This document shows, piece by piece, positions 1 to 44,011 of a stretch of DNA of 44,011 nucleotides. Positions within the stretch are counted from its first letter, which is position 1; every line of letters starts with the position of its first letter. The DNA is from a virus (taxonomy: Duplodnaviria; Caudoviricetes), in IMG/VR virus record IMGVR_UViG_3300020045_007976, positions 1 through 44,011 of that record; one strand, written 5' to 3'. Position numbers and translations under genes: made by a program. The notes beneath the pieces are model-generated. The model made no database searches and had not been told where the DNA came from. It was given only the letters and a program-made list of their open reading frames with translations.

Positions 1-121
1 ATTGGATACATTCTTATTTGAAAATTGATAATTTCAATATAGATCAATGCTTGTTTGGACTGCATTTAGTTAAGGAACAGAAAAATAAAACCATTGGATT
101 AGTTGAAAGTGAGAAAACAGC
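1..121. repeat. Terminal direct repeat (identical to 43891-44011); circular assembly overlap
   Basis: The first 121 nt match the last 121 nt exactly, and an ORF runs in frame across the junction. Confidence 0.95.
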
Positions 122-377
122 TGTTGTAATGAGTTTGTTTTTACCTAATTTTATTTGGTTGGCCACGGGTGGATTTTTTGGGTTTAAGTATGATAGATTG
201 GTTCCAATTAAACATTGTAAAATTATTGCGTTTCCAGATAAGGGAAAGTTTCCTGAGTGGCAGCAAAAAGCAAATGAATTAAACGGCTTCGGGTTTTCAA
301 TTGTTGTTAATGACTTTATTGAAAAATCAGACAACCCACCAGAAACAGATTTAGCAGACTTGTATTTAAATAAATAA
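1..377 (+). CDS. DUF6371-like primase, 3' part
   Basis: Motifs QCLFGLH, VESEKTA, WLATGG, AFPD and DLAD are Toprim-like. Confidence 0.8.
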   Translation, partial: WIHSYLKIDNFNIDQCLFGLHLVKEQKNKTIGLVESEKTAVVMSLFLPNFIWLATGGFFGFKYDRLVPIKHCKIIAFPDKGKFPEWQQKANELNGFGFSIVVNDFIEKSDNPPETDLADLYLNK

Positions 378-408
378 CCCCAATCCAAAAGAGAGGGGTT
401 TGTTTTTA
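376..408 (+). terminator. Probable intrinsic terminator at convergent gene ends
   Basis: AACCCC...GGGGTT stem followed by TGTTTTT. Confidence 0.55.
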
Positions 409-618
409 TATCGTTCCACCATTCAAATTCATTATTTTTTCAGTTAAATATTGTAGGCGTTCTTCATTGTTCCGAGATACAAGAAGTTGATTACGTTCTT
501 TCTTCAATGCGTCAATCGGTATAGCTTTGAATTTTTTACAATTAAAATAACCGTTTTTTGAGTTTTTTGCGCATCCTTCCGGCTTGGAGTGATGGCAGTC
601 GATGCAGTGGACTTTCAT
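406..618 (-). CDS. Hypothetical Cys-rich protein
   Basis: Tightly packed in the operon; CxxC. Confidence 0.6.
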   Translation of the reverse strand: MKVHCIDCHHSKPEGCAKNSKNGYFNCKKFKAIPIDALKKERNQLLVSRNNEERLQYLTEKIMNLNGGTI

Positions 619-620
619 AA

Positions 621-1040
621 TTAATAGTTTAAATATGCGTCAGGTAATTTTTCTCCTGGGAACAGAGAAAATATATTTTCAGATATACAAATTTTATGAC
701 CTTTATCGTAAATCAACTCATATCTGTTTGCAGAATCTCTGCCAATAACTTTTCTAGCCGAAATTGGTTTTGCATCCTGCAATAATTCAAACAAACATCT
801 TTCATGTTGTTTAAAATGTTCCATCAATTTATTGTGCTCTTTTTCAAAAGCGAAATTATTTATAATCATTCTATCTGAATCAGAAAGCCTAATTTTATCC
901 AAACTTATCAAATCGATAAACTTATCGACAATTGATTCGAAGTCAGAAGAAATAGTTTTCAAGTGCTTTTTATCTGAGCTACGATATATTTTTAATCCGG
1001 ATCTGGTTTTTTCTGTGAAGTATTCAAAATTCGTTTTCAT
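621..1040 (-). CDS. Hypothetical protein
   Basis: Operon packing. Confidence 0.65.
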   Translation of the reverse strand: MKTNFEYFTEKTRSGLKIYRSSDKKHLKTISSDFESIVDKFIDLISLDKIRLSDSDRMIINNFAFEKEHNKLMEHFKQHERCLFELLQDAKPISARKVIGRDSANRYELIYDKGHKICISENIFSLFPGEKLPDAYLNY

Positions 1041-1048
1041 AATTTTTG

Positions 1049-1486
1049 TTATTTAAGATTAATATTTTCATTTGTTAGCCAAGGCAGAAAAGGAAGTAAT
1101 TGAGTTTGTGCGTCTGATAACGACCGAACTAATAAATACACGCCACCTAAAGCTTCTACTTTTTTTTGTATCTTGATTTGATCTGGTGATTGACTTCCGA
1201 TTGATGTTTTGACTTCAATATTTACACACCGGCCGACAACCCCTTCAATTTTCAAATCTGATATTCCAGAAACCATTCCCGACTTTTTCAATAAATCAAT
1301 TTGCATTGCTATTGAATTTCGAATAGCTGCATGAAATTGTTTTGGTATGGATGCTGGAATATTGAAACCAATACCATTTGGAATGGAATGCACGACAAGA
1401 CTTGGCGAATGATTTGCTAGACAATACGTGTTGTTTATCCAAGTATAGATTTGTTGCTGAATTGCTGTCTCGTTTTCTGTTTTCAT
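1049..1486 (-). CDS. VRR-NUC (PD-(D/E)XK) nuclease
   Basis: E..IQ, G..SG.SDL, IEVKT and QS.DQ motifs; coupled to the helicase. Confidence 0.85.
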   Translation of the reverse strand: MKTENETAIQQQIYTWINNTYCLANHSPSLVVHSIPNGIGFNIPASIPKQFHAAIRNSIAMQIDLLKKSGMVSGISDLKIEGVVGRCVNIEVKTSIGSQSPDQIKIQKKVEALGGVYLLVRSLSDAQTQLLPFLPWLTNENINLK

Positions 1487-3162
1487 TTTGTAGTTATTAC
1501 GGTTATTGGTTTAATTTCTTCTTTTGGGATCTTGTAAAATGTGTCGAGTTTATTTTTCACTACATTCAACAAATTGTCAAACGTTCGCATATTCTTCCGT
1601 TCAAATGATACAGCAAAAGTTTTCATCGGTTTTGCCATTATGCTTTTCAACTTGTCATGAAATTGAGAATCTCCCAAACTTTTCTCGTACATTCCGCGTG
1701 TTACATAGTGATAAATAAAGACGTCGACACAACTATTTATCAAAATCGTATAAGCAAAAGCCAAATCTTTTTCGTTTTTTCGAGTATATTTTACTATTTT
1801 GCCACCATCTGGAAGCGGGTAATCGTCAATTAAAACTGCTACTTCATTGGATAGTTTCTTTTCTCGATTGTAAACTAGTTTTTCAAATCCGCAAACATCA
1901 CATATCAACAAGCTTTTTGGATGGATGTTCCCGCAACCTTCGCATTGAATAGTATTTTCGAGGGCTTCTTTTTTTGGTTTTGGCTTCGAATTTGACCCAA
2001 AGAAATAAGCTTTCCAATCAACGTAATCTTGCCACTTTCCGTGCGCCTCAATATTACCACCTAAATCAATCACTTTGAAACGTTCTTTGTAAATATCGTC
2101 ACACTTTCTGGAACCACGTCCTACCATTTGATGATAAAGAGAAATTGAAGCGGTCGCTCTGTTTAATATGATGCTTTGAAGTGTTGGTTCGTCAAATCCG
2201 GTTGTAAGTATCGAGACGTTGTTCAAGATTGCATCAGGCGTTTCTTTAAACCATTTCAAAATACTTTCGGCACTTTCGCAATCGTTCACACTATCAAATA
2301 ATTTTACATTAGTATATCCGGCATCAATAAATTGATTGTAAGTTGCTAGATTATTTTTCGCACTTGAATTGAAAATCAACGTTTTTTCACCTTTACATAT
2401 TTTTTCATACTGAAGCACAACATTTGCAATTGCTTCTTTTCCAGAAAATTCTTCATCATCGAAATCATTTGTTTTAGCGTCAATCTTCAAATCTTTATGA
2501 TGCACCTTTCCAAAATCATAATTCAAAGGCTGAATTAAACGCCCGCTATCAATTAATTCTTGAATAGGTGTTCCTATAATTATATCCTCGAATATTTCCG
2601 ACAAAGTGAAAGGCCTTGTATATTCAAACATTTCGACATTACAGCAAATTATTGGAGCCTCTGAAATATTCCCGCAACGTGTGCATTTGCAAAATGAAAC
2701 TTTTCTTAATACTGCAGGAGTTGCCGAAACTGCCAAAATCTTTACTCCTGGGAAATATTGAAATATTTCTTCGAATATCAAAATATGAGCTTCATCGCAA
2801 ATAATCAAACCTAAATCTTTAACGAATTCCGAATCTATTTTTAAACGCCTTTTAAGCGTCTCAATCATTGCGCAATAACTGTTTGATAAGTGATTCAATT
2901 TCTTCTTTTTAGAAGTGACCGTTTCAACTGTCATTCCTATTTTACGCAATGTTTCTGTTGATTGTTTAATCAATACTTCACGATGGGCAACTATTAATGC
3001 TTTTGAATTGGTTTTTAAAAACCATTGTTTTGCGATGAAACTAAAGATTGCTGTCTTGCCTTAACCACCGCCTGTCGGTAACTGGTACAACAGGCGGTCA
3101 TTGGTGTTAAAGTGATTAATAATTAAATCAATATCTTTTTGTTGGTCTGGGTATGGTGTCAT
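1483..3162 (-). CDS. SF2 DEAH helicase, full length, with an in-frame TAA at codon 34 inside Walker A
   Basis: The ATG at 3162 overlaps the HNH stop (ATGA) and reads MTPYPDQQ...QLPTGGG*GKTAIF...AHREVLIKQ, in frame with 1483..2973. That ORF carries DEAH, SAT, TGFD, QMVGRG and a C-terminal CxxC. Confidence 0.88.
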
Positions 3163-3689
3163 AAATGTTTCCATGATTTACCCGTTCTTATGTTGCTAAT
3201 ACAAGATTGAGTTACGTTAAATTTTCTAGCTAATTCCAGTTGTTTTGACTTACTTTCTAATATAATTTTTACTTCATTTTCTTTAAGTTTATGAAAATTG
3301 TTTTTAATTCCTTCTCTTGCTTTTCCATTTTGTAAACCCGTATTGTAAGCATGTGTTCTATTTTCGCTTAAAGTATTCCATTCAAGATTTTCAACTATGT
3401 TATTGTTTTTGACTCCATCAATATGATTTACCTGAGGCTTATTTTTTGGGTTTGGTATGAAAGCACTAGCGACTAATCTATGAACAGTTCTAGTGTTTGT
3501 TTTTTTATTTACTTTTAAATTTACTTTTAAGTATCCGTCTTTATCTGGAAGTTTTTTAAGCATAACACTTCTTCTTATCGCTTTACCTCCAGATGGATGA
3601 TTAACTAATCTTTCAATACTTCTAACATTTCCTAAATTTGAAACTTCGTAAGCCTTGAAATTTTCTATTTCTTTCCAAATTTCTTTCAT
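3159..3689 (-). CDS. NUMOD4-HNH homing endonuclease (free-standing)
   Basis: EIWKEI...YEVSNLGNVRS (NUMOD4) and VHRLVA..F...VNHIDG.K.NN..NLEW (HNH). Confidence 0.92.
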   Translation of the reverse strand: MKEIWKEIENFKAYEVSNLGNVRSIERLVNHPSGGKAIRRSVMLKKLPDKDGYLKVNLKVNKKTNTRTVHRLVASAFIPNPKNKPQVNHIDGVKNNNIVENLEWNTLSENRTHAYNTGLQNGKAREGIKNNFHKLKENEVKIILESKSKQLELARKFNVTQSCISNIRTGKSWKHL

Positions 3690-3700
3690 ATAATTTGTTT

Positions 3701-3973
3701 TTATAGTTCCTGCAATGTTTTTCCATTCATTCGTGATTCTATTATATGAAAAGTTTGAGTTATGTAAACCGGAGTGTAAATAATAGTACTATCATTTTTT
3801 ACATAATTTTTATTACTTACCAAATTGAAAGATTTTCTACTATAAAATGCTATTCCTGATTGTTTATAAGCTGCTTCCAAATTAAGCTTTTTTAAACGAA
3901 CTCTTATTGTTTCCTCAATAACATTACTTTTTTTAGCTATTTGCTTTACGGTGTATCCTCTTTCTGCTTTCAT
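3701..3973 (-). CDS. Putative HTH DNA-binding protein
   Basis: YTVKQIAKKSNV.EETIRVRL is HTH-like. Confidence 0.55.
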   Translation of the reverse strand: MKAERGYTVKQIAKKSNVIEETIRVRLKKLNLEAAYKQSGIAFYSRKSFNLVSNKNYVKNDSTIIYTPVYITQTFHIIESRMNGKTLQEL

Positions 3974-3989
3974 AATCAATAGTTTTAAT

Positions 3990-4009
3990 AACCGCCCTTT
4001 CGAGCGGTG
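3990..4009 (-). terminator. GNRA-loop hairpin after the SSB-like gene (terminator or processing site)
   Basis: Minus strand ACCGCTC-GAAA-GGGCGGT with a weak U tract. Confidence 0.5.
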
Positions 4010-4021
4010 TTTTTGTTTAGA

Positions 4022-4393
4022 TTAAAAAGGAAGGTCATCGTGTTCTTCTTCTTTAAAGGTGGTATTTGGTTCGAAATCTGCTGCTGGCATTGGTGACGAT
4101 TGTGTATTAGATGCTCCTTGTAAACGTTCCAATCTCCAGCCTTGAATAGAGTTGAAGTACTTAGTTTCACCACTAGGATCAACCCATTCCCTACCTCTTA
4201 AATTGATAGACACTTTTACTGCTTCATTCGTTTGATAACCGTTCAATAAATCACATTTATCCTGAACGAATTCAATCATAATATGCTGTGGATATTGTTC
4301 TTCAGTAGTAACTACTAATTCTCTTTTCAAGAAACTTCCGCTTCCTACATTTTTGGCTTCGCCAATCATTTTGATTTTTCCTGTAACTTCCAT
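4022..4393 (-). CDS. DUF3127 family, SSB-like OB-fold protein
   Basis: KRELVVTT.EQYPQ, NLRGREW, YFNSIQGW and an acidic DDLPF tail. Confidence 0.88.
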   Translation of the reverse strand: MEVTGKIKMIGEAKNVGSGSFLKRELVVTTEEQYPQHIMIEFVQDKCDLLNGYQTNEAVKVSINLRGREWVDPSGETKYFNSIQGWRLERLQGASNTQSSPMPAADFEPNTTFKEEEHDDLPF

Positions 4394-4395
4394 GT

Positions 4396-5046
4396 TTAAA
4401 ATTTTAATATTTCTAATTCAACATCAATTTGTTTTTGTAATTCGATTGCCTCAGTTTTTGCAATATCAACCCATTGTTGTACTGTTTTAATAACTGGCTT
4501 TGCTTTTGTGCCTAAATTAATTTCGCTGTCTCTAGTAAGCATAAATACAAAAATAGGCTTGTAAATATTCTCTGGCCTCCAACTACAGAAATAATGTTTT
4601 TGTAATTTTGGGTTTACTGTGAAGTAATGCACACATTGATTAATATTATCATTAGGGATATTTCCTAAACGAATGGTTTGTAAATGTCTTTTTGCCCCTG
4701 GGCATTTTATTTCTGCACTTATCGTTTCGCATTCTGAAATGCCATCAGGAGAAATACCGAGCAAAGGAATTTCTTCGCTTTGTAACCATCCGCATTCTAA
4801 TAACTCAACTTCAATATAGGCAGATAAGGCTTTCCTTGCTTCTGGCTCTAATTCTTGGCCTCTTATCATGTCAAATGATTGGTAACTTTCTTGTAAATCA
4901 AATTCCTCACATAGTTCCGATAAAATATCTTCTAGTAATGTGTCTGATTTAATAAACAAGCCTTTTGATAAAGTACCACCTATTTTACCATAGCGCATCT
5001 TGTGCCATTCTTCTGAGTTCTGTTCAATTTCGTAATGTGCTTTCAT
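4396..5046 (-). CDS. YqaJ / lambda-exonuclease-like recombination nuclease
   Basis: Q.SEEW..R.G, RG.ELEP.AR, SPDG and EIKCP motifs. Confidence 0.9.
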   Translation of the reverse strand: MKAHYEIEQNSEEWHKMRYGKIGGTLSKGLFIKSDTLLEDILSELCEEFDLQESYQSFDMIRGQELEPEARKALSAYIEVELLECGWLQSEEIPLLGISPDGISECETISAEIKCPGAKRHLQTIRLGNIPNDNINQCVHYFTVNPKLQKHYFCSWRPENIYKPIFVFMLTRDSEINLGTKAKPVIKTVQQWVDIAKTEAIELQKQIDVELEILKF

Positions 5047-5047
5047 G

Positions 5048-5239
5048 TTAATTGGTTTCTTTTAGTATGTCTTTTAACTCTTCAATTTCTTCTTCTAAAG
5101 AATCTATTTTATCTTCCAAATCTGATTTTTCATCTTTTAAAGAGTCGTTTTCTGATTCTAATGCTTCTATTTGTTCGACTAAGCTATCAATTATACTTTT
5201 AGCATCGTCTACACTTCTTTCAAGTCTATTGTCTTTCAT
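5048..5239 (-). CDS. Acidic coiled-coil protein
   Basis: Heptad repeats, very D/E rich. Confidence 0.7.
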   Translation of the reverse strand: MKDNRLERSVDDAKSIIDSLVEQIEALESENDSLKDEKSDLEDKIDSLEEEIEELKDILKETN

Positions 5240-5246
5240 AATGATT

Positions 5247-5780
5247 TTATTTTAAAGTTGTTTTTAATTTTTCTTTTAAAGCAATTACAGTCGGCAATGC
5301 TTGCTCGTCTTTTGTGATTTTACTCCAATTGGCTTGAAGTTCCAATATACTCATTGAAGAGTTAAGAACAGATAAAGCACCCACATCACTAACAACCACT
5401 TTTTCAACTGGCTTTACTTTTATACCGCCTGTAACTTTGCCCATCATTTTAACAGCAGGATCAAAATACAAATCTAATTTTATACCTACCCAATTAGGCA
5501 ATAAACGACTTTCTGAGCTGCTTAAATTTTTGGCCTGTTTTGTGATTTCGTTTATGATTTTACGGTTTCCAGAGTTAGCGACCATTGGCTTAACATCTTC
5601 AACAAATTCGATGAAATATCCATCCGTTTTGTTTCCAGATACGTCAACGCCTCTGTCATAATACGCTTCTTTAATTGTAAGCACACAGCTTCCTTTTTCT
5701 TCTACAATAGCCTCAACATCAATACCCGCTAAGTGGGTAGACTTTCTGTATTTCATGCTATCAATGTTTATTTCTTTCAT
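5247..5780 (-). CDS. Putative ssDNA-annealing/recombination protein (start revised to ATG 5780)
   Basis: Lies upstream of the exonuclease and SSB; function is inferred from context only. Confidence 0.5.
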   Translation of the reverse strand: MKEINIDSMKYRKSTHLAGIDVEAIVEEKGSCVLTIKEAYYDRGVDVSGNKTDGYFIEFVEDVKPMVANSGNRKIINEITKQAKNLSSSESRLLPNWVGIKLDLYFDPAVKMMGKVTGGIKVKPVEKVVVSDVGALSVLNSSMSILELQANWSKITKDEQALPTVIALKEKLKTTLK

Positions 5781-5789
5781 GATATTAAA

Positions 5790-5856
5790 ATTAAAAATTC
5801 CCCTCAATGACCGCCAAGTGCAAAGAGAGGAATAGTATGTTCTAATCTTGGCGGAT
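5790..5856 (-). promoter_or_regulatory. Structured 5' leader (terminator with a loop complementary to the 5' end)
   Basis: CCGCCAAG (5854-5847) is complementary to CTTGGCGG (5818-5811). The latter lies inside an ATTCCTCTC/GAGGGGAAT stem followed by TTTT. Confidence 0.6.
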
Positions 5857-5905
5857 TTTTGTTATGTAAATTTACTAAATAAATATTCAATAATCAAACT
5901 TTTTA

Positions 5906-6334
5906 TTACTTTTTATCAAATTCTACATTACACGCTGGAATATCAAAAACAGGATCGTTTACGTGTTCTTTTACTCTTTGCTGAAGAGTTACGTGGTCGT
6001 TAACTAAGATTTGATTAACCGAATTCCCATCCTTCTCAAAACCTTCAATAATCCTATTCTCTTTTGAATTGTTTTCCTTTCGTGCTTTTAATATTTCTTT
6101 GTACTGTTTTTCAACAGATTGAAATATATTCACGCTGTCTTCTAATTCCAAAGGGCTAAAGTTGCTGAAAAACAGCAAGTCCATAATCGCTTGTTCGTTC
6201 TTCTTCGGTTCCGGCTTTTCGCATCCGAATATTTTATTGAACAACTGCATAATTCCGGTGAATAACCAGTTTTTTAATTGTGTTGATTTTTTCATGATGT
6301 GTTTTATTAGATTGATTTTAATAATTCTTCGCAT
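5906..6334 (-). CDS. Hypothetical protein (start probably at MKKSTQ, about 6295)
   Basis: ORF track; operon packing. Confidence 0.6.
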   Translation of the reverse strand: MRRIIKINLIKHIMKKSTQLKNWLFTGIMQLFNKIFGCEKPEPKKNEQAIMDLLFFSNFSPLELEDSVNIFQSVEKQYKEILKARKENNSKENRIIEGFEKDGNSVNQILVNDHVTLQQRVKEHVNDPVFDIPACNVEFDKK

Positions 6335-6954
6335 AAAGATTCTGGTATTTTTGAACGCTCGTAACTGCCTTTTTTCCCTTGCGTCCCTGTCTTTGCTCCA
6401 CGCCTTGCGCTTTCATGGTGACAATGTTTATCAATAATATTACCATCCTTATCGTACTTGTAGTTTCTACACATTTGTTTAGGTTTCCAATTTTTTAAGT
6501 TGGTCCAGATATCAGTCGGCTTTGCTCTATCATCACCATATTGACAATACCATACTGTGTGCCTTGTAAACTCCTGCATAAACGGCATATGCCTTAACAT
6601 TCCTCTTGGGTTTTCAAATGTAAAAGTCATATTTGGATTTACTTTCAGCCATTCTTTTATCAATGAAATTACGTGTTTATTTACTTTGTCGCATTTTTTA
6701 GCGTATTCGCTTTTAGGCTCTGTTCCATTTCTGTGAGTACTTATAGCTGCAATAGTATAAGTTGTGCAATCAAATGAAGCGTGTACGTGGTTAGGTATAA
6801 ATGGGACTTGTTCTTTTGTTAATAGCTCAATATCCATTGACAAATCTATTTTTTCGTAATTTGTCCAGTCAACTGAAAAAGTTTCAAACCCTAATTGTTC
6901 AGCTTTTCTGCTCATGCATCTGCTCCCAGCAAATAATTCCAATAATTTCATCAC
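6307..6954 (-). CDS. DNA cytosine methyltransferase-like protein
   Basis: ELFAGS (motif I), ASFDC (variant of the PC motif), FENPRG (motif VI), YCQYG..RAKPT. Confidence 0.8.
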   Translation of the reverse strand: MMKLLELFAGSRCMSRKAEQLGFETFSVDWTNYEKIDLSMDIELLTKEQVPFIPNHVHASFDCTTYTIAAISTHRNGTEPKSEYAKKCDKVNKHVISLIKEWLKVNPNMTFTFENPRGMLRHMPFMQEFTRHTVWYCQYGDDRAKPTDIWTNLKNWKPKQMCRNYKYDKDGNIIDKHCHHESARRGAKTGTQGKKGSYERSKIPESLCEELLKSI

Positions 6955-7535
6955 TATTTAATTTTTTTAATAACATTAATCCCAACCGAAGGAATAATTG
7001 GAGTTGGTCCGTTTTTATACCAATTATCAGTACGCAATCTAACATTCAACTGCAACCCAATCAATACACCGCCTAAATCGTAGCGCACTTCTCCGTTTAA
7101 ACCGCCCATAAAGAAACTTCCTTTGTTGTTTCGGACAATGTTTCCTAGCTCAATCCCTACGGCTAAATCGGTATTTTTGAATACTTCGGTTACTCCGTTG
7201 AAATTAACGCCATACGCTTGAAACTCAATTCTAGGAAAGCTTTCGTAAAATACGGCAGCTTCAAAATGATTGTCACGTGCTCCGAGTTTTAAGGTGTAAT
7301 CTAATTCAGAATGTCCGTTAGTTGGTTTTGAACCATCAATAGCGTTACGAATATCCAAACCTGCTGAAACGAATGCGTAACGTTGCGTGTCTCTTTGACC
7401 ATAAACACGTCCGTATTGCGCTCGTGGTTGTGCGGACATAGTTGTAATTGATAATAGCAATACCCAGGGCATTACTGATTTTTTCCCGAAAAGGAGTTTT
7501 GACATAAAGTCGATAAATTTTTCTAGTGTTTTCAT
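6954..7535 (-). CDS. Putative outer-membrane beta-barrel protein
   Basis: Signal-peptide-like segment (WVLLLSITTMSAQ) followed by amphipathic Gly/aromatic strands. Confidence 0.55.
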   Translation of the reverse strand: MKTLEKFIDFMSKLLFGKKSVMPWVLLLSITTMSAQPRAQYGRVYGQRDTQRYAFVSAGLDIRNAIDGSKPTNGHSELDYTLKLGARDNHFEAAVFYESFPRIEFQAYGVNFNGVTEVFKNTDLAVGIELGNIVRNNKGSFFMGGLNGEVRYDLGGVLIGLQLNVRLRTDNWYKNGPTPIIPSVGINVIKKIK

Positions 7536-7539
7536 GGTT

Positions 7540-7845
7540 TTAATTTTTAAAGTTTAATCTATCAATTTCTGAGGCTATAAAAGCCCCTGCGATTACTAGC
7601 CTTTCGTTATATGGCTTATCACATAATCTTTCCCACCAATCTCTATCCCAATTTACAGGAGGCATAGACCTGTATATTTGACATAGACCGCAATCTTTAT
7701 CATAAGCTTCAATCATGTGTGCGGCGCTTGTTAATTGTCTTTTATCATACCATTCAGGATGATTAAAATGATGTTCGCCTGTAAACCCGTGTTTTGATAT
7801 TTGTTTCGCTCTTTCTTCTGTGATTAATTCTACTCCTGTTTTCAT
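7540..7845 (-). CDS. Conserved phage hypothetical protein
   Basis: G.ELI.EER..Q and L..AGA.IA.EIDRL pattern typical of a phage family. Confidence 0.7.
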   Translation of the reverse strand: MKTGVELITEERAKQISKHGFTGEHHFNHPEWYDKRQLTSAAHMIEAYDKDCGLCQIYRSMPPVNWDRDWWERLCDKPYNERLVIAGAFIASEIDRLNFKN

Positions 7846-7884
7846 AATATTTATTTTTAAATTGTAAAAAAGGTAATTTTTGTG

Positions 7885-8508
7885 TTATAAAATTCCCCAT
7901 TGTTCAGCCATTGCTTTAGCTATTCCTGGGAATGTTTTACTTCTTAAAATAGACCTTTGTTCTTTTGGTAGTTTCCATGCTTCTGCATACCATGTTGGCA
8001 TGCTTTTTCCGCTTTCAAAAACTGTTCTTTCAGGAGGCTTTACTATATCTGTTGGCTTTAAATTAGGCAATCCTTTAATCCACAAACATGTTTTCTTTTC
8101 AAATGGATCTCCAAATTGAAATGGATTAATAATTTGATTCGGCTTTCTCCATTCACTTGACATTATACCAACAGGATTTTCAATAACAATTTTATCACAA
8201 TTTGCATTTGCAAAAAGCATAAAGAAATTAATTGCTTCAATTCTATCTTTATGTCTTTGAATAGCTTTGTCTCCGTATTTTTCCACATTAAACCATCTAT
8301 TGCCCGTTACAGTTAAAAAAGTACATGTAGGAAACGCAATAATCATATCCCACTTTTGACTCAATAATTCTGTAACATCTTGCTTCAAATGCCATTCGGG
8401 GTGACCACCAGAACATGGCAATAAATCACATGAATAAGCCTCGTGACCTAATTTTCTGAACTCAATTGTAACTGCTTGGCTTTCTTCGCACGCTATTAAT
8501 ACTCTCAT
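7885..8508 (-). CDS. DNA cytosine methyltransferase
   Basis: VLIACEES, AFPTCT, IENPVG, K.TCLW..GLP.L and RSKTFPGIA.AMA.QW motifs. Confidence 0.85.
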   Translation of the reverse strand: MRVLIACEESQAVTIEFRKLGHEAYSCDLLPCSGGHPEWHLKQDVTELLSQKWDMIIAFPTCTFLTVTGNRWFNVEKYGDKAIQRHKDRIEAINFFMLFANANCDKIVIENPVGIMSSEWRKPNQIINPFQFGDPFEKKTCLWIKGLPNLKPTDIVKPPERTVFESGKSMPTWYAEAWKLPKEQRSILRSKTFPGIAKAMAEQWGIL

Positions 8509-8510
8509 GG

Positions 8511-9011
8511 TTAATTATGTCTTTTTATTATTTTCTTAACTTCAAATCCTTCAACTTTCATAATAAGAGGTTGGTTGATTGGCAAGTCATAGTACGTACT
8601 TTCGCTTGTTACACCATTCAACAATAACCTACCGAAAATATCGTAAACCTCGAATTTATGTCCGTATTTATCAAACTCAAATTCTTGCTCACCCAGCACA
8701 GCACACGACAAACCATTTAAATTTGGATTGTTTTGTATCGCTCCTGAAACACATACCGTGCTGTTGCTTTGATTTCCGCATTGTTTAATTTCGCCTGGTC
8801 CATTTAGATTGCCTGTGACGTTAAATTTTACATTACGTAATGTAATAGTATAACCATTCAAATTTACGCCCTGATACGTGATTTCTGTTGTTGTACCGTT
8901 TCCGCAATTACCGCCTTGTAATGGCAAAGTAATGTTTCCTGTTAAAGATAAATTCTGTGCATTCCCCATTAATCCAATGGTTAAAAATGCGGATAAGAAT
9001 AGTTTTTTCAT
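8511..9011 (-). CDS. Secreted protein with a T9SS type-A-like C-terminal sorting domain
   Basis: Sec signal ending in NAQ; C-terminus FEVYDIFGRLL...MKVEG..VKKIIK. Confidence 0.65.
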   Translation of the reverse strand: MKKLFLSAFLTIGLMGNAQNLSLTGNITLPLQGGNCGNGTTTEITYQGVNLNGYTITLRNVKFNVTGNLNGPGEIKQCGNQSNSTVCVSGAIQNNPNLNGLSCAVLGEQEFEFDKYGHKFEVYDIFGRLLLNGVTSESTYYDLPINQPLIMKVEGFEVKKIIKRHN

Positions 9012-9034
9012 TTTGTTAGTGTTTAAGCGTTGAT

Positions 9035-9430
9035 TTAATTTATTATGCGACTTAATGCTTCTTGTAATCCAATTTCTAAAGCTTCTTCATAAGTATCAAT
9101 GTATTCAACTTTATAAGAATTAGCTTTTGTAAATCTATCTTTGACTGAATATAAAAATCCTTTATCAAAATAAATAATTGCGATGTCAATTTTATGAACT
9201 TCTCTTAAATATTTTTGAAGTAATGACTGTGTTGGGGCTTTATATTGGTTTGTTGTGTAATAAGAATCGTACCCTTTGCAATTATTATACTTCCTGTGAA
9301 GAAATTCTTTTGTGTCATTATTATAAATAGTATATCTGGGAACATCATAATAATTCTCGCACTCACAATCAAAGCCTTTTTCTTTTGCTAATTTAGCAAC
9401 TACAAATGATATTATTTGTTCTTGTATCAT
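9035..9430 (-). CDS. Conserved Flavobacterium-phage-type hypothetical protein
   Basis: SF..AKLAKEKGFD, APTQSLLQK.LRE.H and TYEEALEIGLQEAL motifs. Confidence 0.75.
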   Translation of the reverse strand: MIQEQIISFVVAKLAKEKGFDCECENYYDVPRYTIYNNDTKEFLHRKYNNCKGYDSYYTTNQYKAPTQSLLQKYLREVHKIDIAIIYFDKGFLYSVKDRFTKANSYKVEYIDTYEEALEIGLQEALSRIIN

Positions 9431-9433
9431 AAT

Positions 9434-9649
9434 CTAATAATTTTCTTCGTTTACTATTCTGCTAATTTCTTCAATTTGTGAGTTACCGAACCAATGCATT
9501 ATATTGACTTCGTTTCCTTCGCTGTCGGTTAAAAGTATTTCTTCTACTTCAAAACCTCCTCCTGAGTTTGTTTCTTCTTCATAAGGGATATGTTCTCCTA
9601 TAATGTATAAAGATATTCCATCGTATTTAATTGTGTGTTGATTTTTCAT
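9434..9649 (-). CDS. Hypothetical acidic protein
   Basis: Operon packing. Confidence 0.65.
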   Translation of the reverse strand: MKNQHTIKYDGISLYIIGEHIPYEEETNSGGGFEVEEILLTDSEGNEVNIMHWFGNSQIEEISRIVNEENY

Positions 9650-9651
9650 AG

Positions 9652-9927
9652 TTATATATTTGTAGGTTTTAAATTATATTTTAACATTATTTTTAAAATC
9701 TCATCTTCACAATCTGTTGTGAATTCTATTGTTATTTCTCCAATTTGTGATTGCTTGGATTTAATTATAGAAATGTTAAAATAACTATCATTTAAATATC
9801 CAGAAATAATAAAATAATAATCCCAAAAAATATCTTGAGATATGTAAACATCTGAAATTATTACATTTTTTCTCCTTCTTAAACTCTTAATAAATCTCTC
9901 GGTGTTTTGTAATGTTGAATCTTTCAT
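9652..9927 (-). CDS. Hypothetical protein
   Basis: Operon packing. Confidence 0.6.
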   Translation of the reverse strand: MKDSTLQNTERFIKSLRRRKNVIISDVYISQDIFWDYYFIISGYLNDSYFNISIIKSKQSQIGEITIEFTTDCEDEILKIMLKYNLKPTNI

Positions 9928-9947
9928 TTTGTTTGTTTAATTGATTA

Positions 9948-10199
9948 TTAAAAAGGAGTATCAAAATAAGTTTCTTTAACTTTTTCTTTCTCAATTTCTT
10001 GAATCTGATCATAAAGCGAGGTAACAAAATCTTTTGATATGTAAATTTGTGCTATCCCTCTATTTTCAGTTGTTTGATAAAATCGAAGTCCTGTTACAAC
10101 TCTGGTATGTTCAGCTTCTTTCCCCTCAACAGGGTTTTCTTCTGTTAATCTTAAATTAGTACTTATAATTACTTCGTGGTCAAGGTTAAAATATTTCAT
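9948..10199 (-). CDS. Hypothetical protein (start revised to ATG 10199)
   Basis: The track start overlaps the promoter motif. Confidence 0.6.
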   Translation of the reverse strand: MKYFNLDHEVIISTNLRLTEENPVEGKEAEHTRVVTGLRFYQTTENRGIAQIYISKDFVTSLYDQIQEIEKEKVKETYFDTPF

Positions 10200-10226
10200 A
10201 ATTTCTATTATTTCAGTTATTGAGTA

Positions 10227-10234
10227 CAAACATA
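10227..10234 (-). promoter_or_regulatory. Bacteroidota -7 promoter element (TATGTTTG), leftward early
   Basis: Matches TAnnTTTG at the strand switch. Confidence 0.7.
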
Positions 10235-10324
10235 CAACATATTTTTTGATTTACAACACATTAATCAATAATTTAGAATGAATATAAATAATTGAAAAAA
10301 GATTGAGTATTCAAAAATGTTTTG

Positions 10325-10332
10325 TAGATTTG
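10325..10332 (+). promoter_or_regulatory. Bacteroidota -7 promoter element (TAGATTTG), rightward early
   Basis: Matches TAnnTTTG, with TTG upstream at about 10304. Confidence 0.7.
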
Positions 10333-10355
10333 CTTTAATATTAAACGATAGAAAA

Positions 10356-10787
10356 ATGAAAACAACAAAAAGATTTGACGAAGCGGTAAGTAAATTGTAT
10401 AACGCTTTTCATGAAAATAGACTAGACCCTCTTGACTGCATGGCTTGTGCCGTTGGCAACATTTGTGATAATGAGTCAACTTGGTTTGACAGCGTGCATA
10501 ATAAAGATTTTAACAAAAGAAATATTCCTGAATCAGTTTCAATAAAAACAGGATATAGCGAGAAAGAACTTGAGAGCATAGAAACTATGTTTATTTATGG
10601 TGTTAAACATAGGAAAGAAAAAATGTTATTTCATAATGGTTATGGAAATACCAAAGAAACTCAATTCCTAGGACTTTGCGCTGTTGTAGAATATCTTTGT
10701 GAATTAGATAACATTCCAAATGTAATGGATTATAAAAAACTATTTGAACAAGAAGAAAACAAACCTAAATACGAATTGAAACTTTAA
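10356..10787 (+). CDS. Conserved Flavobacteriaceae-type hypothetical protein (start ATG 10356)
   Basis: RF..A..KLY.AFH...L.P..C..CAVGNICD...F.GLCAVV..LC.LD. Confidence 0.75.
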   Translation: MKTTKRFDEAVSKLYNAFHENRLDPLDCMACAVGNICDNESTWFDSVHNKDFNKRNIPESVSIKTGYSEKELESIETMFIYGVKHRKEKMLFHNGYGNTKETQFLGLCAVVEYLCELDNIPNVMDYKKLFEQEENKPKYELKL

Positions 10788-10792
10788 ACACT

Positions 10793-11020
10793 ATGAACTT
10801 AACAAATCACATCGAAATCCAAGACCCTATAAATATAGGAACAAAAACTATTTTAACGGCTTATTTTAAGTTAGATAAAGAAACCATGATATCTCTTTTG
10901 TCTGCTGAAAGGATTGTTGTAAATGGTAATTATTATAAAGTACCTGAGCATGATATTTTACTTTGCTTAATAAACCAAAAATACGGAGAGACTAAACTAG
11001 AACTAGAACAAATAAAATAA
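10793..11020 (+). CDS. Hypothetical protein
   Basis: Operon packing. Confidence 0.6.
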   Translation: MNLTNHIEIQDPINIGTKTILTAYFKLDKETMISLLSAERIVVNGNYYKVPEHDILLCLINQKYGETKLELEQIK

Positions 11021-11025
11021 ACACC

Positions 11026-11205
11026 ATGAACAAAAAACAAGATGGCAGAAAAAAAAACGGCGGGGCTGGAAGAAATCAAGGGCGTACACCTGATTATAAT
11101 GAACCAACGTACAGACATCAGGTAACGGTTCCAAAAGCTCAAAAAATCCCATTCACCGAGCACGTAGAAAAGTTCCTTAAACCATTTAAAAACAAGAAAC
11201 CATGA
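11026..11205 (+). CDS. Small putative DNA-binding protein, 59 aa (not in the ORF track)
   Basis: MNKKQDGRKKNGGAGRNQGRTP...VTVPK: an AT-hook-like GGxR segment plus a possible ribbon-helix-helix strand. Confidence 0.65.
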   Translation: MNKKQDGRKKNGGAGRNQGRTPDYNEPTYRHQVTVPKAQKIPFTEHVEKFLKPFKNKKP

Positions 11206-11366
11206 TTACACTAACAATAATATTGATCATTGTAAATGTATTTGCTATATTATACATTAGGATATTGATTAAAGAGAGTTTGGAATTGGAAAAAGAGCTT
11301 TTGGAACAACAACTCAGAAATCTTGAATTAGAAGACGAATTTCTCCTTCAAAAAAAGACTAGCTGA
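11202..11366 (+). CDS. Small membrane protein, 54 aa (not in the ORF track)
   Basis: ATGA overlap with the previous gene; N-terminal TM segment. Confidence 0.55.
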   Translation: MITLTIILIIVNVFAILYIRILIKESLELEKELLEQQLRNLELEDEFLLQKKTS

Positions 11367-11407
11367 AACATTTGAAAAAGGATATACGGATTTAAAGGAT
11401 AAGAAAA

Positions 11408-13511
11408 ATGAAAAATAATCAAACCGCATTGGACATTTTACAATCTGAATTAAAGCTTTTAGAGAAGAAGTTACAAACAAAGATGTTCGACGATTCAACT
11501 ATTCCTGGAAAGGTTAGAAATAAACGGATACAGTATAAACTCTCCGCCCAGAAAATGACCATTCGCAAAATGATGCGTAAAATATCTAAATTATAAACCA
11601 ATGCCGAAAGGCTTAAAATTGAAATTATGGAATGTAAAATTTGTAATGCAGAATTACTAGACGAAGGTGCTTATGGCTATTTAGCCTCACACCAGTCAGG
11701 AGAAGTTTTAGGAAGAACTTATAGATGTCCTAATCACGAAGGTTTTGAAACTGAAGAATTAGCAAATGAATTTCTAATAAACACACAAAGAACAATTGAA
11801 GATTTAGGCGTTTCAAGTTGGGATGAAATTACATGCGATAGTTCAATGCACAATGTTTCTGGATGCTTTTATACTGACAAACAAGGTAATTTACACGAGG
11901 GATATCCTTGTTAACAACTAACCCCTAAAAACTATGAAAAACTGGAACGGAACGAAAGGACTTTATACTATTGAAGAAAAAGAAACAGCAGTAGGATATT
12001 TTTATAAAGTATCTGCGGGAAGTGTTAGTATTTGCAATATAACAACTAGAGATTTGGACGTCGCTAGATTAAATGCCGAACTTATTTCAGATGCAGGAAA
12101 TACAATTCAAAAATGTGGATTACTACCATCACAAATTTTAAGCGAAAGAGACCAATTACTTGAAACGCTAAATAATTTAGTCATTAAGATAAAATTACCA
12201 AAGTCTGCTATTAATGAAGCAAACGAACTAATCAATAAAATACAAAATGGAAAAATATAAATTAAAAGGAGGGGAAAATATTTTTGTTTTAAGAGTAGAG
12301 CACAACGTTTCTTTGAGAGTTTTTGCGGTTGCTTTAACTGATACTTTTTACAATAATGGTGAAGAATTCCCAGAAAGATTGACAAAAAAAGAAGCTGAAA
12401 AAATATTAAGACGTAGTTTGTTTAGACACGGCTGTCAAGGTCAATTTGAAGATGGCTACTTTGAAGCGTCTTTTGAAGAATCAGAAAAATACTCAAAGAT
12501 ATTAAATCCTGCTTTTGAGTGGATAAAAGAAAAATATGAATGGTTAAGAGATTTGTAACAGTCTAAAATTTAATCAATAAAATAACTAACAAATAGGAAT
12601 TATGGGAGACTTATTAGAATTAATGCAGGAATTTGAAAAAAGAAATAATACTTCTATTTCATTAGATTTATGTAGCGATGGTTCTGGGACTTTAAGAGAG
12701 TTTTGGGATAAAGAAGAAATAAAGCAATTTGACAATTCATCCGAGTTACGTGCATTTTTAGCAAACGGAAAATTAAAAATGAAAGATGGACGTTCAGTTA
12801 AACCAATCAAGATACTTAAATCCTAACCCATGTTAACAGATAAAGCACTTGAGTATTTCGAAAATTTTTTTTTAGAAAGACAAAAGAAATTTGACTTTTA
12901 TAACGCCAACAACTTCGCTTTAAATGAGTTCGTTACATTTCATTCTTATATCGACTTCTTTGATAGTGTTGGGATTTATGTAATTTCTTTTAGAGATTCT
13001 GACCATAAAGAAAATAAATGGACATGGTTAGTGGATGAAATATATACTTTTGAATATTTCGATTCACGCAGAGAAAGTGATGTAAAAGCCATCTATCAAG
13101 CAAACAAAATTTACAACTTAAAACAAAACAGTAATTCGCAACAACACTAACAGAAAACCCTTATAAATAGAAAGTATGAACATAGATAATATTGTTTTCA
13201 TTGAATATGATGGCAAAAACATTCCTTTTCAGGTTTGGACTGATGACATGAGTATGTATGATTTAAGAATAAAACAAGGGCATTTGTTTGCGGAATTATC
13301 AGGAATGGGAGGAACTACGTATATACATAAATTTTCATCAAAAATTAAAAGACCTAGAAAATTATGGTTTAAGCCAGATTTCAGACCTTATGATTCTGGT
13401 AATATAAAAAAGGGTCCACTACAAAACAGAGATATTTATGAATATGGATACTCTATAATAGAAAACCCTACATATTTGGATGAAATTTTAGAAGCTATCG
13501 AAAATTATTAA
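11408..13511 (+). other. Array of small hypothetical CDSs: 11408-11596, 11627-11914, 11934-12260, 12247-12558, 12602-12826, 12830-13150, 13176-13511
   Basis: Co-oriented, closely spaced ORFs with A-rich starts. Confidence 0.7.
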
Positions 13512-13532
13512 CAACCCTTATAAGTAAACGAT

Positions 13533-13898
13533 ATGCCCCACAAGAAATTCAAAAACGAAGTTTACGAAAAGTTCAAAGGATGTTGTGCTTATTGTGGAAA
13601 TTCAATTACTTTAAAGAATATGCAAATTGACCACATTACACCAATTTATCGTGGGTGGTCGGATGCTTATTTGGAGCGATTTAATTTAGTGAGAGGCACG
13701 GATGAATTAGTAAATCTAAATCCATCTTGTAGGGTTTGCAATAAGTGGAAATCCACCTACACATTAGAACAATTCAGAAACGAATTACAACTACAAATAG
13801 AAAGATTAAATGCAAGAAGTGCAGGGTTTAGGATTGCAAAAACTTACGGGCTTATTGAAGAAACAAAAACAAAAGTAATATTTCACTTTGAAAAATAA
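13533..13898 (+). CDS. HNH endonuclease (Zn-binding, McrA-like fold)
   Basis: GCCAYCG, IDHITP and NL.PSCRVCN.WK motifs. Confidence 0.88.
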   Translation: MPHKKFKNEVYEKFKGCCAYCGNSITLKNMQIDHITPIYRGWSDAYLERFNLVRGTDELVNLNPSCRVCNKWKSTYTLEQFRNELQLQIERLNARSAGFRIAKTYGLIEETKTKVIFHFEK

Positions 13899-13903
13899 AC
13901 GAC

Positions 13904-14185
13904 ATGAAGAAGTCCGCTATATTCACCTCAATAGCTATGATGATGGCTTTTCAGGAAGAGGCTTTTAGAGAAAGCAGAGAAGGCAAATCAAATGAGATAA
14001 TAGTTAAAAAAGAACCTGAAAAAATAATTCCAAAAGGGTGTAAAGAATATCATTTTAGGAAAAGTGGTTGTTTTGATACTACAGAAAATACATGGGATGA
14101 TATTGAATATATTTTCTCATGTGTTGCCTCAAATGATAAAAATGCAATTAAAAAGTTTGAAAAATTTAAAGAACAAACGACATGA
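13904..14185 (+). CDS. Hypothetical protein
   Basis: Operon packing. Confidence 0.65.
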   Translation: MKKSAIFTSIAMMMAFQEEAFRESREGKSNEIIVKKEPEKIIPKGCKEYHFRKSGCFDTTENTWDDIEYIFSCVASNDKNAIKKFEKFKEQTT

Positions 14186-14565
14186 CAAAAGAAGAAGTAA
14201 TAAAAAATTCGTATGGCGAAGATTTTGAAACATATCAGCCAAATGGTAACGGTTGGAGTTAAAAAATGGTAATGTATCAGAATGTTGATTGGGAAAGAGT
14301 TGATGTAAAAGAAATTGCACATGGAATGTATAACGTTCGCCCAAAATCACTTTCCGGATTGGAAACTAACAATGGCTGGATAAAAATTGAAAGTGAAGAT
14401 GATTTGCCAGAGGAATATGACATTTATTATGTGTTTTTTAATGAAGAAGTTGTTAAATCATCATTTAACAATATAACAAAACAATGGTTTTACATCAGCA
14501 CAAACATAACTTCTGAAGTTAATCACTACCAAACAATAAACAAGCCATTAAAACCAATATATTGA
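14182..14565 (+). pseudogene. Hypothetical phage gene with an in-frame TAA at 14260-14262
   Basis: ATG 14182 (ATGA overlap) reads MTKEEVIKNSYGE...NGWS*KMVMYQ...RPKSLSGLETNNGWIKIESEDDLP in one frame. Confidence 0.65.
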
Positions 14566-14568
14566 GCT

Positions 14569-14964
14569 ATGAATCTAAAAGAATATTTAAACGAAAAAGG
14601 AATTTTAATTGATGAAGAAATAATCAGTTCAAAAGGAAAAAAACATTACTTAACAGAATTGATTGAAGGATTTAATACTGTTAGTAATTGGGAGCAAAGA
14701 AAATCAGAATCTTTAAGCAGGGCTAATTTCAAAATGAATTGGAATTCTGAGAAGATTAAACAGTTTAGAAATTTAGTAGGTTTATCTCAAAATGAGTTTG
14801 CTGAACTAATTGGAATTCATCAAGCAACTTTATCCTTAATTGAAAAAGGCAGAGAACTAAAAGACATTGATACGATTAATAAACTATCAAGCGTTTTGGA
14901 AGATTATAAAAACAAAAGAATAAACCACCTAAAAAATGAAATTAACTTTTTAAAATCGTTTTAA
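14569..14964 (+). CDS. XRE-family HTH regulator
   Basis: IKQFRNLVGLSQNEFAELIGIHQATLSLIEKG. Confidence 0.85.
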   Translation: MNLKEYLNEKGILIDEEIISSKGKKHYLTELIEGFNTVSNWEQRKSESLSRANFKMNWNSEKIKQFRNLVGLSQNEFAELIGIHQATLSLIEKGRELKDIDTINKLSSVLEDYKNKRINHLKNEINFLKSF

Positions 14965-14967
14965 GCT

Positions 14968-16624
14968 ATGGAAAATAAAGAAAAAGTGTATTTGAAAGGA
15001 ATGACGGAGTTTGTTTTGGAACAAACTAGGTTTATAAAAACAGCCGATTTTAGAACGTCACATATTCCATTAAATAATCTACATAATTATGCCAACTTCC
15101 TAAACCAACCCCTATGTATTTCGCAATTCGTTGCTTGTAAGTTGGTAGAGGGGAAGTGGAAGGTGTTGGAAGAAATTAACGAAGACTATCCAAATAATGT
15201 AGAGTTTTCTGAAGAAATTGAAGAGTATCGTAAAGCAAAACAACGTTGCTTATTTAAAGGGTTTAAAATTGAATCACATACAGATAACTTCTTTTCGGTT
15301 AGATGCGAAAACAATATTGTAAATGTTATGTGGAACGCTTCTGATGAAAGAAATTGGTTTCCTGCAAGAGGACTTTCAACCATCGAAGACCTAACAAAAT
15401 ACAATTTAGAACTATCACAAACAGCGGTAAAAACATTGGGGTTATGAAAAATTGTACAAATTGCAATAGAACTTTAAAGTCAAAAGGATTAATTTACTCT
15501 ATGTATAAAATCTATAGAGTTTGTCAATGTGGTGAAGACCCTAATCCGAATTATTTGATAGAATTACCAAAAATTAAAACATTAAATTTATAAAACTATG
15601 AAAGTATCACTCAAAAAAGCATTCTCCATCCTTGATGGTAGATTATCAACTGAAATCGGTGACGTGTATGAAATGTTGAATTACATATTTGACGAAAATT
15701 TTATGACACATCAACTACCTACTGCAATGAGAAGATTAAAAGAAATTAACCCAGGTTGGTTTGAAAGAGGAGTTTTTGCATTAGATGAAATTAAAAGAGT
15801 TATTGGAACTGATGATTTTAAACAAATGATGGAAACTATCGAAAATAATTTTTCTCATTTTGAAATCGAATTAGGCAAAGTAAAAGCAGATATTCCCTTT
15901 TTGGCTGGATTTAGATGTTAACCAATTAAACTTGTAATTATGAAAAAACAAACACCAATGCAGGAGCATATTAAAGAGCTTGAAAAGATTCTTAAGGGAC
16001 TTCCTGAGTATAAACCTTCTGAGCAAATAGAAATTGCAATTATAAGCGCAAAGTCTTTTTTAGAAAAAGAAAAGGAGACTATAGAATCCGCTTATGGACA
16101 AGGATTAATTGAAGTTCCTAATTACGAAAATACGAAAGGAACTTATTACGAAAAAACATTTCAAAACAACCAACCATGAACGCAATAGAAACGCTTTTAG
16201 TAATCTCCTGGTTTTTAGGAGCCGGAACAATAATCTTCATTGTTGTGCACGCAAAACAACAATTAAAGAAGAAAGATAATTGCCAGCATAAAGAAGTATT
16301 CGAATGCACTAGTAAAAAAGGCACGGTTACGAAATGTTTGGATTGTAAGAGTAAATTAAAAAATAAATAGGTATGAATACAGAAAATGGTTGCCCTACAT
16401 TCCCACATTTTGGAGCTAGTTATCCAGATGCTTGTTGTATCGATGGTTATTTGTGGGATTTGGATAAATGTAATGACGACGGCTCTTTGTATGGAGGCGG
16501 CGATGATCCTTGTCCGTTCTGTAATTTTGAATCTTTTGTTGATCACAATGTTGATGAAGAAGAAGGAATTACAAGAGAGCTTTTAACTGAATATCGAAGA
16601 AAGATGTTAGAAAAATATGAGTAA
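14968..16624 (+). other. Array of small hypothetical CDSs: 14968-15447, 15444-15593 (CxxC), 15598-15921, 15940-16179, 16176-16370 (TM + Cys), 16373-16624 (Cys/acidic)
   Basis: Co-oriented, abutting ORFs. Confidence 0.7.
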
Positions 16625-16625
16625 C

Positions 16626-16662
16626 AAAAAAAAGACGCTTCTCTTTCGATTGGCGTCTTTTT
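16626..16662. terminator. Bidirectional intrinsic terminator
   Basis: AAAAAGACGC...GCGTCTTTTT between convergent transcription units. Confidence 0.8.
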
Positions 16663-16737
16663 AACGTAATAACCAAACTAAAACCATGAAATCAGATAGT
16701 GAAGATAATCAAAAATAATTACATACACAAAAAATAG

Positions 16738-16812
16738 TACCGAAGATGGGACTCGAACACATACCTGTACAGATTTTAAGTCTGATGCCTCTACCGTTTA
16801 GGCTAAAGAAGT
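16738..16812 (-). tRNA. Degenerate tRNA-Leu(TAA)-like gene (pseudo-tRNA)
   Basis: D-stem GCCT/AGGC, anticodon arm CAGA-CTTAAAA-TCTG and T-loop TTCGAGT are present. The acceptor stem is mostly unpaired and there is no long variable arm. Confidence 0.6.
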
Positions 16813-16815
16813 TTG

Positions 16816-16888
16816 TGGAAAAGGTTAGATTCGAACTAACAACGCTCAGCTCTTCAAACTGACGCTCTACCAATTGAGCTACATTTCC
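16816..16888 (-). tRNA. tRNA-Phe(GAA)
   Basis: Full cloverleaf: GGAAATG/CTTTTCC, GCTC/GAGC, TCAGT-TTGAAGA-GCTGA, GTTAG-TTCGAAT-CTAAC. Confidence 0.92.
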
Positions 16889-16894
16889 TTTTAG

Positions 16895-16966
16895 CGGTCT
16901 ATGAGAGAATCGAACTCTCATCACAAGCGTGACAAGCTTGCATCCTAACCGTTGAACGAATAGACC
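16895..16966 (-). tRNA. tRNA-Asp(GTC)
   Basis: GGTCTAT/ATAGACC, discriminator G, CAAGC-TTGTCAC-GCTTG, GAGAG-TTCGATT-CTCTC. Confidence 0.93.
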
Positions 16967-16970
16967 TTTG

Positions 16971-17037
16971 TGGGACTGCGAGGTATCGAACCTCAGAGTA
17001 AGAGTTTTACAGACTCGACTTCCGCCCGTTCAATCCC
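16971..17037 (-). tRNA. Truncated tRNA-Tyr(GTA)-like gene, 67 nt, no D-stem
   Basis: GGGATTG/CAGTCCC, GAGT-CTGTAAA-ACTC and GAGG-TTCGATA-CCTC are present; the D region is only 13 nt. Confidence 0.7.
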
Positions 17038-17041
17038 AAAT

Positions 17042-17070
17042 AAAAAAATCCCCAACTTTTGAAGGGGATT
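17042..17070 (-). terminator. Intrinsic terminator/attenuator directly upstream of the tRNA cluster
   Basis: AATCCCC...GGGGATT followed by TTTTT. Confidence 0.8.
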
Positions 17071-17093
17071 AAATAATATATTTTAAATCTATA

Positions 17094-17159
17094 TCATACC
17101 AAATCCCTATCGCCTAAAAGCGAATCACAAAATGATAAATATAAACTTGTTGTTTTCAT
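17094..17159 (-). CDS. Putative leader peptide MKTTSLYLSFCDSLLGDRDLV (21 aa)
   Basis: The ATG lies 4 nt after the TAGTTTTG promoter element; the stop is about 23 nt before the terminator. Confidence 0.6.
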   Translation of the reverse strand: MKTTSLYLSFCDSLLGDRDLV

Positions 17160-17163
17160 ACTG

Positions 17164-17171
17164 CAAAACTA
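17164..17171 (-). promoter_or_regulatory. Bacteroidota promoter -7 element (TAGTTTTG) for leader + tRNAs
   Basis: TAnnTTTG with TTGA upstream at about 17186. Confidence 0.75.
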
Positions 17172-17187
17172 TAAAATATTTTTCAAT

Positions 17188-17655
17188 CTACAAAGAAAAC
17201 TTTCTATAAATTTTCCAACACACAAACAAAATCACAATAATTAACGGAAACCACCACCATTTTATTAATCCCTCTCGTTGGCTTTGCTTTGCTTGGGCAA
17301 TCTTTTTTGTCTGTTCCTGTTTTTTCGTGTTTGTATTTGTTTTGTTGGCTGTTTGCTCATTGATTAGTGTATTTGTATTGTTATCAGTTTTTAATGCCTT
17401 ATTTCGCTTTATTTTACGTTGTGTGATTTTCTTCCTAGGCGTTTCAATAATTGTTTCTTCAATCACTTCTTTAGTCGAATCGGTAAAAACAATTCTAGTT
17501 TCTTCTTTTACATTCGAATCAATAACGACATCGTTTTTAATCTCCGTTGTTTCTTGTTTATTTGCTTCGGTTACTTCCTTTGTCTTTTCGACTTTACGGG
17601 CACCGCATGAACATAGCATTAATGCGAATATTCCGATTGTTATTTCTTTTTTCAT
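17188..17655 (-). CDS. Putative unimolecular spanin (start revised to ATG 17655)
   Basis: N-terminal lipobox (ALMLCSC), C-terminal TM (WWWFPLIIVILFVCW); lies downstream of the endolysin. Confidence 0.65.
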   Translation of the reverse strand: MKKEITIGIFALMLCSCGARKVEKTKEVTEANKQETTEIKNDVVIDSNVKEETRIVFTDSTKEVIEETIIETPRKKITQRKIKRNKALKTDNNTNTLINEQTANKTNTNTKKQEQTKKIAQAKQSQREGLIKWWWFPLIIVILFVCWKIYRKFSL

Positions 17656-17698
17656 AATGTTTATTTTTAATTGTGGCGAATTCGCCTTAATTAGAATT

Positions 17699-18157
17699 TT
17701 ATGGTATTGGTTTGAATAAATAAATTGTTTTGATGCCATTATATCCTAAAATTTCTGATGCTGGATATTTATCAATATTTTGATAATCAATATTTGGATC
17801 AAAAACGATATCATAATTTTTATTAATCAAGACAGCATGAGTTATTTGATGTGCATTAATTCCATCTTCTTCTTTATAATATTTTGGAGAAAAAACCGAG
17901 GCATAAAATAGACCATTAACACCGTCATAATCTTTTAGGTTTCCTATTGTTGAATATTCTGAATTCGGATAATTATATAAGCAATGTTCGAATTCAAAAC
18001 CATACTCAAACATAAATCCAGTCATTGCCTCAATCGGAAATTCAAATTTTAAAAAATGTGGCACTTCTTCATATTCTAAATTTAAAAGTGTTGCTATTGC
18101 ACATTTCATACAATCCCCGTTTCCTGCGTCAACCTGCCTTTGAAATACTTTTTTCAT
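17699..18157 (-). CDS. Putative papain-like (C39-type) peptidase-fold protein
   Basis: Q.....GDC...AIA, HAVL and VFDPN suggest a Cys-His-Asp triad. Confidence 0.55.
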   Translation of the reverse strand: MKKVFQRQVDAGNGDCMKCAIATLLNLEYEEVPHFLKFEFPIEAMTGFMFEYGFEFEHCLYNYPNSEYSTIGNLKDYDGVNGLFYASVFSPKYYKEEDGINAHQITHAVLINKNYDIVFDPNIDYQNIDKYPASEILGYNGIKTIYLFKPIP

Positions 18158-18384
18158 TGTATCAATATTTTAATAGTTTCTTCATTCATTTTCTGCTGCA
18201 GCACATTCCGGATAATTTCGCAATCTTTAAACATTTGCTCGTTTTCAAATACCATTAGCGCAATTTCCAAATCAGTAATATTTTTCTCTTTGCACCAATC
18301 AATAAACCTAGATTCTGTTTTAATTAATCCACGAATCCAAAGCGGGTTAATTAGCTCGTTGTATGCTTTGAAGGAATTTTTCAT
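18154..18384 (-). CDS. Hypothetical protein
   Basis: Overlaps the next gene (ATGA). Confidence 0.6.
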   Translation of the reverse strand: MKNSFKAYNELINPLWIRGLIKTESRFIDWCKEKNITDLEIALMVFENEQMFKDCEIIRNVLQQKMNEETIKILIQ

Positions 18385-18413
18385 AACTCATTTTATTTAA
18401 GGTTAAAAATGTG

Positions 18414-18593
18414 TCAATCTTTTATTTTCAATATTTCTTTCACCTCTTCCCATTTCATCTTGTCTGGAAATGATATGTAGTTAAATTTATCTGGGTGCAT
18501 ATTAGAAATATTCTTTTTATCAGAATCGGTTAATTCTATTTGAATAGGTATTGATTCACAATCATACCACGTCCCGTTGATATTTACTTTCAT
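18414..18593 (-). CDS. Hypothetical protein, 59 aa (not in the ORF track)
   Basis: MKVNINGTWYDCESIPIQIELTDSDKKNISNM... fills the gap. Confidence 0.6.
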   Translation of the reverse strand: MKVNINGTWYDCESIPIQIELTDSDKKNISNMHPDKFNYISFPDKMKWEEVKEILKIKD

Positions 18594-18643
18594 AGTTTCT
18601 AGTTTTTAAGTTACGTCATGCAGTAATATAAAGATAGTGATTT

Positions 18644-19090
18644 TTATGTGAAATAGATAGTCGCTTCTTTGTTTCTTCTGTTGGTTAATCCGGTAATAAT
18701 TTTACCTCCGGCTTTATTCCATTTCATAAACTCCAAACGAATAGAGGCGTCATTTGGATTTACATTTGCTTTTCTTAGTAAAGTGCTTTTTTGAAAGTTT
18801 CCTAAACCTATATTATAAGCTAAAGAAACCATTGCATTGAATTTGTTTTGAGAAACATCTTTTTTTAATAATGCACTTACTTTTGCGGCGAACCTATCAG
18901 CAATGATTTTAAACATTTCAAACGCTTCATCTTTAGAAATTGATTTGTCCTGCATAGTTACTTTTCTACCATCTAAATAAAAAGTATTGCCATAGCCAAT
19001 AGTAGGTACTTTTATTGAGTCTAAATAAGGCTTTAAGCTTAATCCCTCAAACTCGGAAATTAATTGATATCCGTTTTTGTCTAGTTTCAT
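18644..19090 (-). CDS. Endolysin, GH24 lysozyme
   Basis: FEG...KPY.D...PTIGYG, YNIG and GL..RR..E motifs. Confidence 0.95.
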   Translation of the reverse strand: MKLDKNGYQLISEFEGLSLKPYLDSIKVPTIGYGNTFYLDGRKVTMQDKSISKDEAFEMFKIIADRFAAKVSALLKKDVSQNKFNAMVSLAYNIGLGNFQKSTLLRKANVNPNDASIRLEFMKWNKAGGKIITGLTNRRNKEATIYFT

Positions 19091-19317
19091 GTTGCATCGT
19101 TTTTATTTATTGAATCCGAGATAGTTTTGTCTTTGTCTGCTGATCCTTTAGAATTACCAAAATAGAAACCTAAAACCATAACCATAAGCATATAAATTTG
19201 GTTTTTATCTGTTTGTGTTACATCGCCAAATAAAATAGTTCCATAGCCCCCAATAACAACAATTAAGGCAATTATGCCTTGTATGTTTGCTTTGAAAAAC
19301 GCTTCTTTACAACTCAT
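19087..19317 (-). CDS. Holin-like 2-TM protein (start revised to 19317)
   Basis: Two TM segments and GFYFG.SKGS..KD. Confidence 0.7.
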   Translation of the reverse strand: MSCKEAFFKANIQGIIALIVVIGGYGTILFGDVTQTDKNQIYMLMVMVLGFYFGNSKGSADKDKTISDSINKNDAT

Positions 19318-19318
19318 A

Positions 19319-19675
19319 TTATTTTCTTTTAAAGCTAGTTGAAACCCAATCAAAAAAACCATCAACCAAAGCGGTTAAAAATATATCAACGTTGAATTTG
19401 TAAATTAAAAACTCCCCTATCTTTTCAGATATTATTGCAATTATTGCAATGACCACAGGAATATAATCGACTTCAATTAGTTTCTGCACCACGCTACTCG
19501 AAAGATATGCGCTTCCAACCCCTATTATCATAGATAACGATACGTTAAACCATGATATTCTACTATTGTTTTTTTTCATTTCTATCGCTAATTTTATACC
19601 AACCGCAATGAACGCTGGAAATATAAATTTTACTAAAAAAGTATAAATTTCATTTTGTAATATTTTCTCTGGCAT
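19319..19675 (-). CDS. Holin-like 3-TM protein
   Basis: Hydrophobic helices; lysis cassette position. Confidence 0.6.
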   Translation of the reverse strand: MPEKILQNEIYTFLVKFIFPAFIAVGIKLAIEMKKNNSRISWFNVSLSMIIGVGSAYLSSSVVQKLIEVDYIPVVIAIIAIISEKIGEFLIYKFNVDIFLTALVDGFFDWVSTSFKRK

Positions 19676-19961
19676 TTCTTTTGGTTTTTAAAATCCATAT
19701 TATGACTACTGCTACTGCAAAAGTCTTTTCGTTAATACTTAATACCTTAGGGTCAAAAAAAAGTTCGTCTAATAGGTTGTTAAATGAATAGCAAGTTAGC
19801 AAATAAAAAACAAAAGAATTGCGATTTACTAAAAAAAGACACGTGCACAGCAAAAATATAAGTAAAGCATTGCCTAAATAGAAACTACCCTTAGGTAAAT
19901 AACCCCAAAAAGAGTATGTAATTATACTTACTATTAATGCTGCCCACGCTATACTTTTCAT
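19650..19961 (-). CDS. Multi-pass membrane protein
   Basis: About 4 TM segments; NNLLDELFFDP. Confidence 0.7.
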   Translation of the reverse strand: MKSIAWAALIVSIITYSFWGYLPKGSFYLGNALLIFLLCTCLFLVNRNSFVFYLLTCYSFNNLLDELFFDPKVLSINEKTFAVAVVIIWILKTKRNARENITK

Positions 19962-20086
19962 TATCTGTCGTTAGGGCGAGTTCCGATTAATACTAATCCT
20001 GCCTTTGCTAAAATAGCCGTAGCGGTTTCAATTGCTTTTTGTTCTTCGTCTGTTGCTTTTCTGCCCAGTACTAAATCCTGTGTCAT
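19961..20086 (-). CDS. Small protein, 41 aa, ending IGTRPNDR (not in the ORF track)
   Basis: Its stop overlaps the next start (TAATG). Confidence 0.6.
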   Translation of the reverse strand: MTQDLVLGRKATDEEQKAIETATAILAKAGLVLIGTRPNDR

Positions 20087-20109
20087 TATTTATTATTTAA
20101 AGTTAAAAT

Positions 20110-20472
20110 TTAAGGTGTTGGTAAATCTCCCCAATACACATTGGTTCCATCAGTCATTAATACTTTCCCTGCGTTTCCTGTTTGGTCAGGAAATACAAAC
20201 TCACGATCCATTTTGGTAACACGGTAGCTTTTCGGGTCCCAACCTAAAAGAGCTGTACTGTCGTTTGCAGGAGCTGGAAAACAAAATATAGACAAAAACA
20301 AGTATCCCCTATCTTCTTGATACCAATCTCTTTCCGGATACTCAATAGTATCGCATGACGGCACTACATCAAATTCGCCTGATCTTTGGCTTATTGATAC
20401 TTTATCTGTTTTTTCAGCACAAGAAAACAATGTTAAGGCTATTAAAAACCCAAGTGTTAAAATTTTTTTCAT
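20110..20472 (-). CDS. Lipoprotein
   Basis: Lipobox LTLFSC; C-terminal PDQTGNAGKVL.TDGT motif. Confidence 0.7.
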   Translation of the reverse strand: MKKILTLGFLIALTLFSCAEKTDKVSISQRSGEFDVVPSCDTIEYPERDWYQEDRGYLFLSIFCFPAPANDSTALLGWDPKSYRVTKMDREFVFPDQTGNAGKVLMTDGTNVYWGDLPTP

Positions 20473-20474
20473 TT

Positions 20475-20888
20475 CTATTTATTAATTAAAGTTACAATTT
20501 GTCGTTTGCTTTTCCGGTACGATTCAATATCTATACCTAATTCAGCTATTTTTTGATTACATTCATTTCTTAAAGCCTCCACTTTTTCTAAAACTTCTAT
20601 AGGCGGTTCAGATATTACCCCTCTAAACATTTTCTCCATAGGTTTCTGCATTTCTTTGCTGATTAAGTTGGTGTATTCGTTATCTATTTGCTCAATTAAA
20701 GGCCTCTTTGATTCTGCGATTTGTTCTGGCGTTGCTCCTTCGTATACACAATCATTTTCAATATCGTAACGAGGGTCAATTTGCCCATTAACAACATGAT
20801 TAATTGCGTTTGTTGGAACTGTTTTTGAAATTACCCCGGATACTTTATTTAAATTATTAGGATCGTAAAAGTGATATAATTTTTCCAT
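20475..20888 (-). CDS. Putative tail fibre assembly protein
   Basis: Follows the fibre gene; EGATPEQI. Confidence 0.5.
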   Translation of the reverse strand: MEKLYHFYDPNNLNKVSGVISKTVPTNAINHVVNGQIDPRYDIENDCVYEGATPEQIAESKRPLIEQIDNEYTNLISKEMQKPMEKMFRGVISEPPIEVLEKVEALRNECNQKIAELGIDIESYRKSKRQIVTLINK

Positions 20889-20889
20889 T

Positions 20890-22188
20890 TTATTGTTCTC
20901 TTGAGAGTTTAAATCCTGAAACTATAGTAGATGTGGTGGTTTGATTGTTTTGCACGAAAATATATAAATATTGGTCTACGCCCCAATTTATAGTAGTTCT
21001 TGTTCTCAAATCTGTTCCTACTATATCGTCATTAGTATTTGTATAGTTTACTAGTTCTGTAAGGTTAGTGCCATTTTTTATAAAAATCTCTGATTTACAT
21101 TGAGCTACTGAGTTAGTTCCAATAATAAGTAATTGATTTAAAGCAACTAATGTAGGGTCTGTAACTAATGTAATTCCAGAGTTTGGAGACAAATAAGGCA
21201 GTACGCTTGTGTTTCCTGATACGGACACGGTTCTTCTAGCTCTTATTATAAGTTTTAAGAATGTATTTGTTGCAAAAGTATTAGCTGGTATTAATTGACT
21301 GCCTACAGCTAACACAGTCGCAGTAGTTCCTGTTACTGCTGTAGAATCTGCATTACTTGCTACTTTAAAAGACATTGTGTAGAATGTATCGAAATAAGTT
21401 TTTAAAGTCGATTTTAAATTTGCCCAAGATAACTTTTTAAATACATTACTTGCGGCCGAATCCATTAAGCCAATATAGTCAGCATCAACCGGTGTTGTTT
21501 TAGATGTTAGTCCATTAATAAATGAACCCCAAGAAGCATCTGTTATTATTGTTTGATAAGTAGTTGCAATATTATCAATCAAATACTTAACATTTCCAAA
21601 AGCTTCTAAAATAGTATTTGAAGAAGTAAATGTTCCAGCAGTTGCAGAAAGACCAGCTAAAAGGGTTGCTAATATAGAAGCACCAGAAGTCGTTTGACTA
21701 TTATTTATCCATTTCTCCCAAACACCATCGTATCCATTGTAATGAATCCAATCCCTGTTTTTTAATGAAATATCTTCGCTACCGAAGTTTACCGTTTCAT
21801 TGTCTGTGGCTTGCCAATAATCACCGTTATTTCCAACTCCATCAACTAAAGTAATAGTTGCAGAGTTGTATTTTCCTTTGTAATGCGATGCTGTAGGATC
21901 AAAAGGCGAAATGCTTGCAAAATTAAAAGCTGGGTAAAACAATTCTTCTAATCTTAAAGAGAGTTCCGTAATTGTTGCAAAAGATTCCGAACCACTTCCT
22001 GTAACATCATCATAAACCAATATCGTACTTACATCGTAAATCCTTCTTTTCGATTGACCTTGTTCAACTATTTGAAACTTGGTTCCATCTTCAGAAAAAT
22101 AAAATTGAGACAATATGAATTCCCCCAAATCGCTATCGATATGGAGCCATGTATAATTGCTCTTTTTTCTTATTTGTAATGTTGCCAT
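20890..22188 (-). CDS. Tail fibre / receptor-binding protein
   Basis: Thr/Ser rich, KTTPVDAD...KKLSWAN.K fibre motif; position in the tail block. Confidence 0.7.
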   Translation of the reverse strand: MATLQIRKKSNYTWLHIDSDLGEFILSQFYFSEDGTKFQIVEQGQSKRRIYDVSTILVYDDVTGSGSESFATITELSLRLEELFYPAFNFASISPFDPTASHYKGKYNSATITLVDGVGNNGDYWQATDNETVNFGSEDISLKNRDWIHYNGYDGVWEKWINNSQTTSGASILATLLAGLSATAGTFTSSNTILEAFGNVKYLIDNIATTYQTIITDASWGSFINGLTSKTTPVDADYIGLMDSAASNVFKKLSWANLKSTLKTYFDTFYTMSFKVASNADSTAVTGTTATVLAVGSQLIPANTFATNTFLKLIIRARRTVSVSGNTSVLPYLSPNSGITLVTDPTLVALNQLLIIGTNSVAQCKSEIFIKNGTNLTELVNYTNTNDDIVGTDLRTRTTINWGVDQYLYIFVQNNQTTTSTIVSGFKLSREQ

Positions 22189-22189
22189 T

Positions 22190-22714
22190 TTAAGATACTC
22201 TTTGAATAAATAATGTCACGATTGAAGGCTGCATATTGTTGTGGGCTTCATCGCCTCCTACAGAATTTTCACTATCTGTTGAAGCAAAACCGGGGTCTGT
22301 TCCCGCTAGTCCTGTTTCAATCTTTGTTCCGCCGTGGTCATGCGCTGGCAATTCTGGAATAGTTAAAACATGATTTTCTTCTCCGAAAGCATTACCCATT
22401 AAAGAGTAATTATTTCCAGAAACGTAAGTTGTCGGGTCATAACCTACAGGAACTCTTCTTCTGTAATCTTCTGTTCCATTGTTCCCGTTACAAATAGCAA
22501 AACCAACACTATTTCCAATCCCCAAACCGGTGCCGTCATAGTTAGCTGTTAAATACGTCGCCATGTCTGCACTTGGAATGTTTAAAACCTTAACCTCGTG
22601 CATCACAAAAGTACTGTCTCGAATCGCTTCCAATATAGTACGAACCTCCAAAGCGGTGTTTAGTCCATTATCGTCAATTGTTCCTATTAAAGCGGTAAAT
22701 TGTGCTATTTCCAT
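22190..22714 (-). CDS. Tail collar-like protein
   Basis: GFAICNG.NGT.D, GEE.H.LT..ELPAH.H and AHNNMQP motifs. Confidence 0.8.
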   Translation of the reverse strand: MEIAQFTALIGTIDDNGLNTALEVRTILEAIRDSTFVMHEVKVLNIPSADMATYLTANYDGTGLGIGNSVGFAICNGNNGTEDYRRRVPVGYDPTTYVSGNNYSLMGNAFGEENHVLTIPELPAHDHGGTKIETGLAGTDPGFASTDSENSVGGDEAHNNMQPSIVTLFIQRVS

Positions 22715-22724
22715 TTTCTATATT

Positions 22725-23567
22725 TTAATTTGTTAAAAAGTCGCTGTTGTTCCAATCAATGTTTAAGAAATCGGCAGGATGCAATATGTCATATAAACTT
22801 TCATTGTAATTTATTCCTAATTTGAATTCTACGTCAGTAATATTCGTCGATCCTATAAAATCTTCGGCCGGAATTGTTTGTTTATTCGTTACCCGGTAAT
22901 CATTCACATAAATAACTGGGTGTGACAAAAGACAGTTTAATCTTCTATAAGTGAAATTATCAATTCCTGGAAAAAAATATTTTTCATACTCAGTTTTTAT
23001 CAATCTTGAATTTACTTTCAATCCGTCTAATGTTGTGTATTCCGAAGAAGAACTCTCAATATCATTGCCTACAAAACAACAAGATAAGCGAATAGATTGA
23101 TAGTTGTTTGCTCGATTGTAAGCTATTCCGCTGAATTCTTTATAATCTCTGTAATCGAATCTAGTTGTTTGTTCTATATCTCTATCGCTTATCGTTATTG
23201 AATTTGTGTACCAAACATAGTCAGAAACCGTATGCTTAAACTTAAGTGTAACCGGCTGTTTATAAAAATCAGTTCCGATATTATTTAGAACGAATCTAAT
23301 TTGTTGCTTTCCTTTGTTGTCTGTAAATTCAGATATTTGAACCTTTGCCGTAATGTCAAGTAATTCCGTTCCACATAAATCACATACAAAAACGCTGTAA
23401 TTTCCATCAAATGCAATATTAGTTTTTGAATTAGTAATTTGAGCATAACTCCCAGTTGTTGAAAGTTGTATCTGAAAAAAATAATTCAAATTAGCATATG
23501 CGCTTTGCCTCGTGTTTAATGCCTCAGCAAGCGTTGGTTTTAATCTTATAAATGCTAAATCATTCAT
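22725..23567 (-). CDS. Putative tail protein
   Basis: Position and beta-rich composition. Confidence 0.55.
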   Translation of the reverse strand: MNDLAFIRLKPTLAEALNTRQSAYANLNYFFQIQLSTTGSYAQITNSKTNIAFDGNYSVFVCDLCGTELLDITAKVQISEFTDNKGKQQIRFVLNNIGTDFYKQPVTLKFKHTVSDYVWYTNSITISDRDIEQTTRFDYRDYKEFSGIAYNRANNYQSIRLSCCFVGNDIESSSSEYTTLDGLKVNSRLIKTEYEKYFFPGIDNFTYRRLNCLLSHPVIYVNDYRVTNKQTIPAEDFIGSTNITDVEFKLGINYNESLYDILHPADFLNIDWNNSDFLTN

Positions 23568-23568
23568 A

Positions 23569-26190
23569 TTACAGAATTGCAGTTAAGGCGTTAGAAAAGT
23601 CGATTTGATCTATGTATAGTGTTCCGTTTACTTTTATGTTGTAAAAAGACAAAGGATTTGCTAATAAAATCGAATTAACATCATACAAACATACAAAATT
23701 ATTGTTTATCGTAAACGATTTTAACCCAATTTCAATATTATATCCTACTTCATTTATAAAAATTATGTTCCCAACCTTATCAATCTTCATGTAATCGCTT
23801 TCGAATTTTTCTTCTAACTTCAAAACCAGCTTATTCGTTGCGATTTCAAACTCGGCATCAACTGGATAACCTTTGATAATTTTGTTCGCTATCGTCTTAA
23901 CTCTAAAGAATCCTTTTTCGATTGCGATACGTTCAAACAAGTACTTTGCATTATCAAAATCACAGAACACTGTAATGTTATGAACTATAGGATTTAATAT
24001 CTTTCCGGAAGCAATGTCATCGATAACAATATCTGATTTATCGATAACTTCTTCGCTTTCTGTTAATAATTGTGTTTCTAATTTATCATTAACCCGAAAC
24101 ATTGTGTTTTTAATATTCTTTCCGCTCAAGTATTTCGCTGCAGTAGCTAAATAAGGGAACCAATTAATTATATTTCTTTTAATTGTGTATCTCAAATTAC
24201 TGTAATTCTCCGGTGAAATAATACCCGAGATTGTGTCAAATCCTTCAGAAGTACGATTAACATACGAAACATCGCTTAAAGGATATTCTATACGCAATGA
24301 AGCACGTCCAGAACCAGTAAAAAAGGCTGGTGATGTTGTTACAGTTGTTGCGCTAAAATCAGTTACGGTCACAGTTTCACCTGCAACAATTATTTCATCC
24401 CCGATATTGAAGCCTAATAAATTCCATGCAAAAGTACCATCTGATAGTATTTTATCTCCTGACCATTGCAAAACCGCTGTAAATTCACCTCTTGAATCTT
24501 CCGGCATGGTCACGCAGTCCAATAAGAATAAACTTTCGTCATTCTCTGTTGCCTTGTTGTCTTTAGTTATTTTTCTTCTTTGTTCTTCTAATAAAAAGGC
24601 GCTTCTAATATGATCGAATTCAAGTTTTAAAATACCATCGGTTTTTGTCGTTGGAAACATCCATTGCGTATCGGTATGAATATCGTCACGGGTGTTTTCT
24701 TCTTCATTTACACGTCCGAATGATGAACGCTTGTAGCCGTATTCGAATTGTTTTAAGAAATACCTTTTGTTATACTCGAAAGTATTTTCTTCATTTGGCA
24801 ATTCTTCCAACACTCCGATTTCGATATTTTTATAAAAATCTTTGTATCCAAATATTTCAACTTTATTTTCATTGATTTGATAATCTCCATTAATCTCTTT
24901 TGGGATATTCATCAAATCTTTGAATTTATTCACAAAAGGCTTATCTGTCAATTGAGCAATCAAATACCCATTGAATGCGAAATTATCGTAGTGCTCGTTT
25001 TCTACATCGTACAAATTTGTATCAACAGTAAGTCCTGATATTGACCTAACATTATGACGAATCAAATCGATTAATCTAATCCCTTTTATTACGCTGTTTA
25101 TTGATGTTTGTGTTGCACTTATTTCAATGCCGTCACACTCCATAAACCATTCAGTAACAGAAGTCGGAATAACAGATGAAGTTCCTGCATTGTCACGAAT
25201 AATCATAGCGATTCCTAATTTCTCTCCTTTTTCAAGTACTGGGATGATAATATCAACATCAAATGTTTCAGTTATACCTGCGTCTTCTGTAGTAAAGACA
25301 TAATATACATCCCTAGCCGAAAAATATTGACCATCAATATATCTACTTGTGATAACGAATGACTTAGTGGTATTCCCTCCCGTGCCTCCAGGTTCATTTA
25401 TAATGTTTACAAATAGGTTTTTTATTTGAACTCTTAAATTCGTAAGCCTTTCACGTGCTTTTAATAATGTTGCATAGTCAGTTATTGAAACCCTGTCCGA
25501 ATCATCAATCGGCCCATCTGTATCATAAACTCTTTCTAAACCAATATAACTATCATCAATATCAAATTTTATCAACTCCTTTTGAGGAAACGCAAAGAAG
25601 AAATTATTAACACCAAATCCAGTAAAAGTATCTCCTATTGCGTCCGAAGTCCATTCACTACTTTGAGCTATTGGCTTGGCTTTTAACAATATATTCGTTG
25701 TGCTGCACGGTATAATCACATTCCCGTCCAAATCTTTATCCGAAAATGCATCAACAAAAACATCTTCACGTCTTTTGATTAGTTCTCGATTAGTATTTTG
25801 AATTACGCTAATTTCAATTTCGTCTTGAGTAATTTTCAATGTCAAGGCATCTACTATTCCTATGGTAAACGGAACACCATCTTTCTCTACAATATATTCA
25901 ACTTCACTTTCCCATCCATACTCGTCAAAACACAAAGCCAAATAATCAAATCCATGTGAAGCGTGCGAAAACTCTACTCCATCAGGTAATATCTGGTTTT
26001 TGTAAATGTACTCAAAGTGATCACGAAATAATTTCAGTTTTATATCTTCATTGCCTATGACAACATCACGGCCATAACGTCCAGAATCTTGAGAAATTTT
26101 GAACGTTTGACCATCCGAGCCGAACGGTTCTGAAATTTGTATTCTACCTATTTTAGGATAGGAAATGAAGTTTAAAAAATACTTAAACAT
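23569..26190 (-). CDS. Putative tail tip/hub protein
   Basis: 873 aa immediately after the tape measure gene. Confidence 0.6.
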   Translation of the reverse strand: MFKYFLNFISYPKIGRIQISEPFGSDGQTFKISQDSGRYGRDVVIGNEDIKLKLFRDHFEYIYKNQILPDGVEFSHASHGFDYLALCFDEYGWESEVEYIVEKDGVPFTIGIVDALTLKITQDEIEISVIQNTNRELIKRREDVFVDAFSDKDLDGNVIIPCSTTNILLKAKPIAQSSEWTSDAIGDTFTGFGVNNFFFAFPQKELIKFDIDDSYIGLERVYDTDGPIDDSDRVSITDYATLLKARERLTNLRVQIKNLFVNIINEPGGTGGNTTKSFVITSRYIDGQYFSARDVYYVFTTEDAGITETFDVDIIIPVLEKGEKLGIAMIIRDNAGTSSVIPTSVTEWFMECDGIEISATQTSINSVIKGIRLIDLIRHNVRSISGLTVDTNLYDVENEHYDNFAFNGYLIAQLTDKPFVNKFKDLMNIPKEINGDYQINENKVEIFGYKDFYKNIEIGVLEELPNEENTFEYNKRYFLKQFEYGYKRSSFGRVNEEENTRDDIHTDTQWMFPTTKTDGILKLEFDHIRSAFLLEEQRRKITKDNKATENDESLFLLDCVTMPEDSRGEFTAVLQWSGDKILSDGTFAWNLLGFNIGDEIIVAGETVTVTDFSATTVTTSPAFFTGSGRASLRIEYPLSDVSYVNRTSEGFDTISGIISPENYSNLRYTIKRNIINWFPYLATAAKYLSGKNIKNTMFRVNDKLETQLLTESEEVIDKSDIVIDDIASGKILNPIVHNITVFCDFDNAKYLFERIAIEKGFFRVKTIANKIIKGYPVDAEFEIATNKLVLKLEEKFESDYMKIDKVGNIIFINEVGYNIEIGLKSFTINNNFVCLYDVNSILLANPLSFYNIKVNGTLYIDQIDFSNALTAIL

Positions 26191-29100
26191 TGAATGATTT
26201 TATTTTTAATCGGTTATTTAACAATTCAGTCATTTGACCTTGTTTTTTCTGAAAAATACGCTCACCTCTTGCATCTTTAGTAATCAATAAACTTTCTCTA
26301 TCGCTTATTGTTCTTGACAACTTGTTAATGCCGTTATCGAAATCTTCTTTACTTAATCCGCTGTTTGAGTATGAAGATTGAGAGATATTTTTATTCATGA
26401 AAATGCCTTCAGAAAACAACATATCATCTAATTGTTTTTTATGCCATTGTTCAGGAGTGTACACCTTTGTACCTTTTGGTTTGTTCAATAATACATTTCT
26501 GTCATTGTATTGAGTAGCTTTGCCATCAGGAGTTACAACGGTTTCTTTATAATTTGAACCAGTTGCATCATTGATTAACATTTTTCCTCCTGGGTGGCTT
26601 TCCGTTCCTTCTGCATAAGCCGGTATTTGTTGACTATTAACCATTGCGATTTGTGCAGCTCCAATACCGGCAAATAAAGCAGCAACCGCAATATTAGCAG
26701 GGAAAGCAACTTCAGCTAACGCAGAAACAACCGCTTGGGCTGTATCAATTATAATGTTGAATATCGAAGCTTTCTTTTGTTGTTGCAGTTTTCTGCGTTC
26801 AATGTCTTGACGTTTCTTTTCGTACTGTCTTTCGATTTCTTCTTTAGCAACTGTACTATCACCAGCGAATTTAATTTGTAAATTCTTCTGCTGTTCTAAT
26901 CTGTCGAATTCGGCTTGAAAACGTCTTTCTGATTGTTGGTTAAGGAACGCAAAAACTTCTTGTGCTACTTCGGCCATTCCATTAAAGGCAATTGCGAATT
27001 TTTCGCCCATTGTTCCAGCGCCTTCAATTAATTTATCAAACGTACTTTTTCCATTTTCGTCTAATTTCATAAAGAAATTTAGCGAACCAAGCCCGCTTTT
27101 ATCTAAAAATCCGGCTTGTATTTCTTTGAAATAGTTTTGAGTGTTTAATATTAATTGCTTGGTTTTCTCGGCTTCAGTTTCCAATCTCGAATTGGTTGCA
27201 GCGGCCAAAGCTTTTTCGATCGCTATTTGTTCGCCTTTTAATTTGTTTAAAGCCTCGATATTATCTTCAGTAACAACAAAATTTGCAATTTCATCGTTTT
27301 TTATTCTCAATTGATGTTCAAGCCTTCTCTCTGTCGTGCTTTTTGACAATTCAACTTTTAATTTTTCATAATTTTTATAACGTTTCAAATCACTTTCAAC
27401 CGTCAAATTAGACAACAACAAATTTAATTGTCTTAAATCATCCAACTCTTGCTGGTCAATTATATTCAAACGAGCCTGATTAGAAACCCTATCGTATAAT
27501 TCCTGTATTTTTCCAACCGTTTCGTCAGTAATATCAATCAGCTTTTGAGCATGGTCAAATTCAATTTTCTGAATATTCAAATTGCTTTGAGTAATTAAAT
27601 CTTGTTTTTGCTTTTCGGTCAGTCCTTTTTGCGTCAATAACTTTGCAGAAGCTTTTTCTTCTAAACGGATTTCCTCGTTCATTTCTAAAGTAGCCAACTG
27701 CATCTTTCTCATTTGCATCAGCTCAAATGATTTGGCACGCTCCTCGTTTGTTTTCTTATCGTTGTTGTATATTTCCTGATTATTAGAAATTTCAGCGTTT
27801 AAAATAGCTTGCATCAAAGCGAATTCCGAAGCAGGAATGTCCGCAAGAGTTAAATCTTTTGCTTTTTTCTTACGTATTTTTTCTTCCTGGTATTCTAAAC
27901 CGATGGTTTCGCCTTTTAATCGGATTATGGTACTATCATTTTTTATAATGGCTTCGGTGTACTTTTGAATTTCGCTTTCTAACTGAATAGCTCTTTCACG
28001 CGCTTTGTTTTGTCTATCTCCAACGGCTGCCAATGCCTCTGGGCGGACTGTTCCACGCTTCATCAATAAATCTATTTGTTTTTCGGTTTGTTTAATTATC
28101 TTATTGTTAGTATCTAGCTCAATGTTTAAATCAATCAGCTTTTGCTTATTGGCTACATTTAATTCCGTACCTTTTTCGACTTGCTTTCTTTTCTCTAAAG
28201 CTAAATTTAAACGTTCTTGCGCTTCAACCGTCTTTCCTGTCAATATTTGTTCGTCAGTTAGGTTTTTGAAGTAGAAAGGATATTGTTGACGTAATTGTTT
28301 TAAAGCAATGTTTCTTTCTTCATCACTTAACTTTCTATCCTTAACAACTGCCAAGTACTTCTTCAGTTCAATAATATCGCTTTGAGCATCTTTTTGCCCA
28401 GTTACACGTGAATTATTGAATTCTTTTTGTCTTTTATTCAATTCTTCCAAAGCATCACTAGCCCCAAATAAGGCGCCAACCCAAACGCCAATTTCTTTTC
28501 CGTAAACAGTAAGCAAAGTAATTCCTATACCTAACAATGTTTGCCAAGACAATAATGCGCCAGCCACTTGACTTAAAACACTTTTCACCGGCTGCCCTTG
28601 AGCGATTAGCTCTTTATTTTGGCGTACCGCATTTCCTATGGCATCAGTAAATATTGGAATATTATTTGACAAGGCCATAAATCCAGTTTGTACTGAATAA
28701 GTAAAAGCTGGCATTTCACGAGTTAACTGATTAATACTGTTTGATAATGGATTGAACCCGCTGGCATAATTACCAACGTTTCTCGTATGTTTACCGACTG
28801 TAGCATCAACAGCCTTTAAAGTAGCGTTGTATTTTTCGGTTACTCGACCTAATGTAGCAAGCCTTTGTTCCTCATTGGCGGTCAAATTATTATAACGCTC
28901 TTTTTTTACGGCTAAATTATTGTAAGCCTGTTGGACTAAGTTTAATTGTTGTTGAGTTCGGTTGTATAAGTTTTGAGCTGCATTTAATCGTTGCAACTCT
29001 TTTTGATGTTGTGCCTCGGCTCTTGCGAATGCCTTATCTCTATCGGAAGCTAATTTTAATTCAGCTAATCTCTGACGTTCTGCATTTCTAACAACGGCAT

Positions 29101-29314
29101 TCGCTACCCTTTCATTTGCTTTTTCAATCTTCCCGAAATCCGCAATTACCCTCTGCATTTCAGCTGGATTTTTAGCCGCCTTCCCACCAAAGAAATCAAT
29201 ATTCAACTTAGATATTTTTACAATATCGTCATGCGTTTGACCCAAAAGAGTATGCGCCTCCTTTAGTCCATCAATTGCATTTTTGCTGTAAATTAAATCA
29301 ATAAAATTTGCCAT
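26183..29314 (-). CDS. Tape measure protein
   Basis: 1043 aa helical protein; RNVGNYASG, SINQLTRE.P and AQIA....P.YA.GT motifs. Confidence 0.88.
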   Translation of the reverse strand: MANFIDLIYSKNAIDGLKEAHTLLGQTHDDIVKISKLNIDFFGGKAAKNPAEMQRVIADFGKIEKANERVANAVVRNAERQRLAELKLASDRDKAFARAEAQHQKELQRLNAAQNLYNRTQQQLNLVQQAYNNLAVKKERYNNLTANEEQRLATLGRVTEKYNATLKAVDATVGKHTRNVGNYASGFNPLSNSINQLTREMPAFTYSVQTGFMALSNNIPIFTDAIGNAVRQNKELIAQGQPVKSVLSQVAGALLSWQTLLGIGITLLTVYGKEIGVWVGALFGASDALEELNKRQKEFNNSRVTGQKDAQSDIIELKKYLAVVKDRKLSDEERNIALKQLRQQYPFYFKNLTDEQILTGKTVEAQERLNLALEKRKQVEKGTELNVANKQKLIDLNIELDTNNKIIKQTEKQIDLLMKRGTVRPEALAAVGDRQNKARERAIQLESEIQKYTEAIIKNDSTIIRLKGETIGLEYQEEKIRKKKAKDLTLADIPASEFALMQAILNAEISNNQEIYNNDKKTNEERAKSFELMQMRKMQLATLEMNEEIRLEEKASAKLLTQKGLTEKQKQDLITQSNLNIQKIEFDHAQKLIDITDETVGKIQELYDRVSNQARLNIIDQQELDDLRQLNLLLSNLTVESDLKRYKNYEKLKVELSKSTTERRLEHQLRIKNDEIANFVVTEDNIEALNKLKGEQIAIEKALAAATNSRLETEAEKTKQLILNTQNYFKEIQAGFLDKSGLGSLNFFMKLDENGKSTFDKLIEGAGTMGEKFAIAFNGMAEVAQEVFAFLNQQSERRFQAEFDRLEQQKNLQIKFAGDSTVAKEEIERQYEKKRQDIERRKLQQQKKASIFNIIIDTAQAVVSALAEVAFPANIAVAALFAGIGAAQIAMVNSQQIPAYAEGTESHPGGKMLINDATGSNYKETVVTPDGKATQYNDRNVLLNKPKGTKVYTPEQWHKKQLDDMLFSEGIFMNKNISQSSYSNSGLSKEDFDNGINKLSRTISDRESLLITKDARGERIFQKKQGQMTELLNNRLKIKSFNV

Positions 29315-29934
29315 TATTTACCTTTATTTTGTCGTTTAACCGATTCTTCGGCTTGTTTTTGATATTCCACCCAATCAGCCACGGTTATTTCTTTAGGTTC
29401 AATTCTGTATTTTAATTCTAATATTCGGCCAACCGTAATTAATTGGCTTTCGATACTTGAAACTTCGCCTTTATCTTCTTCTTCTAACTCAGCTTCATAG
29501 ATAGCTATTTTGGTTTTTATTCCTTGGATACGGTTCGAAATATCTTCTAATTGCTTGAAAACATCTTTTCTTCGGTCTATTCTGTAGTTCCATTTCTCCA
29601 AAGCATCAATCAGCATTTCAAACTGCTTAATATCGCCTTCTTTCGGGAAGTTGTACAAGGCTTTCAATATCAAACTTACAGTGTTGTATTTGGTAGTGTA
29701 TTTCAAGATGTTATGAATTACACCGAACCGATTGATTATTGAATTATTTTTGGTTAGTTTCAAATAATGGCCGTAAAAATCAGTCATTATATTGTCTAAA
29801 TCCTTGTGGTGTTTAAATTCCTTTGTGAAATATCTTAAATCTTTAGTTTTTAAATACTCCAATAAATTCCATAAAGGCATTTGCTGTGGCGTTTCGTAGA
29901 ATGTAATCTTTGATTTGAATAAGGTTATAGCCAT
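29314..29934 (-). CDS. Putative tail assembly chaperone
   Basis: Position before the tape measure gene. Confidence 0.5.
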   Translation of the reverse strand: MAITLFKSKITFYETPQQMPLWNLLEYLKTKDLRYFTKEFKHHKDLDNIMTDFYGHYLKLTKNNSIINRFGVIHNILKYTTKYNTVSLILKALYNFPKEGDIKQFEMLIDALEKWNYRIDRRKDVFKQLEDISNRIQGIKTKIAIYEAELEEEDKGEVSSIESQLITVGRILELKYRIEPKEITVADWVEYQKQAEESVKRQNKGK

Positions 29935-30371
29935 TGTTGAATGTATTTAAATAGTTCGGGTTTTAGTATTTCTTTATTTACAAAGCTTTCGTTTTCATCA
30001 GTAAGCCCGAAAATCTCTTTTCCGTATTTCCTGATTAATTTTGGTGTTTTCTCGTCATTTGCAAATATTTCTAAAGATAAGTTTTCTTTGTCAATTTTGA
30101 TATAAAAAGACCTGTAAAAAGCACCGGAATAAAACAAAGTAACTCTATCGTAAGGCTGTCCAAGTAATTGCTTTATTTCAATGGTAAAATGATTATACTC
30201 CGGAAAGATATTAAATCCATCGCTATCGATCCCTTTTTCATACAGTTGAGATTGTCTATTCAAGTCTAATATAGTCGCAGAATTACGTTTGACAATCTGT
30301 TCCGTTTGATTTGGAATGTTATCAATGACGTTTTTCATAAAGTCCATATAATCCTTTACCGTTCTGCTCAT
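29925..30371 (-). CDS. Putative tail completion/neck protein
   Basis: VTL..SG.FY.S and KYG..IFGLT motifs; position. Confidence 0.55.
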   Translation of the reverse strand: MSRTVKDYMDFMKNVIDNIPNQTEQIVKRNSATILDLNRQSQLYEKGIDSDGFNIFPEYNHFTIEIKQLLGQPYDRVTLFYSGAFYRSFYIKIDKENLSLEIFANDEKTPKLIRKYGKEIFGLTDENESFVNKEILKPELFKYIQQWL

Positions 30372-30375
30372 TATA

Positions 30376-30383
30376 CAAATTTA
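30376..30383 (-). promoter_or_regulatory. -7 promoter element TAAATTTG (near-leaderless transcript)
   Basis: 4 nt from ATG 30371, just after a terminator. Confidence 0.65.
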
Positions 30384-30384
30384 T

Positions 30385-30420
30385 AAAAAAAGCCGTGTCC
30401 TTTTACAAAACACGGCTTTA
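30385..30420 (-). terminator. Intrinsic terminator after the major tail gene
   Basis: AAAGCCGTGT...ACACGGCTTT followed by a U tract. Confidence 0.85.
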
Positions 30421-30442
30421 AAAACAAAACTATGAAAACATC

Positions 30443-31372
30443 TTACAAAACCGTAGTTGTTGCAATGTTCGATTTAAACATGTCGCCGTCCATGTTGATT
30501 ATATTCGCAGGAAGTGCTGCATCGTACAATTTCAAGGTTAATACATCACCAGTTGACAAAGAAGCCACTGTTAAAGTGTATTGTCCTGAAACGGTCGGAC
30601 TAGGCGTCAATAGCGTTGGAACTACCGTAACTCCATCAACTTGATAAAGCAAATCAGCAATCACCAACCCCTCTAAAGGAACCAATTTGTTATTTGCTGT
30701 TGCAGTAACGGTAAATACAACTGTAGTTGCTGCATTTGCCGGAGCAACCATAGCAATAGTTACATCATTGTATCCGTCAAGGTCTTGCGCTGCTGTGAAA
30801 TCAAGATTTTCGTTAGTGATCCATGAAACCGTATTATCAAAATTCTGACGATCAACTTGAACCGTAATAGTTTGGCTGTTTTCGTTTCCGATTACATACT
30901 TACCGGTATCAAGCAACCCAAGATCTAAACCTCGCCCGTTTCCTTGATTATCCATAGATAGCAAAGCATCACCTTTGACGTCGAATAAAATAATATCGTA
31001 CTGCTCGTTACTGTCTAACTTTGTGATTGCCTTATAGAAATTCAATCCATTATCAAAGGTAAACGTCCACATATACGGGTGTTTCAATGTCGTAAACATT
31101 TTACCAGTTGCCGCACGTGTACCACGATCGTTATCAGGTGTATTATCCGCAAAGTCTACAACTCCCTTCAAAACTGTTGCTTTGCCTAATTGTTGCAGTT
31201 CCTGGATATAAGCCAAATTGAAATCGTCGCTTGGTAAAATCTTCAGTCCTTTTTGAACTAAAACAATTACAGCAGGTGTACGAAAGTCAAATTTACAGAA
31301 CTTAAGTCCTGTACCTAAAAGTTCAGCTAATCCACAGCTAACTTTATTAATTATTGTTGAAAATAATCCCAT
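30443..31372 (-). CDS. Major tail protein
   Basis: Position; followed by a terminator; C-terminal Ig-like beta segment. Confidence 0.7.
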   Translation of the reverse strand: MGLFSTIINKVSCGLAELLGTGLKFCKFDFRTPAVIVLVQKGLKILPSDDFNLAYIQELQQLGKATVLKGVVDFADNTPDNDRGTRAATGKMFTTLKHPYMWTFTFDNGLNFYKAITKLDSNEQYDIILFDVKGDALLSMDNQGNGRGLDLGLLDTGKYVIGNENSQTITVQVDRQNFDNTVSWITNENLDFTAAQDLDGYNDVTIAMVAPANAATTVVFTVTATANNKLVPLEGLVIADLLYQVDGVTVVPTLLTPSPTVSGQYTLTVASLSTGDVLTLKLYDAALPANIINMDGDMFKSNIATTTVL

Positions 31373-31373
31373 T

Positions 31374-31574
31374 TTATATAATTTTTTGTGATTTTAAGAA
31401 ATTAATTACTCGTTTGTCGTAGTGATTAAATTTTTCCCCAACTTGATAAGTTTTCTCGCTTGTTGGAAATTGTTTCAGCACTTTAAACGACTGCCAATGT
31501 TTTTGAACTTCTTTTGGTTGCTCTTGCTCGATTGGCTTTTTTTCAATTTGTTCGTTCTTTTTTTTATTATTCAT
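31374..31574 (-). CDS. Hypothetical virion-associated small protein
   Basis: Operon packing. Confidence 0.55.
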   Translation of the reverse strand: MNNKKKNEQIEKKPIEQEQPKEVQKHWQSFKVLKQFPTSEKTYQVGEKFNHYDKRVINFLKSQKII

Positions 31575-31584
31575 AACTAGGTTT

Positions 31585-32115
31585 TTAAATGCATAATTTG
31601 TTATTTAAGTGATACTTGTTTACATTCAATACTACTTTAAAACAATGATAAGGCTCTAAATCGATAACCTGATTAAAGAAATACCTATTAAAAACGTTGT
31701 CTACATTAAATATGGTATAATCGATTGTTACTTCTTTAATCGTTTGTAGAATGTTTAATACATCCTGCCTAACCTCTTCATCTGCTCGATGCAAAACACT
31801 AGGCTTTATTTCAGACACATTTAGTATAAAATATAAATCTATACTTGTTTCATAATAATTAACTCCTACGTGTTTAATTTGATTTTCAGCAGTAAAAAAG
31901 AATTTATTTTTCTCGGCTACAACTAAGCTTTCATATTCTTTATCGCTAAAATAATAATCAATTGACTTTACATTGTTTCTGTTGGAAATATAACATCTAT
32001 CATACCCAAACAACTCGATACCCACCCATTTTTCGACAAGCTTATCATAAAGTTTTTTTTGAACTCCATAGATAACTATATCTAATCCTTTAGGATCTGT
32101 TTTTAAGAAATTCAT
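31585..32115 (-). CDS. Putative tail terminator/head-tail joining protein
   Basis: Position; HRADEEVR.DV. Confidence 0.55.
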   Translation of the reverse strand: MNFLKTDPKGLDIVIYGVQKKLYDKLVEKWVGIELFGYDRCYISNRNNVKSIDYYFSDKEYESLVVAEKNKFFFTAENQIKHVGVNYYETSIDLYFILNVSEIKPSVLHRADEEVRQDVLNILQTIKEVTIDYTIFNVDNVFNRYFFNQVIDLEPYHCFKVVLNVNKYHLNNKLCI

Positions 32116-33188
32116 TATCTTAAAGTAGATTGCATTATTAAACCTTGTTTCACGAATCCTTTTTGCATTTTGGCAATCTCCGATTTAATAGACGTTATTT
32201 CGCCTAACAATTGCTTTTTCAATCCTTTCACCTTTATAGGACTGTCCGAATCGGCTCCCTCCAACTCTACCATAATTTTTTGATAAAGTAAATTTGATTG
32301 TGTTTGATTTGCATTGTTTCTCAAAGAAGAAAGGTATAATTGAATGCATGATATAATGCAGTCTAACTGAATAGCTCTGGCGAAAAGCATTTTATTGTTT
32401 ATCGCAAAATCTGTGAAATCTTCATAAACAGAAATATCAAAGTTTAGTCCAGAATCTTCTGAAAGACCATCAATATCCTGCAAATCAAAAAGCACTTCTG
32501 TATTATGTCCAACAACTTTAATCCTGTCGATACATAAGTCGGTTGGGCTGTTTAAAATATTAGCATTGTTGTACTCTCTTTTAAAAGGCGTAACTGTTAA
32601 CGAATCTGTTAAATACCCAATGTAATACTCCCCTTTGTATGTATCGTTGGAATTATCAAGCACCCAATTCAAAAATAACTCTTGATGATCTGAAGCGATT
32701 GTTACTTCTTCAGTATAAATAGGCTCTTTTTTAGAGCTGTTAAACACCAATAAAGTAAGATCGCCAGCACCATCAAAATCAAGTAAAACACGATTTACTT
32801 TAAAGGCAATATTCTTTTTTGAAGTCACTTTTACTCTGTAGCCTACAAAACCATTTGGCAATGTTTCTAATTCAATCTTATTTGAAGCGTTTTTAAATAA
32901 CAAACTTCTGTCGATGAAATCATAATCAGAAAAAACCTGATTACAAACATTAGAAATTGAACGTTTTTTTAAATCATTCAAGAATAAATTAAAATCAACA
33001 TCTGATATCTTTAAAAAATCTTGATTGTCTTTGATGTATTCTATTTTTGCATACGGATTGTCAGTAACAAAATACCCTGACTCACTCAATAAATTATCAG
33101 CATCTACAATAGCATAACTAGGGTTATAAGGTTGTTTAAACCCTATAATCCCTAATAATGCAGTTTGTATTTTAGATACTTGAATCAT
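32115..33188 (-). CDS. Putative head-tail adaptor
   Basis: Directly after the capsid gene. Confidence 0.55.
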   Translation of the reverse strand: MIQVSKIQTALLGIIGFKQPYNPSYAIVDADNLLSESGYFVTDNPYAKIEYIKDNQDFLKISDVDFNLFLNDLKKRSISNVCNQVFSDYDFIDRSLLFKNASNKIELETLPNGFVGYRVKVTSKKNIAFKVNRVLLDFDGAGDLTLLVFNSSKKEPIYTEEVTIASDHQELFLNWVLDNSNDTYKGEYYIGYLTDSLTVTPFKREYNNANILNSPTDLCIDRIKVVGHNTEVLFDLQDIDGLSEDSGLNFDISVYEDFTDFAINNKMLFARAIQLDCIISCIQLYLSSLRNNANQTQSNLLYQKIMVELEGADSDSPIKVKGLKKQLLGEITSIKSEIAKMQKGFVKQGLIMQSTLR

Positions 33189-33191
33189 TGA

Positions 33192-34214
33192 TTAAACTAT
33201 TGCGTAAGCTAAGATTGGAGTTGCTGAAGCAGTTGTCAATGGAGCCTTAGCGAATGATAAATCTTGCGAAATTTCATATTGCGTAACAACATCCTGAGTG
33301 TATCCGTTATTTGCAGAATCGTCTGCTCTCGTCTCGTAAGAGTGTAAAGCATAGCTTTCACCGTCAATAGGATTCAAGATATTAGAATACTCGTTTTCTT
33401 TTGTAACTACACCCTCACGGTTTTGCTTAGGAATCCAAGGCAAGGTTGCAACCATTCCGTTAGGAACTACAATCCAAAAGCCTTTTGCGTAAGCTGAAAC
33501 TAAAGCCGCTCCTAACGCGCCTAATTCAACAGAGTGAATAAAGGTAACGCCTCCGAACTGGAAGGATAAGTTAGTTGCGTTGCTGATTCCTTGAGCCGCT
33601 TGGTACTCAAATTTTGCATAAGAAATTGAATCACAGAAAATAGTCATTCCGCCAACGTATTTATTGGCATCCATTGCGATTTTTGTAATTTGGATAGCTC
33701 TTGACTCTTTAGCTTCTACAATTTCAAATACATCGTCTGTAGCATCAAAAGTACCTTCTGCCGTAGCTGTGTTTACTCCTGATCTGTTGTTAAACAAGTA
33801 AGCCGTAGCAGCCGTTTCGTAACCCTCCATGAAGTTAGAAATTGAGTTAGACAATTCCTGGAACATTTGCTCATCGGCATTGTAAATAGAGATATCTGCT
33901 TGCTTTAATGACATATTGAACTTGTCAGTATAACTTGCCCATGTTGGAGTAAGCGTAGAAGTATCTCCTTTACTTCCTGTGTGATTGTGCGTTCTTGCAC
34001 TTCCTAAAGCTCTCGAGCTTCTTGCTGCAAAATTAGTTTCCACGGTTCTATCTTCACGAGTTCTTAAAACATCATAGTTAGGAAACATAATTGGCGCCAT
34101 AGCTCTTAAAGCTAAATATGTGGCTGGGTATCTGAATCTTAATTCAGCATTTTGAAAAGCTCCAATAAGTTTCGCTTGGGCTTTTACTAGGTTTGCGGTC
34201 GTTCTATTCGCCAT
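33192..34214 (-). CDS. Major capsid protein
   Basis: 340 aa after the scaffold gene, with its own promoter and biased codon use. Confidence 0.75.
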   Translation of the reverse strand: MANRTTANLVKAQAKLIGAFQNAELRFRYPATYLALRAMAPIMFPNYDVLRTREDRTVETNFAARSSRALGSARTHNHTGSKGDTSTLTPTWASYTDKFNMSLKQADISIYNADEQMFQELSNSISNFMEGYETAATAYLFNNRSGVNTATAEGTFDATDDVFEIVEAKESRAIQITKIAMDANKYVGGMTIFCDSISYAKFEYQAAQGISNATNLSFQFGGVTFIHSVELGALGAALVSAYAKGFWIVVPNGMVATLPWIPKQNREGVVTKENEYSNILNPIDGESYALHSYETRADDSANNGYTQDVVTQYEISQDLSFAKAPLTTASATPILAYAIV

Positions 34215-34293
34215 GTTTATAAAAATTAAATTGATAATGTGTTTTAATGAGCATTACCGCCCTAATCTTTATTAGCTATACCGCTAACGTATA

Positions 34294-34301
34294 CAAAACT
34301 A
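34294..34301 (-). promoter_or_regulatory. -7 promoter element TAGTTTTG for the capsid operon
   Basis: Matches TAnnTTTG. Confidence 0.7.
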
Positions 34302-34342
34302 ATTAAAAAAAATTAATAAATAGTATTTTTGTTAAAAAAATA

Positions 34343-34372
34343 AAAAACCAGCTAAATTAATAACTGGTTTTT
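34343..34372 (-). terminator. Intrinsic terminator
   Basis: AAAAACCAG...CTGGTTTTT. Confidence 0.75.
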
Positions 34373-34375
34373 GGA

Positions 34376-34549
34376 TTACACTTTTGTATATCTTCTTCTT
34401 CCTGAATATTTTGAAAGGTATTTTTGACTAACTTTTTTTGCATTCAAATAATCTTCATTAGCCTTTTTTAATTCAATATAAGCGGAATGCTTTACTTGCT
34501 TTGCTCTTTTGCTAAGAAACAAATTTAAAAACCATTCTATTATTTTCAT
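34376..34549 (-). CDS. Basic small protein, 57 aa (not in the ORF track)
   Basis: MKIIEWFLNLFLSKRAKQ...GRRRYTKV. Confidence 0.5.
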   Translation of the reverse strand: MKIIEWFLNLFLSKRAKQVKHSAYIELKKANEDYLNAKKVSQKYLSKYSGRRRYTKV

Positions 34550-34553
34550 AATA

Positions 34554-35345
34554 CTACATTTTTAAAGTTCCTTCTTTTATTCTTTTGGCCATTTCTTCGT
34601 TTTGCTTTGTGGCGTTCCATCCGTTTTTTTCAGACTCTTTTAGAAAAGCCTCAAACGATCCCGCTTTCGAAGCATCTGGATCATCATCGCCACCTCCGCC
34701 ACCTGATGGAGATTTTAAGTAAGGAGAAACAAAATTTACAACAAAGTCTTTTACTGTAATAGGAGACAATGTGTCTTTGTTTTTTTGTATTTCCCCATTT
34801 TGCTTAACCACAATCTTACCTTCTTCTTTTTCAAAAGAAAATCCTTTTTCTCTGGCTTCAGTAAAAATAGTGGATTTAGAAACTAAAGTTTCTCCAGAAA
34901 TATGTTTCGTGAATTCATTTTTAATTTCGTTAAATTCTTGTTGCTTTTCAATATTCGTTTTAAATGTAACGAATTCAGTTTCTTTTGCGTTGTAGTTTTC
35001 TTGAAGCTTTTCAAAGTCTGTTTTTAATGCTTTAAATTTTTCTTCTGGTTCCACTTTGCTTTCAGATTCTACTTTTGACTTTATGGCGTTAACAAGGTTT
35101 TCCATTGTCTTACCTTGAAAATCAAGTCCAAGAGCATTTCGCTGCTCTTTAATAGCTATTTCTAAAGCCATTGTTGAGCTTTCTTTTTTAATATTGGCAA
35201 TTCTTTCGTCATAGATTGATTTATCTACAATTACTTTTGTCGATAGGTCGATTTTGTGATTTTCTTCACTTGCAATCATTTCTTGAAGCTTACCGCTTTC
35301 TAGTCCTAGAGTTTGTTCCAACTCTGCAATGTTTTCTAATGCCAT
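34554..35345 (-). CDS. Scaffolding protein
   Basis: Coiled coil and Gly-rich linker; lies between portal and capsid genes. Confidence 0.7.
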   Translation of the reverse strand: MALENIAELEQTLGLESGKLQEMIASEENHKIDLSTKVIVDKSIYDERIANIKKESSTMALEIAIKEQRNALGLDFQGKTMENLVNAIKSKVESESKVEPEEKFKALKTDFEKLQENYNAKETEFVTFKTNIEKQQEFNEIKNEFTKHISGETLVSKSTIFTEAREKGFSFEKEEGKIVVKQNGEIQKNKDTLSPITVKDFVVNFVSPYLKSPSGGGGGDDDPDASKAGSFEAFLKESEKNGWNATKQNEEMAKRIKEGTLKM

Positions 35346-35722
35346 TATTCTACAGTTTTAAGTTTTTCGATTTCTTCTGTTAGTTTCTTAACGCCCCATG
35401 TTCCTTTTGCTGGCTCTCCATAAAGCTCTAAATATTCCTGAAGCAAACGTACTTTTTCTTCGTCTTTTGCAGGCTCTTTTACTTCTTCGAACTCAGCATA
35501 AGTTTTTACTTCCTTAAATGGTTTTCCGCTTAAATACAAAATAGTTGCTTTTTCGTCTTTCTCATAAAGCAATCCGTTAATTTCTGAATTCTCGTTAATC
35601 TCTTCGGCGTAAGAATTTTGGATAACATGATTGTCTCTCTCCAGTCTTACCTTTACTTCTTTTGTAAAAAAGTTTCCGTTTCTTGCTAATTTGTGTAGCT
35701 TGTACACTCCCATTTGTGACAT
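35345..35722 (-). CDS. Hypothetical head-associated protein (C-terminal HeH-like)
   Basis: Y.ELYG.PA...W..KKL.EEI. Confidence 0.6.
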   Translation of the reverse strand: MSQMGVYKLHKLARNGNFFTKEVKVRLERDNHVIQNSYAEEINENSEINGLLYEKDEKATILYLSGKPFKEVKTYAEFEEVKEPAKDEEKVRLLQEYLELYGEPAKGTWGVKKLTEEIEKLKTVE

Positions 35723-35738
35723 AATTATTGTTTTAAAG

Positions 35739-36071
35739 TTATTTATTTAAGAATGAATGAATTTGTTCAAATAACCAGCCAGTTAAATAAGCTTCTGGTT
35801 CGTCGTTAAACCTATCAACTTCCATTGCGTAATCTACATATATGTGATTTTTCACGTGTACTATTTCATGTGCAATATTACTCAAGTGATCTTTGTCAGT
35901 AAAAGCGACAATATAGTGTCGGTAATTATTTTTATTACTCAATGTTACTGCTCCAAAACTTTCAAGTGAAATCGTTTTATACTCCTTCTCAACATAAGAT
36001 AAATCCTTATCAAATATCATTGTTAGTTTGGCGCAATAAATTGGTATTTTAATTGTTTTTATTCTGACCAT
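35739..36071 (-). CDS. HEXXH zinc metallopeptidase-like protein
   Basis: IAHEIVH...DEPEAYL.GW. Confidence 0.7.
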   Translation of the reverse strand: MVRIKTIKIPIYCAKLTMIFDKDLSYVEKEYKTISLESFGAVTLSNKNNYRHYIVAFTDKDHLSNIAHEIVHVKNHIYVDYAMEVDRFNDEPEAYLTGWLFEQIHSFLNK

Positions 36072-37677
36072 TTACTTTCTTATTTTCATCAAACCATTTA
36101 TTAAACTCAGATAGTAAAATACTATCTTCTTTTGAATAATCTCGTAATCCATTCCACCAATTGTGGAACAACACTTTCTTTTGAGCTTCTTCATTACCAA
36201 ATATATTATTTACTTTTGATAATGGCAAATGTAAGTACGGCTCTATTCTGGCCTTTAATAAATTTATCTGTAAATCAATTGGGTTGTTTCTGTATTTTGC
36301 CCCCAAATACTCAGAGAATAATTTATCTAAAACAACGCTATTTTCTTCTGCTAAAACCGATTTTTCGTAACGCTCTAATAATACATCATAGCTTTCAATA
36401 ATGTATCTACGTCCTAAATTTATTGTTATTTTACTTTCTAGTTTACTTGTTTTAGAAGCATCTAATAAATTTAAAATCCATTCCGATAATTTCCACTCTA
36501 CGTATTCAGCGAAATCTGCATATTTGTTTAACTGGTTTTCTAAAGGCTGTTTGTCAAATGTAACCTCAGTTGCGGTTTTCATTCCTTGAACATTGTTCAT
36601 TCCGTAAGAAGTCCCCCAATGTGATTTGTACATTTGCTCTTCTAACATTTTCAACGTTTCTTCATATTTACCCCATACTTCCAAATCAGGAGAAATAAAC
36701 CCAGCAATATTTGGTGCCACGATTGGCGAATCTGTATCGGTCGGAATAGGTAGCTCTACTGCATCTGTAACATCTGATTTAGCTACTACTTTACCTTTTC
36801 CATCACAAGTAGGGCATTTTTCGTTGGTTTGTTTCCCTGTACCAGAACAATCAGAACAATAAGTAACATACTTCCAAAATATAGGATTTCCTTTATATAC
36901 TTTATAAAGAGTTAAAAAACTTTGATCTCTGGCATACTCCTTAGCCACTTCAATAATAGAATCGATAGGAGCGATTTTTTCGCTTTCTCCTGCTAATTGT
37001 ATGTTAGAACAAATTACAGCAGGAACCTGACCAAATGGATGTTTGAAGGTTAGTTCTTCAACTAAAATATAATCGTTTCCATTTTTCTCAAAAGTACGGT
37101 CTGTCAAATCATCTACAACCCGGATATATGTTTTTTTGTCTTTAATTTTAGGCTCAAAAATAATATATTCCAAAAGTTGTCCCTTTGATTTGTAAAACCT
37201 GATCTTACTAGAGCTTTTGTAAGTTGGGTAAACGTCTATTTCTGGAATAGTTTTGTACTCTAAAAATATAATCCCGTTAGGATCTGTATTGTATAATTGT
37301 ATGGCGTAAGTTTGCACCCATTCAGAGAGCGTTTTGTTGTCTCTAATGTTTGCAATTTTCTTTAAATAAGTGTCTTTTGTGACTTGTGCTTTTATATCGT
37401 ATTCTTTTACACCACCAGTAGCATAATAAATATTGTCAATCGGTTGGAAAATCCTAGAAAATAAATCTTTTATGCTTCTACTGTATTTTTCTCTAGCTGC
37501 TGCCTTTAAATCACTTTCAATGTTTTCGATTTTGTAAATTAGTTCATCGATAAAATCTTCCCCATTAACCAAAGCGCGCAAGGTAGAAGAGTATTCTCTC
37601 ATTTCTTTAAATTCTGGAGATAAAGATTCGTGCTTTCTCAAATACTCTATCGCTTCGGAGTCGTTTTTAAATATCAT
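36049..37677 (-). CDS. Portal protein with a DnaJ-type Zn-finger insertion
   Basis: Follows TerL; H.FG.VP and TATE motifs; CSDCSGTG..CPTCDGKG. Confidence 0.8.
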   Translation of the reverse strand: MIFKNDSEAIEYLRKHESLSPEFKEMREYSSTLRALVNGEDFIDELIYKIENIESDLKAAAREKYSRSIKDLFSRIFQPIDNIYYATGGVKEYDIKAQVTKDTYLKKIANIRDNKTLSEWVQTYAIQLYNTDPNGIIFLEYKTIPEIDVYPTYKSSSKIRFYKSKGQLLEYIIFEPKIKDKKTYIRVVDDLTDRTFEKNGNDYILVEELTFKHPFGQVPAVICSNIQLAGESEKIAPIDSIIEVAKEYARDQSFLTLYKVYKGNPIFWKYVTYCSDCSGTGKQTNEKCPTCDGKGKVVAKSDVTDAVELPIPTDTDSPIVAPNIAGFISPDLEVWGKYEETLKMLEEQMYKSHWGTSYGMNNVQGMKTATEVTFDKQPLENQLNKYADFAEYVEWKLSEWILNLLDASKTSKLESKITINLGRRYIIESYDVLLERYEKSVLAEENSVVLDKLFSEYLGAKYRNNPIDLQINLLKARIEPYLHLPLSKVNNIFGNEEAQKKVLFHNWWNGLRDYSKEDSILLSEFNKWFDENKKVNGQNKNN

Positions 37678-37697
37678 TTTTAATACTGATTAATTTT

Positions 37698-37705
37698 CAA
37701 ATTTA
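37698..37705 (-). promoter_or_regulatory. -7 promoter element TAAATTTG before the portal gene
   Basis: Matches TAnnTTTG in the intergenic gap. Confidence 0.6.
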
Positions 37706-37716
37706 CAACGTTTATT

Positions 37717-39159
37717 TTAATTATTCCAAATAATTCCTATTTTTTGCTTCCCTTTTATTTCTGGAAGCATTCGCATCATTATTGCATCGGCAAAATCTGG
37801 TGACCTTCCGATTCGTTCTCTAATGAATTCTTTTTTCTCTAAAGACAGTTTTCCATCGTCTGAGAAAGGCAATCTGTTTATTTGTTCTAGCTCTTGAATT
37901 ATCTGATTTCTATAGTTTTTTTCCTGGATAAAAATTAAATTATCCTTGCAAAATTCAGCTAATAAAAAATAACATTGCGCCTTTAAATTCTTATAATTCT
38001 CCTTTTTTCCGCTTACTTTTATCGGAACCGCATTGTTGTTAAATTGCGTTGCTCCTGACAAAACACCGCTATTAGCTGAATTTCTAGTAAACGTTTGAAG
38101 CCCATCGGCATCATAAATTACATTTTTTAAAGGTATTCTATGCTCTATTCGTAATTCATTTATTTTTTTACTTACTTGAGTATCGTCTATTTTATCAATA
38201 GCTATTATTTTTTCAATAACGAAACCAGACCAGACTATTAAAACGAATTTATCCGATCCAGTATAAGCAATATCGCAGGTTAAATACCGGTTTGGAGTTG
38301 GCTTAATAAATTCATTGGTGAATAAATTTAGAATATTATTATATTCAAATAATGCGTACGGGTTGTCGTCATATTCGAAATTACCATAAATCTGCCTTTG
38401 TTTTGTTGCTTCAGATATCTTATCATCGGCTAAAATATCTTTAATCCATTCCGCAACAGCCGGATTAGGGTTGTCACTAGGCAATGCTAAAACAAACTTT
38501 CTGTATAGCGTTTCTAATTTATCAACAAAAGGCTTGTAGAATCTTGAGTATACATGATTTTTAGCCGGGTTAAAACACTCAAAAACTTTTCTTTTTAACC
38601 CGTATTTTTCATTTAATCGCCACCCAGTTCTTTCGAATAGCTTGTCGATAACATCTTGAGCTGTTTCATTACTTTCATCAACAGCGCACCTGGTTAACTC
38701 AAAACCACCAAATCGAGTATTTAACGGATCACTAGGCTTATATGCTGTATCAATTAAAAAAACCTCGCTAGAGTTGTTAAAAACGATTTTGTTTAATTGT
38801 TGATTATAATTAAAATCTCTGTCTTGAATTAAGCCGTAAAAAGACAGTTGTTTGAACAATGTAAGTAAAGCGGTTCTTTTCAATGTTGTCAGCTCCTTTC
38901 TAGCTAGCCCCCAAGCTACCCCTTCATAACACAAACAGTCAAATATAATTGCCGTAACTTCAATTACCGTTTTACCACTCCTAGCACTCCCCCCGTAACC
39001 TATTGACGTCGTAGTATCATCTGCTAATAACTCTAAAGTTTGAATTTGCTTATTAGTGCAATAAAAATAATCCCCATTTACATAACTGCCAATAGGGATG
39101 TGTTTAAACTCTTTTTTTTTATAAAGCTCTAAATAAATTTCAAATTCGTGTTTATTCAT
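37717..39159 (-). CDS. terL: Terminase large subunit
   Basis: YGGSARSGKT, VDES, FNP, CDIA..G.D and GRSPDFADA motifs. Confidence 0.95.
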   Translation of the reverse strand: MNKHEFEIYLELYKKKEFKHIPIGSYVNGDYFYCTNKQIQTLELLADDTTTSIGYGGSARSGKTVIEVTAIIFDCLCYEGVAWGLARKELTTLKRTALLTLFKQLSFYGLIQDRDFNYNQQLNKIVFNNSSEVFLIDTAYKPSDPLNTRFGGFELTRCAVDESNETAQDVIDKLFERTGWRLNEKYGLKRKVFECFNPAKNHVYSRFYKPFVDKLETLYRKFVLALPSDNPNPAVAEWIKDILADDKISEATKQRQIYGNFEYDDNPYALFEYNNILNLFTNEFIKPTPNRYLTCDIAYTGSDKFVLIVWSGFVIEKIIAIDKIDDTQVSKKINELRIEHRIPLKNVIYDADGLQTFTRNSANSGVLSGATQFNNNAVPIKVSGKKENYKNLKAQCYFLLAEFCKDNLIFIQEKNYRNQIIQELEQINRLPFSDDGKLSLEKKEFIRERIGRSPDFADAIMMRMLPEIKGKQKIGIIWNN

Positions 39160-39619
39160 CTAATTTTTTAATCGCTTTAGCTCTCTCGATTAGTTCTTGA
39201 GTGGATAAAGAGGAAAGGTCTAGCCCTTTTATCTCTCCGGAATGTTCTTGTTGGATTTTATCCCCGTATTTCTTAGGATTCTCTTTACTCAACTGCCATT
39301 TTCTTGCATCGATTTGAAGGCGTTTTTTTTGAATATGTCCATTGTCAATTCTTTTGTTTCCAAATTCATCAATATAAACCCCATCGTCGTTATCTGCAAT
39401 TTCTAAAATTTCTTCGTATTTTATTTCTTCTCTAATCTTACAGGCTCTCGCGTATTGTTTCGATTTTTCTTCATCAGATTCTAACCATTCATAGAAAGTA
39501 CTGCTAGAAGGCATATTCAAGCCATTAGATAAACTTTTACGTAAAGAATACCCAAATACCTCAATATCTTTTAATATTAGCTGAAAAACGCTATTTATCT
39601 GTTCTTCTGTATATGCCAT
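39152..39619 (-). CDS. terS: Terminase small subunit
   Basis: PS.STFY.W, QYARA and RLQIDARKW.LSK..PKKYGDK motifs. Confidence 0.9.
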   Translation of the reverse strand: MAYTEEQINSVFQLILKDIEVFGYSLRKSLSNGLNMPSSSTFYEWLESDEEKSKQYARACKIREEIKYEEILEIADNDDGVYIDEFGNKRIDNGHIQKKRLQIDARKWQLSKENPKKYGDKIQQEHSGEIKGLDLSSLSTQELIERAKAIKKLDE

Positions 39620-39627
39620 ATTATTTT

Positions 39628-40020
39628 CTATTTACACCCAATAAACACATCGTTATTTACTGGCTTGGTTAATTGTTGGTTATCGCAATATATTTCCACG
39701 TTTTTAACGTAATATACGCTAGGTGAATTGTATGCGTTGGTAAACTTTCCTGTGCAGTTACACGTTGCTCTTGGTTCTGATTCGCAAGAAAAGAACAGTA
39801 TTGCAATTCCGAAAAGTAGCAATTCTTTCGAGAACACTCTTTTCTTTTTTGTCATGTGGTCTTTTGTAGATTCTTTCAATTCCATATTGTTTGTGATAAC
39901 CATCGTTCCTTTTTTGTATGTTCCGGAGAAGTGTGGTATCTTCTCCACTTTCTCAAAACTCACCGAGTCATACAATATCGCTGCGATTAATATTATCGCT
40001 ATTCCTATAATTATTTCCAT
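39628..40020 (-). CDS. Membrane/lipoprotein
   Basis: N-terminal TM plus an internal lipobox ILFFSC. Confidence 0.6.
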   Translation of the reverse strand: MEIIIGIAIILIAAILYDSVSFEKVEKIPHFSGTYKKGTMVITNNMELKESTKDHMTKKKRVFSKELLLFGIAILFFSCESEPRATCNCTGKFTNAYNSPSVYYVKNVEIYCDNQQLTKPVNNDVFIGCK

Positions 40021-40061
40021 GTTAGTTCTTCGTTAGTTAATGCAAAATATAAGTTTTGGAG

Positions 40062-40535
40062 TTAAATATATTTGTATCTTTTGTTATTTAATATTTCAGA
40101 TATAGTACTTTTTGTAGTACTCATTATTTCAGCAATTTTATATTGAAGAACTCCATCATTTTTTAATGATTTAATTTTCTGAATATCTTCTTCTGAAAAC
40201 TTTCCGTTCCAAAGATTATTACCGTTATTTTTCAATCCTGTTTTATGGGCGTGTATTTGATTTTCAGAATTATTTACCCACTCTAGGTTGATAAGATTAT
40301 TATTTGATTTATTACCATCTTTATGATTAACTTGTTTTTTATCTTTTAATAATGGCAAATATTCGGTAGCTACTAAAACATGAACGTATTTTTGAATTTG
40401 CCTTCCGTTTATAGATAATGTCACTTTTTTATATCCATTTCCATTATCTTGATGCTTCAATCTTAATCCGGTCTTTGAGTTTAAAATAGTTCCATCATTA
40501 CCTACAAAATACTTTGTATCTAAATACCTTCTCAT
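40062..40535 (-). CDS. HNH homing endonuclease
   Basis: VHVLVA..Y...VNHKDG.K.NN..NLEWV..SEN..HA. Confidence 0.9.
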   Translation of the reverse strand: MRRYLDTKYFVGNDGTILNSKTGLRLKHQDNGNGYKKVTLSINGRQIQKYVHVLVATEYLPLLKDKKQVNHKDGNKSNNNLINLEWVNNSENQIHAHKTGLKNNGNNLWNGKFSEEDIQKIKSLKNDGVLQYKIAEIMSTTKSTISEILNNKRYKYI

Positions 40536-40560
40536 CTTACCTCGTTTGCTTTCATAATAT

Positions 40561-40568
40561 CAAATGTA
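40561..40568 (-). promoter_or_regulatory. -7 promoter element TACATTTG
   Basis: Matches TAnnTTTG. Confidence 0.55.
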
Positions 40569-40575
40569 CAAAAAA

Positions 40576-40794
40576 TTATTTACACTCCGTATAATCGTTA
40601 TAAACTATCTTTTCGAAGTTACATTGTTGCTCCTGCGTTTGTGGGTTTCCGATAATTTGTAGGTATCGGCTTGCGATTTCGGATCTTGTGTTGTTTTCCA
40701 CTTCATCGAATGATTGCAATCTTCCGTAGTTGTAACTCACGATTACTCCTGCTATAAATATTCCGATGATTAATATTGCTTGTAGTTTTGTCAT
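40576..40794 (-). CDS. Hypothetical membrane-anchored protein
   Basis: N-terminal TM segment. Confidence 0.6.
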   Translation of the reverse strand: MTKLQAILIIGIFIAGVIVSYNYGRLQSFDEVENNTRSEIASRYLQIIGNPQTQEQQCNFEKIVYNDYTECK

Positions 40795-40806
40795 GGTGTT
40801 TTGTTT

Positions 40807-41250
40807 TTAATCTTCTGCATCAAACGCTACTGTTATCCATTCTTGTATTAGTTCATAACTTCCTTCTGAATAATCGAATTCTTCTCCTAAAGGATAATCG
40901 TTAAGTCCTGGTTGCCATTTATTTTCTAAATGGTACTTCGCCACTTCAAAAGGAAAGTTTGGAGAAATTTCGCATTTAGAATAATATTCTTTTCCTTCAA
41001 CTTTTATTACACGATGCAAGGTTGTCATTACTCTAGTATTATATCCTTCGGTTAAAACACTCATCAAAACCCTAGCATCTAAATCTTTTTCAAATATTTT
41101 TAATTGATTCAAATATTCTTCTCTTGCCTCTTTAGTGTCAAAATAATGATATCCGCTTTCTTGTTTGTGAATGTGTTTAAATTGCTTGTTATAGAAACCT
41201 CCCCAAGTATGCAATAAGTATTCGTATTTTATTTTTTGTTCTGCTTCCAT
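40807..41250 (-). CDS. Hypothetical protein
   Basis: First gene after the promoter at 41278-41285. Confidence 0.7.
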   Translation of the reverse strand: MEAEQKIKYEYLLHTWGGFYNKQFKHIHKQESGYHYFDTKEAREEYLNQLKIFEKDLDARVLMSVLTEGYNTRVMTTLHRVIKVEGKEYYSKCEISPNFPFEVAKYHLENKWQPGLNDYPLGEEFDYSEGSYELIQEWITVAFDAED

Positions 41251-41277
41251 GTTGATAGGTTTTTAATTATTACCCCA

Positions 41278-41285
41278 CAAATATA
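41278..41285 (-). promoter_or_regulatory. -7 promoter element TATATTTG
   Basis: Matches TAnnTTTG. Confidence 0.7.
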
Positions 41286-41363
41286 CACCATTATTTTGAA
41301 TAAACAATCATTAATCAATATATTTTTGTTATTTGGAATGGTTCTATGTAGTGTGGATTTGTA

Positions 41364-41603
41364 TTTTACCCACTTTTTACCCACTTTTTACCCACTTTTT
41401 ACCCACTTTTTAAGCTGTTAAGTACTATATATATTATATATTACCCATATTACCCATAATATATAATATATAATATAATAATACCCCTATTTTCTCATAA
41501 TATAAAGGGGTAGTGGGAAAAGTGGGTAATTACCCAATATTTTACCCACTTTTTTTGTAACGTACTGATTATAAAAGAATTAACTTTTTTAAAAGTGGGT
41601 AAA
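41364..41603. repeat. Iteron-like repeats; candidate replication origin
   Basis: Four tandem ACCCACTTTTT (41368-41411), further TTACCCA copies and inverted AAGTGGGTAA copies around AT-only tracts. Confidence 0.75.
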
Positions 41604-41668
41604 TAGATAAAAATAAATGGGAAATTAAAAATAAATAAATATTTTTTATATATTAATATAAATTTAGC

Positions 41669-41676
41669 TATCTTTG
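41669..41676 (+). promoter_or_regulatory. -7 promoter element TATCTTTG for the replication operon
   Basis: Matches TAnnTTTG. Confidence 0.7.
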
Positions 41677-41693
41677 TTTAAAACATAAAATGT

Positions 41694-41957
41694 ATGGAAA
41701 ATAGAGAAGAGTATTATTCAAGGGAAGAACTATCTGAAGTCTTTGGCGTTTCAATTTTAACTATTGATAATTGGAGAATCTCAGGTAAATTAGATGGGGT
41801 TAAAAACGAAAAAGGAAAATATTTTTTCCACAAAGAACCTGTTAATGTTTTACTGCATGACGAAATAGAGATTTTGAAAATGAGAATTTCTATAATCAAA
41901 TCCAACGAGATTGATAAGCTAAGCAAAAAATTAAAGTATTTACAATCAAAACTTTAA
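41694..41957 (+). CDS. MerR/excisionase-like HTH protein
   Basis: YSREELSEVFGVSILTIDNWRISGKL. Confidence 0.8.
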   Translation: MENREEYYSREELSEVFGVSILTIDNWRISGKLDGVKNEKGKYFFHKEPVNVLLHDEIEILKMRISIIKSNEIDKLSKKLKYLQSKL

Positions 41958-41960
41958 AAT

Positions 41961-43286
41961 ATGTCAGAAGATATATTTGAACAAATGGACAAACTCGTCG
42001 AAGAAAACAACAAGAAGCCTAAATCTGACTTTCCTGTCGATGTTTTTCCGCAGCCGATACAATCCTATATTTTGGACTGCAATACAACATTGGACAGTAA
42101 TATTGATTACATGGGATCAACTCTATTATGGGGAATCTCAACAGTTATTGGCAATAGTTCCGCTTTGCAGTTAAAAAACGGATGGCTAGAATATTGCAGC
42201 TTGTGGATTGCTTGTGTTGGGCGTGCCGGAGTTGGAAAAACACCAAGCATGTCAATGGCGGCCAGACCATTTAAGAAAATAAACACTCAAATGATTAAGT
42301 CTTATCCAAAAAAGCACAAAGCATGGGAAGATAATCCAGGAGATACCGAAGAGCCAAAGCTAGAGCAAATGATAGTTAACGATACGACTATAGAAGCCTT
42401 GGTTTATCTTCATTCTAAGAACTTAAACGCAATTGGAATGTATCGCGATGAATTAGATGCTTGGGTAAAAAACATGGCCAGATATTCTAACGGTTCGGAT
42501 ATGCCTTTTTGGTTGGCCGCATGGTCAGGAGAAGATAGTTCTTCAAATAGAAAAAGTGGCGATAATTTTTTAGACAAACCTTTCGTTCCAATAATCGGAG
42601 GTGTACAGCCAGCTATTCTAGAAACATTTAGTACTGACGAAAATAAAAGCAACGGATTTTTAGACAGGATTTTATTATGTTGTCCAGAAATAAACGTGGA
42701 GTTTTATAATCCAAACGAAATGAATTCAACGGCAATCGAATGGTACGACGATTATGTTTTGAGATTTCACCGAACGATAAAAATGAATATTCGAATCGAC
42801 GAAAACGAAGAAATAATTCCGATCAGGTATAAATTTGATGTTGAGGCACACGCTGAGTTTGAAAAATGCTTTAATACAATCGTTATAATGCAGAATTCAG
42901 ACGAAGAAAACGAGTATATGAAGAGTATGTTGCCAAAGCAGAAAAACTACATTTTACGCTTCTCATTAATATTGCATTTAATGCACAATATTGATTGCGT
43001 GGTTATTCCTGTATTAATTTCAAGAGATATTGTCTTAAAAGCTTGGAAATTGAGCGAATACTTCATATCTCAGGCAAAAAAAGTAAAAGTAAATGCTAGT
43101 GAAACAGCAAGTATTAAAGATTTACTTATTAAGCACAAAGATTTAAGCCCGAAAGAAAGGTTTAAAATGATTTACGAAAGAGGCGGTAAATTAAATCACA
43201 GCAAAATAGCTGAAGAATTAAATGTATCAAGAAAATCTCTTTTTAATTGGACAAAAGAATTTAACGACAAGAAAAATGAAGTATAA
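41961..43286 (+). CDS. DUF3987-like P-loop helicase/replication protein with a C-terminal HTH
   Basis: FPVDVFP, GRAGVGKTP, DTT.EAL, RDEL, GGVQP and NGFLDR motifs; terminal IAEELNVSRKSL. Confidence 0.85.
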   Translation: MSEDIFEQMDKLVEENNKKPKSDFPVDVFPQPIQSYILDCNTTLDSNIDYMGSTLLWGISTVIGNSSALQLKNGWLEYCSLWIACVGRAGVGKTPSMSMAARPFKKINTQMIKSYPKKHKAWEDNPGDTEEPKLEQMIVNDTTIEALVYLHSKNLNAIGMYRDELDAWVKNMARYSNGSDMPFWLAAWSGEDSSSNRKSGDNFLDKPFVPIIGGVQPAILETFSTDENKSNGFLDRILLCCPEINVEFYNPNEMNSTAIEWYDDYVLRFHRTIKMNIRIDENEEIIPIRYKFDVEAHAEFEKCFNTIVIMQNSDEENEYMKSMLPKQKNYILRFSLILHLMHNIDCVVIPVLISRDIVLKAWKLSEYFISQAKKVKVNASETASIKDLLIKHKDLSPKERFKMIYERGGKLNHSKIAEELNVSRKSLFNWTKEFNDKKNEV

Positions 43287-43416
43287 TTTATTACAACAAA
43301 TGTATGATTATCATGCCGATTTATTTTGCGATGGAACAATTTGTTTTAAAATGTTTCAGGAGTTGGAAGCGGAGTTTATTAAGAGAAGTTATTTATTCAC
43401 TATTTGTTTGAACTAA
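43276..43416 (+). CDS. Small hypothetical protein (46 aa)
   Basis: Bridges the DUF3987-like and DUF6371-like genes; TAATG coupling. Confidence 0.5.
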   Translation: MKYNLLQQMYDYHADLFCDGTICFKMFQELEAEFIKRSYLFTICLN

Positions 43417-44011
43417 TGGACTTCAAGTATTCTTTAGCAAAAAAAGGAAAGGTCGTATGTGATAATTGTGGTAAAAAAACCGCAGTTCAATACGTAGAAA
43501 ATGAAACGGGTAATTTTGTGCCAGGCGCAATGCGTTGTGATCGTGAAAGCAATTGCGGTTATCATAAAAAACCAGACTCGAATCCTGTTTTGGTAGTTTC
43601 GATGAAGGATAGGATTATTGAGAAGAAAAGGACATCATTTATTCCGATTCGAACTTTAGATGATATTTTTTCGGTACAGGAGAATGATTATTTAACTCAA
43701 TTTTTATTGACTAAATTCTCAGAAAAAGAAGTTTTTCGAGTTGTTAGAGATTATTTTATTTCGTCTATCAACCGAAAAACAGTCTTTTGGCAAATTGACG
43801 AATTAGAAAGAGTTCGAACGGGTAAAATTATGACTTATAATTCTTCAAACGGAAAAAGGGTAAAAAACCAAGAAGGCAAAGCTGCTATTAATTGGATACA
43901 TTCTTATTTGAAAATTGATAATTTCAATATAGATCAATGCTTGTTTGGACTGCATTTAGTTAAGGAACAGAAAAATAAAACCATTGGATTAGTTGAAAGT
44001 GAGAAAACAGC
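43416..44011 (+). CDS. DUF6371-like primase (Zn-ribbon + Toprim-like), 5' part; continues across the junction to 377, about 283 aa
   Basis: Read manually: MDFKYSLAKKGKVVCDNCGKK...RCDRESNCGYH...FWQID...RTGKIM. Open to the window end and in frame with 18..377. Confidence 0.8.
   Translation, partial: MDFKYSLAKKGKVVCDNCGKKTAVQYVENETGNFVPGAMRCDRESNCGYHKKPDSNPVLVVSMKDRIIEKKRTSFIPIRTLDDIFSVQENDYLTQFLLTKFSEKEVFRVVRDYFISSINRKTVFWQIDELERVRTGKIMTYNSSNGKRVKNQEGKAAINWIHSYLKIDNFNIDQCLFGLHLVKEQKNKTIGLVESEKT
43891..44011. repeat. Second copy of the 121-nt terminal overlap
   Basis: Identical to 1-121. Confidence 0.95.

Follow-up and report, generated by a model that had tools for sequence, protein, structure and literature searches.

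A recurrent stop-codon interruption of the Walker A motif in phage SF2 helicase genes and its probable crossing by a short programmed ribosomal hop

How could a complete helicase be produced from a phage gene in which motif I (Walker A) is cut by a stop codon? This question is raised by a locus in the window, by which we mean the whole 44,011-base stretch of DNA that was analysed, a complete virus record with direct terminal repeats at its ends. On the minus strand, where all parts of the gene lie, the sequence from the ATG at 3162 runs ...CCG ACA GGC GGT GGT TAA GGC AAG ACA, that is, PTGGG*GKT, and the peptide on the two sides of the stop reads MTPYPDQQ...LLYQLPTGGG*GKTAIFSF.... The part before the stop (ORF1, 3064..3162) has 33 codons and encodes the N-terminus through PTGGG, the first half of motif I, with a register and a length that match those of intact homologues. 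Beyond the TAA (3061..3063), ORF2 (1483..3060; 525 codons) contains GKT together with motifs II (DEAH), III (SAT) and VI (QMVGRGSR), and it matches Pfam ResIII, DEAD and Helicase_C as well as phrog_16. Motif I is complete solely across the gap, and in the protein read across it motifs I, II, III and VI and two RecA-like domains are present. The original prediction had described the ATG 3162 frame, open on both sides of the stop, its coupling to the stop of an HNH gene and an annotated 496-aa helicase without motif I, all of which is confirmed: the ATG overlaps the TGA of an upstream NUMOD4-HNH endonuclease gene, and the frame chosen by the ORF caller begins at the TTG at 2973 and lacks the motif. 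The public protein record of this helicase (P0001) is 483 aa long, and the earliest ATG, GTG or TTG of ORF2 is codon 29 counted from the GGC that follows the stop.

The answer that we favour, with a probability of roughly 0.84, is that a short programmed hop of the ribosome yields the full 557-aa helicase, and the hop interpretation in the original prediction is supported. The roles of the codons involved are assigned from the sequence: GGT (Gly33; 3064..3066) would be the take-off codon, GGC (3058..3060) the landing codon and AAG (3055-3057), which encodes the Walker A Lys, the codon at which decoding resumes. In the proposed mechanism, peptidyl-tRNA-Gly would leave GGT while TAA occupies the A site, slide 6 nt and re-pair at GGC, and decoding would restart at the catalytic Lys; nine bases would then yield one Gly.

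The intact relatives of the gene indicate what has been interrupted. E. coli RadD is the top PDB match for one such relative, and the window helicase is the sole ResIII-family match in its complete genome. An intact TG[GA]GKT is found in 107 of the 120 homologues listed, and removal of the 6-nt gap restores the same motif; the 13 listed homologues without TG[GA]GKT in their first 120 residues include the window record, and two of these 13 are KPTGAGKT proteins that were missed by the pattern. Close intact relatives (L001, 75% identity; L002, 71%) are without exactly these 6 nt. The nearest cultured homologues (30-36%) infect Cellulophaga and Flavobacterium, which makes a Bacteroidota host likely for the window phage.

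The interruption is not peculiar to the window. A search for homologues sharing GGN-stop-GGN at Walker A had been suggested, and there are 18 distinct alleles (the window included; identical ORF1-gap sequences were dropped before counting) in which a stop stands directly after the final Gly of motif I (T-G-x-G) in phage SF2 (RadD-like) helicases. The second Gly codon, ahead of Lys-Thr, lies 6 nt downstream in seven alleles, 5 nt in ten and 1 nt in one, and the stop is TAA in 7/7 of the +6 alleles and TAG in the +5 alleles. In every allele ORF1 begins with ATG and is 33-37 codons long, and the ORF2s have 440-600 codons except at contig ends, with motifs II and VI retained in the full-length ones. 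The original description of a minimal 6-nt element stands for the window, where the gap is indeed 6 nt, but not as a fixed unit, as the +5 form is the commonest found and a +1 form exists. Similarly, a Bacteroidota phage is likely for the window, but the element is not confined to such phages: some carrier loci have 46-63% G+C, and their nearest cultured homologues are phages of Firmicutes or Proteobacteria.

These alleles come from scans that sought the conserved codons 3' of the gap and excluded the intact form. Two of them accepted an insert of any kind of 1-30 nt after ACA GGN GGN, with no demand for a stop or for a hairpin; two helicases were obtained among six matches in viral contigs and four among nine in metagenome contigs. 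All six have the same hairpin and a stop immediately 3' of the third Gly, and their gaps measure 1, 5 or 6 nt. The motif-only +6 scan gave three helicases in four matches, and, in the corresponding +5 scan (32 matches, classed by eye), split helicases made up 11/18 of the matches with TAG vs 0/14 of those with the non-stop TGG. The GTDB scan gave one helicase in 36 matches, that of L135, a Bacteroidota assembly; when 401 genomes of the phylum of L135 were covered, its locus and one non-helicase chance match were found, with four matches in the reversed control. A distant blastn search of the junction against cultured phages gave short chance matches only.

It should be considered that every scan except the hairpin-pattern scan, which found two helicases, demanded GGN before AAR-ACN, so that conservation of the landing codon is not independently shown by them; the Gly/Gly pair at take-off and landing, present in 18/18 alleles, was likewise set by the search patterns. 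Take-off and landing share a wobble class in 12/18 alleles vs 10.0 expected (p 0.30), they are identical in 7/18 (6.2 expected), and 6/18 are GGY/GGR mismatches. Thus, decoding of both codons by the same tRNA-Gly(GCC), as had been suggested, holds in the window but fails as a rule of the family.

Additional records touch on the distribution of the element. One +5 carrier (L224:3-1808, minus strand) has an intein in an ORF2 that is cut by the locus edge, and two parasitic-type elements are found there in one helicase gene. Several homologues lack an N-terminus (P0013, P0014/P0128, P0055, P0058, P0105 and P0114) and may be further carriers; P0055 begins with V-G-K-T, like the +1 allele. The 13 of 120 N-truncated protein records, some of which are probably contig ends, were left out of the allele count.

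Simple readthrough, in which a near-cognate tRNA would read TAA and leave two extra residues in the P-loop (TGGGXGKT), agrees with the preserved frame of the window gap and with the +6 spacing of 7/18 alleles. However, it is impossible for the ten +5 alleles and the +1 allele, which have the same site and hairpin, and it can be excluded as the common mechanism because these alleles exist. Moreover, the longer motif I that it predicts is found in 0/120 of the listed homologues, and TAA is the main stop of the genome (25/29 ORFs checked), in which the tRNA genes are those for Phe and Asp only, with no suppressor. Readthrough is consequently very improbable. On the same two grounds, stop usage and tRNA content, a recoded genetic code in the window phage was rejected. 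The two tRNA genes, Asp(GTC) and Phe(GAA), are adjacent (window 16815-16966, minus strand).

An error of sequencing or assembly would be conceivable for the window, which is a single contig, but the GGT-TAA-GGC junction is identical in the independent assemblies L081 and L135, there are 18 distinct alleles, the interruption is accompanied by a hairpin, and two isolate genomes in GenBank also carry it. An isolated error can also be discounted for the +1 form, since three proteins from different contigs (97.7-99.6% alike) begin with V-G-K-T. An error is thus extremely improbable. The isolates are the cultured Nonlabens phages P12024L and P12024S, which read GCA GGA TA GGT AAA ACC, a +5 allele; their ORF1-gap sequence is that of L248, and the three count as one allele. 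Their helicases are annotated from an ATG downstream of GKT. Among 11 cultured-homologue records, Walker A is split in these two and whole in nine (L003, L004, L256-L260, L262 and L266), and a single CDS is annotated across the site in seven more cultured homologues (L261, L263-L265, L267, L268 and L270). An annotation that begins after GKT is in itself no evidence of a split, because L262, so annotated, is intact (PV870137, 599-713, with the annotated start downstream of GKT). Walker A is likewise intact in L266 (MT613935, about 640-750), where a tandem duplication of ~50 nt farther downstream disrupts the frame.

If the stop is crossed, both halves of the gene are expected to be under selection, and this is what the substitution patterns indicate. 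Comparison of the window with three intact relatives (pN and pS being uncorrected proportions) gave, for ORF1, pN 0.24-0.26 vs pS 0.75-0.82. For the 28 codons from the landing codon to the first possible restart, pN was 0.164-0.169 vs pS 0.45-0.81, similar to the remainder of the gene (pN 0.18-0.20, pS 0.73-0.77). Because there is no start codon before codon 29, this 28-codon stretch would be translated solely by ribosomes that cross the stop. Part of the divergence between carriers and intact genes predates the element, because the element moves; comparisons between carriers gave a similar picture. In the pair L138/L140, sisters with a common hairpin design and the cleanest selection case, pN was 0.109 vs pS 0.756; L077/L008 gave 0.046 vs 0.703 and, for the rest of ORF2, P12024L vs P12024S gave 0.017 vs 0.094. 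Purifying selection is thus seen on the codons that separate the stop from the earliest potential restart, and the suggested test of such constraint on both halves came out in favour, with pN well below pS in ORF1 and in the post-gap codons.

These data also bear on the possibility of a split or disabled helicase, in which translation would stop at TAA and restart downstream, the products being a peptide of 33 aa and a protein that lacks its N-terminus; the insertion would then be an endonuclease-blocking scar in a gene that is dispensable or otherwise used. The association of the element with endonucleases agrees with this idea, as do the early starts of some alleles: L008, L222 and the P12024 phages have one four codons past the landing codon, and the +1 allele has a GTG that would give M-G-K-T. 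Yet K-T and the following helix are conserved (pN far under pS) in the window and most alleles, in which the first start lies 13-63 codons beyond the landing codon, and a split protein fails to explain the conservation of K-T without a preceding start codon. Additionally, full-length ORF2s retain motifs II and VI, and a scar needs neither a repeatedly built hairpin nor a fixed stop position. Although somewhat less remote than readthrough, a split helicase is thus unlikely in comparison with a hop that joins both halves.

The hairpin itself lies directly 5' of the gap. The predicted stem, ACCGCCTGT (3098-3090) paired with ACAGGCGGT (3075-3067), is present and extends to 11 bp, with a 5' arm at 3088..3098 and a 3' arm at 3067..3077 (minus strand) that ends 1 nt ahead of the take-off codon. 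It folds at -19 kcal/mol (z -3.9), a stability that 0/200 dinucleotide shuffles equalled, and window ORF1 is also more stable than synonymous-codon shuffles (z -2.15; 1/100 equally stable). The stem is absent in the intact relatives L001 and L002. More generally, when each ORF1 was folded against shuffles that preserve the protein and are drawn from the codon usage of the gene itself, z ≤ -2 was obtained in 15/18 carriers (median -3.0) vs 2/59 intact genes (median +0.3), which ties the hairpin to the interruption as had been proposed; in the G+C-rich carriers L222, L224 and L234, the fold was no better than the synonymous shuffles.

The details of the stem point in the same direction. In the eight closest alleles, 87 of 88 stem cells are paired (the sole broken one is in L135) vs 241/583 in the same columns of 53 intact genes, two-sided changes are found at 2/11 stem pairs (A-U to G-C in L081 and U-A to A-U in L139), and one Arg is encoded by CGC in 8/8 of these alleles vs 4/53 intact genes. 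In other lineages, the same T-G-x codons form the 3' arm and the 5' arm is taken from different codons, either one codon nearer or 40-50 nt farther upstream, which suggests that the hairpin has been invented repeatedly. The mRNA structure at the gap is, consequently, under selection, and a stimulatory role is predicted for it. An intact gene, L017, has 10/11 of the stem pairs in its ORF1 by count, though they are weak, and may be a revertant or a precursor.

It might be supposed that the gap is removed before translation, whether RNA polymerase skips it, the RNA is processed or the DNA slips at the hairpin in a fraction of the population; the hairpin could form in DNA too, and close relatives include both intact and split alleles (L135 vs L028/L058). 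Nevertheless, gaps of 1-6 nt are below splicing size, no Rfam match (group I intron or other structured RNA) at E ≤ 1 was obtained in window 1000-4500, and a homopolymer run for slippage is absent. The hairpin-pattern scan gave, among helicases, split genes only (2/2), and the stop that would occupy the A site in every allele suits a ribosomal event. Removal of the gap before translation is thus highly improbable.

In a ribosomal hop, by contrast with these alternatives, the predicted 11-bp hairpin would probably help as a forward ratchet, zipping behind the ribosome. Its 3' arm covers positions -11 to -1 relative to the P-site codon, which places it inside the ribosome, and would thus pair only as the mRNA moves forward. 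Re-pairing at the landing codon would depend mainly on two G-C pairs, because codon matching is at chance level, and the +5 alleles likewise need non-overlapping re-pairing for a joined product. In any case, the interruption is a real, recurrent and selected feature of these genes.

Where the gap comes from is a separate question, for which the upstream gene is relevant. It encodes a free-standing NUMOD4-HNH endonuclease (176 aa; 3159..3689, minus strand; Pfam NUMOD4 and HNH_3; phrog_59), likely the driver of a cassette. Its product is 71-72% identical to those of the genes upstream of the L081, L082 and L135 helicases, and the window helicase sits in a different clade from these three despite the similar HNH. 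An HNH or GIY-YIG gene is found directly upstream in 7/18 carriers (6/7 of the +6 alleles) vs 5/56 intact genes (Fisher p 0.006), although these rows are not independent and the upstream ORF of L077 was picked by hand; in 11/18 carriers a recognised adjacent endonuclease is absent. GIY-YIG or HNH genes also directly precede the intact helicases of L049, L021, L027, L043 and L068, and the site upstream of the helicase looks like an endonuclease hotspot.

The distribution of the element on phylogenies supports its mobility. On a quick ORF2 tree of 94 rows, the carrier label requires 11 changes, at least nine of them forced by well-supported branches. Monophyly was rejected for the seven subfamily carriers (p-AU 2e-82) and also for the three rows that share an HNH (p-AU 3e-7, a group chosen after the tree had been viewed). 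Additionally, the identity of L135 to the intact L058 is 0.93 downstream of the gap and drops to 0.77 and 0.64 in the two parts of ORF1, vs 0.95, 0.98 and 0.92 over the same three segments for the intact pair L028 and L058, so that the identity breakpoint of L135 is located at the gap. As 32 intact control pairs also show a deficit, with ORF1 identity a median 0.06-0.08 under that of ORF2, only larger drops count as mosaic, and the mosaic signal is clear for some loci only.

Other neighbours were observed. Among 80 distant relatives of the HNH (36-64% identity), there is no carrier of the element, and in 13 the helicase that comes next has a defect of another kind. These 13 viral records (L177-L188 and L212) are near-identical; in them, a NUMOD4-HNH-like gene lies ahead of an SF2 helicase (about 3100 in L177), whose motif I (QQPP-R-TGKT) is broken by an extra C (CCG CCC TCG) that causes a +1 frameshift with no adjacent stop. 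They may represent a lineage in decay or a further case of endonuclease-linked recoding. Three +5 carriers (L008, L075 and L077) have a conserved ~50-aa ORF (MN[TS]NEYMR...) near the helicase start, which may be an endonuclease remnant; its copy in L077 matches a PHROG family of unknown function only.

By analogy with T4 gene 60, where a gap is considered to shield the gene from the adjacent endonuclease while the protein is unchanged (10.1101/2022.08.31.505936), we lean slightly towards the view that the helicase gap originated in, and travels with, a homing cassette formed by the endonuclease, ORF1 and the gap, in which it provides self-protection. The gap would break the endonuclease target in the conserved Walker A codons with no change in the protein, and it would outlast the loss of the endonuclease. 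Helicase output would drop, which may itself be useful; related phage helicases have been described as triggers of retron defence (PMC12746101).

Natural bypassing has been established or supported in very few systems, namely T4 gene 60 and its relatives, Magnusiomyces mitochondria and the Hau3 terminase. The helicase family provides 18 natural alleles, a signal of ~45 nt and three hop lengths in one essential motif, and it makes it testable whether hairpin refolding behind the ribosome is sufficient for forward sliding and how close a codon match landing requires. If the hop is confirmed, these would be the first natural in-frame stop-hops, together with a natural +1/+5/+6 series at one site, and hopping would work on ordinary bacterial ribosomes in several host phyla. 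Phages could then interrupt the most conserved helicase codons, becoming immune to their own homing endonuclease with the enzyme throttled. With odds that we place a little above even, the alleles represent a widespread and repeatedly evolved class of minimal hops (5' hairpin, Gly, stop and a slide of 1-6 nt) with both properties. The family also suggests that homing endonucleases may, as a general strategy, use bypassing to settle in positions where mutation is not tolerated. On a practical level, genes of this kind get annotated as N-truncated helicases.

In the literature covered, in which subscription papers are thinly represented, hopping within the helicase gene of a phage is not reported, although an earlier mention in a supplement or a genome paper is possible; the word helicase is absent from the accessible main text of PMC10732093 and PMC3711429. 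The closest parallel is T4 gene 60/MobA, with a Gly take-off codon followed by a stop, a Gly landing codon and an endonuclease cassette (10.1101/2022.08.31.505936; 10.1101/2024.12.09.627546), and with a 5' stem-loop that has been proposed to drive the ribosome forward (10.1101/2024.12.09.627546). The helicase element shares this arrangement of codons and stem-loop, and in some alleles also an HNH/GIY-YIG neighbour, which would often have been lost; it too takes the place of the 5' end region in a conserved gene and has close relatives without it. Nevertheless, its gap is 1-6 nt rather than 50 nt, it lies in the Walker A of an SF2 helicase rather than in a split type II topoisomerase, and the distance from stem to take-off is 1 nt instead of 9 nt; on the first two grounds (6 nt in the window), membership in the MobA/gene 60 element was rejected. 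According to the same sources, gene 60 also has a take-off stem-loop, a mini-SD and a nascent-peptide signal, whereas none of these has been identified in the helicase element, in which ORF1 peptides vary widely among alleles. Take-off and landing codons are not strictly matched, unlike those of gene 60, and no sequence homology between the two is proposed.

Other systems share single features. In the gene that encodes terminase in Streptomyces phage Hau3, bypass was seen by mass spectrometry in E. coli with UUA changed to UAA (PMC10732093). This is also a short phage coding gap with a slow A-site codon and a proposed 5' stem-loop, but it differs in its 10-nt gap, its hungry UUA codon, the gene affected and its regulatory interpretation. 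The byps of Magnusiomyces mitochondria are likewise mobile bypassed inserts that tolerate an imperfect match between take-off and landing, but they have 27-55 nt, an unused sense codon and relaxed mitochondrial ribosomes. Promotion of +1 frameshifting, also on 70S ribosomes, is known for a hairpin immediately 5' of the position of the shift (PMC6321510), although that upstream refolding hairpin was studied in engineered reporters and with 1-nt shifts, not hops of 5-6 nt. In synthetic E. coli stop-hops, nine nucleotides are read as one residue, and a 2016 review states that none acting in frame was known from nature (PMC5009743). Such hops are laboratory constructs, whereas the helicase arrangement is natural and recurrent and has a selected hairpin. 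The gaps in the helicase genes (+1, +5 and +6) correspond to the very shifts that the title of Weiss et al. 1987 reportedly names.

Follow-up and report, generated by a model that had tools for sequence, protein, structure and literature searches.

A six-nucleotide gap in the Walker A motif of a phage helicase, a neighbouring HNH endonuclease and a putative ribosome hop

How can a full-length helicase be made from a gene in which the Walker A motif is interrupted by an in-frame stop codon, and why does an HNH endonuclease gene lie directly beside it? Both questions are raised by the stretch of DNA analysed here (the window), a complete virus record of 44,011 nt with terminal repeats. The reading that we favour, with a probability of roughly 0.7, is that the HNH gene, the first 33 codons of the helicase and a 6-nt gap make up a mobile cassette, whereby a programmed ribosome hop over the gap would give a 557-aa helicase.

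The endonuclease matches Pfam NUMOD4 (E = 1.9 × 10−12) and HNH_3 (E = 5.4 × 10−7) as well as the PHROG HNH endonuclease (E = 3.4 × 10−54), and its best PDB match is 1u3e, 'HNH homing endonuclease' (E = 1.7 × 10−9), to which residues 5-126 align; the predicted enzyme appears to carry an I-HmuI-like N-terminal half (NUMOD4 and HNH). Its stop codon overlaps the helicase ATG at 3162-3160, on the minus strand, by 4 nt (ATGA), and 95 nt separate the helicase stop from the end of the HNH gene. The sequence-only reading had placed a NUMOD4-HNH gene about 95 nt from an insert in the helicase, and this arrangement was confirmed, the HNH frame being intact and the Walker A codons GGT TAA GGC giving Gly-stop-Gly (translation ...LYQLPTGGG*GKTAIF...). 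The 524-codon remainder of the helicase has no internal stop and matches Pfam ResIII, DEAD and Helicase_C as well as the PHROG DNA helicase (E = 5 × 10−50; Table 1). Elsewhere in the window, a second HNH-like ORF (40062-40535, minus strand; 157 aa, judged from sequence) lies upstream of the terminase genes, and the large terminase has an intact Walker A motif (GGSARSGKT).

Table 1 Positions of the endonuclease gene, the helicase parts and the predicted hop elements in the window.
Feature	Position	Strand	Basis
Free-standing NUMOD4-HNH endonuclease, 176 aa	3159..3689	-	Pfam, PHROG and PDB matches; intact frame
Helicase 5' segment, 33 codons, ATG to take-off Gly	3064..3162	-	Translation
Stem 5' arm, predicted mRNA	3088..3098	-	11-bp helix in MFE and centroid folds
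Stem 3' arm, ends one base before the take-off codon	3067..3077	-	Fold prediction
Predicted take-off codon GGU/GGT (Gly33)	3064..3066	-	Sequence; role inferred
In-frame UAA/TAA stop, first half of the 6-nt gap	3061..3063	-	Translation
Predicted landing codon GGC (Gly), second half of the gap	3058..3060	-	Sequence
Rest of SF2 (ResIII/DExH) helicase from the Walker A Lys, 524 codons, intact	1483..3057	-	Pfam, PHROG

In the nearest helicases (L204-L207, n = 4, 72-76% identical), with which the window helicase groups (100) on a quick tree, the motif reads LPTGGGKT without interruption; the excess in the window is therefore exactly 6 nt, and it can be drawn either as GGTTAA or as TAAGGC. A 6-nt gap opening with TAA or TGA was found in 16 helicase lineages (14 clusters of gap loci at 90%, plus L415 and L649), and because these lineages are represented by independently assembled contigs, the gap in the window is neither chance nor a private error. 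Decay to a pseudogene, or an assembly error behind the 6 nt, is barely credible and largely refuted: independent assemblies in three collections and a GenBank phage all contain the gap, the downstream frame is intact in a gene that is single-copy in the complete record, and dN/dS among relatives is far below 1. In the L090 lineage, which comprises 34 loci with the gap and 45 sister loci (74-79%) without it, the downstream frame is intact in 33 of the 34, and dN/dS (0.05 downstream and 0.11 upstream of the gap) indicates purifying selection on both sides.

A scan with the exact Gly-TAA-Gly pattern yielded three viral loci, whose helicases are 25-47% identical. When any middle codon was allowed, 120 matches were obtained in the 48 of 64 parts scanned, and all 17 of those with a DExH helicase frame behind them had TAA, never a sense codon. 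Stop-or-Trp patterns recovered helicases in 23 of 39 viral matches, 3 of 55 genome loci and 23 of 67 metagenome matches (20 flagged and 3 recognised by eye), matches outside helicases being mostly due to chance; the pattern scans covered Gly-stop-Gly or Gly-stop-NNN at fixed spacing and miss other geometries. Close relatives of the query protein P0001 came from the genome and metagenome scans, none being present among the 80 viral loci (best full-length match 45%), and blastn of the junction against GenBank phages returned only 23-nt chance matches. No interruption was seen in the helicases examined among 52 tblastn hits, two of them from cultured Bacteroidota phages and one from a Streptococcus phage. 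On the quick tree, which covers the downstream part of 48 helicases, the 14 rows with the gap are scattered, requiring 10 changes, at least 6 of which are forced by starred branches; compared with shuffles, the rows show neither strong clustering nor strong scatter (33/500 as low). Judged from the sequences, the gap is real, selected and widespread. Since each of the three collections was compiled by a different search, the co-occurrence counts given below do not form one unbiased sample.

Several ways of expressing the interrupted frame were considered. Reassignment of the stop codon was rejected, as TAA is a real stop in the window genome, where it closes 35 of 42 hand-picked ORFs; reinitiation past the stop was rejected, no start codon preceding the conserved Lys-Thr; and a Shine-Dalgarno role of GGCGGU or UAAGG was dropped, these motifs not being conserved across variants. 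Readthrough of UAA, which would make the P-loop two residues longer, is compatible with the in-frame gap of the window but highly improbable, because a sense codon occupies the stop position in 0 of the 17 helicase matches (48/64 parts scanned) and because gaps of 5, 7 or 8 nt could not be restored by readthrough. In addition, the post-stop landing codon is CGC or AGC in 15 of the 34 loci of the L090 lineage, where readthrough would give RKT or SKT, with loss of the invariant Gly that precedes the Lys of Walker A. Thus, landing codons that drift from Gly and gaps that are out of frame preclude readthrough as an explanation for the class.

Searches with a sister HNH group (HNH-B) brought out gaps of 5 nt (L447, L524), 7 nt (L448) and 8 nt (L451, L452), and in L450 and L480 a 6-nt gap is placed after Thr. 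At one site in a single Streptococcus phage lineage, the gap is 7 nt long in L022 and Javan288 and 6 nt in OlisA3, and there is no gap in phiARI0131-1 and phiARI0399. Every short gap opens with an in-frame stop (TAA, TAG or TGA), and skipping it restores the motif. With the landing codon left free, all four viral 6-nt gaps outside L090-type lineages land on Gly. In the Thr variants, the take-off and landing codons are poorly matched (ACG/GCT, ACA/TCT, ACG/ATA), which counts against a hop and is not predicted by the gene 60 model. Considering the landing drift, the out-of-frame gaps and the mRNA stem described below, the bypass of the insert that had been proposed from the sequence alone appears to be the best account of the gap. 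By wobble rules, GGU and GGC are both readable by one tRNA-Gly(GCC). Neither a tRNA-Gly nor a suppressor tRNA was found in the window, which carries genes for tRNA-Phe(GAA) and tRNA-Asp(GTC) at 16815-16966 (minus strand).

The two arms of the predicted mRNA stem (Table 1) lie in a region with a z of −2.84 (0/200 shuffles as stable), and their duplex energy is −21.3 kcal/mol compared with −9.2 kcal/mol for synonymous shuffles (p = 0.0005). In a first test, which was post hoc, on the alleles where the stem was first noticed, 14 of the 15 clusters with the gap had a stem at p ≤ 0.05 by synonymous shuffles, compared with 1 of the 34 clusters without it; the median energies were −21.2 and −9.65 kcal/mol, respectively (Mann-Whitney p = 1.3 × 10−7), and GC was no different. 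The sole gap cluster without a significant stem was L415 (duplex test, p = 0.39). Among held-out loci, the stem was recovered at p ≤ 0.02 in 7 of 7 short-gap helicases; none of the three uninterrupted genes beside HNHs passed the stem test, and three terminases gave p = 0.05, 0.06 and 0.21 (the L017 gap, which is 41 nt long, was entered in the held-out test as 43 nt). The stem is present in both GenBank phages with the gap (OlisA3, Javan288) and in neither of the two without it (phiARI0131-1, phiARI0399). Two stem architectures were distinguished, a short hairpin (window, L002, L372, L441, L090, L412) and a long-range helix. In the 11 cases of the latter, pairing holds in 95.5% of cells and compensatory changes are found at 6 of 12 pairs, the covariation exceeding that in 500/500 shuffles and in every slid control (relatedness uncorrected); among the short hairpins, two members are out of register, which weakens that alignment. 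Where take-off is at Thr, the stem shifts along with the stop. A U-G pair at the stem base, resembling that of a group I P1, was dropped as a candidate feature, both bases being fixed by the protein.

A stem that abuts the junction would also suit removal of the 5-8 nt from the RNA by a nuclease-ligase or ribozyme guided by this stem, as would the poorly matched landing codons and the NUMOD4-HNH within an apparent intron at a terminase Walker A motif in L458. We regard such removal as very unlikely: an in-frame stop, relevant to the ribosome only, opens all the short gaps, 95 nt is too short for an intron core, the gap ends lack a common splice-like consensus, and an Rfam search of L378, L458, L017 and L495 gave no match. 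No group I intron or intein core or splicing domain is present at the insertion site, where the insert is 6 nt long.

Because the gap recurs in many unrelated phages, often by a nuclease and nearly always behind a predicted hairpin, a ribosome hop over the gap is very probable. On arrival at Gly33 (GGU), the ribosome would have UAA in its A site and presumably pause there; the 11-bp stem, its 3' arm still within the ribosome, would zip up behind it and push it forward; and the peptidyl-tRNA-Gly would re-pair at GGC six bases on, with decoding resuming at AAG to give PTGGGKT. For gene 60, a 5' stem is proposed, in the accessible text of two preprints, to propel the ribosome (bioRxiv 2022.08.31.505936; 2024.12.09.627546); by analogy, the stem in the window may propel the ribosome likewise and may also set the hop distance. 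If a hairpin behind a stop-stalled ribosome does set the distance, codon matching would be partly dispensable. At the sequence level, the geometry of a stop hop is present, in that matched codons flank the stop, and a hop, by which 9 nt would give one residue, would restore the family motif.

An endonuclease gene lies directly upstream of the gap gene in 9 of the 16 gap lineages, namely a NUMOD4-HNH in the window, L003, L320/L408, L344, L363, L372/L427, L411 and L441 (in the last, the C-terminal part only, at a contig end) and a GIY-YIG in L002; no nuclease is found upstream of the gap in the other seven (L001, L090, L406, L412, L415, L445, L649), which include the 34-locus L090 lineage. By comparison, neither HNH nor GIY-YIG genes were found within 1.1 kb of gap-less helicases (0/79 loci, with a positive control run); 72 of the 80 loci searched had at least 700 nt of flank, and the single hit was a gap locus, L216 (= L002). 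Of the 10 closest relatives in the HNH-B group, 9 are followed by an interrupted helicase and the tenth, L453, by an intact one of SNF2-like type. When 114 distinct HNH contexts were scanned for a P-loop motif (GK[TS]) within 400 nt, 90 had none and 24 had one; by eye, the P-loop was interrupted in 15 of the 24 (13 distinct cases, three terminases and one +1 break among them) and intact in 3, the others being 1 intron-like case and 5 chance matches. The HNH is directly upstream of an uninterrupted P-loop gene in L023, L453 and L507. The expected co-occurrence of HNH and insert across related helicases thus holds as an association (9/16 vs 0/79, and 9/10 in HNH-B) but not as an obligatory one, 7 of 16 lineages having no nuclease; an arrangement resembling the contrary case named in the sequence-only reading (an HNH with an uninterrupted helicase) does occur, in three HNH genes. 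In L408 (~530-1050), the HNH beside the gap allele has an internal stop, apparently an early stage of decay.

The HNH proteins of L372, L427 and L441, each encoded next to a helicase gene with the gap, share 71-72% identity with that of the window, whereas the helicases of these three are only 51-55% identical to that of the window and the closer L204-L207 lack both HNH and gap. Similarly, HNH-B proteins are 60-85% identical across helicases that are 26-81% identical. These discordant identities uphold the claim of a co-mobile cassette, HNH and gap in all likelihood moving together between distant helicases. In five relatives (L003, L344, L408, L447, L450), a stranded copy of the first helicase codons is located upstream of the HNH, and in L003 it matches the beginning of the gap-less relatives L252 and L271. 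Such stranded starts mark an insertion, and because of them the element is taken to consist of the HNH, a replacement N-terminus and the gap. There is no stranded helicase start in the window, where the 5' segment shows 56-66% amino acid identity to L204-L207 compared with 72-77% downstream (among themselves, L204-L207 are 75-84% identical in the 5' segment); at the nucleotide level, its identity is 0.65-0.67 to L372/L441 versus 0.62-0.65 to L204-L207, that is, no closer to the former pair. The 5' segment of the window helicase likely belongs to the mobile unit. The sequence-only reading had described the unit as the HNH and the 6 nt; it missed the 5' mRNA stem and the inclusion of the first ~33 helicase codons in the mobile unit. 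In OlisA3 (L661, ~990-1020, 6-nt gap) and Javan288 (L664, ~1005-1035, 7-nt gap), which are named Streptococcus phage records with the stem present, the last codons of an L022-like HNH are kept and the rest of the gene is gone, indicating that the nuclease was lost after arrival.

Under the cassette reading, helicase alleles that lack the gap would be nicked by the HNH at or close to the Walker A codons, and during repair the HNH, the new 5' segment and the gap would be copied into the recipient, a transfer shown by the discordant identities and by the stranded starts in relatives; the gap would break the recognition site and so spare the donor. Later, the nuclease would often be lost while the gap and stem persist, a loss that the HNH-end remnants show. 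Immunity to the nuclease, suggested by the MobA analogy and by the position of the gap in conserved codons, is favoured with some reservation. According to the accessible text of PMC3428280, I-HmuI and I-HmuII, the closest enzymes to have been characterised, cut intron-plus and intronless alleles alike, and by this precedent protection by the gap is not a given; the site cut by a free-standing nuclease is often distant from the nuclease gene, as stated in the available part of PMC2988022.

Alternatively, the hop could be real and the gap a regulatory or junction feature that lowers or times helicase output, for example in response to release-factor level, with whatever protection there is provided by the entire replaced 5' segment. 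Regulation has been argued to be the function of the gaps in the Hau3 terminase (accessible part of PMC10732093), and such a role would fit the purifying selection on gap and stem in the nuclease-free L090 lineage (34 loci), the retention of both in OlisA3 and Javan288, which lack a nuclease gene, and the divergence of the 5' segment itself. Nevertheless, this alternative is unlikely: loss of the nuclease with the bypass kept is likewise reported for MobA, again from accessible preprint text (bioRxiv 2022.08.31.505936); exact deletion is hard, so that persistence of the gap needs no benefit; gap-less sister phages are common (45/79 loci of the L090 group); and the gaps occupy the most conserved codons beside differing nucleases (HNH, GIY-YIG).

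Although the proposed cassette would operate in the manner of MobA/gene 60, it falls outside that system, from which it differs in host gene, nuclease, gap size and RNA structure. In the MobA element, as far as the accessible preprint text describes it, the HNH gene overlaps the beginning of an N-terminal segment that is encoded by the element, takes the place of host codons and has the bypassed gap at its end (bioRxiv 10.1101/2022.08.31.505936). The layout, with a free-standing HNH gene overlapping the start of a bypass-bearing ORF, is like that in the window, and gene 60 and the window share a Gly take-off codon followed by a stop, an upstream 5' stem (computed in the window) and one tRNA for take-off and landing (GGU UAA GGC), a feature relaxed in several relatives. 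In MobA as in the present class, the nuclease is often lost while the gap remains. A MobA-like replacement segment is seen in the five relatives with stranded starts, whereas the window shows an identity dip only. The target in the window is the Walker A motif of a helicase (a terminase in others) that stays unsplit, whereas in MobA it is the topoisomerase II large subunit, split in two; the gap is 6 nt and in frame (5-8 nt in relatives) as opposed to 20-50 nt in gene 60-type cases. Gene 60 has a gap stem-loop with the take-off codon on its 5' side, a hairpin absent from the centroid fold of the window, and a KKYK nascent-peptide signal that the 33-aa leader lacks; its 5' stem lies 9 nt upstream, whereas that of the window abuts the take-off codon. 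Finally, the 176-aa NUMOD4-HNH contrasts with the 269-279 aa of MobA.

The nearest short-gap case is the terminase of Streptomyces phage Hau3, for which the accessible text of PMC10732093 describes a 10-nt UUA bypass, a known 7-nt variant and a proposed 5' stem-loop, the gap following Gly at KGWG/KDP with a slow codon in the A site; we read this sequence as a probable Walker A loop. Hau3 differs in that the trigger is a rare UUA sense codon, the gaps are out of frame and a regulatory role is argued; in the same accessible text, an endonuclease is mentioned once and no link to it was seen. Synthetic 'stop hops' were shown as constructs in E. coli, and the 2016 review, in its accessible part, states that no natural in-frame stop hop was known (PMC5009743); compared with these constructs, the hop in the window appears natural, selected and stem-assisted. 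I-HmuI resembles the window HNH in its N-terminal half, with NUMOD4 and HNH in an intact frame (PDB 1u3e), but it is intron-encoded and, according to the accessible text, cuts both alleles (PMC3428280), whereas the window HNH is free-standing. No published description of such a helicase gap-nuclease element was found in a literature search with subscription papers largely outside it, and the term helicase is absent from the main text of the Manning and Atkins preprint.

Terminase genes are also hit, interrupted Walker A motifs having been found in them when searching from the HNH side. The terminase Walker A gaps of L017 (~4490-4540, 41 nt) and L495 (~1860-1900, 39 nt) contain an internal hairpin, are flanked by codons for the same amino acid (ATA/ATA and CGA/CGT, respectively) and each lie just 3' of a NUMOD4-HNH; they appear to be a form nearer to gene 60. 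The terminase of L460 (~760-780) has a 7-nt matched Ser-stop-Ser gap behind an HNH, and in L458 (~1500-2150) a NUMOD4-HNH is followed by intron-like sequence directly before the terminase GSGKS. In L655 (Oenococcus phage phiOE33PA, 2528-2650), L039-L050 and L462-L476, the gene behind the HNH encodes a RadD-like helicase whose Walker A motif is broken by a single base at CCC-U; no stem is present, and a +1 frameshift probably solves the same problem. Terminase-like frames apparently broken just before GKT (L120, L129, L134, L153, L192) are possibly further recoding sites.

To our knowledge, very few cases of natural programmed bypassing have been described. If the proposed reading is true, this would be a natural programmed hop over an in-frame stop and a third general homing strategy alongside introns and inteins, and the MobA/gene 60 idea would be generalised to helicases and terminases. 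Since the length of the gap, the type of stop, the match of the landing codon and the shape of the stem all vary naturally, the class would offer a direct test of whether a 5' stem alone can drive ribosome sliding. Many phage ATPases would be annotated without their Walker A start, for example in OlisA3 and phiOE33PA; the GenBank annotation of the helicase in OlisA3 and Javan288 begins at a later start. In its broadest form, to which we give even odds, the finding would mean that, in phages belonging to several phyla, homing endonucleases have time and again arrived at the smallest possible 'intron', 5-8 Walker A bases skipped by the ribosome over a distance set by the stem.

Follow-up and report, generated by a model that had tools for sequence, protein, structure and literature searches.

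A codon-listing leader that probably gates phage tRNA genes by transcription attenuation

Why phages carry tRNA genes has been an open question for more than 50 years (PMC10264068, part of the text). It bears on a tRNA array in the window, by which we mean the whole stretch of DNA analysed (44,011 nucleotides), an entire phage contig of 44 kb. A preliminary description, made from the letters alone, had placed a promoter, a 21-codon leader and an intrinsic terminator ahead of a block of tRNA genes on the minus strand, and had proposed that the leader switches on these genes when their products are depleted. All four parts were recovered where it had placed them (Table 1). From comparison with related loci and from folding models, we consider it probable that the element is a transcription attenuator read by the ribosome, which gates the tRNA genes through a leader that lists their codons.

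The first 121 nucleotides of the window are repeated at its end (1-121 = 43891-44011), a direct terminal repeat that fits a complete circular assembly. The best matches of the terminase, with 28-39% identity, were in phages of Flavobacterium, Bacteroides, Polaribacter and Cellulophaga, and a Bacteroidota host is therefore likely. Among the window's ORFs, minus-strand terminase, portal, tail and endolysin genes extend down to 17188, and the leader-tRNA element sits directly behind the final gene of this lysis block, an ORF without a family match. Behind the endolysin gene, overlapping ORFs of 152 and 183 aa (17188-18157, minus strand) matched no named family; the second begins like a lipoprotein and is hydrophobic at its end, and the two are possibly a spanin pair. 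The array was also considered as an attachment site, a candidate dropped with no integrase among the ORFs scanned (29 + 36 of 150), which gave one weak excisionase match (E=0.001). In a blastn comparison of 16600-17400 with named phages only tRNA pieces matched (74 records, none covering 80%).

Table 1. Features of the leader-tRNA element and its surroundings in the window
Feature	Positions	Strand	Remarks
183-aa ORF, last of lysis/late block	17188..17739	-	Stop codon overlaps the -33 box; 92% identical to the homolog in L025, the closest relative
Bacteroidota-type promoter, putative	17164..17194	-	-33 TTTG at 17194-17191; -7 TAGTTTTG at 17171-17164; 19-nt spacer
Leader ORF, 21 codons	17094..17159	-	Predicted leaderless or nearly so
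Sensor zone, codons 5-14	17118..17147	-	Ser Leu Tyr Leu Ser Phe Cys Asp Ser Leu; delimited by switch model and family match peak
Anti-antiterminator 1:2, predicted	17085..17148	-	17148-17133 with 17101-17085; -18.0 kcal/mol
Antiterminator 2:3, predicted	17061..17111	-	GGGATT 17107-17102 with AATCCC 17070-17065, plus 8-bp inner helix; -13.9 kcal/mol
Intrinsic terminator 3:4	17042..17070	-	7-bp stem, T7 tail; -10.3 to -10.8 kcal/mol
Miniature tRNA-Tyr(GTA)	16971..17037	-	D-arm shrunken and variable loop short, with intact acceptor, anticodon and T stems
tRNA-Asp(GTC)	16894..16966	-	ARAGORN, Rfam; missing from the same array in 12 close relatives
tRNA-Phe(GAA)	16815..16888	-	ARAGORN, Rfam
Broken chimeric tRNA-Leu	16738..16812	-	Leu(TAA) 5' part joined at the T loop (~16753) to Leu(TAG) 3' end
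Two-way terminator-like hairpin	16626..16662		Closes the tRNA operon against convergent plus-strand genes; L025 has a similar one

The promoter boxes were matched to TTTG and TAGTTTTG, which we take to be the Bacteroidota consensus. On the minus strand the ATG of the leader, at 17159, lies four bases past the TAGTTTTG box, and the leader transcript is likely to be leaderless or nearly so. At the other end of the element, only four bases separate the T run of the terminator from tRNA-Tyr, so there is no room for a promoter between them. An inner promoter bypassing the terminator was also sought; the sigma70-like sites near 17102, upstream of the terminator, occur at chance frequency (26 versus 29.6), and this candidate was rejected.

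The array had been read as Tyr, Asp, Phe and Leu(TAA). Only Asp and Phe were called by ARAGORN, and these scored 60-67 bits with Rfam; Tyr is present as a miniature, but the Leu gene is a broken chimera, with an unpaired acceptor stem and an Rfam match at model positions 8-63 only. The miniature tRNA-Tyr was missed both by ARAGORN (default settings) and by Rfam. It is about 67-69 nt long, is the first gene of its operon, and also occurs at L189 2381, L255 435 and L396 (Gundel_1) 3845, so that 4 of the 23 tRNA-Tyr genes listed have this form. Across the four sequences compensatory changes were found in 11 of 16 pairs. A search for a further pair of short Tyr and Asp genes turned up a single locus, L401, whose Tyr is different and where no leader was evident by eye.

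By the preliminary count, nine of the fifteen codons 6-20 are read by the downstream anticodons. The number is correct, but it is only modestly above chance for the local composition (P=0.024), and the match of 5 of the 9 codons 6-14 gave P=0.13. The broader claim, that leader codons represent the downstream anticodons, was borne out by covariation in the family and among relatives, although GAT 17, GAT 19 and TTG 20 fall outside the sensor zone, in or past the antiterminator strand. Codons 17 and 19 are, on comparison with relatives, structural, since both GATs are retained in L025, L269 and L272, whose arrays have no tRNA-Asp. The weak count in the window itself would suit a reading in which the hairpin merely ends the late or lysis transcript and the small ORF and its codon matches are chance in AT-rich DNA; the terminator scan listed no terminator-like site in the stretch from the lysis genes to the leader, which would also fit.

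To this reading the wider family was compared. The family pattern consisted of ATGAAAA, the terminator tail and the T loop, and was blind to sensor codons and anticodons. It found at least 122 viral loci. Among the matches listed, a tRNA lay no more than 200 nt away in 121 of 124, and 120 of the 121 tRNA-linked units had an ORF of 15-32 aa. After 51 of the 121 units had been dropped (short flank, or in one case a 14-aa ORF), 70 with full flanks were left, and removal of 26 near-duplicates by dereplication at 60% gave 44 units; the result held at 45% (n=35). In the 44 units, drawn from the matches listed, 0.63 of codons 4-15 matched array amino acids, versus 0.26 when permuted (0 of 10,000 permutations, a value that, like the other family statistics, codon and structural alike, is inflated and overstates independence because the units share ancestry). 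In the other two frames the match was 0.21 and 0.18. Conversely, 0.90 of array amino acids were present in the leader, versus 0.41 permuted. By position, the match stood at 0.68-0.86 at codons 7-14 and was at background from codon 18. Because the family pattern fixes the ATG, blocks not selected on it were examined too: a leader ORF was found in 22 of 26 tRNA blocks headed by a terminator, versus 16 of 91 without one, and the codon match in these blocks was 0.74 versus 0.35 (20 units).

The association was also resolved by amino acid in 68 units among the matches listed. Leader and array were associated at P<0.001 for 16 of the 20 amino acids, weakly for Gly and Lys, and not for Ile and Met. 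Counts for both, leader only, array only and neither were 5, 2, 0 and 61 for Asp, 25, 3, 1 and 39 for Tyr, and 15, 6, 1 and 46 for Phe. A single codon per amino acid was the commonest design (126 of 304 among the matches listed), and 42 of the 304 array amino acids had no sensor codon. Sensor Arg codons followed the Arg anticodon family of the array in 15 of 15 cases, tail Arg codons being 21 AGR and 18 CGN. The isoacceptor match was weak for Leu (15 of 20, P=0.07) and absent for Ser (P=1.0), a null result confounded by missed tRNA calls and due in part to missed Ser(GCT) genes. One prediction was made in advance, for a locus found solely by its tRNA-Asp anticodon arm: with an array of Phe, Phe, Glu, Asp, Asp, Glu ... 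Ala, its 29-codon leader had F, D, A or E at every one of codons 8-18. In the same 68 units, the gap between promoter box and ATG was exactly 4 nt in 17 of 21 such boxes. As a separate observation, operons group tRNAs by anticodon base 36, the first codon letter (0.66 versus 0.52 permuted, 50 arrays among the matches listed; for example L397 4267-7777), with no effect of bases 34 or 35 in these arrays; the grouping may come from position-37 modification, nuclease specificity or ancestry.

Six named phage records were examined, and units were found in four Bacteroidota phages. The cultured Cellulophaga phage phi10:1 has one unit (Trp/Ser/Tyr/Cys/Phe), Gundel_1 has two, and Calle_1 and phi38:1, the latter also a cultured Cellulophaga phage, have three each, with every leader matching its own block; the three of phi38:1 cover nearly all amino acids. 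In phi38:1 (L397) the leaders at 5728 and 6971 have TATATTTA, an A-ending variant of the -7 box, four bases ahead of the ATG. The tRNA blocks of Acinetobacter AM24 and Pseudomonas ZC08 held no unit under the filter used. Units recur two or three times per phage, with codons that differ each time. This recurrence, the frame- and position-specific matching across the family and the four-base gap, with no promoter room, leave the reading as a plain transcript end with chance codon matches next to no probability.

Other searches gave fewer units. About 33 of 120 bacterial-genome loci matching the pattern were unit-like by eye, most of the 120 being chance matches; many of the unit-like loci are from Mucilaginibacter and Pedobacter, and others from Chitinophaga agrisoli and an Acidobacteriaceae genome. 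Of 6 loci matched in metagenomes, 3 were units. The first leader pattern gave 2 real units in 24 loci, and a Leu-Ser-Ser pattern multi-tRNA arrays in 16 of 120, some of them leaderless (L041, L062, L138, L144). Several variants were seen along the way. In Mucilaginibacter and Pedobacter genomes a similar leader precedes a spare Pro-Ile(TAT)-Cys/Phe-Gln tRNA operon (L278, L281, L285, L303, L338 and others), and the ORFs around L303 look like ordinary chromosomal regulators. Leaders with Asn runs stand ahead of tRNA-Asn at L359, L364 and L369. In large phages, units with run-type leaders (L163, L191, L156, L208, L212, L221) have Gln runs before several tRNA-Gln genes or Ser runs before several tRNA-Ser genes, and are nearer to classical attenuators than the census type. 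An ORF resembling an HNH endonuclease, annotated as such in Gundel_1 and read by eye in L394, lies between the attenuator terminator and the first tRNA at L394 1836-2234 (minus strand) and L396 4576-5082, and would be co-regulated by virtue of this position.

Covariation of leader codons with array anticodons, a test set beforehand, was passed not only at family level but also among close relatives. Twelve of these have complete arrays (L015, L021, L025, L054, L172, L175, L197, L198, L214, L216, L269 and L272; the tally leaves out the truncated L236 and L264). In all 12, a Phe codon within codons 5-15 tracked tRNA-Phe (7 with, 5 without), a Cys codon tracked tRNA-Cys (6 with, 6 without) and a Trp codon tracked tRNA-Trp (3 with, 9 without). 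As exceptions, no tRNA was called for the Leu codon of L197 or for the His codon of L198; in L021, L197, L214 and L216 some array slots have no confident ARAGORN call. A sensor Asp codon and an array tRNA-Asp were found in none of the 12, and within this close group occur only in the window phage.

The array of the closest relative, L025, reads Tyr, Phe, Leu(TAA), Ser(TGA), Ser(GCT), Cys, Leu(TAG). Where L025 has its Tyr, the window has the miniature Tyr and Asp. Three codons distinguish the two leaders, and just one of them, codon 12, is in the sensor zone, with TAT in L025 and GAT in the window; of 90 single-base substitutions possible in the L025 sensor zone, only 2 would produce Asp. From this comparison the window unit appears to have gained tRNA-Asp together with a matching TAT-to-GAT change. 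Relative to L025 the window is also without about 352 nt, comprising Ser(TGA), Ser(GCT), Cys and most of Leu(TAG). The sequence common to both sides at the join is only a few bases, which argues for a true deletion and against mis-assembly. In one related contig the halves of the Leu chimera are separated by about 335 further letters, as in L025. The loss of the Ser, Ser, Cys and Leu genes presumably came after the gain of tRNA-Asp. Five sensor codons (Ser three times, Cys, and Leu CTT) point to the deleted genes, and the window leader has a single Phe codon. The pre-deletion set together with Asp would read all 11 of codons 5-15 (post hoc P=2e-4, on the assumption that U34 decodes every one of the four codons in a family box).

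The window unit is, by this comparison, part-decayed: four genes are lost, Leu is broken, of the 10 sensor codons, 7 are for genes now missing or broken and 3 for an intact or plausibly intact tRNA, and the terminator loop is one base off the family TTCG. It might then be that the family is real and that this copy is vestigial, its operon and switch no longer useful after the deletion. The promoter, the ORF and all three helices are intact, however, Asp and Phe keep their Rfam scores, the miniature tRNA-Tyr retains three stems, and an Asp codon matches the gained tRNA-Asp. We consider a vestigial copy unlikely. On the attenuator reading, the window copy would be a near-single-step record of co-evolution between leader and array, and in addition an array decaying ahead of its sensor.

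The attenuator reading depends on alternative RNA structures, and these were folded. Three helices, 1:2, 2:3 and 3:4, were predicted to be mutually exclusive. The terminator arms lie at 17070-17064 and 17053-17047, with the T run reaching 17042; a generic terminator scan did not list this hairpin. The pairing of GGGATT with the terminator arm AATCCC, put forward in the preliminary description, is present in the predicted antiterminator. That helix had been thought to be only about 6 bp long, but with an 8-bp inner helix and two outer pairs it is predicted to have 14-16 bp. The 1:2 anti-antiterminator was an addition to the features described earlier.

A ribosome was then modelled by masking the RNA to 9 nt past the A site. 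The modelled probability of the terminator was 0.93-0.95 with the ribosome at codons 2-4, fell to 0.87 at codon 5 and to 0.31-0.57 over codons 6-14, and returned to 0.93-0.95 for codons 15-22. Masks of 6 or 12 nt moved the switch window by one codon. In the model, as had been proposed, the position of the ribosome decides the terminator, which opens at codons 6-14 only and is closed from codon 15 on. The modelled switch window corresponds to the codons that match tRNAs, and the peak of the family match falls in the same window.

Similar structures were predicted across the family. With the ribosome at codons 8-13, 41 of 43 units had the terminator 5' arm sequestered (>0.5), as against 14 of the 43 shuffled controls; L204, in which the terminator was not parsed, was left out of these tests. 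Helices were compared by per-sequence folds and terminator swaps. Leaders paired with their own terminator at 0.75 versus 0.60 with foreign ones (0 of 10,000 permutations; 43 units), although the foreign control is already at 0.60 and the own terminator ranked first in only 9 of 43 units. Each of 13 relatives folded had its own antiterminator over the terminator 5' arm (-7.7 to -22.2 kcal/mol), with differing sequences; in L172, L175 and L015 it was weaker than the terminator. In equilibrium folding the family mean terminator probability at codons 7-13 was 0.72-0.78, and that of phi10:1 and Gundel_1 was 0.9-1.0. The finished terminator is favoured at equilibrium in most units, and the model therefore depends on 2:3 forming first, during transcription. 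In the window and the family alike a short ORF stands ahead of an intrinsic terminator, and the control codons match what the operon supplies; in the model the helices are exclusive and 2:3 is free only with a ribosome at the control codons, as in an attenuator.

Leader-peptide attenuators include trpL, hisL and the multivalent thrL and ilvGMEDA, and comparative attenuator surveys have reportedly been made by Vitreschak and Lyubetsky. As in amino-acid operon attenuators, a single leader can read several amino acids. Their output is enzymes, whereas that of the phage unit is tRNA genes, and the unit is phage-borne with a near-leaderless start. Amino-acid operon leaders have codon runs; the phage leaders cover up to 7-10 amino acids, mostly once or twice each, and unlike the former their codons are rewritten as the array changes. 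A short leader ORF, exclusive 1:2, 2:3 and 3:4 helices and stall-dependent antitermination, all predicted here, are likewise described for pheL-type attenuators (PMC3082878, part of the text). The Rfam Phe_leader model (RF01859) scored 19.5 bits in the window against a cut-off of 55 (E=1.9), and 27.9 bits in Gundel_1; the downstream genes are tRNAs, not biosynthetic or synthetase genes, and there is no run of codons for a single amino acid. The element falls outside all Rfam leader families.

In the pheST (pheM) attenuator and in T-box riboswitches, tRNA charging controls aminoacyl-tRNA synthetase genes through a terminator. The phage unit is predicted to resemble them in that charging state would control translation-machinery genes through a terminator, but they raise the charging enzyme for one amino acid, and T-boxes bind tRNA directly, with no ORF. 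In TnaC and ErmCL, it is the nascent peptide that stalls the ribosome. Control of either kind, by T-box-like tRNA binding independent of translation or by a stalling peptide, could be imagined here, since the RNA folds alternatively without a ribosome and an MKT or MKN start is common, though ATGAAAA was selected by the pattern. We regard such control as very unlikely: the T-box Rfam model (Stem I specifier loop, T-box bulge) had no match and no other cis-element reached the Rfam threshold, many different codons match together in one frame behind the ATG, and the peptide sequences vary freely with the array.

We propose the following mechanism for the attenuator. The leader would list the codons that the downstream tRNAs read, and the near-leaderless transcript would be translated by a ribosome coupled to the host RNA polymerase. 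With no ribosome, 1:2 would form and then the terminator; once a ribosome had reached codon 15 or beyond, strand 2 would be masked and the terminator would again form. A ribosome slowed at codons 6-14 would mask strand 1 and leave strand 2 free, so that 2:3 could sequester the terminator arm, and by antitermination the tRNAs would be transcribed when those listed are scarce. Since leader codons match the tRNAs that follow them across dozens of phages, the tRNAs are likely to be made only when ribosomes run short of them.

The signal is probably a loss of usable tRNA, most plausibly through host defences that target tRNA. A viral tRNA is said to counter the PARIS defence. The tRNA-Tyr of T5 and SP15 overcomes the tRNA-cleaving retron-Eco7, with a strong promoter and in a dose-dependent manner (PMC11555353, part of the text), and that of T6 rescues against Septu by gene amplification, again dose-dependently (PMC13096335, part of the text). 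Such anti-defence tRNAs replace destroyed host tRNAs, and the phage unit likely serves the same purpose; where they rely on a strong promoter or gene amplification, the unit is predicted to use feedback gating. A term search found attenuation or a leader mentioned in neither source, as far as their available text goes. The long variable arm of tRNA-Tyr is cut by two E. coli defences (PMC13096335, part of the text), and the miniature tRNA-Tyr has no such arm, a feature that is suggestive, and only that, of a defence trigger.

The same switch could have another trigger, an ordinary shortage of charged tRNA, brought about by limiting amino acids, by heavy translation late in infection, by general decay of host RNA or by loss of position-37 modification, with no tRNA-specific defence nuclease. 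Classical attenuators answer limiting aminoacyl-tRNA (PMC3082878, part of the text), the three units of phi38:1 span nearly all amino acids, unit-like loci occur in bacterial genomes (the 33 or so judged by eye), arrays group by anticodon base 36, and Ser codons do not follow isoacceptors. In Anabaena PCC 7120 the trn operon is likewise a spare tRNA array, silent until translation is impaired (PMC8421152, PMC10272220, part of the text of each), and general translational stress induces it (PMC8421152, same portion). It is the nearest published inducible tRNA operon found, within the text available; there a protein repressor, TrcR, acts at initiation with no codon-specific sensing, unlike the phage unit, and a term search of the available text of PMC8421152 found no mention of attenuation or a leader. 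Full-text searches, which left most subscription papers outside their coverage, found no published description of leader-peptide control of tRNA genes. We favour tRNA loss over amino-acid hunger because more tRNA would not cure amino-acid starvation, because the commonest design, a single sensor codon, should fit near-total loss better than mild undercharging, and because Arg codons follow the isoacceptor; the arm-less miniature tRNA-Tyr also counts against an ordinary shortage. Whether tRNA-targeting defence is the main trigger is close to an even bet. That the census leader of Bacteroidota phages, with one codon per tRNA, is a feedback alarm against tRNA-destroying immunity, in which the loss of any tRNA on the list would turn on replacements, the arm-less tRNA-Tyr included, is a tentative reading, somewhat short of an even chance; an ordinary shortage as the trigger is possible, if rather doubtful.

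Because the switch lists the array's own codons, these phage tRNAs would be an on-demand response to shortage and not a constitutive supplement for codon bias. Attenuation would be extended from the supply of amino acids to that of tRNAs, and the purpose of phage tRNAs would become testable with one reporter, or in the cultured phi38:1, for which infection transcriptomes are published (PMC5335546). Leaders could predict tRNA genes missed by ARAGORN and Rfam, and could serve as compact genetic sensors that report tRNA loss, with which tRNA-targeting defences might be found in Bacteroidota. If the feedback-alarm reading is true, the leader sequences would be a map of the tRNAs attacked by host defences.
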